A stretch of 64,000 nucleotides of DNA from Sulfolobales archaeon HS-7. GTDB lineage: Archaea > Thermoproteota > Thermoprotei_A > Sulfolobales > Sulfolobaceae. Shown piece by piece: positions 1 to 64,000 of this stretch. The stretch is from contig AP024596.1 in the NCBI GenBank assembly GCA_019704295.1, forward strand, positions 256,001 to 320,000, written 5' to 3'. The notes below the pieces were generated by a model. The model saw only the letters and a list, made by a program, of their open reading frames with translations. It had not been told where the DNA came from and made no database searches. Every line of letters begins with the position of its first letter. The first letter of the stretch is position 1. The position numbers and the translations under genes are program-made.

Positions 1-272
1 TTAGCTACCTTGTCTATCCCTTCATCATCATATACGTATATTAGGGGTCCGATGGTAGCTATCGTTTTAATGGATTCATTAAGTTTTCTCCCCTTTGAGA
101 GACCCTTTATTACGTCTCTTTCCGTGACTATTCCCACGACCTTTCCTGTCTCCGAGACTAAAAGGGAGCCTATATTATTTTCAGCCATAACTCTTATAGC
201 GTCAGAAATAGTTGCATCACTGCCTATTGATATTGGTTGCCTTTTTATAAGAAAAGAAGAACGAATTGTCAT
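1..272 (-). CDS. CBS-domain protein (3' end runs off the window)
   Basis: Manual translation from the ATG at 272: MTIRSSFLIKRQPISIGSDATISDAIRVMAENNIGSLLVSETGKVVGIVTERDVI, a typical CBS motif. Not in the ORF track. Confidence 0.85.
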   Translation of the reverse strand, partial: MTIRSSFLIKRQPISIGSDATISDAIRVMAENNIGSLLVSETGKVVGIVTERDVIKGLSKGRKLNESIKTIATIGPLIYVYDDEGIDKVA

Positions 273-860
273 ACCTTTTTTTATCAAGACCAAGTATTAA
301 ATTTTCTCTAAAAGTCACATTTTTAGAATTTAGGAATAATTAAAAAATTAATGGAAATAATTCTTATTTTTTATTAAAATACTCTTATTTATGACTAAAA
401 TTATTTAGATAACCCACTTACGCAACATGGAGTTGGTAGGGATTAAACGATACTAAGCACTCTACTCATTAATTGTAATTATACGGATCCTTAAGAAAAG
501 GGAAATCTTACCCAGTTAAAAAAGGACGGTTTCTCATGCTCAAAAGTCCTACTGTGTATTTACCTCCTGGTTGTACTGACGATGTCCTTGCACGCTAGAA
601 CGTATACTTGATTAAGTTAAGAATGCGTAATAGTGATCCACACGCCTCTTTGTTCCTTCCCCCGGCATTGGAAGTCGTTGAGGAAGTATCCCCAGCTCGA
701 GTTCAGATTTTATCTTAGCATTAATGATTATTCCTACTGTACGGTAGAATAGTACGGGAAATAGCCCAGAATTATCATACGATCTTAAAGAACTAAAAAT
801 ATTGGATCAAAGAGTGCAATTCTATAACCTTATATAGATTTGCTTTTTTAGATTGATCTT

Positions 861-1346
861 ATGGAACAGAATTCTGATGAAATTGAAGAGTTAATAAAAA
901 AAGGATTAGCTTTACCAGATAGTGAGGTAGAGAACTATTTTAAAGAGCTTTACCATAAATACAGTAATAACGCGAGAGTCGCTTATGAGTATGCAGGGAT
1001 TTTAGATTATTTGGGAAGGGAGGAAGAGGCAATTCCTTTGTATAAAAAGAGTTTAGAAATGGGTTTAGAGGGTAGGCCTAGAGACATGTGTTTAATACAG
1101 TTAGGAAGTTCTTTAAGAGTAACGGGTAGACTTCAGGAAAGCGAACAAGTACTTAGGGAAATATACGAAAGAACCAGGGATCCTGCATCTCTCCTATTCC
1201 TCGTACTTACGCTTAGTGATATGAGAATGAGCGTTAATGCACTGTGTTTGATGAGCGAGTATATACTCAGAGGAGAAAGCGGGTTCCTGCCAGAGTACAA
1301 AGGGGTCCTCAGTAGGTATTTTAATAACCTATGTATTAAGAGTTAA
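861..1346 (+). CDS. tetratricopeptide-repeat protein
   Basis: YAGILDYLGREEEAIPLYKKSLEMG...IQLGSSLRVTGRLQESEQVL TPR-like helices. Confidence 0.75.
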   Translation: MEQNSDEIEELIKKGLALPDSEVENYFKELYHKYSNNARVAYEYAGILDYLGREEEAIPLYKKSLEMGLEGRPRDMCLIQLGSSLRVTGRLQESEQVLREIYERTRDPASLLFLVLTLSDMRMSVNALCLMSEYILRGESGFLPEYKGVLSRYFNNLCIKS

Positions 1347-1548
1347 TTTATACCGAATTTGTTGAATTTTATTTTACCCTAAATAAGTCTTCCCCCGTTT
1401 CACTCGTTACCTAAACCTTTCCTTAGTACAGTTGTGCTACTAATTTTACAATATAGTACTCTTCTTTTCCCTTAAGACAAAGAACTACAAAAAATATAGG
1501 GATGATAGTTGATATAAAATGCAATCAAAGCCCTCTCTTCACTGTCTC

Positions 1549-1938
1549 TTACTTCATCTTATGAGCCTGTTCCAGTACTCCTTTTAACCCCTCTGAAATA
1601 TCGTCGTTATAGATTACCTCCGTTATTGATTTACCTAATTTGCACTCAATAATAATTTTCAGAGACTCGTATTCTTGAGTCACCGTATCGTCTCCCTCTT
1701 GCTCGAAGAGGAGAATTACATTCCTCAAATTGAACTTAACACACTTCAATGTGTTCATAACGTTTTGCAGAGCCTCCTTCCTTTTATTTGGAGACATAGT
1801 TTCTATCACTTCAACAGCGTATGCTTCATAATCCTGGTACTTTATGCTAGTTTTACTGAAGCATAACGCATCTACAGCTTTCCCGCATATTTCATCAAAC
1901 TTAACGCATGCAACCCCCTAGCCCTCGCTGAATAACAT
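1549..1938 (-). pseudogene. partner gene of the AAA/ABC ATPase, possible PD-(D/E)xK-like nuclease, with an in-frame TAG at codon 7
   Basis: ATG at 1938 overlaps the ATPase stop. It reads MLFSEG*GVACVKFDEICGKAVDALCF...YAVEVIETMSPNK, in frame with ORF 1549..1809. TAG is at 1920-1918. Confidence 0.6.
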
Positions 1939-3087
1939 TACCTTTCTCCCTCGAAGACTTTTCTTAGAAAATCCCCTTGATAGGTCGAAATCGTCTCTAA
2001 TCTTTCTATACTACGATCTTCGAGAACTTTAACCTTTTCAGCCTTATACAGATTTCCGCTACCTCTTAGTTCATAAACATCAGGCACATTTGCAGACCCA
2101 TGTACGAACGACATAATAAACCATTCACTGTGGGAAGTCACGAAGAGCTTCTTATCTAATTTGGCTAGGTACTCTCCTACTTTTAGTTGTAGATCAGCAT
2201 GAAGGTTTATCTCAGGCTCCTCGATCACCATACCCTTGACAAATGGATTTTTGGCTACAATCTCTAAGGCCGCTAACTGCCCAACACCCGTGGATATTAA
2301 AGATGTAGGGACTTCCTTTTCCCCAACAAATGCTCGAAACTGGGAAGGGAACTCGACCCTTACTTTCACTCCAGACAATTCCTCTACGTAATCCCCCAGA
2401 AGGAACCACCTGAGGAAGTCTAAAGTTAACGGTTTCACCTGTGGATAAGAGTATGGGGAGTATACAAAACTGCTTATCGCTCTGTTCAGGCTAAACACAG
2501 CGATCCTCTCTGTGCTTAGAAATGCCAGCTGGTTTAGATCTTGATTACTTAACATTTTTGCTGGAATAAGATGAGATAGGCCTATTTTTACACATTTCTC
2601 TGATCCAATTGAGAGTAATTCGTTCGGAGAGAGACTATTAAAACTTAACCTCCTCAGTCCTTTTAAAATTCACTAGAATCTTCATTCTTTTGTCTTCCTT
2701 GAGCGTTACGCCCACGTGGTTGTCAGAGTTGAGCTCCACGGAGATCAAATCGTTCTCAATAAATCCCTTACTCTCCCCTATTGTGATCAAATCTTTCGGT
2801 TCAGCGTTGAATAGTGTCCTAATCCTCTCACCTATTACTCCTTTTAATGCTTTTTCACTCACTAAGTCCTTAAGGCTAACTTCGATCTCATTGATTCCCT
2901 CCTCCACCTCAAGGCTTAATTCATTGTCAGTACTCAACGGGGAAAAAGAAATAGGGAAGTTAATGAAATAGAAAGCTGTAGAGATCATTGTTTTGCCCGA
3001 TGAGTTGGGACCTACAACTAGCGTTTTTCCGTCAAAATTCATTTTAACTTCCTCTACTGGTCCCAAGTTAGTTACGCTAAATATCAT
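1938..3087 (-). pseudogene. AAA_15/AAA_21-type (ABC-like) ATPase split by a 1-nt frameshift
   Basis: Walker A GPNSSGKT in 2638..3087. Signature STG, Walker B MVIEEPEINLH and FVTSHS in 1938..2555. Removing one T from AAGTTTTAATAGT (minus strand, ~2640) fuses the two frames. Confidence 0.85.
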
Positions 3088-3130
3088 TAAATGCGTTCTT
3101 ATGGACTACAAATAAAGCTTTTTATAGTCA

Positions 3131-4375
3131 GCGCCGTTCACGTGTTCATTGCGAATCGTAATATTCTTTGTTAAATTAGAATAGTTCAACATGTAATAAT
3201 TCAAATACATGTAAAATAGTAGGAGAATAAGAATAACTGTAATATTATTATAAATATAAGAAGATAGATTGGGATGTTATACCTGAGGATAATTCATCAT
3301 GTGGTTTGTAAAATCCTCTACGGGGAGTGAGACAGGCAGAAATACCTCCACTTTACGAGGGAGTTGAAGGACTCAACGGGATTGTTGTTATTAAGTCACT
3401 CTTACACCTCTCTCAGGACGAAAAGGCGCTACATACTTCACCCCTAATACGGCTGTGCGAATAGCGAGTTCAGAACAGTACCTGGCTCAACATTGTATTT
3501 CTCCACGTTCTGGCTCTTAGCAAATTTGTAACCGTTAAGACTAAACCGTTTTAGGGACTTGCTACTCTCATCTCTAGTGTTACGTGTTTTCCCTGTGTAA
3601 GGTATTCCAGCACACTGTACTTATCTGTAACCGTTACTTCCCCTTTAGCCGAGGGGGAGGAGCTCGTTTAACTACTCCCTTTCCTCCTTTATTACATGCC
3701 GTTCCTTATAGACAATGCAGTATCACCTCTTAAACCTCATTTTGAAAGCGTGGATGACGTTGTCTAAGGCGATAAAGCCGTCCGCTACAATTAACTCCAC
3801 ATTGTACTTCCTCCAGATGGATACGAGTAAGTCCCAGGCGCTTCTCTTATCCTCTTCTTTAGCGAGTGCTAAATTTAGTATTGCTTCCTCTCAGGAGTTA
3901 CCCTTGCTGCGACCCCCTTTTCTCCTTTAGTCAACTTGACGTATTTTACTTCTGTGATTACCCCTGCTCTAATTTCTCCTTAATTCGCGTCTTGACTCGT
4001 TTGTCTTGCCTATAAAAGACAGGGAGTTTGATGGTGACGTAAAATAGTTCTTAGATCTTTCTACTTCTCCTCATCACGAACACGACCCCCTTGACAAGGT
4101 TAAACCCAGTGTACCCTTCCCTCTACTTGGGACTCATCTCTTCTACTTCCTTAAGGGCTTTCCTCTCGATCTCCTGAACCGATTTGTTTATAATTTCTTT
4201 TTCGTAAGGTAGGATAAACGCAAACGTAATACCGCATTTGATAAGGGACGGCGTTTCGAGTTCTTCTGTGGTATTGTTTTCTGGTCATAACCAATTTAGT
4301 ATTACATTCTACGATTATTTAATTAATTTTAAACTAATAAAATAAAGTGAATTCACAATAAACGTGTGAACATCA
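3131..4375 (-). mobile_element. degraded IS256-family (ISC1250-like) element, copy 1
   Basis: Imperfect TIRs CCGTTCACGTGTTCATTGCGAAT / ATTCACAATAAACGTGTGAAC. Relic motifs VELIVADGFIALDNVI and NNPVESFNSLV (Mutator/IS256 DDE). Collinear with 47519-48713. Confidence 0.75.
3424..3601 (-). mobile_element. 176-bp CT-core element, copy A (inserted in the IS256 relic)
   Basis: Minus strand GAATAC-CT-TACACAGGGAAAACACG...GTAGCGC-CT-TTTCGTC. Absent from the second IS256 copy. Confidence 0.85.
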
Positions 4376-4933
4376 AAAAAAGGATTTTAGTAACAGTAAA
4401 GTTAAAATTCTGAAGAATTTTCAAAAATGAGATATGAACTTAATGATCGAAGAGAGACTTTATGAGCATATTACTGTCAATGAATTTTTTTTCAGTAAAC
4501 TAGTAAACGGAGATAAAGAAAATTCTATACTTAATATATAGAAATAGGAGGAACGTTTTGAGAAAAATTCTCAGCTTATTCAGATCTAAGTGAAAGAATT
4601 CAAATTACAAAAATAGTTTAAACGAAGATATTAAGTGAGAATAAAATTATAAGAGTCAATTCTCGTCATCTTTGCGGACAGGATCATCTATTATTCAATG
4701 CAGACAGGTTGCTTGTACCTCGAATGTGAGTTCTTAGAACACTATTCATGGAGGGGTTTACACAATCACTTAAGTTAGGGGGCATGCGATACTCCCCTAT
4801 CAAATAAACATTACGGACGTATTACCCTTAACACCAAGTTCATCTGGGATATCCTTGGTGGTTAGGGAGCCCTATTGTGAAAAGAGAGGGAACGATAGCT
4901 CCCCCATTTGTGGGTAAAACTTACGACGTTAAA

Positions 4934-5440
4934 TTATTGATTTTGTGGCTTCCTTCTCCTTATAGCCCCATACGCTAGAACTATTACTCCTACTATAGCG
5001 ACGATTATTCCACCGTAAATAGACGCGGCGATTTCGTAAAAGGCGGAAGATCTTACCTGCACAAGTGTGTAATATATCAGCGCGTTAGAAGTGTAGTTGT
5101 CAGTTAAAGTCACATTAGCAAAACCGGTTACACTAGATATAGGAAGGAGTAAATATCCGCTGCTTAATTCCGGAGCGGTTGCATTTCCGCTCTTTACCTG
5201 AAACGCTAGAGGTAAGTTAGTTTTATTCGAACCGTTCACCACTAAAGAGTCATTATATATTACTCCACCAGTTTTACCATAAAATGGAATTGTCATACTT
5301 TCACCTGGCCCAAGTTCTGTAACCTTAAATCCCTTAAATTGCTGTATTACCGAATTGGCCTCTATTGCTACTGGTCCTATGAAGAAAGCCAGGACTCCCG
5401 CCACTATTAAAATAATCGCGATAAGCGTAAGTTTTCTCAT
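4934..5440 (-). CDS. membrane-anchored/secreted hypothetical protein
   Basis: N-terminal hydrophobic segment, C-terminal TM helix with basic tail, N-x-S/T sites. Confidence 0.75.
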   Translation of the reverse strand: MRKLTLIAIILIVAGVLAFFIGPVAIEANSVIQQFKGFKVTELGPGESMTIPFYGKTGGVIYNDSLVVNGSNKTNLPLAFQVKSGNATAPELSSGYLLLPISSVTGFANVTLTDNYTSNALIYYTLVQVRSSAFYEIAASIYGGIIVAIVGVIVLAYGAIRRRKPQNQ

Positions 5441-5515
5441 GTCTTAAGGGTTAACTCTAGGTTAATACGCTTTTCCCTAAGACTTTCAAAGCTTTTTAAT
5501 ATATCATTAGAAATA

Positions 5516-6187
5516 TTGCTTATGCTTAGTTCGGTATTCGTCGACTTCGGCGACACTTTAGCTTACTTTAAACCGCGGCTGTATACGGTGATAAGGGAGA
5601 CATTGAATAATCACGGTTATGAATTTAGCGAGAAGAAAATATTTCGAGCTTACGTAGCGTCTTGTTCTAAAAACAACTTTCCTGATGAGGTCGGGCATAA
5701 CCCAATAGACTTAAGGGATTTCATTTACAGACTTGGTATTACTAAGTTCTCGGAAGAGCTAATAGGGGATCTTCAAAAGGCCAACTCAATAAGGGGAGAG
5801 GCTTTCCTCTTTGAAGATTCTATTAAATTCCTCCAGGAAGTGAAATCAATCGGATTGCGATTAGTTCTTGTAAGTAATGCCACGAAGAACGTAAAAGGGA
5901 ACGTTGAGAGACTTGGGATTGCGGAATACTTTGATGGAATAGTTATCTCCTCATTGGTAAACTCTATAAAGCCCCATCCAAGGATATTTGAGATTGCCGG
6001 AAGGTATGGAGGGTATCCCGCGGTTCACTTAGGAGACACATATGAGATAGACTATCTTGGGGCAAAGAGGAGTTACGTAAGGGGAATTCTTGTGGATAGG
6101 TACGACTTCTATGACGACGTTAAGGTAAATAGGGTTCGTAACCTAGAGGAAGCGTTGATCCTAATAGAGAAAATGGTTCGAGAATGA
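5516..6187 (+). CDS. HAD-superfamily hydrolase (subfamily IA)
   Basis: VFVDFGDTL, LVSN, KPHPRIF, HLGDTYEID motifs. Confidence 0.9.
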   Translation: MLMLSSVFVDFGDTLAYFKPRLYTVIRETLNNHGYEFSEKKIFRAYVASCSKNNFPDEVGHNPIDLRDFIYRLGITKFSEELIGDLQKANSIRGEAFLFEDSIKFLQEVKSIGLRLVLVSNATKNVKGNVERLGIAEYFDGIVISSLVNSIKPHPRIFEIAGRYGGYPAVHLGDTYEIDYLGAKRSYVRGILVDRYDFYDDVKVNRVRNLEEALILIEKMVRE

Positions 6188-6322
6188 TTTCACCAGTATT
6201 TTAAATATTTTACCTAGGCACCTCTGGTTACTAGCTAAGAACTTGTCAGGAACACTAACGAACTCCGAAATGTTCGTCGCTCTATTATTAAAAATAATAT
6301 CTCCTTTTCCATAGAGTAGTCT

Positions 6323-6913
6323 ATGAAGGTAGAAGTTCCCGAGGTAAAGGAGGAGGACGTAATCATCAATTCTCGGAGCTCTGCCCTTATAGTTGTTGAC
6401 ATGCAGAACGACTTCGTAAGGAAGGAGGGAAAGCTTTACGTCCCTTCAGCTGAAAGCACAATAATGCCTATTTCAAATCTCATAAGGAAATTTAAGGAAA
6501 GGAACTCACTAGTAATTTACACCCAAGACTGGCACATGAAGGACGATCCTGAGTTTAAGATATGGGGAGAACATGCGTTGGCGAATACGTGGGGAGCAGA
6601 AATTGTTGACGAATTAAGGCCTGATAAGGACGACTTCCTCATAAAGAAATACAGGTACGATGGATTCTTTGAAAGTCCTCTAGACTACATCTTGAGGGTA
6701 AAGGGCGTTAGAAAAGTCGTGATAACTGGAACAGTTGCTAACATATGTGTTCTTCATACTGCCGGTAGCGCGGCATTAAGATGGTATGACGTGATCCTCC
6801 CTAAGGACGGAATATCCGCCATAACTGACTTTGACTACTACTCCACTCTTAGGCAGGTCTCTTTCCTTTATAGGGGAGCAATCACCTCATCTGAACGAAT
6901 TAGCTTAACTTAG
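6323..6913 (+). CDS. isochorismatase/nicotinamidase-family cysteine hydrolase
   Basis: ALIVVDMQNDF, TQDWH, KYRYDGF, GTVANICV. Confidence 0.9.
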   Translation: MKVEVPEVKEEDVIINSRSSALIVVDMQNDFVRKEGKLYVPSAESTIMPISNLIRKFKERNSLVIYTQDWHMKDDPEFKIWGEHALANTWGAEIVDELRPDKDDFLIKKYRYDGFFESPLDYILRVKGVRKVVITGTVANICVLHTAGSAALRWYDVILPKDGISAITDFDYYSTLRQVSFLYRGAITSSERISLT

Positions 6914-7527
6914 GAGTAAAAGTAGGTTTCTATAATCTTCTTGGTAGCCTTTCTCAGATGATATAGAAACGTCGTTTTATCCATGTTTAATACTCTCGCT
7001 ATATTCTCAGCTTTTTCCCCACGGGGATATGAGAAATACCCGTTCTGAAAAGCTATCATGAGAGTTGAGACTTCTACGTCGTTCAATACACCTGGAATTG
7101 TCGGCTCATAATCTACGTAATTAAGCACGAAGTCCCCCATTTGATAAAGGGATTCCTTTATCTGGGAAATCCTGCTGTTCTCCGTAACGAATTTCCATCT
7201 TTCCTTATCATCGTTCTGTTCATTACTTATTAACATGACCTCGTTATCGTAAAGCAAACCCGCAACCGAACCCCTATATACATTTAACATATCCACTATT
7301 ATCGCATTTCTCAATTCGAAGAACCCGTTCACTTTAAGGATATTCCTGTTAGTTTTTAGACTCCTGATCAGGTCTCTATTTCCCTTAAAGAAAATAACTC
7401 TGGTTCTTAGATACCCTTTTTGTGGATAAACCCACATCTGTAAAGTTCTCGATTTAACATCGACTTCCCTAGTCCAGCATCCCTCGTGTTCAATTTGTAA
7501 ATACACTAGTTTGAACTTTCGCTTCAT
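6910..7527 (-). CDS. bacterio-opsin-activator-type (HTH_10) transcriptional regulator
   Basis: IEHEGCWT N-terminus; C-terminal AFQNGYFSYPR...IARVLNMDKTTFLYHLRKA. Confidence 0.85.
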   Translation of the reverse strand: MKRKFKLVYLQIEHEGCWTREVDVKSRTLQMWVYPQKGYLRTRVIFFKGNRDLIRSLKTNRNILKVNGFFELRNAIIVDMLNVYRGSVAGLLYDNEVMLISNEQNDDKERWKFVTENSRISQIKESLYQMGDFVLNYVDYEPTIPGVLNDVEVSTLMIAFQNGYFSYPRGEKAENIARVLNMDKTTFLYHLRKATKKIIETYFYS

Positions 7528-7570
7528 CCGTATATTTATAATTATTAAACAATATAAATACTATCTCAAG

Positions 7571-7747
7571 AGGCGCTATATGCTTCGCCTCTAACATGAC
7601 TATGGGAACAGCGTGCCCAGGCGGGTACCTAGATCAACGTTGTATTTATTTACGTTCTGGCTCTTGGCAAACTCAGACCTCTTGAAACTGACCATTATAG
7701 GGACTCGCGACCCCTATCCCTAGTATTACGTGTTTTCCTTGTGGAAG
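7571..7747 (-). mobile_element. 176-bp CT-core element, copy B (1-nt deletion)
   Basis: Minus strand GCTAAAT-CT-TCCACAAGGAAAACACG...CATATAGCGC-CT-CTTGAGA. Confidence 0.85.
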
Positions 7748-8169
7748 ATTTAGCGAACACATTCCAAGTTAACTTTCGGGTCCCAGCGAAAATTACTGAC
7801 GTTTAGCTTTTACCTTATGGGGTTCAGGAGTGGGATGCCCTCCTCCACAGGGGTTGGATAGTCCATCGGACGCTTTCATGATACGAAAAAATATCAATTG
7901 CCTTAGATCAAGGGGAAAGGGCTCATGCACTCTCGAGACTTGGGGAATCATGCCCTTATTAACACTTACTGATAAACCATGAAATTTACGTACTATGCAT
8001 GTTAATATTTTCTTGGTAGTAGATGAGTTTCCCAAAAGTAATAAGATATTGTACAGAATGTACGGGGCTCCGACATTATTTGTGTTGGCTAAGGTTACTC
8101 AGTTAATGTAAAGTAAGATGAGGACCGGAAAATGCTTCATGACTTCAGTAAAGTCTAAAAGCTGAGGCT

Positions 8170-8298
8170 CTAATGCAAATTAACCAAAATTCAATGAAGC
8201 CTAAACCCCTACTAAAACCATCCGTTGACCCTCAAATCAAAATATCCCTGATGCGCCACGTAAGAAACCCCCTCTACAGATAAAGGGGGTCAAGGTTA
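8170..8298 (+). mobile_element. possible IS200/IS605/IS607 right-end relic
   Basis: Terminal hairpin ACCCCCT...AGGGGGT in degenerate non-coding DNA resembles Sulfolobales tnpB element ends. Confidence 0.3.
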
Positions 8299-8430
8299 CT
8301 ACGAGAAAATAGGTAAATCACAAGGTAAAAATACCTCGCTTAGATTGCAAGGAAGTTAACTCGCGGAGTATAAACTTTATTTCTAAGCTTTCGGATAAGT
8401 TTTTATTGGTTTAAACACGATTTATCCTTC

Positions 8431-10239
8431 ATGAGAATCTACGTCTCCATAAAGCAAGTTCCTGATGCTACTGACTTACGCATAGATCCTATAACGAACA
8501 ATCTCGTAAGAGAAGGAGTACCTGCAGTAATTAATCCTCCCGACTATCACGCAATTGAAGAGGCTATTCAATTGAAGGAGAAATATGGCGGCGAAGTGAT
8601 TGTGGTCACCATGGGACCGCCTCAGGCTGAGTCCGCTCTGAGAGAGGCGATTGCCATGGGAGCAGATCGAGCATATCTCATAACCGACAGATCCCTTGCA
8701 GGTGCCGACACATGGGCCACATCATATGCGATATCAAAAGCCGTTAAGAAAATAGGAGAGGGGGATCTGTATATCTTTGGCAGGAGAGCAGTAGACGGTG
8801 AAACAGAGCAGGTAGGTCCCCAGACAGCTAAGTGGTTAGGACTTCCGTTTGTTGGATACACCAACTCTATAGAGATAAAGGAAAATAGGGCAATAGTTAC
8901 TAGGGTAACAGAGTTCGAGGAGGCGACTCTTGAAGTTCCCATTCCTTTCGTTGCCTCAGTTGTGGAAACTGCTAATAAACCGAGACAACCATCAATAATG
9001 AAACTCATTGAGGCGAAAAGGGCTAAGATCTATAAGTTGTCGAGGGAGGATGTGGGAATAGAACCACAGAAAGCAGGACTTCAAGGTTCTCCAACCAAGG
9101 TCATCAGAGTTAGACCACCTCCTAAGCTGAGAAATCCCCAAATATTTGATGGAAGAGGAAAGGATGACGACGCTGCTAAATGGCTATACGAGAGAATAGT
9201 AGAGTCGTTAAAGAACGCTGATAAAGTGGAATCCTCCTACGTTAAACCAAAACCTATAGCTAAGGCTCAGGGGGACGTATGGGTATACATTGATCACGTT
9301 GAAGGCGAACCGAATAAAGCCTCCTTCGAAATTATGTCCGAGGCGAAGAGGATCGCTGATATGCTATCCACGCGTCTTGGTGCCCTCATAGTAGGAGATG
9401 TCGATCACCTAATCGAAGATGCCTTCAAGTACGGAGCAGACGTAGTCTACTACGCAAAAGTTGATGGGTGGAAGAGATACGATAACGACGTTTTCACTAG
9501 GGCTGCCTCAGTTGTCATAAAGAAGTATAGACCTGAGGCCATATTTTTCCCTGGGACGAGGATCTCTAGAGAATTGGCCTCATCCCTAGCCATAGAAGTC
9601 GATACAGGACTTATCGCTGATTGCGTGAGTTTCGAGGTTGATGAAAAGGGAATTCTTTACTCTACTAGACCAGACTTTGGTGGGTTAGAGATGTCAACCA
9701 TAATATGCCCTACTGCTAAACCGGTCATGGTTACAGTAAGACCCGGCGTCTTTAGTCCCATAGTGTTCAATAACAAAGGGGACGTGATAACTGAAAGAGT
9801 GGAGGACGTATACAGCAGGTTTAAAGTTCTCGAATACAAGAAGTTGGAGAGAAGAAACGTATTAGCTGAATCCGATATAGTTATAGGGATAGGAAGGGGA
9901 GCCCGATCTCCTAAGGATATATCATTGGCTGAGGAGCTGGCAAAGGCCCTTAACGGTGTGGTTGGCGTTACTAAACCGCTCTCTGATATGGGATGGTACC
10001 CTAAAGAGAGGCAAATCGGTCAAACTGGTACTACGATAAGGCCCAAACTGTACATAGCTTTGGGAGTATCGGGTGCTATTCAACACATGGTGGGAATACA
10101 GGGATCAAAGAGGATAATCGCAGTAAATCAAGATCCCGAGGCGCCTATCTTTAATGGAGCTGATTACGGAGTAGTAGGCGATATGTACTCAATAATTCCG
10201 AAGTTAATTAAGATAGTGGGTGAGAACGGTGGAATTTGA
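8431..10239 (+). CDS. fixAB: electron transfer flavoprotein, fused beta+alpha subunits (FixA-FixB fusion)
   Basis: IKQVPD, DGETEQVGP (beta); GRG, RQIGQTG, LYIALGVSGAIQHMVG (alpha). Confidence 0.92.
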   Translation: MRIYVSIKQVPDATDLRIDPITNNLVREGVPAVINPPDYHAIEEAIQLKEKYGGEVIVVTMGPPQAESALREAIAMGADRAYLITDRSLAGADTWATSYAISKAVKKIGEGDLYIFGRRAVDGETEQVGPQTAKWLGLPFVGYTNSIEIKENRAIVTRVTEFEEATLEVPIPFVASVVETANKPRQPSIMKLIEAKRAKIYKLSREDVGIEPQKAGLQGSPTKVIRVRPPPKLRNPQIFDGRGKDDDAAKWLYERIVESLKNADKVESSYVKPKPIAKAQGDVWVYIDHVEGEPNKASFEIMSEAKRIADMLSTRLGALIVGDVDHLIEDAFKYGADVVYYAKVDGWKRYDNDVFTRAASVVIKKYRPEAIFFPGTRISRELASSLAIEVDTGLIADCVSFEVDEKGILYSTRPDFGGLEMSTIICPTAKPVMVTVRPGVFSPIVFNNKGDVITERVEDVYSRFKVLEYKKLERRNVLAESDIVIGIGRGARSPKDISLAEELAKALNGVVGVTKPLSDMGWYPKERQIGQTGTTIRPKLYIALGVSGAIQHMVGIQGSKRIIAVNQDPEAPIFNGADYGVVGDMYSIIPKLIKIVGENGGI

Positions 10240-11413
10240 TGCAGTAGTTGTAGGGACGGGTCCTGCGGGTTCTGCCTCTGCTCTTGTAGCGGCTAAGAAG
10301 GGATTAAAGGTATTAGTTATTGAAAGAGGCCCCGAACCTGGTTCTAAGACTGTCTCTGGAGCTATGATAAGAATTGACGAAGTGGGAAAAGTCTTTGGGA
10401 CGGATATACCCATCGAAAGGCAGGTAAAACGATTCAAAGTAATCATAGCTAACGGAGGGGATAGGGTCAACTTAGATTTTCCCGTATCTGGACTCGGAAC
10501 TGTTGGCAGGAGGAAATTCGACGCTTGGATGTCATCAAAGGCTGAGGCAGCGGGAGCAGTGGTAATTACTAAAACTTCCGTGACAGGTATAAAGCGAACT
10601 GAAGGAGGGATCAAGGTCTTAACCGATAGAGGGGAGATCTCAACGGGAAGAGTGGTATTGGCAGAGGGAGCAAATCCGATCCTCAGTATGTCACTCAGGA
10701 TTAGGGACGACTTAACACCGGAGGATGCAGTTCAAACCGCAAAAGAGGTTTACTCAATGCCTCAGACTGAGGTAACAAAGAGAATGGGACTTTCCGCTGA
10801 TACAGATGGAGAAGTGTGGAGGGTAATTTACGTAAATAAGACGTTCGGTGCGGGATTCCTCTATACATACAAGGACGCAATAGCAATAGGAGCTGGAGCT
10901 CCTATGAAAAGCATGATAGAGAAGAAATATCAACCCAATGTTATGATAGAGGACTTTAAGGAAGATTTAGGTCTGAAACAACTCCTCTCAGGTACTTCCT
11001 TGAGGGAGTACTCCGCGAAAATAATACCCGAGAGCGGCTTCCCCTATTGTAAAGCAGGGATAGACAACGTGTACCTAGCTGGTGACGCTATAGGTCTCGT
11101 CAATCCACTTACGTTTGACGGAATAGGTCCTGCCATAGCCTCTGGAGTAATAGCAGGTAATGCGGTAGCGGAAGGATGGGATCCACGGAAATATGAGGAG
11201 GCATTGAAATACGATCCACTAATTAAATCGGTAATAAGCAGTAGGAAGCTAGTGAAACAACTTCTGAGTACAGGAGAAAAGTACGTAACATTGCTTCCAG
11301 AAATAATGAAGAGATGGGCGTCAGGGGACCTTTACGGAATTAGAGAACTCGTAAGTGAAAACGCATGGACAATTTTAAAGGACCTCACCCTTTTAATGCA
11401 GGTGAGAAAATGA
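10220..11413 (+). CDS. fixC: FixC-like FAD-dependent oxidoreductase (ETF-quinone oxidoreductase)
   Basis: GTGPAG Rossmann motif, GSKTVSGA, LAGDAIG; operon context. Confidence 0.88.
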   Translation: MRTVEFDAVVVGTGPAGSASALVAAKKGLKVLVIERGPEPGSKTVSGAMIRIDEVGKVFGTDIPIERQVKRFKVIIANGGDRVNLDFPVSGLGTVGRRKFDAWMSSKAEAAGAVVITKTSVTGIKRTEGGIKVLTDRGEISTGRVVLAEGANPILSMSLRIRDDLTPEDAVQTAKEVYSMPQTEVTKRMGLSADTDGEVWRVIYVNKTFGAGFLYTYKDAIAIGAGAPMKSMIEKKYQPNVMIEDFKEDLGLKQLLSGTSLREYSAKIIPESGFPYCKAGIDNVYLAGDAIGLVNPLTFDGIGPAIASGVIAGNAVAEGWDPRKYEEALKYDPLIKSVISSRKLVKQLLSTGEKYVTLLPEIMKRWASGDLYGIRELVSENAWTILKDLTLLMQVRK

Positions 11414-11697
11414 AATTAGAGGAAAAGCTGTATACCTTAAGGTATAAGAGAGACGAAGAACCTCATCTCATAATTAAGAACCAGGAAACGTGTAAGAGGT
11501 GTACTGAGAAATACGGAGTACCTGAACCTTGTCTCGCGGTCTGTCCCGCTAATGTATATAACTACACTGAGGGTAAAATGGTAGTTGCTTACGAGAATTG
11601 CGTGGAGTGCGGTGCGTGTAGAATTGCCTGCCCCTTCGATAACATAATCTGGAAATATCCTAGATATGGGCTAGGTATAGCTCTTAGGTATGGTTAG
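11410..11697 (+). CDS. fixX: FixX ferredoxin-like protein
   Basis: CLAVCPANVY, CVECGACRIACP, WKYPRYGLGI. The ATG at 11410 overlaps the fixC stop. Confidence 0.9.
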   Translation: MKLEEKLYTLRYKRDEEPHLIIKNQETCKRCTEKYGVPEPCLAVCPANVYNYTEGKMVVAYENCVECGACRIACPFDNIIWKYPRYGLGIALRYG

Positions 11698-12638
11698 TTA
11701 ACTAGTACCGCTCTTCCCGCAATTGTCCCAGCCACCATTTTTTGTATAGCCTCGTTAACATCCTCTAACTTGAACTTCTCATAGATAGGTCTGATTTTCC
11801 CATTATTTATCATTTTAACGCTTTCCAATACTTCATTCCTTGTGTATGCGGCAGAACCTTTTACGGTAATTTGTCTCATTATTAGAAGGGCGGGCCTTTT
11901 CACCTCGACGTTCTCTCCGGAGACGTTCCCTACAAGGACAAGAGTACCTCCCCGTTTTAACGTCCTCAAACTTTCATTGATAGTCGGTGCACCAACAATT
12001 TCGATCACCACGTCAACGTCATCCACCTCTTTATGAAACTCCCCTTCAGATATTACCTCATCCGAGAACGGTTTAACCTTACCCTCTTTCTCCTTTGAGG
12101 TAATCGATACTACATGAGCACCTAATAGTTTGAGGTATTGAATAGTATGAATTCCTACCCCTCCCCCGGCTCCGGTAACTAGAACCTTATCCCCAGGCCT
12201 CACTCCCGCTAATTTAGATGAGTGTATAGCCGTAGCTAAAGGACATACGGCCGCTGCGTATTTCTCGTAATTACTGTCGGGGAGCGGGTAAACGTTACCC
12301 CTCGGTATAATTACCTTCTCGGCATACCCTCCATATCTTCCCTCTCCGAGGTATACGGAATTTTCGCATAAGTTTTCCTCTCCGCTTTTGCAATACCTGC
12401 ACGAATTACACACTACCGTAGAGAAGATGCCAACTGCACGCCCCTCAAGTTCACCGTAAACCTCATGCCCTAAAACAAGAGGCGGCCTTAAGTTCCTAAA
12501 TCCCCCCTTCCATATCACTATATCCCTCCCGCACACACCACTGGATTTAACGTCAACTTCTACCTCCCCCTGGTCCTCCACCTCCTTTCGGACTAGGGGT
12601 TTATTGAACTCCTCTAGAACCATTGCATTGAACTTCAC
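11694..12638 (-). CDS. Zn-dependent medium-chain dehydrogenase/reductase
   Basis: GVCGRD, LGHE, CxxCxxC...C structural Zn site, GAGGGVG. Confidence 0.9.
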   Translation of the reverse strand: MKFNAMVLEEFNKPLVRKEVEDQGEVEVDVKSSGVCGRDIVIWKGGFRNLRPPLVLGHEVYGELEGRAVGIFSTVVCNSCRYCKSGEENLCENSVYLGEGRYGGYAEKVIIPRGNVYPLPDSNYEKYAAAVCPLATAIHSSKLAGVRPGDKVLVTGAGGGVGIHTIQYLKLLGAHVVSITSKEKEGKVKPFSDEVISEGEFHKEVDDVDVVIEIVGAPTINESLRTLKRGGTLVLVGNVSGENVEVKRPALLIMRQITVKGSAAYTRNEVLESVKMINNGKIRPIYEKFKLEDVNEAIQKMVAGTIAGRAVLVN

Positions 12639-14599
12639 TACTCTCCCCTAAAGTTAGGCTTTCTTCTTTCAAGGAATGCCGTAACTCCCTCTTGGATATC
12701 CTTGGTGCTAAAAAGTAAACCGAAGAATGTAGCCTCCTGCATCAACCCATTCCAGACGTTAGTTTGTTCCCCATAGTTAATGCTCAATTTCGCCGCCATA
12801 ATTGATAAAGGGGATTTCTCAGCTATTTTCATAGCTAGAGCTTTCGCCTCCTCTTCAGCTTTCCCTTTCTCCACAACTCTATCCACAATACCGTAAGAGA
12901 ACGCCTCCTTTCCCATTATTTCTCCCCCTGTAAATATCATTTCAATTCCCTTCCTCGATAGTCTAGGCAGTCTCTGAGTACCTCCTGCTCCCGGAATTAA
13001 ACCAAGGTTTACTTCAGGTTGCCCTAATTTAGCGTCTGCCTCGGATATCCTCATGTCGCACGCCAGGGCGAGTTCAAGCCCTCCCCCATAAGCGAAGCCG
13101 TGAATTACGGCAATTACGGGTTTAGTTAAAAACCTGATCTTGTTGTACAGTTCCTGAAGTCTTCTTGACGCGATTACTGCCTTTATTGGCGAGAGATTAA
13201 GGAACTCCATGATGTCAGCACCTGCGGAAAAACCCCTTCCCTCTCCCCTTACTACGATAACCCTTACATCTCCGTCTTCCTCCAACTGGTCCAATGTTGA
13301 ACTTAGTTCCCTTACCATTTCAGCGTTAATCGCGTTTAGCCTTTCTGGTCTGTTTAGGATAACCCAGGCTAATGGTTTTTCCTTAACTATCCTTACGGTC
13401 TTTAACTCGGTGATACCTGAGTAATCGTAAAAACCTCTACCCGCTTTCTTCCCTGTCTTTCCCTCTGAAACCATTTTCTCTAGAAAGGGATCGGGTTCAA
13501 ACTGAGGAAGATCGTACTTTTGCCTCAAGTTCCTCAGTTCCTTTACGAAGTTATCTATTCCGTACTCGTCTGCGTATTGAAGTATACCTTTCGGCCAATT
13601 CAAACCGAGTTTGCAACCTTTATCTATGTCCTCTTCGCTTACAATTCCCTCCCTTATCAGAAACGCCGCCTCATTAACAGCAGTGGTAAGAAGGATATAG
13701 GCATTCAGTTGCCTTCCGATATCTTGAGGAATTGAAGGCCGAACGAACTTACCCTTTTCGGGATATTTGTAGTAACCCTCACCAGATTTATATCCGTATT
13801 TCCCCTCCGTGTAAAGTTGTTTAAGACTCTCGCAAGTGTAGACGTTGAATCCCCTCTCCGTCATCGCTTTTCCTACTAAATAGCCCACATCGACCCCAGC
13901 GTAGTCGTGAAGGAGGAAAACCCCCATAGGAAATCCTAGCTGGTAAATTGCTGCGGAGTCTATTTCCTTAACGTCTATCCCGTCCCTCTCATGAAGTAAG
14001 CAGGCGACTTCAGACACCCTAAATAGGAGCCTATTCACCAGGAAACCGGGAATGTCTTTGTTCACAGGAACAATTTCTTTTCCAAAACTCTTAGCGAAAT
14101 CAATTGCTTTTTTGAAGTATTCGTCAGAAGTCCTCTCACCGCGAATCACCTCTACAAGGGGCATGAGCACAGGAGGGTTGAAGAAGTGCATTCCAACTAC
14201 TCTTTCCGGTTTTGCTAGATTCTTCGCTATTTCGGTTATTGGAAGAGAGCTAGTATTTGAGGCTAAAACGGCGTCACTTTCTACAAGGGTTTCGGCCTTA
14301 GAGAAAACTTTCCTCTTGGTTTCCAGATCTTCTATGACGGCCTCTATCATGAGTACGGCCCCTCTCAACGCCTCCTCTTGATTGGTAGTAGCGTGAATAC
14401 GTGAGATAATTGAGTCTGCACTCTCCTTTACTGAACCTTTCTCCACTAATTTCTCAACACTCCAACTGATTCTTTGAAGAGCGTTCTGTAGGATTGATTC
14501 TGCGACATCGTTTATCCATACTTCATATCCAGATAGGGCCGCGACCTCTGCTATGCCGTGGCCCATTGAACCGGCTCCCACTACTGCGACTTTTTTCAT
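12638..14599 (-). CDS. 3-hydroxyacyl-CoA dehydrogenase / enoyl-CoA hydratase fusion
   Basis: VVGAGSMGHG, ASNTSSL, GMHFFNP; C-terminal crotonase FSAGAD, GGGLE, PEVNLGLIPGAGG. Start trimmed to the ATG at 14599. Confidence 0.93.
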   Translation of the reverse strand: MKKVAVVGAGSMGHGIAEVAALSGYEVWINDVAESILQNALQRISWSVEKLVEKGSVKESADSIISRIHATTNQEEALRGAVLMIEAVIEDLETKRKVFSKAETLVESDAVLASNTSSLPITEIAKNLAKPERVVGMHFFNPPVLMPLVEVIRGERTSDEYFKKAIDFAKSFGKEIVPVNKDIPGFLVNRLLFRVSEVACLLHERDGIDVKEIDSAAIYQLGFPMGVFLLHDYAGVDVGYLVGKAMTERGFNVYTCESLKQLYTEGKYGYKSGEGYYKYPEKGKFVRPSIPQDIGRQLNAYILLTTAVNEAAFLIREGIVSEEDIDKGCKLGLNWPKGILQYADEYGIDNFVKELRNLRQKYDLPQFEPDPFLEKMVSEGKTGKKAGRGFYDYSGITELKTVRIVKEKPLAWVILNRPERLNAINAEMVRELSSTLDQLEEDGDVRVIVVRGEGRGFSAGADIMEFLNLSPIKAVIASRRLQELYNKIRFLTKPVIAVIHGFAYGGGLELALACDMRISEADAKLGQPEVNLGLIPGAGGTQRLPRLSRKGIEMIFTGGEIMGKEAFSYGIVDRVVEKGKAEEEAKALAMKIAEKSPLSIMAAKLSINYGEQTNVWNGLMQEATFFGLLFSTKDIQEGVTAFLERRKPNFRGE

Positions 14600-14730
14600 A
14601 CCTTCTTTGCATCGTTTACTGATAAAACATTTTCTGAGTACGCAGATAGCTAAATGAGAGACGAACATTTCGTAAGGATTTTCCGACAGTGTTCTCCTAA
14701 CGATTTCACAACTGATTATAGGCTCCCTAA

Positions 14731-14806
14731 AGGCCTTTCATGTTTCGCCTCTACATGACTATGGGAACAACGTGTCCAGAACGTTACCTACATCAACATC
14801 GCAATG
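14731..14806 (-). mobile_element. 176-bp CT-core element, copy C (partial, right ~75 bp)
   Basis: Minus strand GATGTTGATGTAGGTAACGTTCTGGACACGTTGTTCCCATAGTCATGTAGAGGCGAAACATGAAAGGC-CT. Confidence 0.75.
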
Positions 14807-15072
14807 GATCGTTATCTTCATCGCTGGTATTATGTTTTGTTCTAGGGGAAGTTGAGAGATAGCATCATCACGCCCTGTTCCTCATTCATTGAAGCATTAC
14901 CGCTTAATGGGAGAACCGTCTTTAGCTTACAGCTAACCCTCTCAGAAGTGATTAAAGTACATATAATGTAACACAGTGTTGCCCATCGGCTACAAGTAGG
15001 GTAATTTTGGATTCTTTTACAAATCGTAATTTAGAGAAAGAACAGTAATATACAATAAATTGTTGAGCGTAG

Positions 15073-15235
15073 GGGCGGCTCACATATTCATTGCGAATTC
15101 AGTGTATTTAGAAAAATAAAATGAATTTAATTGGATGCGATCGTATAGACTAGGTGGAGTTTCACACTTAGCAATTTCCTTTATTTAATCCCTATTTACA
15201 ATAATTACAATTCGCAATGGAAACCTGAATCGCCC
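15073..15235 (+). mobile_element. 163-bp MITE with IS256-type TIRs
   Basis: TIRs GGGCGGCTCACATATTCATTGCGAATT / AATTCGCAATGGAAACCTGAATCGCCC; similar to 49742-49904. Confidence 0.85.
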
Positions 15236-15239
15236 GAGA

Positions 15240-15638
15240 ACGGTGAGAGTAAGGCTTTGAGAAAACATATCCTTCATTCCAACTTCTCTAAGTTCATGAG
15301 CTACCTAATAAGGCTGAAAGAGCTGGTAAGAGGGTAGTGAAGGTAGACCCTAGGAATACTTCAAAGACATGTGCTAGGTGCGGATATGTAAAGAAAGACC
15401 TAATCCTTTCTGACCGTGTGTTTATTTGTCCAAACTGCGGTTGGGTCGCAGACCGCGATTATAACGCTTCTCTAAATATCCTTCACGCGGGGTCGGGACT
15501 GCCCTTAGAGCCTGTGGACAGGAGACCTCTGCTGTACATCCCCTTCTCTAAGGGTGTGTATAGTAAGTTTCCGGGAAGAAGCAGGAAATCCTCACCGCGA
15601 GGTGGGAATGCCCTGTCCGTGAGGCCGGAGTAGTTTAC
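15240..15638 (+). pseudogene. tnpB: tnpB 3' fragment with IS200/IS605 right end (omega-RNA region)
   Basis: [14 protein letters not shown]...[19 protein letters not shown]; end GGGAATGCCCTGTCCGTGAGGCCGGAGTAGTTTAC; 5' side cut off at the MITE. Confidence 0.9.
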
Positions 15639-16306
15639 TGGGACACATTCAGTTTTTTCAAAAAATCCTCAGACCTTACTAGTTCTAACAGTTCTATAAT
15701 TCCCTCTCCGTCCTCCTTACTTAACACGTGATCTGCTCTTTCCTTCAGAGAAGGTACTGCGTTAGCAACTGCCACCCTTATATCAACGACATCAAATAGT
15801 TTATGGTCGTTCTCCCCATCTCCTACTCCTATTGTTATCCCATCAAAGTTCAACAGTTTAATAGCCTTTAACAACCCGGTTCCCTTATTTACTCCTACTG
15901 GCATGATCATTGCATCTCCTCGATTATACTCCACACTTGCTCCATCCGTTAAGATTAGCTCTTCTTTTATGCCGTTTACATACACTATCTGCTCTCCTAG
16001 CGAGAAATTCAAGCCTCTGTTCTTAAGCTCCTTAATTACCCTTTCCCTTTCAACCCTCCACTCCTCTGGAACGTTTATTACCTTTTGCCCATTAATGTGG
16101 ATAATTGCTCCATTCTCTATTACCCATCCGGTAGGTTCTAATTTCGACGCAAGTAATTTTGCGTACTTTTCCTCCCTTCCTGTAACAACTAAGAATGCAT
16201 TAGCTTTACAGAACTCGTTAATTTTCTCTGAAACCTCATCTCTCACGTAGAAGTCATCCTTTTCTGACGATATCGTCCTGTCCATGTCTGAGGCAACGAG
16301 TATCAT
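15635..16306 (-). CDS. HAD IIB (Cof-type) phosphatase, phosphoglycolate phosphatase-like
   Basis: DMDRT, VTGR, ENGA, NKGTG, GDGEND. Start trimmed to the ATG at 16306. Confidence 0.88.
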   Translation of the reverse strand: MILVASDMDRTISSEKDDFYVRDEVSEKINEFCKANAFLVVTGREEKYAKLLASKLEPTGWVIENGAIIHINGQKVINVPEEWRVERERVIKELKNRGLNFSLGEQIVYVNGIKEELILTDGASVEYNRGDAMIMPVGVNKGTGLLKAIKLLNFDGITIGVGDGENDHKLFDVVDIRVAVANAVPSLKERADHVLSKEDGEGIIELLELVRSEDFLKKLNVSQ

Positions 16307-16410
16307 TTTCTCTAAAGTATACCAGGATTGTTTAAAAGTGTTTTCCGGTCTTACTTCAAATTTACGGTTTTTGAAATTTCTATAAATTAATAATTCATTC
16401 GAGTATCCCT

Positions 16411-16749
16411 TTAACTCGAGAACTTGTAATCGCAATAAGGACAGAACTGAGCGTCGTACCTATTTATAGCTCCGCATCTCGGGCAGTACTTGACTTGTGG
16501 TACTTGTGAATAGGGGGTAATATATTGCTGAGGAGGGGGTTGATAGCTCACCTGGATTCCTCCCTCAGCGGGTTTAATAGCGTAATCTGCTATTTTATTT
16601 AAACCAAAAAGAAGTAGAATTATTCCACTAAATATTCCCGTAAAGGAAAGGGCTAAGTTGAGTGAAGGAAACGCCTGGGATACCACAACGAAGATCACTA
16701 TTACTATTACTCCCAGGATTGTAATACTTCTCGCAGTTCCCTCATCCAT
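16411..16749 (-). CDS. membrane protein with C-terminal zinc ribbon
   Basis: Two TM helices; YCPRCGAINRYDAQFCPYC. Confidence 0.8.
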   Translation of the reverse strand: MDEGTARSITILGVIVIVIFVVVSQAFPSLNLALSFTGIFSGIILLLFGLNKIADYAIKPAEGGIQVSYQPPPQQYITPYSQVPQVKYCPRCGAINRYDAQFCPYCDYKFSS

Positions 16750-16997
16750 AATAATAGATGACGGTCATAGATAAAAAATCTTAAACAACAAAAGTTTATT
16801 CTAAAGAGAGGCCAGACCTCCTGATGTTCGGTCATTGAAATAATTTTTTTAAATACGGAGTATTAACGTTATTTAATGGATAAAGTAAAAGGGAATAGAG
16901 AGTATTCGTCACATTACGGGAAGCGTCCAGGGAGTTTTGCGTCGAATCTAAAAGGTTGTACAAGGAGGTAGTCAGTGAAGTTAATGAGGTGAGGTAT

Positions 16998-17819
16998 GTG
17001 CAAGTAAGTACTTACATGATAAAGGACCCTCCGATTGTTAACGAGGATTCGAGGTTAATTGACGCACTAAAGGTACTTAACGAAAAAGGGGTTGGGCGGG
17101 TAATCGTGGGGGACTCAAAAGGGATCATTTCCACCCGTGATATTCTAAGCGTTTTATCATCTAGATGTAGACCCTGCGTTCAGGCATCTCTTGCTGAGTT
17201 ATCGGAAATACCCGTAAGTGAAATCATGACACCTTTGCCGGTAACTGTAGATGCGGAAGCAGATATTCAGGAAGCCTTAGCGTTGATGGTAAGCAGGAAC
17301 TTCGGTTCTCTTCCCGTGGTGAGAAACAATAAAACAGTAGGAATAGTTGTTGAGAGGAACTTCTTAATAGAATTCATGAATCTCAGTAAAGTTCTAAGGG
17401 TTAGTCAATTCATGACTAGAAAGGTAAGCACAGGAAACGAGGAAATGTCCTTATATGAGGCACTTCACGTAATGACTAGGAGAGGATTTAGAAGATTACC
17501 TATCGTTAAGGGGCAAAGGCTAATCGGTATAATTACCGCTTACGATCTCCTTAAGATAGTCACACGAGCATTAATCAAGTTGGACGATCAGATATTGAGG
17601 TTTCCTGTCGAAAAATACATGACGAAAGAGCTGAAATACGTAGAGCCTGAAGACTTCGTAAACGACGCTGCGACCATCATGCTAACGGAACATATAGGAT
17701 CGCTCCTCCATGTAGGTGAAAATCATGAAATATTGGGTATATTGACGGAACGCGATCTACTTTTAGCCCTTTATCATCAACTCATCGAATCAGGAGTTCA
17801 GCAAAAGACGTTACATTAA
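16998..17819 (+). CDS. CBS-domain protein (two Bateman modules)
   Basis: Repeated GIISTRD/GIVVER/GIITAYD/GILTERD motifs; GTG start after GAGGTGAGG. Confidence 0.88.
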   Translation: MQVSTYMIKDPPIVNEDSRLIDALKVLNEKGVGRVIVGDSKGIISTRDILSVLSSRCRPCVQASLAELSEIPVSEIMTPLPVTVDAEADIQEALALMVSRNFGSLPVVRNNKTVGIVVERNFLIEFMNLSKVLRVSQFMTRKVSTGNEEMSLYEALHVMTRRGFRRLPIVKGQRLIGIITAYDLLKIVTRALIKLDDQILRFPVEKYMTKELKYVEPEDFVNDAATIMLTEHIGSLLHVGENHEILGILTERDLLLALYHQLIESGVQQKTLH

Positions 17820-17884
17820 CGAGGTTCATTATAGGGTTTAGTTCATCTAACTTCGCATAGCCCAGAGCGTAATGAGTTCAGAAC

Positions 17885-19324
17885 TTATCCAGGCTCCGTA
17901 GCTGGGGATATTTGCCTTTCTTGCACTGATCTAACCTCTTTTCCCCTCAATGCCGATAAAACAGCTCCAACTACCAAAATAGCCATCGAAATGAAAAACG
18001 CAACGTGTATTCCGGCTAAGAATTTAGCCCCTACACCTCCTACTAAGTTACTCGTACCCAGGAAGACTTCAAACGCAACGTATCTAGGAACTGCTAGGGA
18101 TGCCACAGTTATAGTTACCACGTAACTCAAAAGTGTTCCAATGTTAGATAGAGTTCTCAGCACTCCTGAAATTCCGCCGTAGTAACCCCTTGACGCGTTT
18201 GCCATTACTGCACTGTTATTTGCGGGATAAAATAGAGATGAACCTACGCCCCCTATAAGGGTAGTGAGTATGACGTAATCGTATGGCGTATGTAAGCCGA
18301 GCCTAGTATACAGGAACGTTGCTACGATCATCATTACCATTCCCAATGTCGCCGGTATTCTCGCTCCTATTCTGTCGGAGAGTCTCCCAGTAAATGGAGC
18401 CACTACGCTGGCTAAGACATAGCCTGGGACTAATAGTAGTGAGGCGTTAAACGGCGAAAGTCCCCTTATCCCTTGGAGGTACATTATTAAAATAAATGCC
18501 GTGGCCAAATACCCTGTGCTTTGTAAAAACGAGGCTAGCAGAGAGCTCGACAATACCCTATTCTTAAAGGCGGCGAAGTCAATTAATGGGTTTTCAGTTC
18601 TCAGTTCAACAAGTGTAAACGGAACCAGAAGAAGGACACCAAGAGCAACGTAGATCGCATTTAAAAGCGTTAATCCTATCCCAGCTATTTCCGACGCTCC
18701 ATAAGCTATCAAGGTTAACGAGGCACCTAGTAATATTACCCCGGGTATATCGATCTTCTTCTTAACGTGCTGCGAATCCCTGAGTGTTCTCACTCCTAAC
18801 GCTATTGTAACTACTCCTATGGGCACGTTAATGTAAAATATATACCTCCAACCAATGAAAGTAGTTATTATCCCCCCGAGAAGTATCCCAAGTACGGCTC
18901 CTACGTTCCATCCAATCGAGGTGTACCCATAGGCCCTCCCCCTCCTGTTAGGAGGATAGTTATCGGCTATTATTGCCCCTCCGTTAGCCTGCATTAAAGA
19001 CGCTCCTATAGCCTGTATTCCCCTTGAGCCTATCAGGAATACATCAGTGGGAGCTGCACCGCACATAGCAGAGCCTATCGTGAAGATAAGGAATCCTATA
19101 TTATACATCCTCGATCTCCCGTAAGAGTCGCCGAGTCTACCGAGCTGAGTAGTCAGCACCGCAACGACTAAGATGTAAAGCAGGATAACCCATATGATGG
19201 TAAAGAGGTTAGAGTGAAGTGATTGAACTATTGTAGGTAACGCTAAAATCACTATTGTGGTATCAATTGCGCTCATCATTGTTCCTAACAGGACAACAAA
19301 GATAACTATGTTACCTCTATCCAT
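17885..19324 (-). CDS. MFS transporter, DHA2 (EmrB/QacA) family
   Basis: [31 protein letters not shown]; many TM segments. Confidence 0.92.
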
Positions 19325-19756
19325 GTTGCCTAATCTTGTAGAAGCAGTTTAAAAAGGTTAGTCTTAATTCAATTTGCTTAGTTCCCCTTAGTCAAATAAC
19401 TTGCGATGCCTTGACCTAACGCCACCGACGCTTATGAAGGGCATCCACTCAAAGGACTCATCATTCACCGGGGACGATCAGGGACTACGCGTCTGAAAAC
19501 CAGTAGGTAGAGACTATCCCCCTCACCTGAAGGAAGGAGAACTTTAGTCCATTAGTCCATGAGAAGAAACGAGGGTAATGATTGCCTCTTACGCTCACTA
19601 GCTCTCAACGAGGTAAGGACATTGTTAGCGGAACTAAACCACATTTCATCACAGAACACTGTACACGGATTTTATCCCAATAAGCGAAAATTCCCGACCC
19701 CATACCGTAAATGAGGTAATTCCCACTACTAAGTAATTCCCTCCCTTCCCTCAAAG

Positions 19757-20182
19757 TTAACTTTGATCCGAGAAAAGGATCGAATAAGCCTTTGATATTC
19801 TTTGCGATATCTCTTGCGCAACTTCCGAATTAATTTCCCTTCTCGGCCTGAAGTCCTGCGGAGGATCTTCATAAGCGGGAATTACGTGAACGTGGAGATG
19901 GAATATTACCTGACCTGCGCTACTACCCACATTAGTTCCTATTCTCACCCCATCCGCTCTCATAGCTTCCTTAGTCGCAATAGCAATCTTCTTAGTAAAG
20001 ACGCTCAATTCCTTTAGGACTTCATCTGGAGCGTTTAAGTAGTCCTGGAAATGAGAGTCGGGCACGACCAGAGTGTGACCCGGGGATAAAGGAAATCTAT
20101 CCAAAAACGCAGTAAATCCGTTCTCTCTCCTTATTATAAACCCCTTTTCACGACCGTGGATTATTTCGCAAAAGACACACAT
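19757..20182 (-). CDS. HIT family nucleotide hydrolase
   Basis: MCVFCEII, GHTLVVP, GQVIFHLHVHVIP. Confidence 0.92.
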   Translation of the reverse strand: MCVFCEIIHGREKGFIIRRENGFTAFLDRFPLSPGHTLVVPDSHFQDYLNAPDEVLKELSVFTKKIAIATKEAMRADGVRIGTNVGSSAGQVIFHLHVHVIPAYEDPPQDFRPRREINSEVAQEISQRISKAYSILFSDQS

Positions 20183-20234
20183 AAAAAGATGTTTTGGCTC
20201 TACCTTTAAAGCATTACTTAACCTATAATTGTAC

Positions 20235-20756
20235 ATGGTCGTCTTAAATTTAGGAATAGCCGCGAGTAGTAACAGAGGGAATCGGGAATTAGCTAAGAAA
20301 TTCGTCTATTCCCTCCCCAAGGAGACTAGGTTATTTCTAGGAGGATATTGGGGTCTAATGAAGGACGTTGCGGATTTCTCAGACGAAAGGGGGTTTCAGA
20401 CTATCTTCATCCTACCTGAGGGTTCGGAAGACCACGTTCCTAGAAGGGATAATTTCATACTGGTAAATTCCGGCATGGAACCAAGAGCAAGGAGTGTTAC
20501 CCTGTGCAAATCCTCAGATATCCTTGTCGCACTAGGTGGGGATTCCGGAACGATTATAGAGATATTTATGGCATACGCCTTGAAGAAGCCAGTGATCGTT
20601 CTAAAAGGATACGGATATCACTCCGATAATTTAGAGAAGGCCTTTCCTACATATCTCGACTCTAGGGAAATTACCCCTGTTACGTATGTGAACTCACCTG
20701 AAGAAGCTGCAAAGGAAGTAATGAGATATTGGGAAAAAAGGACAAAAACCTATTAA
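20235..20756 (+). CDS. LOG/SLOG-family Rossmann-fold nucleotide-binding protein
   Basis: GGYWGLM, ARSVTL, ALGGDSGTIIE. Confidence 0.85.
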   Translation: MVVLNLGIAASSNRGNRELAKKFVYSLPKETRLFLGGYWGLMKDVADFSDERGFQTIFILPEGSEDHVPRRDNFILVNSGMEPRARSVTLCKSSDILVALGGDSGTIIEIFMAYALKKPVIVLKGYGYHSDNLEKAFPTYLDSREITPVTYVNSPEEAAKEVMRYWEKRTKTY

Positions 20757-20847
20757 ACAAAATTACACTTTCTAATTTAAACGCCATATATGCGATAGAA
20801 TCATTAGTAACAAAATATTTTTATATTTAAATTGATATTTGATAGAT

Positions 20848-21237
20848 ATGGAGACGCTAGACTTTGGGAAGGCTAAAGTCAGGTTACCCTCCGGTAAGGA
20901 GGTTGGAGTAATAGATGCCCTCTCATTCTGCTACGGACTTTCCGACACAGATGTAGAATTGCTGAAAATACTCATCAATAAGGGAACTGCCTCAGAAGAT
21001 GAAATTTCCCAGTTGATGAAAATAAGCAAAGCCTCTGTAAACAGGAGTCTCAACAAGTTACTTTCAGTTGGTTTCGTCGATAAGAGCAGGGGAGAGACCC
21101 CTAAACTAGGTAGGCCTAAATACATGTATAAAGCCATGCCTGTAGATGAGCTTGTGGAAAGGATACGGAATGAATTTCACGATTGCGCAAGGATATTCTC
21201 AGAAATGCTTAATAAAATCGTCAGAGAAGATAAGTGA
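20848..21237 (+). CDS. Lrs14-like winged-helix DNA-binding protein
   Basis: VRLPSGKEVGVIDALSFCYGLSDTD...SKASVNRSLNKL...GRPKYMY. Confidence 0.85.
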   Translation: METLDFGKAKVRLPSGKEVGVIDALSFCYGLSDTDVELLKILINKGTASEDEISQLMKISKASVNRSLNKLLSVGFVDKSRGETPKLGRPKYMYKAMPVDELVERIRNEFHDCARIFSEMLNKIVREDK

Positions 21238-21716
21238 GAATGGACGAGCCTCTCTTTATCAACTATCTCGGGAAAAGGATTTTCGTTGTTCCAATAGCAG
21301 GTTCTCGCGAGAAGAGCATCTTTTACTATCCTAAGGGCGATGCGTTTATCTTACTTCAAGGAGGTACACTTTCTGTAAGAGAGGGGGAAATTATTGGAAA
21401 CGGTTCAGCTGTTCTAATAGCGGAGGAGGAAATGTCGCTACAGGAAGTATCAAAGAGGGCTGTGACTTGGAATGTGTTTGGTACGGAGGTGGAAGGGGAC
21501 AATCTGTTCATAGTAAATGAAGGAGTTTCCTACGAGGACATATGGGATAACGTATACCCTAATAGGGCTAAATCCTTTGTGATAAATGATGGAGATCCTA
21601 AGGAATACGGAGAGTGGTGTTGCGTAGTCGTAATAGGCAAAAAGGACAGGGAGGTTCCTGCGTCCTTCAAGAAGGTAAGGATAAACAGGGAGAAAACAGT
21701 GGAGGTATGTGAGTAA
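21234..21716 (+). CDS. hypothetical protein
   Basis: 160-aa ORF overlapping the Lrs14-like stop (operon-like). Confidence 0.7.
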   Translation: MRMDEPLFINYLGKRIFVVPIAGSREKSIFYYPKGDAFILLQGGTLSVREGEIIGNGSAVLIAEEEMSLQEVSKRAVTWNVFGTEVEGDNLFIVNEGVSYEDIWDNVYPNRAKSFVINDGDPKEYGEWCCVVVIGKKDREVPASFKKVRINREKTVEVCE

Positions 21717-22003
21717 GGGATCTACGCCTTTTTAAAAGTTCTAAATGATTGGACTCTCAAAGGGTCATTGACATCGCGCTAAGTTGTTGTAGTGGTTATT
21801 GGAAAAATTATAATGAGATTTAGTGAGCATCATAAGGTAAAAAGCACGGTAATCGACATGGTGATCAGCAGAAGTCATCGCGCAAACTGAGGCGCTAACT
21901 TTATCCGAAATTTCTGAAAGTTGATTCGAGACTCTAACGAATTATTTAGTGTGCGTGATATTCTGAACTAACTCATCCAACAGGTGAGCCCTGCCTGATA
22001 TCA

Positions 22004-22819
22004 CTAAGTCTCATCCCTTAGTAACGTGCTCTCTATGTCCCTTCCTATTTTAGACGACCTCTCATTAGCTGATAGAATCGTCTTTATTATCCCAGCCTTT
22101 ATTCCCTCCTCCTCCATCGTCATTAATCCCCTAATTGTCGTACCTGAAGGGGTTGCTACCAAATCCCTCAACATGATAGGGTGACGTTCGTGAACCCTTA
22201 GGTTCTCCACCGTTCCCTGCACCATGTCGAGGATTGCATCATATGCCTGCTCCCTTTGCATTCCGCAGGCTACCGCCCCCAACGCCATTGCATCCAATAT
22301 CTCCGCAACAAAAGCGGGTCCGCTTCCTATGAGGGCTGTCCAAACGTCTAAAAGTTCCTCTGGAATCCAGTATACCGTTCCAAGGGTTTTAAATATCCTC
22401 TCAACTACCTGTTTTTCTCCGTGTTTACTCTCAGCGATTGCAGTGGTGGATTTCCCTATCTCTGCGTTAACGTTGGGCATCGCCCTGAAGACTATGGAGT
22501 TCGGTAGGAGCTTTGAGAGCGTCTCTGTTCTCACACCTGCTAATACCGATATCACTTTCCTCCCCGACCACCTTTCCCTGTTAACTTGTCTTACAACTTC
22601 GGGAAGGTGCTGAGGTTTTACGCTGAGGATAACTATTTCCGATTTGCTCACTGCATAGTCGTTATCTAGGGTTGTATATACTCCCAATTCCTTCGCTTTC
22701 CTCATCGTTTCCTCCTTACGCGACGTCGCGATGATCTCCTGTTCGGGAAAAGCCCTCTTTAATGACTTTATAATAGCCGTTCCTATTTTGCCACTACCTA
22801 TTACTGCGATTCTCTCCAT
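22004..22819 (-). CDS. proC: pyrroline-5-carboxylate reductase
   Basis: IGSGKIG, SVKPQ, RAMPN, GSGPAF, ATPSGTT. Confidence 0.95.
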   Translation of the reverse strand: MERIAVIGSGKIGTAIIKSLKRAFPEQEIIATSRKEETMRKAKELGVYTTLDNDYAVSKSEIVILSVKPQHLPEVVRQVNRERWSGRKVISVLAGVRTETLSKLLPNSIVFRAMPNVNAEIGKSTTAIAESKHGEKQVVERIFKTLGTVYWIPEELLDVWTALIGSGPAFVAEILDAMALGAVACGMQREQAYDAILDMVQGTVENLRVHERHPIMLRDLVATPSGTTIRGLMTMEEEGIKAGIIKTILSANERSSKIGRDIESTLLRDET

Positions 22820-22922
22820 TTTGTTAAACAGCTCGGAGTTAAATAAATATTATATCCTAATAAGGGGGTTAAGTAATAAATATTTCGGTTCAACTTCAAG
22901 CATAGTGCAAACATTACCGCTT

Positions 22923-23286
22923 GACAATGTCAAACGTGCAATAAATATTATTTACTTTAATAACTAACTTTTCAAACATAAGAATAACTAACCCTATAAC
23001 GCATAATTAGGAAGATGATACATGAGAATTACGAGAGATTAGACTCCTTTGATAACTTCTAGAGCTTAAAATATCCAGCTGTACCCACTCTAAACTCACC
23101 ACGCTAAAAACGTATTTTTAGCTTTGATATTTGGAAAAATACGTGATTGGTTGTAGCTATACTTAGTAAACTGATCTTGTATTGTCTCACCCTTCGTAAT
23201 CAAGAGATTTAATTTTACACAGACGTATTTTATTAACTTTTTTACTTTATCTAGTTATTTGTATTAATTACGCATTGGACACTGTT
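22923..23286 (+). mobile_element. GACA-ended MITE (probably ISH3-family derived)
   Basis: TIRs GACAATGTCAAACGTGCAATAAAT / ATTAATTACGCATTGGACACTGT; right ~90 bp shared with copies at 31231, 40961 and 53286. Confidence 0.7.
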
Positions 23287-24139
23287 ACGTGTACCCGAAT
23301 CCCAAAATACGTGGCGTTTTAGTTCTAGCATTCAGGTTTAGGATAACGCATCTACTTCCCTTCATAACAGGCCTATCTAACTCAATTTTCCCAGCGTTCA
23401 TAATACCCGTAACAGAGATCCCACCGCAAACCACGTGCACGTTTTGTACAGGGGTAGACCACTTAAAGGTGGAGACTTCCCTCACCTCTCTAGTGAGTAA
23501 GTTAGTATCTCTTAATAACAGGTAATCGTCCTTAATTTCGTCCACAGTAACGTTCCTTAATGCTAAACCTACCCTTATGCCCGGAGGTACGGAGTCTACA
23601 TCTTCGTCCAACACCTGAATGCTTTTAACATCAACCTGTTTCATTGAAGGGACGGATATAAACCGATCGTGAGTACGAATTTGGGTCCTTGAAAAACCTA
23701 AACCTACTGTACCTACCCCCCTAACGTTAAATACCCTATCGAGATAGACGTATCCTGCTTCGCCGACCTCTACGTCTACTTCCTTGAAATCTCCGAGGAA
23801 TTTAGATACCGATAGCTCCTTTATTACTTTACTAAAGTCGGGATTATCAGAAATTATTACTCCAGGTGTACCAGACGCTTCGGCCAACAGCGCAAGTTCC
23901 CCGTCAACCCAACTAAATTCCCTCCCTACCACAAGGTAAAAGGAGGAGGAGAGAGTAATCGCCTCTGCTACTTCCATCAACTTTTCGAGTCTAGGAACGA
24001 GGATAGACCTGAGATCTTCTCCTACTCTCTTGTAATATATAGCCATTCCCTCGGACTCCTTTCTCTTCCCCAATTTATCGGCTACCTTCAATGCCTCCTC
24101 AGGTTGCGAAGAGATAACTGCACTTATATAGCCCTTCAT
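23285..24139 (-). CDS. SelB-like / EF-Tu domain II translation-factor-like protein
   Basis: LDRVFNVRGVGTVGLG, VKSIQVLD, GIRVGLALRN; no intact P-loop seen. Confidence 0.8.
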   Translation of the reverse strand: MKGYISAVISSQPEEALKVADKLGKRKESEGMAIYYKRVGEDLRSILVPRLEKLMEVAEAITLSSSFYLVVGREFSWVDGELALLAEASGTPGVIISDNPDFSKVIKELSVSKFLGDFKEVDVEVGEAGYVYLDRVFNVRGVGTVGLGFSRTQIRTHDRFISVPSMKQVDVKSIQVLDEDVDSVPPGIRVGLALRNVTVDEIKDDYLLLRDTNLLTREVREVSTFKWSTPVQNVHVVCGGISVTGIMNAGKIELDRPVMKGSRCVILNLNARTKTPRILGFGYT

Positions 24140-24861
24140 ATCGGGATAAAAGTACGAAGCGGATTTAACTTTTGCTCTTATTTAAGGAGGTCTGATCTGC
24201 ATTCTATGGGACTCAGAGTTCTTTTTGTGGATTGTAGTTAACGAATGTTGGAAAGTAAATTGCAAGGAGTAAAAAACCCCACTTTATCAGACACAGTAGT
24301 AACCTATAAAATTTATCATTTCCTTTAAATAAACTGAATTAGCTAAGTATAGATGTATGACCCATATACGCAATTCATCATATTTAAGTTAATTCAATAA
24401 TTTGACTTCAAAACGTAGTTTGAATTAATACGCAATTTAGTAGCTTTACGGTCCCTAGAAAAAGGTATTGAACAGTATCGAGGGAACTCCCTGTCCAGGT
24501 GTTGTCACAAGCCTAGTACACTGAAGCTATTTATATTGATGACACTTCACAGTTTTCTACCCCTTCCGATCAGCCTTTTTGAATCCATAGGTCTTGCGAT
24601 GAGTACTCCCCCGTTGAGGGGAAACGATCTCCTCATGGGTCCTCCGTGATAGCTGTAAGAGACCGAGTTGCAACTTAAAGAAATATTCTACCTAATTCAT
24701 CGAAGTTCTCCCTATAGAACAAAAGCTTGGGAGCTACATTTGAGTTAGATAAAAGTTCGTTGTTAAGGCCGTTAAGAAACTTCCGCATCCGTATCCTAGA
24801 TCCAACTAGCATTAGGGGGGAACTAACATCACAATGCGAGAGGTTTATCTCCAACACCTTG

Positions 24862-25236
24862 CTACGTGCCCGATTTAGACCTATCTATGATTTGAATCAG
24901 CTCATCCTTTGTAATTAGTCCCTTATAGTACATGCTTATTGCATCCGCAATCTCCCGAGGTAAGTATAGGTCACGCGAGTAATACCCTTTCATCCCTCGC
25001 TTAGAGGCGAAATATATTGGAACGAAGAATCCCCAACCTAAGACTAGGATTCCCCCGACTATGTAACCGTAAATGTCTGAAAGCGTCGTAACGCCAGTAA
25101 ATATTAGTTTCCCTTCAACAGCAGAGAAGTAGAGGTCGAGTACCAACATTACTGCCAATATAGCGATCACTATAATAACGAGTAGAAGAATTCCTCTAAT
25201 TAATGGATCCTTAGTGATCTCTGACATTATAAACAA
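24862..25236 (-). CDS. small membrane protein
   Basis: Two TM helices; C-terminal YKGLITKDEL (SHOCT-like). Confidence 0.6.
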   Translation of the reverse strand: MFIMSEITKDPLIRGILLLVIIVIAILAVMLVLDLYFSAVEGKLIFTGVTTLSDIYGYIVGGILVLGWGFFVPIYFASKRGMKGYYSRDLYLPREIADAISMYYKGLITKDELIQIIDRSKSGT

Positions 25237-25931
25237 TTTCTTACTATGTCCCGAGGATATATAAGGCTTATAGGAAGTTCTAGATCCTGAACCGCGTTAA
25301 AATTTGAGTTGTTAGTGATTCTACGAATTTGACTAAGGTGAGTAATTCTTTGAGGGATTTGATACCTAGGAACTGCAGTTTATGATGACGTGTTTACCCG
25401 TGGGTTAACTTATCCTTACTTTCATTCGTCAAGGGCTCTCCTCTTAAGGGAACAGACAGTCACGCTTAACTCATTAGAGCTAATCGAGGGAAACACCACC
25501 CCCTCCCATCCGTACTTATTACCTTCAAGACCTCGCGAGCAGAGCCCATCGTCAATAGGGATTTCGCCATTATATGCTATTGAGGTAATACCACGTAAAC
25601 ACCTTAATGAAGGTCGTGCTGAGAAATGATGCAGAAGTTGAAAGTTGCGCGGACGTGTCACAGTGTTTAAAAATAAGCAAGCCCAGGACAGCAATAATTA
25701 AGGGGAGTAAGTCCTTCACAACTTTGAGTTTAGTAGCTGTATATCGTCGTCAGTTACAAACTGAAGAGGGGTCATATAAACGCTCAAGCTGTTGTCTATA
25801 CGGTACGCCTCAATCAGCAGTACTTAATGGGCAGCTTGAAGTCACTTTAACGGATATCCCCTGTGGAACCCTTATAAAAGGCTCCGTCAAACTCAGAAAG
25901 GGTTTAAGTTTATGACGGGAACGATCTCCCA

Positions 25932-26987
25932 ATGCAAATAAGCATGATAACTCCCCTTTTCCTCCCCGTGAGGGGAGGTACTGAGGTCCACGTTTACAAT
26001 CTATCGAAGCAACTAGTTAAAAATGGGGACGTGGTCTCTGTTCATACTACGAGGAACATCTACACTGAGAGGTGGGTCCTTCCGAGACAAGAGGTAATAG
26101 ACGGCATTTATGTAGTTAGGCATACTTTCTACTGGAATTCTGATGACGAAATACTCCATTTGCACAACCTCGGGAGGATGTTCAGTGCGTGGAATCTAAA
26201 AACCATCATCTACCTCCTTTCCCATAAGGAGAGAGTAATCTTTACCCCCCACCATATACTAACTATTGATAGAGGCAAGTTGGCTACTAAACTACTGAGA
26301 GGAGGTATGAGGGGAGTCTTCAAGATCATAGCTGTTAGCGAATGGGAAAAAAAGGAAATGATCAGAAGAGGTTTCCCTGAAGGCAAAATCACGGTTATAC
26401 CTAACGGTGTAGAGGATGAGGCTTATGAGCTACCCCCGCAGAGGATGAATAGCCAAAGACCTTACCTCCTTTTCCTAGGGAGAATTTACAGTGCTAAAAA
26501 TCAGGTAATGGCTGTGAGATCCCTGACGTATGCGAGGGACGTAGACCTGGTCATAGCGGGTCAAGTACATGAGATGTCGTACTTAGAGGAGATAAGGAGA
26601 ACGGCAAAGGAGATCGGGGTGGAGGACAGGGTGAAAATCATGGAGAACGTCGACCAGGTTACTAAGTACAAGTTGATCGATTCCTCCCTTGCCGTGGTTC
26701 TGACATCGGAAATCGAGGCGGAGGGATTGGCGATAAAGGAGGCGATGGTGAGGGGAAAACCGGTAATTGTGAGTAATAAAGCGGCGTTACCATATCTAGT
26801 AAGCAGAGAGAATGGTTTCGTCATAACTGACGAAAGCGAGTTAGCTGAGGCAGTAAGCAAATTATTGCATGACGACAATTTAGTAGCGGAAATTTCCGTA
26901 AATAATAGAAAACGGGGAGAAGAGTGGAAATGGTCAGCTGTCGCGTCCAGGGTTAGGGAGGTTTACTTAGAGTTTCTTAACAAGTAG
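25932..26987 (+). CDS. glycosyltransferase family 4
   Basis: PVRGGTE, IPNGV, LFLGRI, EAEGLAIKEAM. Confidence 0.92.
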   Translation: MQISMITPLFLPVRGGTEVHVYNLSKQLVKNGDVVSVHTTRNIYTERWVLPRQEVIDGIYVVRHTFYWNSDDEILHLHNLGRMFSAWNLKTIIYLLSHKERVIFTPHHILTIDRGKLATKLLRGGMRGVFKIIAVSEWEKKEMIRRGFPEGKITVIPNGVEDEAYELPPQRMNSQRPYLLFLGRIYSAKNQVMAVRSLTYARDVDLVIAGQVHEMSYLEEIRRTAKEIGVEDRVKIMENVDQVTKYKLIDSSLAVVLTSEIEAEGLAIKEAMVRGKPVIVSNKAALPYLVSRENGFVITDESELAEAVSKLLHDDNLVAEISVNNRKRGEEWKWSAVASRVREVYLEFLNK

Positions 26988-27409
26988 AGAGTTTATGAAG
27001 GTTACGAATTAGGCTTTTGACTTAGTGTAACCCGACTTCTTTCGATAAAGGGTATAGAGATGAGGCTCCTGATGATCATCCTCAAATACAAACAGGATCC
27101 TGGGTCAAGGGGATTTTCCCATTTTCCACAAAGTAGTTGAAGGGGTCATAAGGTACGACGTTATTAACGCCGATCATGGTAAATTCGCAAGTCCTTACTC
27201 CGTAGGTGCAGGTTTAATACGTCCTTAAGACGAAATCCACAATTTGATTAAACCTTTATTTCGTTTTCTTCTACGTAATACTACAGTATTCCTAGAACTG
27301 AGTAACCAACGTTATAGTTACCAATTTCCAATTCCTCATAAGTGATGCGAATCTACAACGCGTCCCTAAATGGGTATTTGTATTATCCCTTTTTCTCAGA
27401 ACAAAAGGA

Positions 27410-28141
27410 TCATTGCTGTGGAGCGAGAAGGTACTTTACCTTTCCTCCCTCAGCCTCGAAATCCAACATGAGTGGTTTCTGAGAGGAGAAATTAACGTCA
27501 ACGTATTCCGAAATTCTCGACATGTTCAAAACGTCGTTGAGGTAATCAGCACTGTATTTCGATACCACCTCTTTACTGACCTCATACAGTTTAACTGCCT
27601 CTGCCTCTTTAGGAATTTCAACTACTACCTCGCTTTCCCCAGTACCCATTAACTTGAATTCGCTCTCGTCCGCATAAAAGGTGACTCCCGGAGAGATTGA
27701 GGAGACCCTTTCAACGCCTTTCTTAAGTTCCTCCGAATTAAGTGAAATTTTTGCGTCGAATTCGAGTCTTATCTCAGGGATGTCTGGAACAGTGACTTCA
27801 AGGTTTTTTATGACGTATTTCCTGTTAATCATCCCTATGACGTCGATCCTCACGTCTCCGAATTCTGCTGACGCAATTGCTACCTTATCTCCTTTAGATA
27901 TGCCTCGAAGTAATCTGTTTACGTAGTGTGTGTTAAATCCGAAGGTGAAGGGTTCCTCAACCTCATAAGTTGTAAATACCTCTCGTGGTATCTCCACAGT
28001 CAAAAGGGCTATATGAGCAGGATCCATGGCCTTTATCAGAATGCCCTTCTCATTAATACCAATTGCAGCCTCGTCTACCAACCGCGAAAGGGAATCTAAA
28101 ATAGATTTAAGGACAAGTCCGTTGTCGAATATTACTTTCAT
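27410..28141 (-). CDS. pcn: DNA sliding clamp, PCNA3-type subunit
   Basis: LSRLVDEA, AMDPAHIAL, FGFNTHY, YSADYL, YLLAP. Start trimmed to the ATG at 28141. Confidence 0.93.
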   Translation of the reverse strand: MKVIFDNGLVLKSILDSLSRLVDEAAIGINEKGILIKAMDPAHIALLTVEIPREVFTTYEVEEPFTFGFNTHYVNRLLRGISKGDKVAIASAEFGDVRIDVIGMINRKYVIKNLEVTVPDIPEIRLEFDAKISLNSEELKKGVERVSSISPGVTFYADESEFKLMGTGESEVVVEIPKEAEAVKLYEVSKEVVSKYSADYLNDVLNMSRISEYVDVNFSSQKPLMLDFEAEGGKVKYLLAPQQ

Positions 28142-28190
28142 CACAACTTCTTTCAGGAAGGGGGAATTAAAACTTGTTATTACAATAGAA

Positions 28191-28345
28191 CGGCGGTTCA
28201 CGTCTCCTTAAGAATTTAACTTATTCAGGAACAAGGGTAATTCAATACCTTGTCGTGAATGAGTAAAATTTCGCTCTTAATAGTCTCCTTTATTTAATCT
28301 ATCTTAGCTAAAATTACAATTCTCAATTGACCCCCCAACCGCTCA
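28191..28345 (+). mobile_element. degenerate 163-bp IS256-type MITE
   Basis: GGCGGTTCACG start; CCTTTATTTAATC...AATTACAATTCTCAAT match to the other copies. Confidence 0.6.
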
Positions 28346-28507
28346 TCAGACTTCACACTGATACATAGAACGTAAGCGAACTAATTCTAAAGATGTACTC
28401 TAAGTTAACCTAGCCGTTGAGGGTCCAAACAGAGTGCTGATAACCATTACCCCTCTACGTGAATTCCATTAAACCTTTGTAGTTACCGTTACTGTTCCTC
28501 TATAGAA

Positions 28508-29275
28508 TCAGCTCTTTTCCTCTTTTGAGGGAATTTTCTTATTCTTTAGCCTATTCAAAAGTTCGCTTACCTTATCCACGTCATTCGTATAAAGCCTCAA
28601 CTTGTAAGGTATTCCCTTTTTCGCATCGGGCTTTATTTCCACGAACTTCTTTTCCCTATTTACGTTTATCTCAGCGTCCTGCAAGTGAATTATGTGTAGC
28701 GTTGTACCGCTCCTGTCTGTTGCGACAACACCACTGTCAGTTATTTTGTAGCTCCTCGGCGCCATTGCCATAGAGCTTCCCACAGCGCTTGTCATACCAG
28801 TAGTCCTGTAGAGGAGGAATGATATGCCGTAGAAGACCTCGTAAAATACCAGGAAAATTACGAACCTGTACAGGGGAGTTCCCTGCCCGTTTATAACCTT
28901 GGAGAGGACCTCTGAGTAGAGTATGTATATGGCTATGATGAATATGAAGTAAATGAATAAATTCTTCATCATTTTACCCGCCTGCCTCATCGTCTCCTCC
29001 AGAAATTCCTTATCAGAATTTATCAGATTTTCCACGCTCTTTTCCTCATAGAGTGTACGAGCCTTAACTGCTTCACTCATGTACTTTCTGTCCCTCAGCA
29101 TTGGGTTATTCCTGTAGAACATGACGGAGGTTATCCCGATGATCACGATGAAGTAGAGTATGTAAAATTCAAAGAAATACTTAGGTTCAAAACTGTTGAC
29201 CAGTGAGAAGGCAATTAGTAACCCTTGGGAAAGCGCGATGTACTTTGGGTTATAAGGACTCATAGTCATCGACAT
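28508..29275 (-). CDS. DUF2208-like membrane protein
   Basis: Four TM segments, C-terminal KFVEI...LRLYT domain; adjacent to PCNA3 as I recall from other Sulfolobales. Confidence 0.75.
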   Translation of the reverse strand: MSMTMSPYNPKYIALSQGLLIAFSLVNSFEPKYFFEFYILYFIVIIGITSVMFYRNNPMLRDRKYMSEAVKARTLYEEKSVENLINSDKEFLEETMRQAGKMMKNLFIYFIFIIAIYILYSEVLSKVINGQGTPLYRFVIFLVFYEVFYGISFLLYRTTGMTSAVGSSMAMAPRSYKITDSGVVATDRSGTTLHIIHLQDAEINVNREKKFVEIKPDAKKGIPYKLRLYTNDVDKVSELLNRLKNKKIPSKEEKS

Positions 29276-29465
29276 CTATAACACACATCATATAGTACGA
29301 ATCCGATATTTTAAATCTGTATGCATTTAACTTAACTCTCCTGGATTATCATCTAAGGAAGTTGAAAAGTTAAGGAGAGTATCAATCTATTATGAACTAA
29401 GGGTTATCAGGTCTCAACAGTGAGTTGTAATTAAGCCTAACAGAATAGATTTAATGGAGGAGACT

Positions 29466-29624
29466 GAGCGATTCCGGGTTTCTTTGCGAATTAAATTATG
29501 AGAAATACGATAAAATCCGGTAAATTGCTAGTTTGAATCCCCATTAGTCGTTGAGGTTATATTGAATTAAATTTATTATAGTTACTAAAATAAAATGAAT
29601 TCTCAAAGGAGAGGTAAACTACCC
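29466..29624 (-). mobile_element. IS256-type MITE
   Basis: Diverged reverse complement of 52180-52342. Confidence 0.75.
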
Positions 29625-29627
29625 TGC

Positions 29628-30068
29628 TCAATAGTCCGTGCCCTTAATTTTGCTTTCGAGATTAAATGGGGAGTTTATTATGCTATCACACTTCTTTCTT
29701 AAAGTCGACCTGTCAGAAAGAGGAAAAGGATAAAAAGTTACAATCACCGGGTAATCTACATTTTCTGCAATGACATTAAGTACAAATTTTTCGTCCAACT
29801 TAAAACAGTAAGAATATCTTACTTTCTTATTGTCGCACGAAGTTTCACATTTATTCGAAATGTAACTGTCTGTATTTTCATCATAACATTGTAAGCAGGA
29901 ATGTTTCACTTTCTTATTGCATATATAATTTAGATAATCACATATTTGCTCTGTGTATTTGTATAAATCCTGAAATCTTTGCTCCAAAAATTCTCTCTTT
30001 TTTTCGCTCTTAACTAATACACAATCTATTCTACATTCGTCAATTGAATCCATGTTAAGTTCACACAA
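29628..30068 (-). CDS. Cys-rich hypothetical protein with RelE/DUF4258-like C-terminal motif (start uncertain)
   Basis: YSYCFKLDEKFVLNVIAENVDYPVIVTFYP; several Cys pairs. Confidence 0.55.
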   Translation of the reverse strand: MCELNMDSIDECRIDCVLVKSEKKREFLEQRFQDLYKYTEQICDYLNYICNKKVKHSCLQCYDENTDSYISNKCETSCDNKKVRYSYCFKLDEKFVLNVIAENVDYPVIVTFYPFPLSDRSTLRKKCDSIINSPFNLESKIKGTDY

Positions 30069-30439
30069 GGATTGCCAAAATTATCCCTTAAGTCGGGATA
30101 AACATTCACGTTCATTAGCTTAGCCTTGATCACTACTTTTTTCTCATTTACCCTGATCTCAGTTACGCCTTCATTTACTATCCTCAATTCCGGTACAACT
30201 GGGGTATGAGTACGCATCTTTAGCGGATTACATAATTCACCCATTTTAGGTTTACTGCTAAAAATTGAGAGTGAGGAACTGCTCACCACTGAAACCGATC
30301 TATCGTCCTCAGTAGCTACTGCGTAAGGAATTAGATACATCATTACGGTGACATTTTCATCCTTTATGCTAAATTTTAATGTCAAAGGCTTTAAGCTCAC
30401 GAGCTCATACTCTTGGAGTTGGACTTTTTCACTCGTCAT
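30026..30439 (-). CDS. hypothetical protein
   Basis: 137-aa ORF overlapping both neighbours. Confidence 0.7.
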   Translation of the reverse strand: MTSEKVQLQEYELVSLKPLTLKFSIKDENVTVMMYLIPYAVATEDDRSVSVVSSSSLSIFSSKPKMGELCNPLKMRTHTPVVPELRIVNEGVTEIRVNEKKVVIKAKLMNVNVYPDLRDNFGNPCVNLTWIQLTNVE

Positions 30440-30647
30440 ACTCTACCTCTAAGGTCGTAATATTCCCCTGATAATTTCTGTATACGATAATCCTACCCTC
30501 GTGATACTCGACGTTACTCCATCCCTCACTAAACTTAATTACAATTCCTGCTTCATTATCTAAAACTACAGGGTATACTGGTTCCATAATCGTATTGGAA
30601 ACTTGATTATTGAAGTTAACAGCGTTGTAAGCAGTTTGAATGTACAC
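30429..30647 (-). CDS. small acidic protein, DUF2283-like
   Basis: LDNEAGIVIKF...IIVYRNYQGNITTLEV resembles the DUF2283 pattern. Confidence 0.5.
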   Translation of the reverse strand: MYIQTAYNAVNFNNQVSNTIMEPVYPVVLDNEAGIVIKFSEGWSNVEYHEGRIIVYRNYQGNITTLEVEYDE

Positions 30648-30699
30648 GTACTGTATATACGAGAAGCTAATTAAAATATTTTAGGGATAAGATCAGCAG

Positions 30700-31230
30700 T
30701 TTACTCACCCTTGTGTTCACTTTTCAATTAGTTTGAAACTAATCAATTGATTATGGATTTGCTAATATAGATAGAAAGCAGGAAATAATCCTAGGAAGGA
30801 TTAAACACAACGACCTTTACTGAATGTAGTATTACGCTCCCGGCTCTACCTTTGGAGGAACGTTTTAACGAATTTGTCGTATAAGGAGAAAGGTCCTTAA
30901 GGAGGTCCGAGTTAGGGAACGAGATTAAGAGGAAAGGGTACTTGAGATACAGTTCCCGGGGAAAACACGTAGCGTTAGGGATGACAACGCCGATCCCCTA
31001 CATGGTCTGAAGAGGTTAAAGTCGCCCAAAGGTAAGGACGTCAAGTACTGCGACATTTATGTAGGTATGGTTCCGGATTCACTGTTCCCATAGCTGTGTT
31101 ATGGGTGAAACAGGTAGGGTCTTAGGTAATTTGAGATCGTGATGAAGGGCGGGAGGATGATCTTCAGGCCTTTCTACATGGCCGTGAGGTCACCTGCCTC
31201 GTTTAAGAGGGTAAGAGATCCGAGGCGCGC
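30700..31230 (+). mobile_element. 5' part of a third, strongly decayed IS256-type element
   Basis: Aligns by eye with the reverse complement of ~48300-48713 (e.g. GATGAAGGGCGGGAGGATGATCT vs GACGAAGGGCAGGAGAAAGATCT). Confidence 0.6.
30952..31122 (+). mobile_element. 176-bp CT-core element, copy D (small deletions)
   Basis: GGGGAAAACACGTAG...CTGTTCCCATAGCTGTGTTATGGGTGAAACAGGTAGGGT-CT. Confidence 0.8.
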
Positions 31231-31568
31231 GACAGTGTCTGATCTGCAGTGACTGTTATTTAAAAACTAAATTTTTAGATATGGGAATAACAGCCTATGG
31301 TACCAGAACAACAACAGTAAAGGCGGTACCAGATTGAAGACTCTCACTAAATACCTAGGCTTACTACATCAGGAAGTTTAGGATGCTTAGTAAACTAATC
31401 ACAATGGGAGCTGGTACCTAATCTAGATTATAAAAAGTTACGTAATCTCGTTCTATAAATGGATCTCATACATCACCCCTCTTATAATTGAATGAATTTA
31501 GTTCATAACGCGCGTTTTATGACTTTTTAGTTTATTTATTATTCCTTAATTACAAATTGGACGTTGTA
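31231..31568 (+). mobile_element. GACA-ended MITE (probably ISH3-family derived)
   Basis: GACAGTGTC start; TAATTACAAATTGGACGTTGT end; AAATTTTTAGATATGGGAA shared with the 40961 copy. Confidence 0.7.
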
Positions 31569-31654
31569 ATGTGGGTTCCTCGCTTTCAATAAGTTAAAGC
31601 TTTTATTTAACTAATCGCAAATTAAATGGAGGAAAAACGCGTCTGATTCTTCTA

Positions 31655-32191
31655 TTGGTCATGCTTACGTTCCTGGTTACAACTGTATTTGGCGCTTCCA
31701 TAACCATTAGGTATCCTAGCATTTACCTGAACGGCGTTCAGGTAGCTAAGCTGAGGTACCTCTTCCAGTTTGAAAACTACTCCTGCCTTAACGTAACTCT
31801 GGGTTATGAAAAGTGCGAGGTCTTCCTCATAGAGCTTTATAACTCAACTAGCTCTTACTTTCCGCTTCGCGGCAACTCCTCACTCTCGGGAATATACCTT
31901 TACTTTCCCGAGGAGAGAGTATCAACCACACTGCCTAATTACAACACTACAAATGCAACTGCAGTTTTCATACCTTACTCTTACATTTCTAACTTAACGT
32001 GCTATACAGTCGGGATGAAGGGGGTCTGCGTCCTCGTGATATTCTATGCCCCTCCTGCTCCTCAATCGATATTACCTACTCTCCCCTCAACATCATCGTC
32101 TCCACAACCTAAACCCGTAAACTACTTCTTTATCCTTCTCCTCATCCCCCCGATATACTTCATTATAAGGGGGTTACTCAAAAAAGAGTAG
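31655..32191 (+). CDS. membrane-anchored surface protein
   Basis: Signal-like N-terminus, many N-x-S/T sites, P/S/T linker, C-terminal TM plus KK. Confidence 0.7.
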   Translation: MVMLTFLVTTVFGASITIRYPSIYLNGVQVAKLRYLFQFENYSCLNVTLGYEKCEVFLIELYNSTSSYFPLRGNSSLSGIYLYFPEERVSTTLPNYNTTNATAVFIPYSYISNLTCYTVGMKGVCVLVIFYAPPAPQSILPTLPSTSSSPQPKPVNYFFILLLIPPIYFIIRGLLKKE

Positions 32192-32227
32192 ATACTCTTT
32201 TAAATTATTACAAAATACTCTATCAAG

Positions 32228-32899
32228 ATGGAAATCAGCCTTGAGAATATAAAGGACAACTTAATCAAAGGTCTGCCCATTTTGCTCTACGACTTTGACG
32301 ACAGGGAGTCGGAGGTTGACATGGTGTTTTACGGAGGAAGCGTATCGTGGAAGTCGATATACACCCTTAGAAGGGAAGCGGGAGGACTCATATGCTACGT
32401 TACCGGATTGGAGGAGGGTAAATCTTTGGGATTAACTCTGCTTACCGAGGAGTGGAGTAACGATAGCAGGTACTTAAAACTTGTGAAGAAACCAGTGTAC
32501 GGGGATTTACCCGCCTTCAGTATCTGGGTAAATCACATTACTACTAGGACGGGAATATCCGATGAGGATAGGGCGAGAACGGTGAGAGCACTTCATGATA
32601 TCGTTGTAATGATGAAAAGTGACGTAGAGAGGTCCAGGGAGAAGTTTTGGGACGAATTCATGGCTCCGGGCCACGTGCCCATTCTGCTATCCCGTGGGAT
32701 AAGGAATAGAAGGGGACACACGGAATTGGTAACTGCCTTAGCTGACGTATTGGGATTACCTAGATCCATGGTTATTGCGGAAATGCTGGACAAGAGGAGA
32801 AGTCTTTCCCTTGAAGACGCGGTAAAGTACGCAAAGGTTAACGATTTCCCCATAATCAGGGGGAAAGAGCTTTTAGAGGTGATTAAAATTGTCGCGTAA
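32228..32899 (+). CDS. ribB: 3,4-dihydroxy-2-butanone 4-phosphate synthase
   Basis: DFDDRESEVD, GGLIC, TGISDEDRA, PGHVP, RRGHTE. Confidence 0.95.
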   Translation: MEISLENIKDNLIKGLPILLYDFDDRESEVDMVFYGGSVSWKSIYTLRREAGGLICYVTGLEEGKSLGLTLLTEEWSNDSRYLKLVKKPVYGDLPAFSIWVNHITTRTGISDEDRARTVRALHDIVVMMKSDVERSREKFWDEFMAPGHVPILLSRGIRNRRGHTELVTALADVLGLPRSMVIAEMLDKRRSLSLEDAVKYAKVNDFPIIRGKELLEVIKIVA

Positions 32900-33356
32900 A
32901 TACGGGGTAGCTGATACGACCTTTAGCAGAGTAGATATGGGTTCAATAGCGGATAAAGTGATAAGAATGGAGGACGACGAGGGAGAGGTAACTAGGTATA
33001 CCGTACCGGGAATAAAAGATCTTCCCGTTGCCGCAAAGAGGTTACTTGACGCAGGGTGTGATGGGGTGATCACCCTAGGATGGGTGGGCAGAACGCAACT
33101 TGATAAGTACAGTTATTTGTCATCCAGTATAGGGCTAATCATGGTACAAATCTTAACCTCTAAGCACGTAATCGACGTAACTGTTCATGAGGACGAGGCT
33201 GACAACGACCAGGAACTTAAGAGGATAGCTGTAGATAGGGCTACCAAGCACGCAAGGAACCTTGTCTACCTGGTTAGGGACGGAAAGGACGCCCTAAGAA
33301 AATACGCAGGTACAGGACTCAGGCAGGGATACGCAAACGCGGGGACTATAGAATGA
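32889..33356 (+). CDS. ribC: archaeal riboflavin synthase
   Basis: [32 protein letters not shown]. Confidence 0.95.
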
Positions 33357-33808
33357 GAGTTACCTTAGGTTTAGTCGTAGCGGAGTTCAATTACGAGATA
33401 ACCTATCTTATGCTGCAAAGGGCCTTAGAACACGCGAAGTTCCTAGATGCCGAGGTTAAGGTCGTCATGAAGGTACCGGGGACTTACGATACCCCCTTAG
33501 CGGTGAAAAAGGTAATAGAGAGGTTCAACCCCGATGCTGTAGCGGTTTTAGGAGCGGTAATTAAGGGAGAAACGAAGCACGATGACCTAGTGGCGAATCA
33601 AGCATCTAGGATGTTGATGGATATATCCGTAGAAAAGGGAGTTCCTGTAACTATGGGGATAATAGGTCCTGGCGCATCTAGGGAACAGGCTATGGAACGT
33701 ATAGAGGAGTACTCTACGAGGGCTATAGAGGCGGCAATAAAACTCGCGTTGAGGTACAAAAAGATGTCGGAGACGAAATACGAGGGCAATACGGTGTTCA
33801 TAGAGTGA
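33353..33808 (+). CDS. ribH: 6,7-dimethyl-8-ribityllumazine synthase
   Basis: [22 protein letters not shown]. Confidence 0.95.
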
Positions 33809-34479
33809 AAGTCCTTTTCATCAGGATGATAAACTACAGGGAATGGACGGAAATGCAGGGATATGACAGGGAGGGAAAACTTCAATACTTACAGCACAGG
33901 CTCTCTTCCCTGCTCTCGAAGGAAATATATAATATAGGGGGTTTCTATCTCCCCCTTAGGTTCGATTCCTCCCTTGCAGTAATTTCAAACGTTAATGAGA
34001 AAGAGGTACAAAATATTAGGAAGAGGCTAGATTTCTACTTCCCTGTGGAGACGGTGACGTGTATTGGAGTTGATGAGAACCCGTACGACGCTCAGATCAA
34101 GGCATCAAGATGTGAATCACCCGATGAAAACGATGACTCTGAGGTCGTAGCAGTGCATTTCGACCTGAATAACTTTTCCGGAAGGGAATTAACGTCCTCG
34201 GTGTACGACACTTTCCTGGAGGTAACTAAAGTTTACCTCAAGGTAACGGAGGAGATCATTAAATTGAGGGGTATTGCAACTTACCTAGGTGGAGATAACG
34301 TTCTAAGCTTTATTTCTCCTCAAAGGATAGAAGACGTCCAGGGAATTTTAGATAGAATTCCTCACCTAAAGGCTGGAATAGGAAGAGGAAGGACGGCTAG
34401 AGAGGCAATAAAGAACGCTGCAAAGGGATTGAAGATCATCAGGGAGAATAGGAACCTGAATCAAATGCTCGTGGGATAG
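33805..34479 (+). CDS. gch3: GTP cyclohydrolase III
   Basis: YREWTE..GYDRE..LQ, RFDS, HFDLN, YLGGDN. Confidence 0.9.
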
Positions 34480-34482
34480 CGT

Positions 34483-35562
34483 TTGATACTTAATGTAGAT
34501 GGCGTTTTACTAGGTAACGAATTGCTCTTGAAAAGGAAAGTTAACGTTGAGATCGTTGATGGAAAGATCACTCACATAGGTAATGGTTTCGACAGTAACG
34601 GAAGAACTTACAGGGGAATAGTCATTCCTCCTCTGGTTAATGCCCACGTTCACGCCGGTGATTTCGCCTTCCCTGAATATTACACTGAAATGACCATAAG
34701 GGAATTAGTAGGGGATCCAGATAGCGTAAAGTACAAACTCCTTCAAAGTGCAGGGGAGAGGGTTGTCGAATTCATTCAGGAATTCCTCGATAATTCGATG
34801 AAATACGGGGTTCTAGGAGTAATCGATTTCAGGGAACAAGGGACGGTTGGTTTGGAACTGGCGAGGAGGGTTAAAAGTAAGGGGAAATACCTTTTCCTTT
34901 CTAGGATTGAGGAGGGAGAAAGAGTTCAAGACGTAGTTGATGCACATGGCGTCGGGATATCTACGGCCTTCTCATATGGAAGGGAAACACTAGTGAGGTT
35001 AAGGGATGTCTTCTCTAGAAAGATCAGGGCTGTACACATAAGCGAAACGAAAAGGCTCTGGTTACTTAATGATCTCGAGTATGCCCTACAAGTGTTCGAA
35101 CCTAATCTAATAATTCACGGGACCTACCTCGGTAAGGATGAAATTTTAACCCTAAGGGAGAGACGGACTCCTATAGTTACCTGCCCGAGAAGCAATCTAT
35201 GGTTCAGAGTGGGCATTCCGAATATGGAAGACCTCTTTGAAGGTTTCAAAGTTCTTATAGGTACTGATAATGGAGGATGGTTGAGCCCAAATTTATGGAG
35301 GGATATGGAATTAGCCTTACTTTTGAGAAAGAGGAGGGGAGAGGAAACTTCCAAGGAGATCCTAAAAGCGGCGACGGTAAATGCCTATGATCTAGTTAAT
35401 TTCTCCCCTGTGGACGAGGGAGGAGAAGCTACGTTCGTGATAGTTAACGATACACTTAACGGAATAGATAGGGCTAAGGACGTTTACACTGCTTTAGTGA
35501 AGAGGGGGGAATCGGTTATGTCGGTTTTCATTAAAGGAGAGGAAACCTTTCGTTCAACATAA
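34483..35562 (+). CDS. metal-dependent amidohydrolase
   Basis: NAHVH, HISE, IHGT, CPRSN, GTDN. Confidence 0.88.
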   Translation: MILNVDGVLLGNELLLKRKVNVEIVDGKITHIGNGFDSNGRTYRGIVIPPLVNAHVHAGDFAFPEYYTEMTIRELVGDPDSVKYKLLQSAGERVVEFIQEFLDNSMKYGVLGVIDFREQGTVGLELARRVKSKGKYLFLSRIEEGERVQDVVDAHGVGISTAFSYGRETLVRLRDVFSRKIRAVHISETKRLWLLNDLEYALQVFEPNLIIHGTYLGKDEILTLRERRTPIVTCPRSNLWFRVGIPNMEDLFEGFKVLIGTDNGGWLSPNLWRDMELALLLRKRRGEETSKEILKAATVNAYDLVNFSPVDEGGEATFVIVNDTLNGIDRAKDVYTALVKRGESVMSVFIKGEETFRST

Positions 35563-36808
35563 CGTGAGAGTACTGGGCGTAGGCTCTTTTGTTGAGGACT
35601 CCGTCCTGACCTTCAGCAATTCCCCTGCCGTGGTCGTTCCTCATTACTAGTTCCTCCTTAACGTAATCCACAGACGACACGTGAAACTCGTGGCCGTTTA
35701 CCGTCTTACCAATCACTGCTAGGGGGTTCCTTTTAACTGCTCTCAGCACGGTATAGCCTATCGTAAGGCGAGAGTCCATGGAAATACCCATGTCAAAGAC
35801 TCCCACCATCGAATACTTCCTGTTATTCCTTATGTAGTTTGAAAGGTACATCATCCCTCCGCACTCGGCGTACACTAGTTTCTCGTTGTCAACTAATTTC
35901 CTCAGCCATGATTTAGTCTCCTGGTTTTTCTCGAGTTGTTCGGCGAAGAGTTCTGGATAACCTCCGCCTAGGTAAACCCCATCTACTTCGTCGATCCGCT
36001 CGTTATTGAGAGGGCTGAATGGAACGAGATCGAATTTTGATCTCAGAGTGTCTATGTTTTGGGTGTAGTAGAATGAGAAGGCATTGTCATAAGCTATGGC
36101 TATCCTTCCCTTGTTTGTTTTAGCGCTTTTACTCCTTACTCTAATTTTTAGAGGAGGAGCTTCGGAGGCTATCTTCTCTAGCACATCGAAATCAATTGTC
36201 CTTTCCAGCACCTCTGATGCGCGTTTTATCTTTTCTAAGGGTACCTCATTTGCAGTAAATAATCCGAGATGTCTACTCTCGATTTTGAAAGAAGGATCGT
36301 AGGGCAAATAGCCAAGGAACTTCACTCTATTGAGGAAACGCGAGCACTCTATTACGTGACCTTCCGATACCACTTTGTTGAAAATTACCCCTTTAACAAG
36401 ACCCGAACTTACAAGGCGTAATCCCTCAGCTAGCTTACCACCTGTGGACGACATTGCGTAACAATCTATTACCAATACTATGGGGGTCTTCGTTAACTTG
36501 GCTATTTCAAATGTGGAAAATTTACCCATTAAGCCGTCGAACATTCCCATAACCCCCTCGATTACGCTGAAGTCAAATCCTCTTAAATAGTTAACTAAAC
36601 TTCTCAATACTCCATCCTTACCCATGAGGTGTAAATCTAAGTTGACTGAGGGCGAACCAGTCGCCTTCAAGTGAAACCCTGGGTCGATAAAATCGGGACC
36701 TATTTTAAATCCCCTGACTCTCTTGTTTTTCGATAATGCCATCATTATCCCTGAGGCTATTAGCGTCTTACCTGAGTCGCTCCTATCGGAAGCAATTATA
36801 AGCCTCAT
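35531..36808 (-). CDS. cbiA: cobyrinate a,c-diamide synthase
   Basis: SDSGKT, KIGPDFIDP, EGVMG, ESRHLGL, GGGYPE, AECGG, GHEFH. Confidence 0.93.
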   Translation of the reverse strand: MRLIIASDRSDSGKTLIASGIMMALSKNKRVRGFKIGPDFIDPGFHLKATGSPSVNLDLHLMGKDGVLRSLVNYLRGFDFSVIEGVMGMFDGLMGKFSTFEIAKLTKTPIVLVIDCYAMSSTGGKLAEGLRLVSSGLVKGVIFNKVVSEGHVIECSRFLNRVKFLGYLPYDPSFKIESRHLGLFTANEVPLEKIKRASEVLERTIDFDVLEKIASEAPPLKIRVRSKSAKTNKGRIAIAYDNAFSFYYTQNIDTLRSKFDLVPFSPLNNERIDEVDGVYLGGGYPELFAEQLEKNQETKSWLRKLVDNEKLVYAECGGMMYLSNYIRNNRKYSMVGVFDMGISMDSRLTIGYTVLRAVKRNPLAVIGKTVNGHEFHVSSVDYVKEELVMRNDHGRGIAEGQDGVLNKRAYAQYSHVMLNERFPLL

Positions 36809-37152
36809 CTGGAGATGTTTACTTTTATCGAAATTAAGGATAACCTTATACTATTCATTGCAAGGACTCCATACTAGGAATTTAACGGCACTTCCTACGT
36901 GTTAACTACCCCTTATTGACTTAGTACCCTTACTTAACGATTCCCTGCTTCCTTATGAACCCCAAAAAAGTTAAATCTAGTCCTTGTATAGGGAATTACG
37001 TAAGATCTCACGGACGCAATTCCCCAGACCCTTGGGTACGACGTGCCCAAGGTCTAAGACGCGTTGCTTTTTTTCCCTAAAAACTACAAAGGGAACTCCG
37101 AACGTTCTTTTACTCCTTACCCAGTAGAATTGGACATTAGCACCCCCTAAGA

Positions 37153-37998
37153 ATGAGTTTTCCCAAGGTCGGCAAACTATATTTATCAGAGGTGAGTAAT
37201 TACTTTGACCCACATGGAATTTACTATCTAGGACCTGAGGGGAGTTTCTCACATCAGGCAGTTTCAGCATTAAGCGGCTTGAAGGTTCCGGTGAAGACAA
37301 TATCTGAGGTATTTGATAAAATATCCAACAGCACTATGGGCCTGGTGCCAGTTGAAAACAGCCTAGAGGGCCCCGTGAATGAGACTTTAGATAACCTCTT
37401 TACAAGAGATGGTATTTACGTTAACGCCTCGCTCGAAATCGAAGTTAACCTTGTTCTTGCCGCGAATCAAGACCTAAGTGTTATCAAAAGGATCTACTCT
37501 CATCCTCATGCGATCGCTGAGGCGGGGAAAAGACTTAAGGAATTAGGAGACTTCGAGATAGTACAGGTAGAAAGTACGTCAAAAGCTGCCAAGTTGGCAT
37601 CAGTAGAGGTCAACGCAGCTGCTCTATGTTCGGAATTCGCCGCTAGACTCTACGGTTTAAATATCTTAGAGCGCAATTTAACGGATAGAGGGAACGTGAC
37701 CAGGTTTTTCGTTGTTTCAAATAGGTTAACCACCTCTGGAGAAAGGACCGTTCTGTTCTTTACGGTTCCCGACGTTCCTGGGTCGCTGTACAATGTCCTT
37801 AGGGAGTTCTACAAGAGGAGAGTAAACGTAAAAATGATATATTCCCGTCCTCTAAGACGATTAATTTGGAATTATTACTTTTACCTTGAGTTCGAGGGTA
37901 GCATTGACGAATTTACACCGCTTATTGACGATCTGAAAAAAGTAACCCAGGAAGTTAAGGTTAAGGGAAGCTACACTACGATTTTAAGCCCTAGTTAG
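37153..37998 (+). CDS. pheA: prephenate dehydratase (PDT + ACT); start uncertain
   Basis: YLGPEGSFS, PVENSLEG, YSHP, NVTRF, PGSLY. Confidence 0.92.
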   Translation: MSFPKVGKLYLSEVSNYFDPHGIYYLGPEGSFSHQAVSALSGLKVPVKTISEVFDKISNSTMGLVPVENSLEGPVNETLDNLFTRDGIYVNASLEIEVNLVLAANQDLSVIKRIYSHPHAIAEAGKRLKELGDFEIVQVESTSKAAKLASVEVNAAALCSEFAARLYGLNILERNLTDRGNVTRFFVVSNRLTTSGERTVLFFTVPDVPGSLYNVLREFYKRRVNVKMIYSRPLRRLIWNYYFYLEFEGSIDEFTPLIDDLKKVTQEVKVKGSYTTILSPS

Positions 37999-39219
37999 AC
38001 TAACGTTATCGATTTTCGCGAAGGGATATCTCCCGGGAAGTGGTGCGTCCCACCACGATACTACGTAACTCTCTCTAGAGAGTTCGATCACGTTTTTGAC
38101 GATGTTTCCTAGTTTATCCGCTATTCTCACTCTTCCAACAAAACCCTCCGGTTTCCCATTCCTGAAGAGTATCGTAGCGTCTCTAGTAACCGTTGAGAAT
38201 TGCCCCTCCGCCATGTTCTGAAATCTCGTGTACCAATTGTTATTAACATAAATGAAATTCCCGTCCATCATATCGTGAAACTTACTGGTCCCAGTGTCAA
38301 TTTCCAAGGCTAGACTCCTCGGGTAAATCCATCCCGCGTTACCTGTGCTTTTGGCGTTGAATACCTTCGCCGTTTCGTTATTTAGGAGGTGGGTGTTGAA
38401 CTTTCCTTGGTAAATTATCTCCTTTCTGAAAGTCCTTTCTCCCTCATCGTCGAATTCCCAGTTCCCGATCTGTTCATCGTCAGGAATATCTCTAAGAGTG
38501 AACACATCAGACGCTACCTCATCCCCTTTCTTTGAATCAGAAAAGATCGAGTTTCCTGTCATTGCTGAGAAACCTGAAGCCATTCCTGACGCATACATCA
38601 TGAGGTTGGCCATAACCAGGGGGGACAGAACTACAGTGTACTTTCCGTCGTTTACATCAGCTCTCCTGTCAGAGAGCTTTAATAACTCATTCGCAGTTTC
38701 CACACAGTCCCTTAGCTTATCCTGTTCAAACCTATTCGACGTATGAGCCCATTGGGCACTGAATTCCCCTCTCTTCACCCTGAAATATGCGTTAATCCAT
38801 CCCTTCTTTTCAGCGCTTTTGAGACCCTTAGAGGTGTTTAAATTTCTGTTAACGATCGTGACGGTAATCGTCCCGTAAATGGGGTTCTTGCCCTCCAGAA
38901 GGGGAGGTATCGCTGATACGTCCTGATAAAGTTCCTCTAGGGTTGGATGAACTTTGTTCTGAGAGTACTCCCCCGAGGTATCCGAGATAATTGGGGAGAT
39001 CTGGGACTCAGGCAAGATATTAACGATTTCCGCAAGCTTCCTCTGATCTAGAGTTTTCTCCCTACCTACGTAGTACTTGTTCCCTTTTTTAAGCATGACT
39101 TCGTAGCCTTTGTCACTAAACCTCTGGACGTTCTCGATTTTGCTTTCAACTACCTTTATGACAAGGGTTTTAGTTTGGTACTCTATAGTTGCGTATTCGT
39201 CAAAACCCGTAAACTCCAT
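37984..39219 (-). CDS. pmbA: TldE/PmbA family protein
   Basis: FDDEGE, STGNAG, YTRFQN; paired with tldD. Confidence 0.88.
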   Translation of the reverse strand: MEFTGFDEYATIEYQTKTLVIKVVESKIENVQRFSDKGYEVMLKKGNKYYVGREKTLDQRKLAEIVNILPESQISPIISDTSGEYSQNKVHPTLEELYQDVSAIPPLLEGKNPIYGTITVTIVNRNLNTSKGLKSAEKKGWINAYFRVKRGEFSAQWAHTSNRFEQDKLRDCVETANELLKLSDRRADVNDGKYTVVLSPLVMANLMMYASGMASGFSAMTGNSIFSDSKKGDEVASDVFTLRDIPDDEQIGNWEFDDEGERTFRKEIIYQGKFNTHLLNNETAKVFNAKSTGNAGWIYPRSLALEIDTGTSKFHDMMDGNFIYVNNNWYTRFQNMAEGQFSTVTRDATILFRNGKPEGFVGRVRIADKLGNIVKNVIELSRESYVVSWWDAPLPGRYPFAKIDNVSLTRA

Positions 39220-39220
39220 T

Positions 39221-40600
39221 TCACATCACCTTGACGTTAACGTTCCTCAACCTCATGTTTGGTCCACCCAACCAAACCGGAACGCCCTGTTCTGGATCTC
39301 CTTTTCCACACATCCCCGGTTTAAAGTCCAGATTTCTATCTACCCCGTCTACAGACTTCAGAAAGTAAGTAGTTGTTCCCTCTAGGACGGGGAAAAGAAG
39401 TGGTTCCCCTATTTCCCCGTTGTTGATCGCGTAAGCTTCCAATGCGATGTACCTTTGACCTAACCTCATATCGTCAATATTCCACTCCATGTAGTTCTTG
39501 AAGTATATTCCCTCGCGGACGTCTTCAACGAGCTCCTCAAAGGACATTTCCCCTGGAACAAAGTATGTGTTCGACATCCTGATCAATGGCTCCCTATCGA
39601 ATCTGGACGATCTTGCAGATCCGTTACTTCCCCTACCCGTCCTAAATCCGGTAAACCTGTCTTGAAGCATCTCGTTGACTTTCCCAGAGACAATAAGCTT
39701 CTTTTCACGAGCAGAGACTCCCTGGTCGTCAATGAGGTAGAACCCGGAGCTTGTTGGGATCGTAGGGTTGTCGGAGAGGTTTACCACGTTACTTCCTACC
39801 TGGTCTTCCTTAAACTCGGTGAGGTAACTGGAACCCGCCTGAGCGAACTCTCTTCCAAGGATCCTATCCATCTCAAACGGGTGGCCCACTGACTCGTGTG
39901 CCATAATCCCGCTCAGGATCGGACTGAGAATTACGTCTTTCTTACCTGGGGTTACCCCCTTTCCTGAGTGCATCACCCTATCGATTGACCTCAAGTTCTC
40001 CTCAATCTTCTCCTGGAGATTTCTCTGGATTAACCACTCTAGTCCTCCACTCCCTCCCTCTTCAAACCATGCGGTAACTGTCCTTCCGTTACCCTCCAAA
40101 ACTATATTGTAAGTTATCAGAACGCGGGGAACTCTTCCCATTATAACGTCAGAATCGCTAATCATGATCTCCTTTGTTTCTACGCTTTCAACGTAAGAGA
40201 AAACGAGACTCTTTACTTTTCCTTTTATTTCAGTCTTCATTACGTTGGATAAAACGTCATTCAGGTAGGATATCTTTGAATCAATAGACATAGAGGAAAG
40301 TTTCACCTTTTCCTCCGATTCGTATTTCGCTGACTTTACGGGTTCCTCTGATACACCGGCCTCCCAGCCTGTTAAGGACTCCCCCACGGGTTTTATTTCC
40401 GTTGAATTCGGGGAGGCGTAAAATTGAAGGACTCCATTATTGAATGTCCTGACTGAAAACCCTTCCTCTTCCGAATTGTAAATTCCGGCGAACTTTCCGT
40501 TAAGGTATCTCATACCCTTGGTAATTACGCTGTGATATCTCACTTCCTTATATCTTGAAGGAAACAATTCAGATATTTTTCTTAACTCATCTTCATACAT
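39221..40600 (-). CDS. tldD: TldD family metalloprotease
   Basis: HESVGHPFE, RMSNTY, CGKG. Confidence 0.92.
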   Translation of the reverse strand: MYEDELRKISELFPSRYKEVRYHSVITKGMRYLNGKFAGIYNSEEEGFSVRTFNNGVLQFYASPNSTEIKPVGESLTGWEAGVSEEPVKSAKYESEEKVKLSSMSIDSKISYLNDVLSNVMKTEIKGKVKSLVFSYVESVETKEIMISDSDVIMGRVPRVLITYNIVLEGNGRTVTAWFEEGGSGGLEWLIQRNLQEKIEENLRSIDRVMHSGKGVTPGKKDVILSPILSGIMAHESVGHPFEMDRILGREFAQAGSSYLTEFKEDQVGSNVVNLSDNPTIPTSSGFYLIDDQGVSAREKKLIVSGKVNEMLQDRFTGFRTGRGSNGSARSSRFDREPLIRMSNTYFVPGEMSFEELVEDVREGIYFKNYMEWNIDDMRLGQRYIALEAYAINNGEIGEPLLFPVLEGTTTYFLKSVDGVDRNLDFKPGMCGKGDPEQGVPVWLGGPNMRLRNVNVKVM

Positions 40601-40752
40601 TGTCTAAACTATTACTTTCGATCTAAAAACGTTACTTAGTAATATACAAGTATTCCAAATTCATCGCGTCCGTGTGGAGAAGATTCATGAAGTTATTAGG
40701 AAGATCAAGAAAATTAACTATCTAGCCTGTAAACTTACATTGCGATACGGAA

Positions 40753-40955
40753 GAACTCGCCGGCCCTAAACCGGGCTTCCTGCTTCTCAGCTTCGCCTTG
40801 CGAGTATCGAAGTAGCAGTAGAGGGCGGAGCACCGCAGGCACTAAAGGTCCCATTAATCTATTTAAGATGTTCAGGAAAACGTTGTAACTAAAGTGGGTT
40901 ACTCAACTGTATCGGGGAGAGAGAAGACTCAACTGGAAAAGGTAAGGCCTTCCCC
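40753..40955 (-). pseudogene. tnpB: decayed tnpB 3' end plus IS605 right end
   Basis: Minus-strand relic ...YNVFLNIL then GTGCCTGCGGTGCTCCGCCCTCTAC...GAAGCAGGAAGCCCGGTTTAGGGCCGG; similar to 15500-15638. Confidence 0.6.
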
Positions 40956-40960
40956 TATGT

Positions 40961-41212
40961 GACAATGTTTAATATACAATAAATGTTAGTTTAAAAAACA
41001 AAATTTTTAGATATGGGAAAAACATATGAAAGCTCAATAGAAAAGTTCTTTCTTAGCCTTGATTATCGAAAATTAAGTGATCACTTGTGATTTAATAAAC
41101 TGATTTTGTATCATCGTTCTTTTCGTAATTAAAAGAGTTTAATTCTAGATAAAGTTGCTCTATAACTAGTTGTAATATAGTCGTTTACATTAACAACGCA
41201 TTAGACACCCCC
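40961..41212 (+). mobile_element. GACA-ended MITE
   Basis: GACAATGTTTAATATACAATAAAT start; AACGCATTAGACAC end; internal match to 53770-53850. Confidence 0.65.
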
Positions 41213-41311
41213 ATAGATCTTCTGCTCCCTCTGAATCCCTTACCAAGATAAGGCAGCCTTACATCTAGATGGAGAAGGGTTAATATATTACTTTAGTGAA
41301 ATTATTTCAAT

Positions 41312-42982
41312 ATGATCGGGACTTCGCTTCACAAAGATAAATTAGTTTTTAAAGTATATGCCCCCTATATTAAAAAGCTACAACTAAATTTATTGAATGT
41401 TGGGAAATACGAGGCGGAAAAAGATGACAATGGGAATTTTACAATCTCTGTGGATAATGTGTCTGAAGGCCAAGAGTACAACCTGGTTTTAGATAATAAT
41501 CAAATTACTCCAGATCCTTTATCCAGATATCAACCCTATGGAGTACACGGTAATTCAACAGTAATAAATACGGACTTTGACATACCAGAAATAAATCGAC
41601 TAAGGGTTGAAGACCTAATAATCTATGAAATACACGTGGGGACTTTTTCTAGTAGAGGCGACTTTAGAGGCATAATAGAAAAATTGGACTACCTGAAGGA
41701 CTTAGGAGTTACCGCAATTGAGATAATGCCGATTGCCCAGTTCCCAGGTGAAAGGGATTGGGGTTACGACGGTACTTATCTTTTTGCTGTCCAAAATACA
41801 TATGGCGGTCCTAAAGGCCTTGCTGAGCTTGTTAAAGAAGCACATAAAAGAAATCTAGGAGTAATTTTGGACGTAGTATACAACCACGTCGGGCCTGAAG
41901 GAAACTACCTTATTAAACTAGGACCTTACTTCTCCGAAAAATACCGTACCCCTTGGGGTTTAACCTTTAATTTCGATGATAGAGGGAGTGACGAGGTAAG
42001 GAAGCTAGTAATTGATAATGTCAAGTATTGGTTAGATGTGTTTAAGGTGGACGGACTGAGGCTTGATGCGGTGCACGCTATTTTTGACATGTCCCCTAAA
42101 CATATTCTCCAAGAAATTGCTGAGACCGTTCATAATAGGAACAAGATTGTTATTGCTGAAAGCGACTTAAATGATCCAAAAATAGTTAGAGAGGATTGCG
42201 GTTACGGAATTGATATGCAGTGGGTCGACGACTTCCATCACTCTGTCCACGCGTATGTTACGAAAGAGAGATCAGGTTACTATTCTGATTTTGGGACAAT
42301 TAAAGAGGTAGAGAAGAGTTTCAAGGATGTGTTTGTCTATAACGGAAAATTCTCGAAGTATAGGGGGAAAACACACGGTGCACCAGTAGGTGACCTTCCT
42401 AGGTGTAAATTTACAGTGTACATTCAGAATCACGATCAAGTGGGTAATAGAGGAGATGGTGAAAGGCTCTCTGTACTTGTAGATAAGGAATCTTACCTGA
42501 TTGCCTCCGCGTTATACATTCTTTCCCCTTACATACCAATGCTATTTATGGGTGAAGAGTACTTTGAAGCTAATCCCTTCCTGTTCTTTTCGGACTTTTC
42601 AGACCCACAACTAATTAAAGGAGTTAGAGAAGGAAGGCTCAAAGAAAACGGTCAAACAACTGACCCCCAATCGCCTGAAGCCTTTCAAAAATCAAAATTA
42701 TCATGGAATATTGATAAAGATGTATTACATTTTTATAAGAAACTGATAGAAATAAGAAGAAATTATTTAATTAAATGTAAGAAACCCGATTACGTGGAAT
42801 CGGGAACAGACTGGATAACTATCAAAATACCTAATTTACTTATCATCGCTTCATTCCGTGATAATTCCATAGAAGCCAGAGAAGACGGAAGCCTGCTATT
42901 AGGTATTAATTTTCCGGAAAGGATTCAAACACATGGTCAGATAAAAATTTGTAAAGGAATAGGAGTATATCAAACTGCATGA
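41312..42982 (+). CDS. treZ: malto-oligosyltrehalose trehalohydrolase
   Basis: GH13: [34 protein letters not shown]. Confidence 0.95.
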
Positions 42983-45111
42983 GGAATAGAGATAGACCCC
43001 TAAGACCAGGCGAGCCTTACCCAATCGGATCTACATGGATTGAAGAAGAAGACGGCACTAACTTTGTTATTTTCTCAGAAAGTGCAACGAAAGTTGAGCT
43101 ACTATTGTACTCAAACGTAAGACAGGACGAACCGAAGGAGGTAATTGAGGTTACGCAGAGGACCGGTGACCTATGGCACGTATTTGTCCCTGGAATAAGA
43201 CCCAGGCAGCTCTACGCCTATAGAGTTTACGGACCTTATAAACCCGAAGAAGGCCTAAGGTTTAATCCCAATAAGGTGCTGATAGACCCTTACGCTAAGG
43301 CGATTAACGGAACATTGACATGGGACGACGCAGTATTCGGTTATAAGATAGGTGATCAAAACCAAGACCTATCTTTTGACGAACGAAAAGATGATAAATT
43401 TATACCGAAAAGTGTGGTAATAGACCCTTATTTTAACTGGAAAGATCAGCATTTCTTTATGAAGGAAAAAGTACCTTGGAGTGACACAATCATCTATGAA
43501 CTTCACGTTAAGGGGTTTACAAAGCTTAGACGAGACCTCCCTGAGAATATAAGGGGGACATTCCAAGGACTATCCTCTGACACGATGCTCGACTATCTTA
43601 AGGATCTCGGAATAACTACCGTGGAATTAATGCCAATTCAACAATTTGTAGACGAAAGGTTCTTGGTGGAAAAAGGACTTAAAAATTACTGGGGATACAA
43701 CCCTATTAATTACTTCTCTCCAGAATGTCGTTATTCTAGTAGTGGATGCCTAGGCGAACAGGTTTATGAGTTTAAGAAAATGGTAAATAAACTTCATGAG
43801 GCTGGAATTGAGGTTATAATAGACGTAGTTTATAACCATACAGCTGAAGGGAACCACTTAGGGGCAACATTAAGCTTCAAAGGGATAGACAATAGAGCGT
43901 ATTATTTATTAGACACCAAAAATCCTAGGTATTACCTCGATTTCACAGGGACAGGGAACACCCTTAACTTGTCACACCCTAGAGTTCTCCAGATGATCCT
44001 TGATAGTTTAAGGTATTGGGTATTAGACATGCATATAGACGGATTTAGGTTCGACCTAGCCTCAGCATTAGCACGTCAGCTATACAGCGTGAACATGTTA
44101 TCGACATTTTTCGTAGCAATTCAGCAAGACCCAGTCCTATCGCAAGTTAAATTGATCGCAGAGCCTTGGGATGTAGGACCGGGGGGCTATCAAGTAGGTA
44201 ATTTCCCCTATTTATGGGCAGAATGGAACGGAAAGTATAGGGACGATATTAGGAGGTTTTGGAGAGGGGATGCAACACCCTTCGAAGAATTAGCAGACAG
44301 GTTATTAGGATCACCGGACCTTTACGCTGGGAATAATAAGACACCGTTCGCAAGTATAAACTACATTACTTCCCACGATGGGTTTACGTTAACGGACTTA
44401 GTCAGCTATAATCAAAAACATAATGAAGCCAACCTACTCAATAACGAAGATGGGATGAATGAAAACTATAGTTGGAATTGCGGATTTGAGGGCGAAACTC
44501 AAGATCCGAACGTGATGATGTGTAGAGAAAAACAGAAAAGAAATCTTCTGATAACGCTCCTCACGAACCAAGGTATACCGATGATTTTAGGAGGAGACGA
44601 AATAGGAAGAACGCAAAAAGGAAACAATAATGCGTTCTGCCAGGATAACGAGATAAGCTGGTTCGACTGGAATTTAGATGATAGAAAATTAAAATTCCAC
44701 AATTTTGTTAGAGAACTTATATACTTCTATAGAGCACATCCTATATTTAGAAGAGCGAGGTACTTTCAAGGTAGAAAACTTTTCGGACTCCCTATGAAAG
44801 ACGTAACTTGGCTAAAGCCAGACGGAACAGAGGTAGATGAGGCTACATGGAAATCAACTACTAACTTTATTGCTTACATGTTGGAAGGAAGCGCAATGGA
44901 TGAGATAAACAAATATGGAGAGAGAATAGCAGATGATACTTTCTTAATAATACTTAATGGGGGAAATAATATTAAGTTCAAATTCCCCCACGGTAAATGG
45001 GAACTAGTATTACACCCTTACCTAGACGATAGAAAGGAGATAGTTGAAGGAGGGACGGAAAAAGAGATCGATGGAAAAACTGCTTTAATCTACAGAAGAG
45101 TGGAAGCATGA
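42979..45111 (+). CDS. treX: glycogen debranching enzyme
   Basis: [33 protein letters not shown]. Confidence 0.95.
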
Positions 45112-47282
45112 AACTTTTATCTACCTACAGAGTTCAGTTGAATAAAGGCTTTAATTTTGATAATTTAATAGAATATCTAGATTATTTCGCAGAACTAGGT
45201 ATCTCACACCTTTACCTATCCCCAGTCTTTCAGGCCAGACCTGGAAGTAATCACGGCTATGATATAACCGATCACTCAAAAATAAACCCAGAACTCGGTG
45301 GGGAAGACAAATATAGAGAGTTAATCAGGAAAGCAAAAGAGAAAGACCTTGGTATAATTCAGGATATAGTACCTAATCATACAGCGGTTCATTCAGATAA
45401 TTGGAGATTAATGGACGTTTTAAAGAACGGCAAGAAAAGCAAATACTACAAGTTCTTTGACTTTTACCAAGAGGAAAATAAAATAAGGTTACCGATACTT
45501 GAGGACAACCTTGATAAGGTAATTTCACGTGATCTTATAAAAATAATAAAAGATAAGGAGGGCAATTACTTCTTAAAATATCATGATTGGAGACTACCAC
45601 TTTCGCGGATAGGATACGACATAAGAGAAACGCTTAGAGACCAGTTTTATGAACTATCGTACTGGAAAGAACCGCCCTCTTACAGAAGATTTTTTGATGT
45701 AAATGAGTTAATAGCAATAAACCAAGAAATTGATTTTGTTTTTGAGGAAACACATAAGAAAATCCTTGAATTCGATATAGACGGATTCAGAATAGACCAT
45801 GTCGATGGTTTATATAATCCGGAAAATTACGTAAAAAAGCTTAAAGAAAAATCTAAGAATAAAATAATTTTAGTAGAAAAAATATTGTCATTTGACGAAA
45901 AATTATTCAACGGACCGGATGGTACTACTGGATATGATTTTCAAAATTTCTCTAATCTATTATACACCTTTAATGAAGAAGAGATGTCAAGAATTTACTA
46001 TGACTTTATAGCTATTGATTCTGGCTATGATATAAATGAAGCGATAAAAGAGACTAAGAAATTTGTCATTGAAGAACTATTCAATTACGAGGTATCACGA
46101 CTTTCCAGGTTATTAGGCGTTAGTATCGAAACATTGAAAAATTACCTGATCTGCTTGCCTTTTTATAGAACATATAATAACGAGGTAAATAAAGAATGCG
46201 ATAAGGGAGAAGAGATATTAAAAGCGGCTAGAGAAAGGCCAGAAATATACGCTAAACTCCAACAGTTCATGCCAGCAGTTTTTGCAAAGTCGTATGAGGA
46301 TACTTTCCTATATAGATATAACAGGCTAATTTCGCTCAATGAGGTCGGTAGTAATTTAGCCTATTATCACTTTGACTGTAATAAATTCCATGAATTTAAT
46401 AGCTCTCGTGTATCAACATTATCGTTAAATACTACAAGCACCCACGACAGTAAATTTAGCGAAGATGTGAGAATGAAAATAAGTGCAATCAGCGAAAAAC
46501 CAGAAGAATGGTGGAAAAAAGTAAAAGAGTGGCACGGGATCTTAAATCCAAAAGTGGATAAAAATACAGAATATAGGTTTTACCAAGTATTGTTAGGTAG
46601 CTATTATGAGGGATTTACAACAGATTATAAAGAACGGTTAACTTCGTATATGATTAAGAGTGTAAGAGAGGCCAAACAACATACATCATGGCTAAAAGTA
46701 AACCAAGAATATGAAAATAAAGTAGTAGAACTTGTTGATGAAACGTTTGATAATGAAGAATTCCGAAAGTCTTTTCTCGAATATGAAACTAAAATCAGGA
46801 AATTAGGTATGATTAAATCTTTATCTCTCGTTGCATTAAAGATGCTATCCCCGGGTGTACCAGACTTTTATCAAGGCACTGAGACATGGAGATATCTATT
46901 AACAGATCCGGATAATAGGAGGAGTGTTGACTTTGATAAATTAAATAGGCTTCTAAAAAATTCTAAAAAATATGACAGCCTAATGTTGAGTAACATGGAG
47001 GATGGGAGAATAAAGGTCTACACTACGTATAAGTTACTTCGTTTGCGGCGATTATATAACGAAACAATAATTAACGGGAGTTACGAACCGCTGAAATTGC
47101 CAAAAGGCCTATGCGGATTTACTAGAGGAGGGAGAATATTAGTTATTGTAAAGACGTTAGGAAGTCTAGGAGAACATACTATGGACGTAGATGGGGGATA
47201 CATTGACATTCTTACTGAAGAGGAGATAACGAACGAAGTAAATGTGACGGACTTGCCCAGAGTCCTAATTAAGGAAAAGTAA
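45108..47282 (+). CDS. treY: malto-oligosyltrehalose synthase
   Basis: STYRVQ, HGYD, DIVPNH, YRRFFD, RIDHVDGL, VEKIL, STHDSK, DPDNRR. Confidence 0.95.
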   Translation: MKLLSTYRVQLNKGFNFDNLIEYLDYFAELGISHLYLSPVFQARPGSNHGYDITDHSKINPELGGEDKYRELIRKAKEKDLGIIQDIVPNHTAVHSDNWRLMDVLKNGKKSKYYKFFDFYQEENKIRLPILEDNLDKVISRDLIKIIKDKEGNYFLKYHDWRLPLSRIGYDIRETLRDQFYELSYWKEPPSYRRFFDVNELIAINQEIDFVFEETHKKILEFDIDGFRIDHVDGLYNPENYVKKLKEKSKNKIILVEKILSFDEKLFNGPDGTTGYDFQNFSNLLYTFNEEEMSRIYYDFIAIDSGYDINEAIKETKKFVIEELFNYEVSRLSRLLGVSIETLKNYLICLPFYRTYNNEVNKECDKGEEILKAARERPEIYAKLQQFMPAVFAKSYEDTFLYRYNRLISLNEVGSNLAYYHFDCNKFHEFNSSRVSTLSLNTTSTHDSKFSEDVRMKISAISEKPEEWWKKVKEWHGILNPKVDKNTEYRFYQVLLGSYYEGFTTDYKERLTSYMIKSVREAKQHTSWLKVNQEYENKVVELVDETFDNEEFRKSFLEYETKIRKLGMIKSLSLVALKMLSPGVPDFYQGTETWRYLLTDPDNRRSVDFDKLNRLLKNSKKYDSLMLSNMEDGRIKVYTTYKLLRLRRLYNETIINGSYEPLKLPKGLCGFTRGGRILVIVKTLGSLGEHTMDVDGGYIDILTEEEITNEVNVTDLPRVLIKEK

Positions 47283-47518
47283 ATATGCGAAGGACTTGGT
47301 TTTCAAGCGCTGTAGAAAATTTCAGATTCTACATCAAAACAAAAGGGATTGTTAGCTAAATAACTAGATAAACTAAAAAGTTGTAAAAAACGTTTGCCTG
47401 TATAGATCCATTCGATTACGAGAAGAATAATGATATAAAACCAGTTCTTAAGTGTAGTCGCATCTGAACTCAATCTTTCAAAAATTAATTTTAAAAACGA
47501 GATTTTCAGTGTGACTAC

Positions 47519-48713
47519 GGGTGATTCACGTGTCCATTGTGAATTGTGATATTCCTCGCTAAATTAGAATAGTTCAGCATATAATAACCCAGATATATGT
47601 AAAATAGCGAGAGGAATAGGGATGGCTGTAATATTATTGCAGATGTAAGAAAAGATGTTGAAGTGTTATACGTAATGGCAATAGCTCGCGCGATTTGTAA
47701 AATCCTCCAAGGGGAATAAATAGATCGAAACGCCTCCTCTGCACAAGGGAGTTGAAGGACTCCACGAGGTTGTTACCCTTGAGTCACTCCCGTTCCTGTG
47801 GCGAAGAGATATTCGAGTACACTGTACTTGTCAGCTATAGATTTTCCCTCCTCAGCTGAGGAGCCCGTTCAACTCCTCCCTTCCCCCCCCCCTTTTCATT
47901 CTCCGCCTCTAATTGACTATGCATTATTGCCTCCTAACCCTCATGTTAGAAACGCGGATGACTTTGTACAAGGCAGTGAAGTCATTCGCTACGATCAACT
48001 CCACGTTACACTTCCTCCAGAGGCGAACGAGGAAGCTCCAATAGCTTCTCTTGGCCTTTTCCTTAACGAGTACTACGTCAAGTATTGCCCTCCTTTTCTG
48101 GGGAGTTACCCCTGTTGCGATTAGGAACACTCCCTTTTCCCCATGAGTTGACTTGGTGTTTTTCTTATCTACGTATTTGAAGTTGCTCCTTTCGTTCAGG
48201 TTTGGCATCGGAAGCTAGACGTTCAATTTCCCGCCAATGCACGAATATGAGAAGGAACGTGAGAACTGCCTCGCTCTCTCGCTCTAGTTCCTCCTCCACA
48301 CGCGTCTTGACTCTCTTGTCCTCCTTACACAAGACAGGTAGTTTCATGCTTATGCGTAAAATTTTGTAGATCTTTCTCCTGCCCTTCGTCAAGAGCACGA
48401 AGCTCTTAAGAAAGCGGAAACTAGAGTACCTCTTCTCTTAACCTCCTTTCCCCTAGTTGGGACTTATCTCCTCCGCTTCCTCAAGGGCTTTCCTCTTGAA
48501 CTCCTCGACTGATTTTTTAATAATAGATTCTGTGGAAGCATTTGCGGGACGACCTAGAAAATAATACCATATTCGGTTATACTTGGTAATTCAAGTTATT
48601 CCATGGTATTATTTCCGGCTCATCCCTTATTTAGTATTACTGAACCAGCGATGAATTAGTTGATCTCAAACTAATAAAATATAGTGAATTCATAATAAAT
48701 GGGTGAATGGCCC
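47519..48713 (-). mobile_element. degraded IS256-family (ISC1250-like) element, copy 2
   Basis: TIRs GGGTGATTCACG / GGTGAATGGCCC; fragmented transposase (ORFs 47924..48208, 48165..48398); possible decayed TSD GTGTGACTAC/ATTTGACTAG. Confidence 0.8.
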
Positions 48714-48884
48714 ATTTGACTAGGTCACTAATAGTAATTTCGCTTGGCATAATATATTTATAGGGCTATTTTTATAAAAATCTAATGATATATGATAACA
48801 TATAGATTTCTTTAAGATGGCAGATTAGTTTTACTCTTCTATATACAAAATGTTTAATATAAGTATATGTGTTAAAAAAATATA

Positions 48885-49664
48885 ATGGATTTGATATCGT
48901 GCGTAACGGATCTTATTAATATCATTATTGGTGCCTGTATTGCATATAGCGGTACCTATCTTGCATATTACCTCGAGAACAGAAGATTTCCTACATTATC
49001 CTTTGATGGATTAATATTTAATCGTTTTTCTGAATCTATAAGAGTCTTACTTAAAGTTAGAAATAATGATGGGTTCTTTAATGTGACTAACGCAATTTGC
49101 CAGATATCTGTTAAAATATCTCGAAAGGGCAATAATAATGATATATCCAAATATATTGTAGAGTGCCCTAAGAAGAGTGACAACAATAGGAATAAGGCAT
49201 GGATTCCATTGGTAAACACCAGAGATAGATACAGAGAGGTTGAAGGTGAACCGGTTTCCTGGAATGTATGGTTAGATAACAGTGAGGGAATTGAGAACAT
49301 GAGGTTTAAATACCTGGGGTTAGTTCCGTCTAAGGGTTTTAATATGGCGGTACTTATGGATATCTACAAGACCAAAAAAGACGAATATCTCTTGAGGATA
49401 AATAGCGAGTACGGACCCGAGGATAAGCCCAAACTTATTCTAAAGTTGCCGATAAAAGATGAGGAGTTAGATAACATAACAGTTAATATTCAAGTTACCG
49501 GTGATAAAGTTAGGAAGTTTATTGAAGGAAATATAATCGTAAAGCCTGTAGTTAATGATAATCATAAGGATTTCCAGATAGAGTTTAAACACGATCATAA
49601 GAGTGAAATCAAAAACTTTTCAGATCTTTTTAATTCAAATATTGGCGAAATAGATTGTGATTAG
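48885..49664 (+). CDS. AT-rich orphan protein with N-terminal TM helix
   Basis: 259-aa ORF; LINIIIGACIAYSGTYLAYYL anchor. Confidence 0.7.
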   Translation: MDLISCVTDLINIIIGACIAYSGTYLAYYLENRRFPTLSFDGLIFNRFSESIRVLLKVRNNDGFFNVTNAICQISVKISRKGNNNDISKYIVECPKKSDNNRNKAWIPLVNTRDRYREVEGEPVSWNVWLDNSEGIENMRFKYLGLVPSKGFNMAVLMDIYKTKKDEYLLRINSEYGPEDKPKLILKLPIKDEELDNITVNIQVTGDKVRKFIEGNIIVKPVVNDNHKDFQIEFKHDHKSEIKNFSDLFNSNIGEIDCD

Positions 49665-49741
49665 ATTTTATTATATTTTTTATGATTCGGATTTTATCCC
49701 ACTGACTAAACTTTTTACTCTAACATTTTTGCAGAAAGAAT

Positions 49742-49904
49742 GGACAGCTCACACGTTTATTGCGAATTCAGTTTATTTAGAAAAATCAAATGAATTTTAT
49801 TGAATTCGATCGTATGGACTAGTAGGGATTCGCACTTAACAATTTCCTTTATTTAATCAAATCTTTGTCATTACTACAATTCGCAATGGAAACCTGAATC
49901 ACCC
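49742..49904 (+). mobile_element. 163-bp IS256-type MITE
   Basis: GGACAGCTCACACGTTTATTGCGAATT...AATTCGCAATGGAAACCTGAATCACCC. Confidence 0.85.
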
Positions 49905-49993
49905 GTACTTGGTATATATCTGGATTATTATACACCGAACTATTCTAATTTGACGAAGAATGTTACAATTCGCAATGAACGCGTGAACGGTCC
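49905..49993 (+). mobile_element. isolated terminal fragment of the IS256-type element
   Basis: Reverse complement matches 3131-3215; ends TTCGCAATGAACGCGTGAACGGTCC. Confidence 0.75.
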
Positions 49994-50189
49994 TGGTTTT
50001 AAAGCAAATAATATTTACTGCGAAGAACCAGTTACGCGTGTTGGATATCCACGCTCTATCTACGAGGATAGATATCTTGCTGCACTTCGCTGGAACTTCA
50101 TGGCAGTCTTAAGCTAGCGACGTACTCTTTTTCATCTTGACTTCGTTAAAAAGAGCGTATATGGCCGACTTTTGTTATCTCACGTAAGT

Positions 50190-50564
50190 TTATCCTACGT
50201 GGCTAACGCATTCTACACTATATTTCTCGCAGAGCCTGAGGTCGTCTCTCAGTATTACTCCTTTACCCTTAACGTCCCATATTATAGGGTTGTTCTTCTT
50301 TACAGCCCTGTCGAACTCCTCCTCCGTTAACGGTATTACCTCAAAGCCCGGAGGCAAGTCTAGCTCTAACAGCCTTTCTAATGCATTCCCATGGAACTCC
50401 CCTATCAAGAGGACGTCAACATCACTCCATACGTTAAAGTCCCCTCTCGCGTAAGAACCGATCAGAAAAGCCGAGTACTTTCCCTTCAAAGAGTTAACGT
50501 AAGTCCTTGCCTTTTCAATTACTTCCCTCCTATTTCTTTCTCTTTCTGCAATAATGTCCTCCAA
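50190..50564 (-). CDS. minimal nucleotidyltransferase (MNT) antitoxin-like protein
   Basis: LIGSYARGD...SDVDVL. Confidence 0.9.
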   Translation of the reverse strand: MEDIIAERERNRREVIEKARTYVNSLKGKYSAFLIGSYARGDFNVWSDVDVLLIGEFHGNALERLLELDLPPGFEVIPLTEEEFDRAVKKNNPIIWDVKGKGVILRDDLRLCEKYSVECVSHVG

Positions 50565-50935
50565 AGCTCCTCTACGTACTTTATTACCTCTTCGGCATAT
50601 TTAATCGCTTCCTCAGCTTCTCTCCTAGTGTAGTAGTACTGTGGGGCTTCGCTCTGCCATACATCAGGATACCTAGTAGGGATGTAGAGCTTGTCCAGAT
50701 ATTTAGCCATATCAATCAAGTCCTCCGGAGCGTTTAGCAAGGTCAACAAGTTAGAAACCGTATGTCCCGTTCTAGGTTGCCCTATACCATAAAAATATGC
50801 TTTAACAGCCAGCTCCGCAGACTGTTGAGCCTTAAAGCAGGCCCAGTTATAAAACCCTCCCTCAAGGTCATGCTTAGCACTGTCTATGGTGAGTTTTGCA
50901 GACTTAAACCATCGGTCAAACTCGTCGGCGTCCAA
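50519..50935 (-). CDS. HEPN domain protein
   Basis: YNWACFKAQQSAELAVKA, TGH, LYIPTRYP. Confidence 0.9.
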   Translation of the reverse strand: MDADEFDRWFKSAKLTIDSAKHDLEGGFYNWACFKAQQSAELAVKAYFYGIGQPRTGHTVSNLLTLLNAPEDLIDMAKYLDKLYIPTRYPDVWQSEAPQYYYTRREAEEAIKYAEEVIKYVEELWRTLLQKEKEIGGK

Positions 50936-51249
50936 TATCGAAAAACTGTATATCAGAAAATTAAAATCCTTTTCTGAGCTTTACATCGTCCTCTTTTATA
51001 GCGTTTAATCTTTAGATCTACTTCCTCTAAATCTGATATATGCGAATTTTCTGAGCTCCTTAACCCCTAAACGGTAGACCCAAAATAGTTTCTCCTTATA
51101 ATATTTAAATAACTATTATTGGGCAAGGAATGAGGAAAATGACCTGTTGTGAGAAGTACGCATTTCCTCGCCTGTAATTCAACTTGATAGTGCAAGTTCT
51201 CCAAGTTTACCCTATCATGATAAATCCCCTTTTCGTCATTTTAAGGAAA

Positions 51250-51850
51250 GAAAGCGAGTGGGTAAGTGTTGATCCGAATCGCTTCTGCAAGGGACTCCTC
51301 GCAGGAGACAGGTGTTTATATCGATTTCTGCCGCGAGAGATTAAGCGAGGGTATTGGAGGGAAAGCTAGAAAATTCGCTTCGGAGGATCTCGAGAGGCGA
51401 ATAGATGGTAAATCGTGTGAATTACCAGAAGAGGGGTTTTACAGGAAGGATAAACGCACGTAATGCGAGAAAGTTGAGCCGGTTGAGCCACTCTGGGTTG
51501 AGCGAATGTTGCTAAGCTCGTCATAAACAAGTCGTCTCAAGAGAAAACAACAGCCGCGATTTTTATAACTTGAGGATTTACGCTCTATTCCCAATTCAAG
51601 GCGCTATATGCTTCACCTCTAACACGGCTATGGGAAAGGGAAGTCTAGTACTGTATCTAAATCAACGTTTTATTTCTTAACGTTTTTGCTCTTTGCAAAC
51701 ATGCACTTCTTAAGACAGAACCATTGTAAGGCCTCGCTATTCTCATCTCTAACATTACATGTTTTTTGTGGAAGTGTCACCCAAGCGAGTTAAGCCTGGA
51801 AATTCGCTGGGTTCAAGAGGATGGAATCCGCTTCTGAGTAATCTCTCGTC
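51250..51850 (+). pseudogene. possible highly decayed tnpB fragment, interrupted by copy E
   Basis: Relic WVSVDPN (RuvC-I-like) and LEDL (RuvC-II-like, ~51569). Confidence 0.35.
51599..51774 (-). mobile_element. 176-bp CT-core element, copy E (2-nt deletion)
   Basis: Minus strand GGTGACA-CT-TCCACAAAAAACATG...GAGGTGAAGCATATAGCGC-CT-TGAATTG. Confidence 0.85.
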
Positions 51851-51879
51851 AAGCTATGATAACTTGCGTAGAAAACATT

Positions 51880-52170
51880 AAAGCAACCGCTCAGGAAATA
51901 GAAGGATGACCAACGACCGGAACTCCTCCTTTTTCACAACGCCCTTGAATACCGTGTACAAGGTGTAGAGGGCCATGATTAACGCGTAGACCAGCTCGCG
52001 GAACTCAAACTTAGTTGAACTAGCGAAGGGGAGACCTTGACCTTCCTATAAAGGGTCTATATGGAACATCTCACTCTGTTGTACGGAATGAACACACTCT
52101 TCCTCTGTCGATTAAGGTTGGTGGCCCTAGCTAAGCGCACAACTTTCCTCTTATTTTTCAGATTATCTGC
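51880..52170 (-). pseudogene. ISH3-family (ISC1225-like) transposase C-terminal fragment
   Basis: ARATNLN...SSTKFEFRELVYALIMALYTLYTVFKGVVKKEEFRSLVILLFP. Confidence 0.75.
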
Positions 52171-52179
52171 TTATTATGG

Positions 52180-52342
52180 GGGTAATTTACGCCTCCTTTG
52201 CGAACTCAGTTTATTTCAACCATTGTAACAAATTCAATTCAACTCTACCGCAATCACCGAGTAGGGATTTACTCTCAATAATTTACTCTATTTTATATGT
52301 TTTCTCATAAATTACAATTCGCAATTAATGCGTGAATGGTCC
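52180..52342 (+). mobile_element. 163-bp IS256-type MITE
   Basis: GGGTAATTTACGCCTCCTTTGCGAA...TTCGCAATTAATGCGTGAATGGTCC. Confidence 0.8.
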
Positions 52343-52396
52343 TACGCTCATTGATATCCGTAAAAGATTTAACTGTCTTCAAATAGAATCTCAACT

Positions 52397-52750
52397 ATGA
52401 GCATTCCTCTAACTCCCTCGGAGATAAAAAAATCAATAGCAATGCGCCTACATAAATATATAAAGGAGATCTTTGTAACAGCACCAGAAGAAATAATAAT
52501 TAATAATTTTAGGGAAACTGAATTACTTGATACTCCCTTTGAAAGAGGAATTGAAGGATTAAGTTTTGATGGTGAAATATTATTTCCGTTAATAAACGGT
52601 AAAAATATTAAATTAAGAGTGGCTATCACTGGATTCATAAGCGATAAGGTGATTCGACTAGGATTTTCAAACTTTGGAGTAGATTTTGTGCTAAATGAAA
52701 AAGGAGATGTAAGTGAGATTTATCCCGAAGGCGAGTATGGAGATATTTGA
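52397..52750 (+). CDS. AT-rich hypothetical protein
   Basis: 117-aa ATG-initiated ORF between two MITEs. Confidence 0.6.
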   Translation: MSIPLTPSEIKKSIAMRLHKYIKEIFVTAPEEIIINNFRETELLDTPFERGIEGLSFDGEILFPLINGKNIKLRVAITGFISDKVIRLGFSNFGVDFVLNEKGDVSEIYPEGEYGDI

Positions 52751-52894
52751 ATTGAATATTTAAATCTCAGACATTGTTTATATATTTTCTGAATTCTTTA
52801 CGGCAAATACATCTGCTTTCGACTATATTCAGTGTTTGAGATTATTACAATTGGTATAAGTTTGGGGAAATTGGAGTGTTGAGAAGGGAACTGA

Positions 52895-53057
52895 GGGCAA
52901 TTCAGGTTCCCATTGCGAATTGTAATTATTTTTAATGGGGATTAAATAAAGGAAATCATTAGGTGCGAATCTCTACTTAGTCCATATGATTAGATTCAAT
53001 CAAATTCATTCAATTCTTCTCAATAAACTAAACCAATAAAGAATAAGTGAGCGGCGT
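52895..53057 (-). mobile_element. 163-bp IS256-type MITE
   Basis: Diverged reverse complement of 15073-15235. Confidence 0.8.
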
Positions 53058-53285
53058 GATGCGGTAATATTAATTAAATTCATCACAGTTCTTTGAATAA
53101 ACTAAATTAGTAAAGGATCCATGAATGGCCTGACTTAAACTTCATAATTTATGATTAGAGAATGTACTTTTAGGCGTACTTAGCAGGCATGTAACAAGTC
53201 ATTAAGTTTTCATTGAATCTAAGGCATATTAGTATATTCTAAATGGTCAATTATTTACCTGTACGTTAACAAAACTCAGTACGTA

Positions 53286-53859
53286 TTAATATTGAATGAA
53301 CAATAAATGTAATTCACCTTATAAACTAAATTTTTATTGAATAGAGTATCGCAGAACATAATTGGAGGGGTAATACTTAAGCGGGATTACGCGTAGGTTA
53401 TATTTTGGTCATGATTTAATATCACGTAATACTCCAGCAGGACTTAGGTCGGAAGAGTAAATATCTTTTGTAAGGAATTTCTAAGTGAGTTAAAGGATGT
53501 ATTTAGCAGGGATTTCAAGAGCCTCAAGTTTTCCAAGTACAAACCTTTGACTTTCTCCCACGGGGAAAACGCGTACCACTAATGATGAATACAGCAAGTC
53601 CCTACAATGGTTAAGTCTAAAGAGATCCAAGTTGGTCAAGGCTAAGAACGTCAAGGATTACGAGGTGGACGTAAGTAGCATTTTGAATTCGCTGTTCCCA
53701 TAACTGTGTTAGAGGCAAAGCATATAATGCATCGAAAATTTCGAAATTATCCTCAGATATATTCAATAAATTAATTGAATAAATTTAATTCTAGATAAAC
53801 GTGTTTTATAACTTTTAGTTTATTTAGTTATTCACATTAATTACACATTGAAAATTGTC
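53286..53859 (+). mobile_element. GACA-type MITE/IS relic carrying nested copy F
   Basis: Right end ATTAATTACACATTGAAAATTGTC matches the family; left end degenerate (CAATAAATGT...AAACTAAATTTTT). Confidence 0.55.
53555..53732 (+). mobile_element. 176-bp CT-core element, copy F (circular ORF intact)
   Basis: CT-CCCACGGGGAAAACGCGT...TTCCCATAACTGTGTTAGAGGCAAAGCATATAATGC-AT. Confidence 0.85.
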
Positions 53860-54025
53860 GCGAGGACTCCTGAAACTAGGTTCGGTAGCTTACGGAAGGG
53901 AGGTTCTCATCGTATACCGCAATTCTGTGAATAATGCTCTTTTACCCGAGGTCTAAGATGAGTTAAGGTTTTCGTGCCTAAACATTTCCATGAAGGACAT
54001 CACTGACTCACGCTTCCCCTCCAAG

Positions 54026-55660
54026 TTAAGGTGCTTGTTTATATAGAACTCCTGCCCAGTATCCCCTTCCAATAGCCTTTCCTATCGTTGGCTGATCTCT
54101 CCTCCTTTCGCTTATGATTACGTCCGCATCCACTTTCTGCGAAATTACCTTTACTCCGATTTTTGAATATTCCGATGTCAACAAATGTCTTCTGGTTTGA
54201 TCTAATTCCCTCAAGCTGTTTTCGGTAATGTACACATCGTTCCTCTCGCTCCACACAAAGGCATAGTCCTGATAGGCGTAGACGTTAGAGTCAATTAGAA
54301 TTCTCTTACCTGAGTACTCTACGAAGGGCGGGGATTTAGGAGAGGACGTCATATCTAGGCTGTTTTCGGTAACATCTCTCTTACTGTTGAGGTGAACTAT
54401 TACCCCTAACCTTTCGATCTCCGCTTTATAGTAATCAATAAGTTCGTGGAATTCCCTCTTTTTCCAAGGATCCATGAAGAACCTAAACTCCCCTCCTAGG
54501 TCGTCCTCCATTTCATAGAGGGATACCGAGAATCCCCTTTTCGCTAGTGTTATAGACGCCTCAAGACCCGCTATACCGCCGCCGATCACATCAACCTCTC
54601 CTCTTCCTGAAGGTAGCGGGATGGATTCCCATCCAAGTCTAGGGTTAACATCACATCCCACTTCTCTGAAGAGGAACCCCCTGCACAGCTGATTACATCT
54701 TATGCATGGTCTCACGGGTAGGTTAAACCTCACCTTCCTTACCCAATCTGGTTCCGCAAGGAGCTGTCTGCCGATAACTACAGCGTCCGCAAGTTCAAGG
54801 ACTTTCTCAGCGTCTTTTTCCGTTTTAACCGAGCCCACTACGAACAAGGGAATTCCCGGTCTTCCGAACTTCTTAACCTCCTCAAGAAATGCAGGTTCTC
54901 TGTAGTAAAACGGCATTGACGAACCGAGAGGACCGTCTCTCCCCGCTGAAAGGTGGACGTAATCGAGATCCAGCCTGTCGACGATCTTCCTCGCCATCTC
55001 CGGGGTTATCCCGTCGTCAAATTCAGTTACGCTTAACCTCATTCCCAGTGGTAGGGACACGACCTCTCTAATTCTCTTAATGAGTTCTTGAACGAATACC
55101 ACACCGTCGGAGTATTTATCCCTCCTCTTATTGGTAACCGGACTTAGGAATTGAGCTATCAAATACCCGTGAGCTCCATGGAGCTCTATACCGTCAAAGC
55201 CTGCTGACTGAGCCCTCCTTGAAGCCTGAGCGAAGTCCTCGATAACCCTGTCTATGTCTTCCTTAGTCATTTCCCTAACTTCGTCCATAAGCTTTATTGG
55301 TGAGGGGGCAATTGGCGTTGAATTAATCAGTGGTCTTCTCGTCTTCCTCCCTACGTGAACGAGTTGAGTGAAGATCCTAGTTCCTGCGTCGTGAACTGCC
55401 TTAGTTAGCCTATAGAACTTAGGGACTAAGGTATCATCATACAATCCTAGTTGATTTGCAGAACCTCGGGAATCGACGCTGTTCACGTAAGTGTACTCGG
55501 TTATGAGAAGTCCTACATCACTTCTCTCTCTAAAATAGGAGATTAAGGAGTCAGAGGGATACCCCTGCGGAGTACCTAGGTTAGTTATCATAGGGGACAT
55601 TACTACCCTATTCTTTAGTGTTATCCCCCCTACGTTAAGGGTTTGGAATAACAAACTCAT
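54026..55660 (-). CDS. NADH:flavin oxidoreductase (Old Yellow Enzyme; 2,4-dienoyl-CoA reductase-like)
   Basis: LKNRVVMSPM, ELHGAHGYLIAQFLSP, CIRCNQLC Fe-S motif, GGGIAG. Confidence 0.9.
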   Translation of the reverse strand: MSLLFQTLNVGGITLKNRVVMSPMITNLGTPQGYPSDSLISYFRERSDVGLLITEYTYVNSVDSRGSANQLGLYDDTLVPKFYRLTKAVHDAGTRIFTQLVHVGRKTRRPLINSTPIAPSPIKLMDEVREMTKEDIDRVIEDFAQASRRAQSAGFDGIELHGAHGYLIAQFLSPVTNKRRDKYSDGVVFVQELIKRIREVVSLPLGMRLSVTEFDDGITPEMARKIVDRLDLDYVHLSAGRDGPLGSSMPFYYREPAFLEEVKKFGRPGIPLFVVGSVKTEKDAEKVLELADAVVIGRQLLAEPDWVRKVRFNLPVRPCIRCNQLCRGFLFREVGCDVNPRLGWESIPLPSGRGEVDVIGGGIAGLEASITLAKRGFSVSLYEMEDDLGGEFRFFMDPWKKREFHELIDYYKAEIERLGVIVHLNSKRDVTENSLDMTSSPKSPPFVEYSGKRILIDSNVYAYQDYAFVWSERNDVYITENSLRELDQTRRHLLTSEYSKIGVKVISQKVDADVIISERRRDQPTIGKAIGRGYWAGVLYKQAP

Positions 55661-55706
55661 TTCACAGTGCTTCTAGCTCAAAGTTAAAAGGTTTAGGACT
55701 TGTAAT

Positions 55707-57296
55707 TCAACTGGTCATTTTCCTGAGTTCCTTCTTATCTATTTTATTGGTAGAAGTCAGTGGAAGGCTTTGGACGAATATAAAGTCGTCAGGAATCCAC
55801 CACTTCTGGATCTTCCCCTGTTCAGCGAGGTTCTGTAGGAAATTCCTTAAATCCTCCTTAGAAATTGACCCCTTTGGCACGATAAACGCTACAGGTCTCT
55901 CCCCCCACTTCTCATCCTTCTTCCCTATTACAGCTACCTGCCCGACAGACGGATGTGAGGAAATCGCGCTCTCTAAGAGGATTGATGGTATGAACTCTCC
56001 TCCGCTTTTTATAGCGTCCTTCTCCCTATCGACTATATGCAGGTAACCGTACTTATCGAGGAAGCCTAGATCTCCTGTGTGTAGCCATCCCCCTGCCCAT
56101 AACCTCTCGGTCTTCTCCGGATCCTTAAAGTACTCCGTTGCAGTCCAAGGTGCCCTGACTACTATTTCTCCTATTTCCCCTGTCTTCTCAGGTTCCATTG
56201 AGGAGTTAACGATTTTTAATTCAACGAATGGTAGCGGAGTACCTGCAGTTATCTGTTCGGCAAATCTCACCTTTTCCTCCTCATTAATTACCTGGGCGTT
56301 ATAAGTACCTAAAGTAAGTACCGGACAGGTTTCAGACAGTCCGTATCCGCCAATTACAGTTATGCCCATTTGTTTTGCCGTATTTGCTAAACCCTCAGGC
56401 AAGGCCGAACCTCCTATCACTACCTTCCATTTCTTTAGGTGGTTAACGTATTTACCCACTTCCTCGTGCGAGAGAATCATGTAGAGTATCGTAGGTACCA
56501 TAGCTGAGTAGGTTACATTGTATTTGCCTATTAATTCGAGTTCCGCTTTAGGGTCGTACCTACCGGGGAGAACATATGCTGAACCCGTCATCATGAAGAT
56601 ATATGGATGTCCCCAGGAGTGGACGTGAAACATCGGAACTAAAATCATGTAAACGTCGTTATTGTTTAAGTTTAACGGGGGTCGAGTTCCCGCAAGGGCT
56701 ACCGCTTCAGCGTGGTAAATTAGCTGTTTGTGAGTAAACCAGACGCCCTTAGGTTCCCCTGTAGTTCCTGAGGTGTAAAATATCGTTGCCATATCGTTCT
56801 CAGACACGTCAGGACTGTTAAGGGGTTCCTCGTTAAGGAGTTCCCAGAAATTAGTTGGATTAAGTGGACTCTTTGGAGTTTCCTTACTCTCACTGTAGGC
56901 TATGAGTCCTACGGACTTTAGGTAATCCTTACCCTTTTCTAGGAGTGGGAGGAACTCATCCCTCACGATGATCCATCTGTCTTCGGCGTGTAGCATCGTT
57001 TTCAGTATTAATTCCGGAGGATAACGGATGTTTACCGTGTGTAGAACGCCTCCCGACAATGGTACTCCATAATAACTTAGGAGATATACGTCCGTATCCC
57101 AGTCAATTACCGCCACTCTGTCTCCCCTCTTTACCCCGAGTTTTCTTAAGCTATTAGCCAACGCTAATGCCTTCTCCCTGAATTCCGAGAAGGTGTATTC
57201 CCTTAGATCTCGGTAATAGATCTTCTGAGATGGGAAGGTCTCTGCACCTGTATTCAGGACCTTTTCCAATGTTAATTCGAATTTAAAAGCTCGCAT
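55707..57296 (-). CDS. fatty-acid--CoA ligase
   Basis: YTSGTTGEPKG, GYGLSET, LHTGD, IKSGGE. Confidence 0.93.
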   Translation of the reverse strand: MRAFKFELTLEKVLNTGAETFPSQKIYYRDLREYTFSEFREKALALANSLRKLGVKRGDRVAVIDWDTDVYLLSYYGVPLSGGVLHTVNIRYPPELILKTMLHAEDRWIIVRDEFLPLLEKGKDYLKSVGLIAYSESKETPKSPLNPTNFWELLNEEPLNSPDVSENDMATIFYTSGTTGEPKGVWFTHKQLIYHAEAVALAGTRPPLNLNNNDVYMILVPMFHVHSWGHPYIFMMTGSAYVLPGRYDPKAELELIGKYNVTYSAMVPTILYMILSHEEVGKYVNHLKKWKVVIGGSALPEGLANTAKQMGITVIGGYGLSETCPVLTLGTYNAQVINEEEKVRFAEQITAGTPLPFVELKIVNSSMEPEKTGEIGEIVVRAPWTATEYFKDPEKTERLWAGGWLHTGDLGFLDKYGYLHIVDREKDAIKSGGEFIPSILLESAISSHPSVGQVAVIGKKDEKWGERPVAFIVPKGSISKEDLRNFLQNLAEQGKIQKWWIPDDFIFVQSLPLTSTNKIDKKELRKMTS

Positions 57297-57394
57297 AAAG
57301 CCTTAGTCGAGTCTAATATTAAAAAATTTCCTAACTATATATAAAAATTTTCGTTGTCAAGGAAGTTTTTTAAGTGCTTAAGAGATATATCTTC

Positions 57395-58594
57395 ATGGTA
57401 GCACCGTTTAGGGATTCGGAGACGTTTAGCGTAACGGTCTCCGAGGACCATGAATTATTTAGAAGGAGCGTAAGGGAATTTCTGGAAAGAGACGTAATGC
57501 CATACGTGGAGAAAGGGGAAAGAGAGGGAACAATACCGGAAGAAGTCCTACAGTCGATAAATCAGATGGGCCTAACGGGCATTTCAATACCTAAAGAATA
57601 CGGAGGTCAGGGAGGGGACATGCTCTCAACTGTAATACTTACTGAGGAAATAACTAGGGTATGGCCTTCTCTAGCGGCTAGACTCGGAATAGTATCGCTA
57701 TTTTCCATTCCTATACTTTTACACGGTACGGAGGAGCAGAAGAAAAGGTACATCCCCCCAGTTGCAAAGGGAGAGAAGACTCCTGCTTTAGCGAACACAG
57801 AACCAACCGGAGGTTCAGACGTTGCCGGTATGAAATCCCTAGCAAAGAGGATAAACGATCATTACGTAATCAACGGCAGGAAGATATTCATAACTAACGG
57901 AGGAATAGCGGATTATTACGTGGTTACAGCCAGGACTTCGCCTCCAGGAGATAAAAGGTGGAAGGGAATATCTATGTTTATAGTAGAAAGGGAAATGCCG
58001 GGCGTCAAGGTTGTGGGGAGAATTGAAACCATGGGGTTAAAGTCGTCAAACACTGCGGAATTAGCCTTCGAAGAGGTAAAAGTTCCGGCTGAGAACTTAA
58101 TTGGAGAAGAGGGAATGGGATTTATGTACGCAATGGAGACATTCGATGGGAGTAGGCCGGGAGTTGCAGCGCAGGGGCTTGGGGTTGCTCAGGCAGCAGT
58201 TGAGAAAATGGCAAGTTACGCCATACAGAGAAGTGCCTTCGATGCCCCACTCATATCTTACCAAATGGTACAGGAGAAAATTGCGGAGTCTTTAACCGAG
58301 ATATCAGCGGCTAGACTTCTAACTTACTGGGCTGCCACACTCCATGATAAGGGACGAAAGGACGAGGCGATCATTGCCTCCTCTATGGCTAAATATTTCG
58401 CAACTGAGGTGGCAGAGAAAATCGTATTGAGAGCTATATCAATACACGGCGGATATGGGGTTACAACTTCTACAGGTGTGGAAAGACTCCTACGAGACAT
58501 TGAAATTATGAAGATCTACGAAGGGGCTAACGATATTCAAAAACTAGTAATAATTAGGGAGACTGCAAGGAGACTTCTTGGAATAAAAATGTGA
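57395..58594 (+). CDS. acyl-CoA dehydrogenase
   Basis: [33 protein letters not shown]. Confidence 0.94.
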
Positions 58595-60040
58595 TCAGAG
58601 TTCTAGTGAGATTAGTTTAGACTCAGTCATGCCAAGAATGGTGTTCCTCACACCTTCCTTATTTCCAAGTCCGCTCATTTTAACGCCACCGAACGGGAGT
58701 GCATCCCATCGAAGCCTAGTGGAGTTGTTAATCATTACTGCTCCGAACTCCATCTCCTGAGCTACTCTTAAACCTCTCCTTACATCAGCCGTAAACATCG
58801 ACGATTGTAACCCGTAGTGAGTGGAATTGGCGATTTCGACTGCCTCCTCCTCAGTGCTGAATTTCGCAATGGGGGCTATGGGTCCAAAAACCTCCTCCTT
58901 CATGGAGGAAAGTGAAAGGTCAGCGTTTACAATAATCGAGAGTGGGAAATAATACCCCTTTGAAGGTGGATTCTGCAGCCTCAATATCGTCTTTCCCTTC
59001 TCCTCCGCGTCCGTAACGAATTTCCTCATGCTCTCCACTGCGTCCTTGGAGATCAGAGGACCAACGTCTGTTTCCTCAGAAAGGGCGTCTCCAACTCTAA
59101 ATTTAGCAACCTCTGTTCTGTAAAGCTCTACGAACTTGTCGTAAATCTTCTCATGTACAATAATCCTCTTTCCCGCATTGCAGTTCTGTCCCGCATACTC
59201 GAACCTAGCCTTGGCGATTATAGGAACGGCTTTCGAGAGATCTGCGTCGTCAAATACAATAACTGGATCTGAACCGCCCATTTCCATCATTATTTTCTTT
59301 CCTGTTAGAACGGCCTTTGACGCTATCTCAGTTCCCGTCACTGTGGAACCTGTAAAGGTTATTCCTGCGACTCTCATGTCCTTGATCAACGGCTCCGCTA
59401 CCACCTTGGAGGGTCCTACGAGCACGCTTAGAACTCCCTTTGGTAGTCCTGCCTCGTACAGTATTTTACCCATCTCAATTGCTGAAAGGGGAGTAAGCGT
59501 TGATGGCTTAACTATAATTGTATTTCCAGCCATAATATTGGGGGCGACTTTATGAGCGAAACTGTTTGCAGGGAAATTAAACGGAAGTATGGCTAACACT
59601 ACTCCTATAGGTTCCCTAACCTCCATGACTATTCTGTTTTCGTTACCAGGGGGATACTCATAAGCGTCGACCCTGTGAACTTTCCCCTCAAGGACGAACC
59701 TGGTCTCTTCGGCAGCTATCCTAAACACAGAGATGGCCCTTAAAATCTCTACACGAGAGTCCTTTATCGGTTTCCCGGCCTCCATGGCAAGAACTCTGGC
59801 TAAATGTTCCCTTTTTTCCTCAATGATCTTAACTGCGTTTAGTAAAATCTTTGCCCTATCCTTTAATGACGTTCGCTTGAACTTGTGAAATGCCGAAATT
59901 GCCTCCTCTAGTGCCTTCTCCGCCACAGATTCGGAAGTAATTGAGGAAACCTTCTCGAAGGGTTCCCCTGATGACGGATTAACCACCTCTAAGTAGTTGG
60001 TGTCCTGAACCTCTTCTCCTGCTAAAATGTATCCTTTCAT
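58595..60040 (-). CDS. NAD(P)-dependent aldehyde dehydrogenase
   Basis: PFNFP, FTGS, EMGG, GQNC, EEVFGP, PFGG. Confidence 0.93.
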   Translation of the reverse strand: MKGYILAGEEVQDTNYLEVVNPSSGEPFEKVSSITSESVAEKALEEAISAFHKFKRTSLKDRAKILLNAVKIIEEKREHLARVLAMEAGKPIKDSRVEILRAISVFRIAAEETRFVLEGKVHRVDAYEYPPGNENRIVMEVREPIGVVLAILPFNFPANSFAHKVAPNIMAGNTIIVKPSTLTPLSAIEMGKILYEAGLPKGVLSVLVGPSKVVAEPLIKDMRVAGITFTGSTVTGTEIASKAVLTGKKIMMEMGGSDPVIVFDDADLSKAVPIIAKARFEYAGQNCNAGKRIIVHEKIYDKFVELYRTEVAKFRVGDALSEETDVGPLISKDAVESMRKFVTDAEEKGKTILRLQNPPSKGYYFPLSIIVNADLSLSSMKEEVFGPIAPIAKFSTEEEAVEIANSTHYGLQSSMFTADVRRGLRVAQEMEFGAVMINNSTRLRWDALPFGGVKMSGLGNKEGVRNTILGMTESKLISLEL

Positions 60041-60159
60041 AATGTACCTCTTATCCTAGGGAATATAATTTTACTGCAGACAGAGTTGTAGAACCTATCC
60101 GTACAATACCAGGTACCTGCGCTTTCCACACTAAAACTTAGTTATTTTTTAGCTTGTGA

Positions 60160-60921
60160 TCACCTTCCCTTAAATACAGGTTCTCTTTTCTCAAGAAAAG
60201 CCCTTAGCCCTTCCTTAAAGTCCTCTGTCCGACTTAAGTAATCCTGTAATAACGCCTCGTACTCCAAGAACTCCTCGAAATCTCTAAAAGCCGTCTGATT
60301 TATCATTCTCTTAGCTGCGATAAAGGCCCTTGCTGGTCCGGAAGATATCCTTTTGGCAAGCGCTAAAGCCTCACTAACGGGATCGTCAACTACCTTACCT
60401 AAGCCCCCCCTTTCCAATTCCTCATCGCTTATTTCGCCTCCCTCAAGAACATACTTGGTGAATTTGGGACCACCTAACTTGTAGAGAATATATGCCGCCC
60501 CAGAATCTGGCGCCAATCCCAATTTCTGAAATGCCGTAGAGAACTTGGTTCCCCTTTTGATCAATACGTAATCTGAGACTAGGGCAAAGCTTATGCATGC
60601 ACCTGCAGTTATTCCGTTAACAGCTGCAATGTAAATCTTGTCGCTGTACCTGATTAACTTCACTATTTTATGAAAGGTCTTTCTAAGGTCTTCTGCAATA
60701 TCCTGTGCCATCTCCCTTACGTCGGCACCCACGCAGAAAGCCCTTCCCTCACCAGTTAGGATCACCGCGGGAACTTCGCTTCTATTTGACCTTTCCAGTG
60801 CGTCTATTAGCTCAGTTCTCATTTGAAGATTCAGCGCATTAAGCTTCTCCTGTCTGTTCATCCTTATGAGTATTGCCCCTTCCTTTTCTTCAGTTGTGAC
60901 GAACAAGGAATTCACCCCCAT
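60160..60921 (-). CDS. enoyl-CoA hydratase/isomerase family protein
   Basis: LNAL, AFCVGAD, LGLAPD, EGLRAFLEKREPVF. Confidence 0.9.
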   Translation of the reverse strand: MGVNSLFVTTEEKEGAILIRMNRQEKLNALNLQMRTELIDALERSNRSEVPAVILTGEGRAFCVGADVREMAQDIAEDLRKTFHKIVKLIRYSDKIYIAAVNGITAGACISFALVSDYVLIKRGTKFSTAFQKLGLAPDSGAAYILYKLGGPKFTKYVLEGGEISDEELERGGLGKVVDDPVSEALALAKRISSGPARAFIAAKRMINQTAFRDFEEFLEYEALLQDYLSRTEDFKEGLRAFLEKREPVFKGR

Positions 60922-61445
60922 GGTTCAAATTCGTAGGTAAGATAACCCTCTGGGTCCCTTTCAACTACATTTAGCTTTACCCTCTCCCCCACTTTAGGTT
61001 GATCTTTACCTCTGTACCATGCCGTTACGTTAACGCCGTTACTCATTCTCGCCACTACTACGTAATAGTCAGGGTAATGTGAGAACGATACGGGCTTTAC
61101 GAATATCTTAGTAAATGCCACTACCTCCCCTTCAGCGGGCATTTCAATCCACTCAAGATCGGAAGACCTACACTTGGAACAGTCGGCTTGAGGGGGGAAG
61201 TAAATCGCACCGCATTTAGGACATTTAGTTGCCATAACCTTCCCCTTACCCAGGCCCTCATAGAACTTGTAAATTTTCTTTACTGGAATCTGATATCGGA
61301 GGTCTAATTCCCTTACGTCCACCCATAAGGGAGAACCGTTTTTATCCGTTATTATTGGAAGTTTGGTGATCTTAACGAGCTGATCAAGTTGGGTTAGGGA
61401 TTTGTCGATTTCCTCCTGAATCCTTCTCCTGGTGTCGGTTATCAA
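60912..61445 (-). CDS. DUF35 Zn-ribbon/OB-fold thiolase-associated protein
   Basis: CPKCGAIYFPPQADCSKC followed by an OB fold; follows the thiolase. Confidence 0.9.
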   Translation of the reverse strand: MITDTRRRIQEEIDKSLTQLDQLVKITKLPIITDKNGSPLWVDVRELDLRYQIPVKKIYKFYEGLGKGKVMATKCPKCGAIYFPPQADCSKCRSSDLEWIEMPAEGEVVAFTKIFVKPVSFSHYPDYYVVVARMSNGVNVTAWYRGKDQPKVGERVKLNVVERDPEGYLTYEFEPWG

Positions 61446-62635
61446 TTTCCTGGCCTCCTTGTAGAGTATATCGTTACGTAGGCGTAATGACCAGTTCCTC
61501 CTACATTATGAGATAATGCCCTTCCGTTCCTAATGGTAGCCTGAGTACCTTTAGGAGCTCTCCCCAGTAATTGCCTTGCCATGGAGACGGCCATGCTGAC
61601 GCCAGTAGCTCCTATCGGATGTCCTTTCGCCTTTAACCCTCCGTCAACATTTACGGGTATTTTACCCCCTATCTTCGTCTGACCTTCCCTAATTAGCTTA
61701 ACGCCTTCTCCCCTGTTCGCGAACCCCAGATCCTCGTACGCGAGTATTTCCGCTATAGTAAAACAGTCGTGAACATCTGCTACGTCCATGGACTTCCAAG
61801 GTTCTGAGTCATCGATCTTCGCCCTCTTGTACGCCTCTTTGGCCGCAATCCTAGCGGCTTCAATTGAGGTAAAGTCGTCTCTCCTGCTTAAGTTTGCAGA
61901 ACCTGACGCAGCAGCCTGAGCTTCTATCCATATCGGACTATCCGTATATTTCTTAACTACCTCTTCGGACGCTAAAACCACGGCTGCTGCACCATCGGTA
62001 ATTGGTGAAGAGTCCAGAAGCTTTAAGGGATAAGCGACCATCCGGGACTTAAGGTATTCCTCCATTGTAATCTCCTTTCCGTAAAACTGTGCGTAGGGGT
62101 TCATTGATCCATAATGATGATTTTTGATTGCAACTAAACCTAGATCTTCCTCCTTTGCACCGTACTTAGCCATATACGCTGTGGCGTAAAGCGCGTAATA
62201 ACCAGGAAAAGTAAGACCTGAGTTCTCAAACTCCCAGAAGTAGTTTCCCGCTCTTCCTATTAATTCAACTACAGTAGGGTTTGGGGATTGATGCATTTGT
62301 TCCACACCTATAGCTATGGCAATGTCAACCTCTCCCGATTTTATTGCCAAATAGGCGTCCCTCAATGCGGCGCTCCCTGTGGCACACGCAGCCTCAACCC
62401 TCATAGTGCCCTTTGGGTTAAGACCGCAGTATTCGCCAACGACTATTGCTGGAAGATTTTCGGAACTCCATGCCCCCGCATTTCCTACTGTAAAGAATTC
62501 CACGTCTTTTTGTTCAACACCAGATTCCTCTAAAGCCTGAGATACTGCTTCCCACGCAAGTTCCTGCATGTTTACGTCTGTTCTAACTCCAAACTTTGAG
62601 TGCCCTGTACCTATAATTGCTACATTTCTAGTCAT
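61442..62635 (-). CDS. thiolase (acetyl-CoA C-acyltransferase, archaeal SCP-x type)
   Basis: EAACATG, DGAAA, HDCF, GHPIGATG. Confidence 0.93.
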   Translation of the reverse strand: MTRNVAIIGTGHSKFGVRTDVNMQELAWEAVSQALEESGVEQKDVEFFTVGNAGAWSSENLPAIVVGEYCGLNPKGTMRVEAACATGSAALRDAYLAIKSGEVDIAIAIGVEQMHQSPNPTVVELIGRAGNYFWEFENSGLTFPGYYALYATAYMAKYGAKEEDLGLVAIKNHHYGSMNPYAQFYGKEITMEEYLKSRMVAYPLKLLDSSPITDGAAAVVLASEEVVKKYTDSPIWIEAQAAASGSANLSRRDDFTSIEAARIAAKEAYKRAKIDDSEPWKSMDVADVHDCFTIAEILAYEDLGFANRGEGVKLIREGQTKIGGKIPVNVDGGLKAKGHPIGATGVSMAVSMARQLLGRAPKGTQATIRNGRALSHNVGGTGHYAYVTIYSTRRPGN

Positions 62636-63070
62636 AATTAAATATCGAATAGGCGACATTTAACGCTATTCCGCTGCACTGACACCTTCATTCCGAGTTA
62701 GGCTTTTCCCCTAATTTTACGTAACTGTCATTGTCAGTCGTAATATGTCCTTGCCTAACTTAAAATCCCTCGATTAGACGTTACCTGAACCCTAAAACAG
62801 TGAAGATGCTATATTCCTTAAGGGTTTCACGCGGTTATAATGAAAGACTTTTTAATCCTACAAATTTGCTAATCCTACAAATTTGCCAAGGTGAGTTTAA
62901 CTCTAACGTAACTTCCTAAAACCTTGAAGTTAATCACCTAGTATCAGTTCATCTAATTTTAGAGTTATGAAATCCGGACGGTTGGAGGATAAGGAGTCTA
63001 AGGACTTGTTAAGGGAATGAACGAGGGTAAAATCCTTCTTCTATTGAAAAAATATTAGTGAGGAGGGGTT

Positions 63071-63733
63071 TCATCTCCCCCTAAAGGACAGACGCAATAT
63101 GAATGCAAACCAACTCGCTATCTCCTTAATACCGAGTTTGCTTTTCCCCACTTTTCTATCAACGAAAATTATTGGATACTCCTTTATAACAAGTCCCCCC
63201 TTTTTTACGTAAAAGACGCTGCAAATTTGGAACTCATACCCGTTTGCCGACAGACAATTTATAGCCGCTTCCGCCGCCTTTCTTCCATAGACCCTAAAGT
63301 TTGATGTATTATCCTTTACTCCAGTTTGAAGGAGAATTCTCGCAAGGGCGTTTGCCCCGAAACTTATTACCCTTCTCGAGAGGGGCCACGCGCGAACTCC
63401 TCCTCCCTTGACGTACCGTGAACCTATAACTAAATCGGCATCGATTGAAAACATCTCTTTCAAATAAACGGGGTCGTGAGAAAGGTCTGCGTCCATTGTA
63501 GCTATCTTAGTACATTCCTCCTCTAACCCCCTTTTCATCCCATCCCTTAATGCCCCTCCTAAACCCCTTTCGTTCCTTAGGATGAGTTCCGCGCCTAGTG
63601 ATTTCGCCAGTGAGCCCGTTCCGTCGGGACTATTATCATCAACGACTATAACGTGTGCTATTTCCTTCACTTTGCTAAGGAGTTTCTCAATATTTTCCCT
63701 CTCATTATATGTGGGTATTACTATGCAGTTCAA
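63071..63733 (-). CDS. DPM1-like polyprenol-phosphate glycosyltransferase (GT2)
   Basis: IPTYNE, VDDNSPDGT, MDADLSH, GSRY. Confidence 0.9.
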   Translation of the reverse strand: MNCIVIPTYNERENIEKLLSKVKEIAHVIVVDDNSPDGTGSLAKSLGAELILRNERGLGGALRDGMKRGLEEECTKIATMDADLSHDPVYLKEMFSIDADLVIGSRYVKGGGVRAWPLSRRVISFGANALARILLQTGVKDNTSNFRVYGRKAAEAAINCLSANGYEFQICSVFYVKKGGLVIKEYPIIFVDRKVGKSKLGIKEIASWFAFILRLSFRGR

Positions 63734-64000
63734 TTTCCGTTAATGGGTTTAGTCCTCTTCTATATTTTAACTTTTATTCCGATTTAGTGTGAGCGAAAAG
63801 TAATAGTCTACAGCACCTTCGTGAAGTTTAAAAGGATTACTCACAGCCGGTTTCAACACCTTTAACAGAACTACCAATAATCATTTCACGGAAGTAAACC
63901 ATGACTTGCCATTTCATCACGACCATTCTGGTAGGCATTGGTACCTATATTTTAGGAAAGTGTCAGAACGTCATGCCAAACTTTATTTTCCTATATATAC

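Follow-up and report, generated by a model that had tools for sequence, protein, structure and literature searches.

A short element without terminal inverted repeats in a Sulfolobales archaeon is very probably a non-autonomous deletion derivative of an IS110-family insertion sequence, inserted at CT and moved in trans

A degraded pseudogene in Sulfolobales archaeon HS-7 is interrupted by a short insert that carries no recombinase gene. The locus lies in a 64,000-nt stretch of contig AP024596.1 (forward strand, 256,001 to 320,000; called the window below, with positions counted from its first nucleotide). What is this insert, and by what means did it enter its site? An earlier note, made from the sequence alone, had described a precise insertion at a CT core without terminal inverted repeats, and had proposed that the element was mobilized in trans by an IS110-like or other conservative recombinase. 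We find that the insert is very probably a non-autonomous, double-deletion derivative of an IS110-family insertion sequence (IS), inserted at CT and moved in trans.

The insert, called copy A of the mini-element here, is 178 bp in length with both CT dinucleotides, or 176 bp plus one core. Its recombinase-sense strand is the minus strand of the window, along which a GAATAC flank, CT, the element, CT, and TTTCGTC follow each other, letter for letter as the earlier note had given them; on the plus strand, the same interval starts AG-GCGCTAC and finishes GTGTA-AG. The uninterrupted counterpart of the site, GGCGAAGAGATATTC, is located in a second copy of the host repeat, where it had been placed previously. 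Once the element and one AG/CT are taken out, the two host copies are colinear and gap-free at the junction, and the minus-strand reading DKYSVLEYLF occurs in both, in agreement with the claim that removal of 176 bp restores the frame (YSVLEYLF). The host had been called IS256. The relic and its paralogue are real, while the assignment to the IS256 (Mutator) family is weak, as the PF00872 match, tested on copy 2, falls below the cut-off (E = 0.007). A scan for sigma-70 promoters and terminators around copy A, which is ill-suited to archaea, and a scan for tRNAs found nothing, and no Rfam family matched within the window. The IS256-like copies are pseudogenes that are 65–75% identical, and many other repeat families also host mini-element insertions; the genome, a closed single contig with a marker completeness of just 91%, resembles a graveyard of mobile elements.

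A search of the whole genome (2.15 Mb, one contig, 39.6% G+C) by BLAST and two rounds of nhmmer yielded 58–67 matching segments. Mapping and pairing of ends gave 43 complete members, among which 32 are ~175 bp, eight are ~120 bp, and three are full-length copies of 1383–1431 bp. Six members or fragments occur in the window; these are the copies A to F of the earlier note, which are real and have the boundary letters reported there. CT enrichment at both boundaries, which that note had posed as a test, holds genome-wide: on the recombinase-sense strand, 36 of the 43 complete copies have C and 42 have T at the left boundary, and at the right boundary C is found in 41 of them and T in all 43. The ends read CT-TCCACGGGG and GTAGCGC-CT, and no inverted repeats are visible at the termini in the alignment of copies. 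The short copies are old, as their pairwise identity is 68–80% and their tree has long terminal branches. The ~120-bp variant (n = 8) lacks roughly positions 77–124 of the 178-bp form (plus orientation of copy A) and retains both ends, narrowing the right-end requirement in cis to ~75 nt. With copy A as the query, the mini-element was not found in 46 other genomes of the same taxonomic family; the 47 family genomes searched hold no second member of the genus of the source genome.

Coordinates of the mini-element, its segments, its host site, and related copies (window positions unless marked as genome)
Feature	Position	Strand	Basis or remark
Mini-element copy A, including both CT cores	3424..3601	minus	alignment of 32-47 copies and filled/empty comparison
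Copy A, left-end junction core CT (plus strand AG)	3600..3601	minus	
Copy A, right-end junction core CT (plus strand AG)	3424..3425	minus	
Copy A, left-end segment, first ~36 nt of the parent IS	3566..3601	minus	IS 1-36; coordinates +/- 1-2 nt
Copy A, Ser-region segment (GNSES codons), 12-13 nt, IS 1098-1109	3554..3565	minus	12/12 match and reading frame
Copy A, right-end segment, last ~130 nt of the parent IS	3424..3553	minus	alignment and tblastn of recombinase C-terminus
IS256-like (Mutator-family) relic copy 1, one flank of the insert	3125..3423	minus	paralogue matches
IS256-like relic copy 1, other flank of the insert	3602..4372	minus	paralogue matches
IS256-like relic copy 2, uninterrupted at the homologous position	47525..48707	minus	paralogue matches and weak PF00872
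Empty paralogous site, GGCGAAG-AG-ATATTC on the plus strand	47800..47814		
Copy B, 177 bp	7571..7747	minus	CT at both ends
Partial copy, right-end-derived part only	14731..14805	minus	right CT kept
Copy D, 171 bp	30952..31122	plus	GT at left junction, CT at right
Copy E, 176 bp	51599..51774	minus	CT at both ends
Copy F, 178 bp	53555..53732	plus	CT at left junction, AT at right
Full-length parent IS copies	genome 637677-639059, 1085678-1087108, 1262315-1263697		all outside the window
~120-bp variant copies	genome 95847, 203411, 980019, 1198723, 1405962, 1649679, 1665184, 1783150		all outside the window

Because many insertions sit in other repeat families, paralogous empty sites are available for comparison. 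Empty paralogues were found for at least six independent insertions, in a set that comprises the IS copies at genome positions 1085678 and 637677, the mini-elements at 95847, 980019, 895745, and 1783150, and copy A. Each reads flank-AG-flank with one AG (CT in the recombinase sense), and none of the comparisons has a target-site duplication longer than CT. The longer, variable duplications that would speak against the earlier reading were thus not seen, and the alignment and the filled/empty pairs agree with precise insertion at a CT core. A single CT in the empty site is the signature of strand exchange at a shared core dinucleotide, and the arrangement is that of the IS110 family, with one core in the empty site and one on each side of the insert, and with neither terminal inverted repeats nor multi-bp variable target duplications. 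Classical MITEs have terminal inverted repeats and direct target-site duplications of the DDE type, neither of which is present here; the mini-element is MITE-like solely as a short, multicopy, non-autonomous deletion derivative. A 9-bp direct repeat at the IS copy at 1085678 was rejected, as the empty paralogues hold both segments contiguously, with one CT between the flanks.

In the three full-length copies, the two ends of the mini-element enclose another ~1.2 kb, and each copy has different flanks. Their minus-strand frames (relative to the plus orientation of copy A) contain the recombinase pieces IMEATG, KTDKLDAQ, and RTKQSGNSES. The recombinase gene is broken by frameshifts in all three, and the copy at 1085678 alone among them matches both PF01548 and PF02371. 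Genome-wide Pfam searches detected no intact IS110 recombinase; beyond this copy, there is one borderline 42-amino acid Transposase_20 remnant with an internal stop (genome 740566–740676). These matches lie outside the window, which itself contains no IS110 recombinase gene, as noted earlier. A relative of the parent IS in another genome of the same taxonomic family (G007) has an intact gene of 386 amino acids, 68% identical over the C-terminal part, and its protein matches PF01548, PF02371, and the solved IS621 transposase (E = 1e-19), with the EATG, KTDKLDA, and QSG motifs aligned. The parent IS, and not the mini-element, accordingly encodes the DEDD/RuvC-like domain (PF01548) and the Transposase_20 domain with its catalytic Ser (PF02371). 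A search for related loci with a single protein returned just two partial matches, both in a Sulfolobaceae MAG, and Rfam returned nothing meaningful on the full-length elements (chance-level leuA-Halobacteria matches only). When the ends of the mini-element were compared with IS110 donor ends in the same genome, as the earlier note had advised, they matched the three decayed IS110-family copies. The ends are IS110-family ends, which is in keeping with the IS110-like recombinase proposed earlier, and the alternative of some other conservative recombinase was dropped.

How the short form relates to the parent was seen by aligning the consensus of the long mini-element to the IS at genome 1085678–1087108, in the recombinase sense. 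The consensus corresponds to IS positions 1–36, followed by 1098–1109 (12/12 identical), and then by 1301–1431. The left-end segment starts CT-TCCACGGGGAAAA in the family consensus and CT-TACACAGGGAAA in copy A. The right-end segment contains the last ~33 recombinase codons, the position of the stop codon, and the 30-nt right end; ~130 nt of this portion are kept in the long form and ~75 nt in the short variant. One frame of the consensus still spells DSES followed by LQWFSLKRSKLPKSKNVKEYNVDVGTVLDSLFP and a stop, that is, ~4 codons of the Ser motif fused to the final ~33 codons of the recombinase and its stop, and mini-element copies were recovered by tblastn with the recombinase C-terminus. 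On this alignment, the mini-element is a double internal deletion of the parent IS. The ~175-bp copies are all colinear, have no large indels, and appear to share identical deletion junctions. A subterminal inverted repeat was also observed in the mini-element consensus and in a related locus (L029:1468–1530 and 2935–2950): the left-end tip (CCTACGGGG or CCCACGGGGG) is inverted ~35 nt inside the right end (CCCCGTAGG), and this inverted copy overlaps the last recombinase codons and the stop and resembles the right-donor-guide segment of the RNA described below.

The part of the parent IS that precedes the gene was studied in relatives of the parent clade, gathered from genomes G007, G018, G024, G053, G054, G055, G058, and G059. 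The ~290-nt left end upstream of the recombinase gene has two modules, each running from a stem through an internal loop, a GGGG-N-CCCC hairpin, and another internal loop to a stem, and the left-end RNA of G007 is predicted to fold into two modules (-44.2 kcal/mol, z = -3.05). Across 15 sequences, 94.8% of the stem positions are paired, and because these nearly invariant stems hardly vary, covariation in them is weak (2 covarying pairs). An alternative from RNAalifold, in which the G-runs pair with the C-runs, was set aside against the two-module structure. Structural support comes from the single-sequence fold, together with stems that are invariant and loops that are hypervariable. Downstream of the recombinase stop codon there are only 30 nt. 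The IS1111 subgroup has its guide RNA in a long end downstream of the gene; as the RNA modules are upstream here, the predicted layout is IS110-type and not IS1111-type.

The first-module loops vary between copies; the two IS variants of the source genome are 88% identical overall but have 5/12 and 4/8 loop positions in common. The 5' loop matches the left flank together with CT, and the 3' loop matches CT together with the right flank in reverse complement. This 3' loop ends in A and is followed by the G of the stem, and A and G together complement the CT core; in a fixed register, right-flank positions +1 to +5 find their reverse complement in the five nucleotides before the core complement. 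We compared loops and flanks in 19 distinct element/flank combinations from nine Sulfolobaceae genomes. The 3' loop matched its own right flank at a mean of 4.1 of 5 positions, versus 1.5 of 5 for flanks from other genomes, and the longest exact match of the 5' loop to its own left flank had a mean of 5.3 nt (maximum 9), versus 3.3 nt in mismatched pairs. In one G054 copy, the 5' loop matches the left flank at 9 of 10 positions, and the guide match CTTCAAGGC in the loops of IS110 copies was borne out by the tests here. Judged by sequence, this loop-flank matching is bridge-RNA behavior. The string AAACGAGAGG (9–10 nt), which is located in the third-hairpin loop of the left-end RNA, recurs at +8 of the right flank of the IS at 1085678 (L024:1700–1760, minus). 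It is conserved in other IS copies, whose flanks are without it, and its recurrence is probably a coincidence.

In the second module, the donor guide GTAGGAG corresponds in reverse complement to CT+CCTAC, with which the left end begins, and a compensatory change is found in G007, where the donor guide GTGGGAGG is paired with the left end CCTCCCAC. A left donor guide was sought in the second module of the parent-clade RNA, and none was identified. The 5' loop of this module (ATCTAACA in most relatives, missing in several) is complementary to a subterminal TGTTAGA in the right end; it differs in this from the IS621 left donor guide, which is identical to the terminal donor sequence. Covarying loops, by which bridge RNAs are recognized, are thus found in the parent clade's target-binding loop and in its right donor guide, and the mini-element is without the region. 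In the source genome itself, 5 nt are deleted from the right-donor-guide region of all three full-length copies. None of the 5' loops of these copies fits its own left flank, and their 3' loops match their own right flanks at 5/5, 3/5, and 0/5 positions, with no match at 1262315. Given the frameshifted genes, the deletion in the donor guide, and the left guide that no longer fits its own flank, the IS family looks extinct in the source genome, and mobilization cannot be current because no intact recombinase was detected in the genome.

The mini-element has lost the left-end segment in which the bridge-RNA loops of the parent clade reside, and this accounts for the failure of the earlier reader to find convincing target-matching guides in the copies. 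A scan of interior columns against flank positions, for identity or complementarity, reached 23/39 at the top, versus a mean permutation maximum of 23.1, and the longest exact matches between flank and interior were 5.77 nt in the same copy and 5.86 nt in other copies. Both results are at the null, and no interior column covaries with the flank in the element-flank check that the earlier note had suggested. A target logo over all genomic copies, suggested in the same place, has Y at +1 and a preference for G/A at +5 in the right flank, and is nearly uninformative on the left. Pairwise similarity of targets is similarly lopsided (right side 1.95/6 versus a background of 1.56/6; left side 1.66/6 versus 1.59/6). 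The right flanks of the mini-elements comprise more than 30 different 5-mers. TGAAG, the right flank predicted by the surviving IS at 1085678, is matched at 4/5 or better in 7 of 39 mini-element right flanks, compared with 2% of random genomic CT sites (binomial 1.2e-5, for copies that are not fully independent). The two surviving guide variants cannot account for this diversity of targets. The pattern fits guides acting in trans with mainly right-side specificity, or many guide variants over time, neither of which it proves. The former option is plausible because half-matched substrates are reported to suffice for part of the off-target insertion by IS621 (bioRxiv 10.64898/2026.08.31.748434), and right-side-only insertion, if true, would be the natural counterpart of this 'half-match' insertion.

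The most probable course of events can be put together from these observations. The parent is an IS of ~1.4 kb that encodes a DEDD (RuvC-like) and serine recombinase and has a ~290-nt left end upstream, in which the first-module loops, judged by intact relatives, are laid out as the target-binding loop of a bridge RNA. The mini-element keeps the donor ends only, having neither the recombinase gene nor the guide loops. It may have been circularized or excised and then inserted via strand exchange at the CT core, with both recombinase and bridge RNA provided in trans by full-length copies. The IS110 family has a circular (or single-strand circular) intermediate in which the right and left ends abut. 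Supply in trans is suggested by the anatomy, since the mini-elements carry no flank-matching guides, and agrees with the mobilization in trans proposed earlier.

Short copies might instead have spread passively, inside other repeats or segmental duplications, or have arisen by independent deletions of full-length insertions in situ. Many copies do lie within other repeat families, two identical copies (849370 and 886648) have one flank identical over the 14 nt shown, and those at 1246389, 1911260, and 1995910 have one similar flank in common. However, at least six insertions occur at different positions of different repeat families, many other members of which are empty at the exact site, so that the short form, or the IS from which it derives, inserted independently in each. 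That every short copy lies with its flanks in a duplicated block does not hold for copy A or for those at 95847, 980019, 895745, and 1783150. Repeated deletion in situ is at odds with the colinearity and the seemingly common junctions of the ~175-bp copies, which point to one origin. We therefore regard passive spread or in-situ deletion as improbable. Still less probable is it that each mini-element sets its own target through a small guide RNA of its own, of the bridge or seek type. There are precedents for the retention of RNA in such elements, as MITEPpu9 of P. putida carries an sRNA gene (PMC12288879) and a 341-bp transposase-less element in G007 keeps the whole bridge-RNA region, but in the mini-element the deletion map removes the whole loop region, and neither the column scan nor the exact matches rise above the null.

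Hardly credible, finally, is a hairpin-ended derivative of the IS200/IS605 type (PATE), or a family of structured noncoding RNA genes, in place of an IS110 derivative. Such an origin would be in line with the lack of inverted repeats and of a long duplication, with the mere 68–80% identity of the copies, and with a potential terminal hairpin at the right end (AGGCG, 10 nt, CGCCT). Covariation in this hairpin is not significant, however (79.5% paired versus 77.8% in shuffles, p = 0.08), no Rfam family matches, and both ends as well as the internal codons map to the IS110-family element. CT is, moreover, repeated on both sides of the element, and IS200/IS605 elements are not known to leave such a duplication; PATEs have the ends of a TnpA(Y1)/TnpB element and insert 3' of a short motif without duplicating it. 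A non-autonomous IS110 derivative moved in trans remains the preferred explanation.

Whether the ~40 mini-elements amount to a natural split bridge system in an archaeon, in which a bare donor received recombinase and guide RNA all in trans, is a more doubtful matter; we consider it possible, with the balance tilted somewhat against it. The bare donor would, on the same tentative footing, comprise at most 36 nt of left end and at most ~75 nt of right end. If this split arrangement did exist, then the spread of target sequences, in which a common signal is confined to right-flank positions +1 to +5, would mean either that the extinct autonomous copies had a large and fast-changing repertoire of target loops, or that a right-side match alone sufficed.

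Mechanistically, the mini-element is ordinary for IS110 and follows known chemistry; it is a fossil. The IS621 and IS110 bridge elements (Durrant et al. 2024, PMC11208160; Hiraizumi et al. 2024, PMC11208158) likewise have a DEDD and Ser recombinase, to which the G007 protein of the parent clade is related as given above. As in IS621, there are no inverted repeats, a CT core is found on either side of the insert, and upstream of its gene the parent has a non-coding left end that contains two internal-loop modules. The left guide of IS621 is the top strand of left flank plus core, and its right guide complements core plus right flank (PMC11208160, PMC11208158), as do the 5' and 3' loops of the parent clade, respectively. 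The IS621 'handshake' (PMC11208158) also has a counterpart, in that GC after the core complement complements the last two donor nucleotides before the core. In contrast to IS621, the element in the window has neither a recombinase nor guide loops and its host is an archaeon. The right target guide of the parent clade is ~5 nt plus core, as compared to 2 nt plus core in IS621, and the basal stem overlaps both its core complement and its handshake positions. The parent copies in the source genome are dead, and the IS621 left donor guide has no identified equivalent in the parent clade.

The closest precedent is MITEPpu9 of Pseudomonas putida, related to ISPpu9, which is transposase-less, has IS110-like left and right ends, and presumably relies on the IS transposase, acting in trans, for its movement (PMC12288879); it is the one transposase-less IS110 derivative described in the searchable literature. 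The mini-element is similarly transposase-less with the ends of an IS110-family IS. MITEPpu9, however, is a bacterial element with eight copies and an expressed small-RNA gene, ssr9 (PMC12288879), whereas the mini-element has no RNA module, is a simple double deletion in which some recombinase codons are left, and occurs as ~40 old copies (68–80% identical) in an archaeon. Small IS110 elements without a 5' UTR have been noted in a preprint, in which the bridge RNA is suggested to act in trans. The Sulfolobus MITEs SM1–SM4 and SMN1 (Redder et al. 2001, cited in PMC3718332) have, according to the latter account, terminal inverted repeats and direct-repeat duplications, and depend on the DDE-type IS elements ISC1733 and ISC1058. 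They too are short, non-autonomous Sulfolobaceae elements reliant on an IS-encoded enzyme, and differ from the mini-element, which is IS110-derived and has no inverted repeats or direct-repeat duplication.

No report of an archaeal IS110-derived mini-element was found in the searchable literature, and the family thus extends IS110-derived non-autonomous elements to archaea. Bridge recombinases are under development as programmable genome-writing tools, which makes natural evidence on requirements in cis useful: the mini-element suggests that a minimal donor of ~36 nt of left end and at most 75–130 nt of right end was moved to many sites without a guide of its own. For an archaeal bridge-RNA clade, the guide positions are defined by the 19 element/flank combinations from nine genomes of the Sulfolobaceae. 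For annotation, the family accounts for a dispersed repeat without terminal inverted repeats, of a kind that MITE finders based on inverted repeats may miss.

Several further observations were made on relatives and on single copies. G054 contains a related IS in 16 copies, which do not differ in their recombinase genes or in their guide loops (L044, L052, L061, L065, L068, and L071). The loops agree with the flanks of copies in two unrelated contexts: on the right, TGTAG fits CTACAAG, and on the left, the flank and the 5' loop fit in two registers that differ slightly. The IS looks like an active archaeal bridge-RNA element. There is no burst of mini-elements in G054, where right-end copies (17) are about as numerous as full-length copies (16).

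The 341-bp transposase-less element of G007 (L074:847–1192, minus) belongs to the same IS clade and, like the mini-element, has left and right ends and no recombinase gene. Unlike the mini-element, it keeps the complete two-module RNA in addition to a short right end, and has a 5' loop (AGGACACT) that fits the left flank of the element itself. Its site lies within a further copy of the recombinase gene, in the C-terminal part, and it may be regarded as a candidate for a "guide-only" type of non-autonomous element. Among the mini-elements outside the window, the identical copies at 849370–849544 and 886648–886822 have one flank that is identical for at least 14 nt and another that diverges, which looks like a segmental duplication or a rearrangement with a breakpoint adjoining the element. 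The copies at 1246389, 1911260, and 1995910, also outside the window, have similar right flanks (CTACG..GTCTTG, with a palindromic stretch) and different left flanks, reflecting either repeated insertion at the end of one repeat or a repeat that targets the end of the mini-element.

What the first reader, a model, noticed from the sequence alone, without database searches (positions are those of the whole stretch)
53555..53732. Dispersed 176-bp mobile element whose ORF exists only when it is circularised
Seen: six diverged copies (3424-3601, 7571-7747, 14731-14806 partial, 30952-31122, 51599-51774, 53555-53732). In linear form each starts mid-ORF right after the CT core, runs 48 codons to a conserved TTC-CCA-TAG/TAA, skips 2 nt, then opens ATG/GTG-TTA-GAG-GYG-AAG-CAT-ATA... 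into the right end. Joining the right end to the left through one CT puts the two halves in frame, giving 57 codons plus stop, or 174 of 176 bp. Copy F gives MLEAKHIMPPTGKTRTTNDEYSKSLQWLSLKRSKLVKAKNVKDYEVDVSSILNSLFP*. Copy A keeps the frame (YTGKTRNTRDESSKSLKRFSLNGYKFAKSQNVEKYNVEPGTVLNSLF) but has mutated start and stop. B, D and E carry indels or stops. Many differences between copies are synonymous: Val GTG/GTA/GTT/GTC, Ala GCT/GCC/GCA, Thr ACT/ACC/ACA, Leu CTG/CTA/TTG, stop TAG/TAA, start ATG/GTG. Inference: this is a minimal element propagated through a DNA (or RNA) minicircle, with selection on a small basic peptide that only the circle or a tandem dimer can express. I do not recognise the peptide or a described Sulfolobales MITE with this design. 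Alternative: it is an internal-deletion derivative of a larger integrating element whose gene is split at the attachment site.
Basis: partly seen in the sequence, partly recalled or inferred. Interest (0 to 1): 0.92.

Follow-up and report, generated by a model that had tools for sequence, protein, structure and literature searches.

The report
Gene-less IS110 mini-elements in Sulfolobales
The repeat is a real, now-dead mini jumping element: it is the two ends of an RNA-guided IS110 transposon with the middle deleted, and its "circle-only gene" is mostly a leftover scrap of the transposase that shows no sign of being maintained.

Summary
The repeat is real: six copies in the window and about 45 in the genome (Sulfolobales archaeon HS-7), in 178-bp and ~120-bp forms. 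Joining the ends through one CT does give a 57-codon frame in the consensus and in copy F.

The peptide interpretation fails. The element is an internal deletion of an ISC1491-like IS110 element; three decayed 1.4-kb parents share both ends. Its last 28 codons are the transposase C-terminus. dN/dS in the circular frame is 1.12 (0.91-1.36), and variants shared by many copies are mostly non-synonymous. Only 3 of 34 copies are intact, as neutral decay predicts, and an out-of-frame 120-bp derivative also spread.

Best reading: a non-autonomous IS110 donor, moved in trans by the parent's recombinase and bridge RNA, now fossil. Empty paralogous sites show insertion at a single CT. Parent target guides match their own flanks and are enriched in mini-element flanks.

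Relatives carry parallel derivatives: young 184-bp, bridge-RNA-keeping 340-398-bp, and ~50-bp forms. The scan noted gene-less IS110 remnants before on other DNA; MITEPpu9 is the published analogue.

The parts
53555..53732 (+). Copy F, full 178-bp non-autonomous IS110 derivative (right core decayed to AT)
53555..53593 (+). CT core plus first 39 bp of the parent's left end (right-donor side of the circle junction); bridge RNA and its putative promoter deleted
   Evidence: consensus 1-39 aligns to parent 1-39
53591..53602 (+). 12-bp scrap from inside the transposase gene, just after the catalytic Ser-Gly motif; probably joined by microhomology
   Evidence: consensus 37-48 matches parent 1098-1109 at 12/12
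53603..53703 (+). 3' end of the IS110 transposase gene with its stop codon (53701-53703); a 1-nt deletion lies near the 5' end of this stretch
53704..53732 (+). Parent's right end.
3424..3601 (-). Copy A, 178 bp, inserted at a CT in a repeated element whose empty paralogue lies near 47800
7571..7747 (-). Copy B, 177 bp, frameshifted
14731..14852 (-). Copy C, member of the ~120-bp subfamily (a further 56-bp deletion, out of frame)
30951..31122 (+). Copy D, 172 bp, decayed, with a stop early in the circular frame
51599..51774 (-). Copy E, 176 bp, frameshifted

Best explanation
The 178-bp repeat is a non-autonomous (MITE-like) internal-deletion derivative of an ISC1491-like IS110-family insertion sequence.

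SHOWN: it consists of 39 bp of the parent's left end, a 12-bp internal scrap, the last ~100 bp of the transposase gene and the right end. It inserts at a CT dinucleotide and adds only one CT. It has neither recombinase nor bridge RNA. A ~120-bp subfamily arose from it by a further deletion.

INFERRED from IS621 biology and from guide-to-flank matches: an intact parent supplied the recombinase and bridge RNA in trans. The donor loop recognised the retained ends, the element excised as an end-joined circle, and it recombined into sites chosen by the parent's target loop.

The circular reading frame is a by-product: the right-end motif happens to begin with a start codon 2 nt after the transposase stop, and the deletions happened to land in frame. 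In HS-7 the family is a fossil. Every parent found is broken and the copies have decayed to 68-90% identity with the consensus.
For: Parents: three 1.38-1.43-kb elements share both ends, with PF01548 and PF02371 hits in one of them. Intact relatives at 55-68% identity are named IS110 family RNA-guided transposase, and one is 'First ORF in transposon ISC1491'. The mosaic map to the parent is and the tail match.

Insertion: empty paralogous sites with a single CT exist for several copies and parents.

Bridge RNA: the parent left end folds into two stem-loops with internal loops. In 18 full elements the first loop matches the element's own flanks: right 3.7 nt against 0.85 shuffled, left 4.5 against 2.6, and no permutation of 20,000 reached either value. 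The second loop's right segment is complementary to CT plus the left end and changes with it across three variants. HS-7 mini-element right flanks match the three remnant target guides for 3 nt or more in 11 of 43 cases against 2.7 expected, p=1e-4; the mean match stays higher than for CT sites followed by a pyrimidine, p=0.0009.

Parallel case: genome G012 has an intact parent and 18 or more young 184-bp minis whose flanks match its guides, with real end-to-end junctions in tandems.

Neutral evolution of the frame. A 22-bp donor works with bridge RNA in trans for IS621 (PMC11208160).
Against: No circle, junction read or tandem was seen in HS-7. All five HS-7 left-end remnants lack the right donor guide segment, so the guide predicted for this lineage's left end could not be confirmed. 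The canonical left donor guide does not match the core-adjacent right end in most relatives. The guide-to-flank tests use related elements and guides read after the fact, so the p-values overstate. Some copies sit inside other repeats and may have spread passively.
Confidence: 0.9

Rival explanations
1. One reading: the circle expresses a small basic peptide that is needed for, or favours, propagation.
For: The frame fills 174 of 176 bp in the consensus. The independently derived 184-bp family in G012 is also in frame, 59 codons in the 17 copies translated and in the tandem copy. Reading the printed sequence, the 58-bp G012 micro-form is in frame too.
Against: Omega is 1.12 (0.91-1.36), and nonsense changes number 22 against 28 expected. 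Variants shared by 7 or more copies, which should reflect active lineages, are 3 synonymous to 22 non-synonymous against a neutral 29%. The G012 minis show 7 synonymous to 16 non-synonymous against 33% expected. The ~120-bp subfamily lost 56 bp, is out of frame, and still reached about 11 sites. The 295-398-bp and 49-52-bp derivatives lack the frame. Any deletion has about a one-in-three chance of landing in frame. The consensus shows no TATA-like box 25-30 nt before the start.
Confidence: 0.04
2. The copies are independent deletion remnants of full-length IS110 insertions, or passengers spread inside other mobile elements, and did not move as a mini-element.
For: Independent deletion products exist (186, 193, 161 and 162 bp). 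Several copies sit inside other repeats, and one identical pair shares a flank.
Against: About 30 copies share the same two-step deletion junction and 1-nt deletion, with unrelated flanks. A weakly supported clade of 11-12 copies shares substitutions absent from the parent. Empty sites show clean insertion of the short form.
Confidence: 0.05
3. The element is a conserved structured RNA, or moves through an RNA circle.
For: Only the uniform length and the absence of terminal inverted repeats.
Against: No Rfam match in the window. Copy F folds worse than shuffles, z=+1.0. Its whole length maps to pieces of a DNA insertion sequence.
Confidence: 0.01

Closest known systems
IS110 group / IS621 bridge recombinase system (PMC11208160)
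   Same: CT core, no terminal inverted repeats, long left end and short right end in the parent, DEDD and Ser domains, and a two-loop left-end RNA whose first loop matches the target and whose second loop's right segment matches the donor. The donor works with RNA supplied in trans.
   Different: The mini-element carries neither recombinase nor RNA. In this archaeal subgroup the left segment of the second loop does not match the core-adjacent donor; it is complementary to a 7-bp motif about 20 bp inside the right end. The RNA promoter looks internal to the left end rather than formed at the junction (inferred from A/T-rich boxes).
MITEPpu9 / ssr9 and ssr9-'tnp of Pseudomonas putida ISPpu9 (PMC12288879)
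   Same: A non-autonomous IS110 derivative that forms minicircles in a transposase-dependent way. One form carries a 3' transposase fragment, and tandems with the parent occur.
   Different: Bacterial, AG core, carries its own small RNA, eight copies. The HS-7 element has no RNA, a CT core and about 45 old copies.
ISC1491-like IS110 elements of Saccharolobus and Sulfurisphaera
   Same: Same right-end motif and left-end RNA architecture; parent protein 55-68% identical.
   Different: These are autonomous ~1.45-kb elements. No paper in the searched library mentions ISC1491.
Sulfolobales MITEs: SMN1, SM3A (PMC3718332) and the orfB-derived MITE-like repeat of Acidianus hospitalis (PMC3119797)
   Same: Small non-autonomous derivatives moved in trans. 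The A. hospitalis element likewise keeps a short frame from the downstream end of its parent's protein.
   Different: They are tied to ISC1733, ISC1058 or orfB, not to IS110 or a bridge RNA.

Membership tests
IS110 family (parent element) | N-terminal DEDD domain (PF01548) and C-terminal Ser domain (PF02371) | tested here: met
   Both over cut-off in the decayed HS-7 parent and in the intact relative P0001
IS110 family (parent and mini-element) | Short core dinucleotide at both ends, no further target duplication | tested here: met
   CT at both ends; empty paralogues hold one CT
IS110 group | Long left end encoding a two-loop RNA, short right end | tested here: met
   Parent left end about 280 bp, right end about 30 bp; consensus fold with two internal loops. 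Absent from the mini-element
IS110 group | Target loop matches the element's own left and right flanks | tested here: met
   Permutation test on 18 elements, 0 of 20,000 on both sides
IS110 group | Right donor guide complementary to core plus left end | tested here: met
   Three covarying variants in relatives; deleted in all five HS-7 remnants
IS110 group | Left donor guide matches the core-adjacent right end | tested here: inconclusive
   Only 2-4 nt match in most elements. A 7-9-nt complement to the distal right-end motif is seen instead, with ambiguous covariation
IS110 family | Excised circular intermediate with an end-to-end junction | not testable with these tools
   No reads could be laid. 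No tandem in HS-7. Chromosomal end-to-end junctions exist in G012 tandems
MITE (non-autonomous IS derivative, broad sense) | Short, multi-copy, no transposase, shares ends with an autonomous element | tested here: met
MITE (classical) | Terminal inverted repeats and target-site duplication | tested here: not met
   The ends are not complementary and only CT is repeated; hence MITE-like, not a classical MITE
Selected small ORF (circle-only gene) | Purifying selection in the frame and retention of start, stop and frame | tested here: not met

The most novel reading that the evidence does not exclude
This archaeal IS110 subgroup supports a graded series of parasites that borrow the parent's recombinase and bridge RNA, down to 47-58-bp elements that insert independently at guide-like sites. 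A circle of that size is likely too small to form as ordinary double-stranded DNA (own knowledge), which would imply another intermediate or travel in tandem.
Probability: 0.3. Interest if true: 0.65.

Novelty: new variant of a known kind. Interest (0 to 1): 0.4.

Why it matters
The headline claim, a gene that exists only on a circle, does not hold, so the finding as written is ordinary mobile-element decay.

What remains is useful but modest. It is an apparently undescribed family of RNA-less IS110 derivatives in archaea whose insertion sites match the parents' target guides. Natural deletion series from 398 bp down to ~50 bp mark the minimal donor of a thermoacidophile bridge recombinase. 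That makes minimum donor size, the nature of the intermediate and donor recognition in an archaeal system directly testable, and points to intact recombinase-RNA pairs from thermophiles.

Tried and rejected
Selection on the circular frame: tested by codon-position divergence, omega in all six frames by segment, nonsense counts, neutral simulation and frequency classes; rejected.

I did not try another route and used frequency classes instead. The tree is star-like, with no strongly supported fork.

Structured RNA: no Rfam hit and no folding signal. Pfam on the linear 48-codon frame of copy F: no family. The same frame gave no alignment with the more distant relative P0012.

Sequencing runs: none was listed for the region. 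That is no evidence either way, so no reads were laid.

Viral contigs: no match to the left-end RNA pattern. The representatives search gave almost nothing between about 39% and 53% identity, so deeper covariation of the donor loop could not be tested.

Close DNA relatives of copy F: only one other genome of 47 in the family matched, and only to the parent's right end. No ~50-bp micro-element was found in HS-7 with the patterns used.

The archaeal IS review PMC1847376 is not held, and the original Sulfolobus MITE papers were not read, so a prior description in ISfinder or subscription journals is not excluded.

Full report
OBSERVATION. The window is positions 256001-320000 of a single 2,151,177-bp contig at 39.6% GC, which matches Sulfolobales archaeon HS-7 exactly (PMC8459659). 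The six copies are present, four on the minus strand. A profile search gave 67 hits genome-wide. These resolve into about 30 copies of 169-179 bp, about 11 of 115-123 bp, a few one-off lengths, fragments, and the ends of three 1.38-1.43-kb elements. Copies are 68-90% identical to the consensus and 71% to each other on average. Joining the ends through one CT gives 57 codons plus stop in the consensus and in copy F. Copy C is a complete short-form element at 14731-14852.

WHAT IT IS. The three long elements begin and end with the same sequences as the repeat and enclose a frameshifted transposase. One of them has hits to both IS110 domains. Intact relatives occur in other Sulfolobaceae at 55-68% identity, and 12 of 46 other genomes in the family hold a match. 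Sources name them IS110 family RNA-guided transposase, and one the first ORF of ISC1491. The repeat maps onto the parent in three pieces: positions 1-39 to the left end, 37-48 to an internal 12-bp stretch just after the catalytic Ser-Gly, and 49-178 to the end of the gene and the right end, with a 1-nt deletion. The last 28 codons of the proposed peptide are therefore the transposase C-terminus (24 of 32 identical, E=3e-15). The short form shares the first junction and lacks a further 56 bp.

THE PEPTIDE. Omega against the consensus, corrected for the observed substitution spectrum, is 1.12 (bootstrap 0.91-1.36). By segment it is 1.65, 0.94, 0.74 and 1.24, no lower than in other frames. Nonsense changes number 22 against 28 expected. 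Three of 34 copies are intact; among the seven without indels, three are intact against 1.9 expected under neutral decay. Inserted copies could decay neutrally even if active lineages were selected, so I split variants by how many copies share them. Those in seven or more copies are 3 synonymous to 22 non-synonymous, against a neutral 29%. The out-of-frame short form also spread. The start block is the family's right-end motif, found in autonomous elements across the family. But its variants are 7 to 16, as neutral, other derivatives are out of frame, and a deletion lands in frame about one time in three.

MECHANISM. Rebuilt empty sites align across the junction with uninterrupted paralogues holding a single CT, for copy A, other minis and two parents. 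The parents' left end folds into two stem-loops with internal loops, the layout of a bridge RNA (PMC11208160). In 18 full elements the first loop matches the element's own flanks far better than shuffled pairings. The right segment of the second loop is complementary to CT plus the left end and changes with it in three variants. Right flanks of HS-7 minis are 95% pyrimidine at +1 and match the three remnant target guides beyond chance. In G012, which still has an intact parent, at least 18 minis at 96-100% identity sit in sites matching the parent's guides, and tandems show true end-to-end junctions. IS621 recombines a 22-bp donor with RNA supplied in trans, and ISPpu9 circularises its non-autonomous derivative (PMC12288879). 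Excision as a circle and supply in trans are inferred, not shown, for HS-7. No intact transposase of this family was found there, and all five left-end remnants lack the right donor guide, so the family appears dead.

AN OPEN POINT. The left segment of the second loop does not match the bases next to the core, which vary among species. It is complementary over 7-9 nt to the conserved right-end motif about 20 bp away. One lineage changes both sides together, but that change also fits the canonical pairing. Some elements with intact reading frames have lost part of the segment. I treat distal pairing as a lead only.

WIDER FAMILY. A pattern search found short elements with both ends in 9 of 47 genomes. 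Derivatives include 339-398-bp forms that keep the RNA, the 184-bp form, and 47-67-bp forms. The four 52/53-bp copies in G032 and the 50-bp copies in G034 share only a few flanking bases and are otherwise in unrelated sequence, which suggests independent insertion. The 58- and 67-bp forms lie in other repeats and may be passengers.

COMPARISON AND NOVELTY. It works like IS621 and meets the testable IS110 criteria as a non-autonomous derivative. It is not a classical MITE, having no inverted repeats. Non-autonomous IS110 elements are known (MITEPpu9), as are Sulfolobales MITEs that keep a scrap of their parent's frame (PMC3119797). I found no paper on IS110-derived minis in archaea, within a library that lacks most subscription journals. 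Earlier notes of this scan reached similar readings on this genome and on others.

VERDICT. The feature is real, the peptide interpretation is rejected, and it is a new variant of a known kind. Interest 0.4.

Noticed in passing
L154-L157 (G032); L128-L130, L133, L171 (G034); L139, L141-L143 (G027); L147 (G046); L163, L167, L170: 49-53-bp micro-elements made of about 9 bp of left end, a short spacer and the right end, between CT cores; in G032 and G034 the wider flanks are unrelated. Probably too short for an ordinary double-stranded circle.
   Followed up: partly
L094-L111 (G012); tandems at L017:1946-2129 and L100/L115: Young 184-bp family of the same design with an intact parent in the genome, real end-to-end junctions, and an in-frame 59-codon circular frame showing no synonymous bias.
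   Followed up: yes
L114-L126 (G012), L135-L137 (G025), L140 (G027), L146 (G044), L149 (G046): 339-398-bp derivatives that keep the whole two-loop RNA but no recombinase; they could supply extra target guides in trans.
   Followed up: partly
L016, L017, L033, L038, L056, L057, L059 left ends: The left segment of the donor loop is complementary to the right-end motif about 20 bp from the core rather than to the core-adjacent bases; A/T-rich boxes lie 20-35 nt upstream of the RNA's first stem.
   Followed up: partly
G000:C1:50629-51031 and 391648-391918; L002-L004: Two more left-end remnants of the parent. All five HS-7 left ends lack the right donor guide yet carry three different right target guides.
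   Followed up: partly
G000:C1:1178936-1179159: A full copy inserted in opposite orientation inside another, decayed copy of the same family.
   Followed up: partly
G000:C1:637677-639059, 1085678-1087108, 1430220-1430397: Two parents and one mini are inserted at CT sites inside another multi-copy element with many empty paralogues; the genome holds several further decayed repeat families.
   Followed up: partly
G000:C1:849370-849544 and 886648-886822: The only identical pair of copies; they share the left flank but not the right, suggesting a rearrangement or passive duplication.
   Followed up: no
L158-L162, L145 (G028); L112, L113, L127, L138, L164, L165: 67-bp and 58-bp forms sitting in ends of other mobile elements, one at the same flanks as a full-length element; may be passengers.
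   Followed up: partly
window 50519-50935 (-): HEPN-domain gene with an overlapping downstream 124-aa frame (50190-50564), possibly a toxin-antitoxin-type pair.
   Followed up: no
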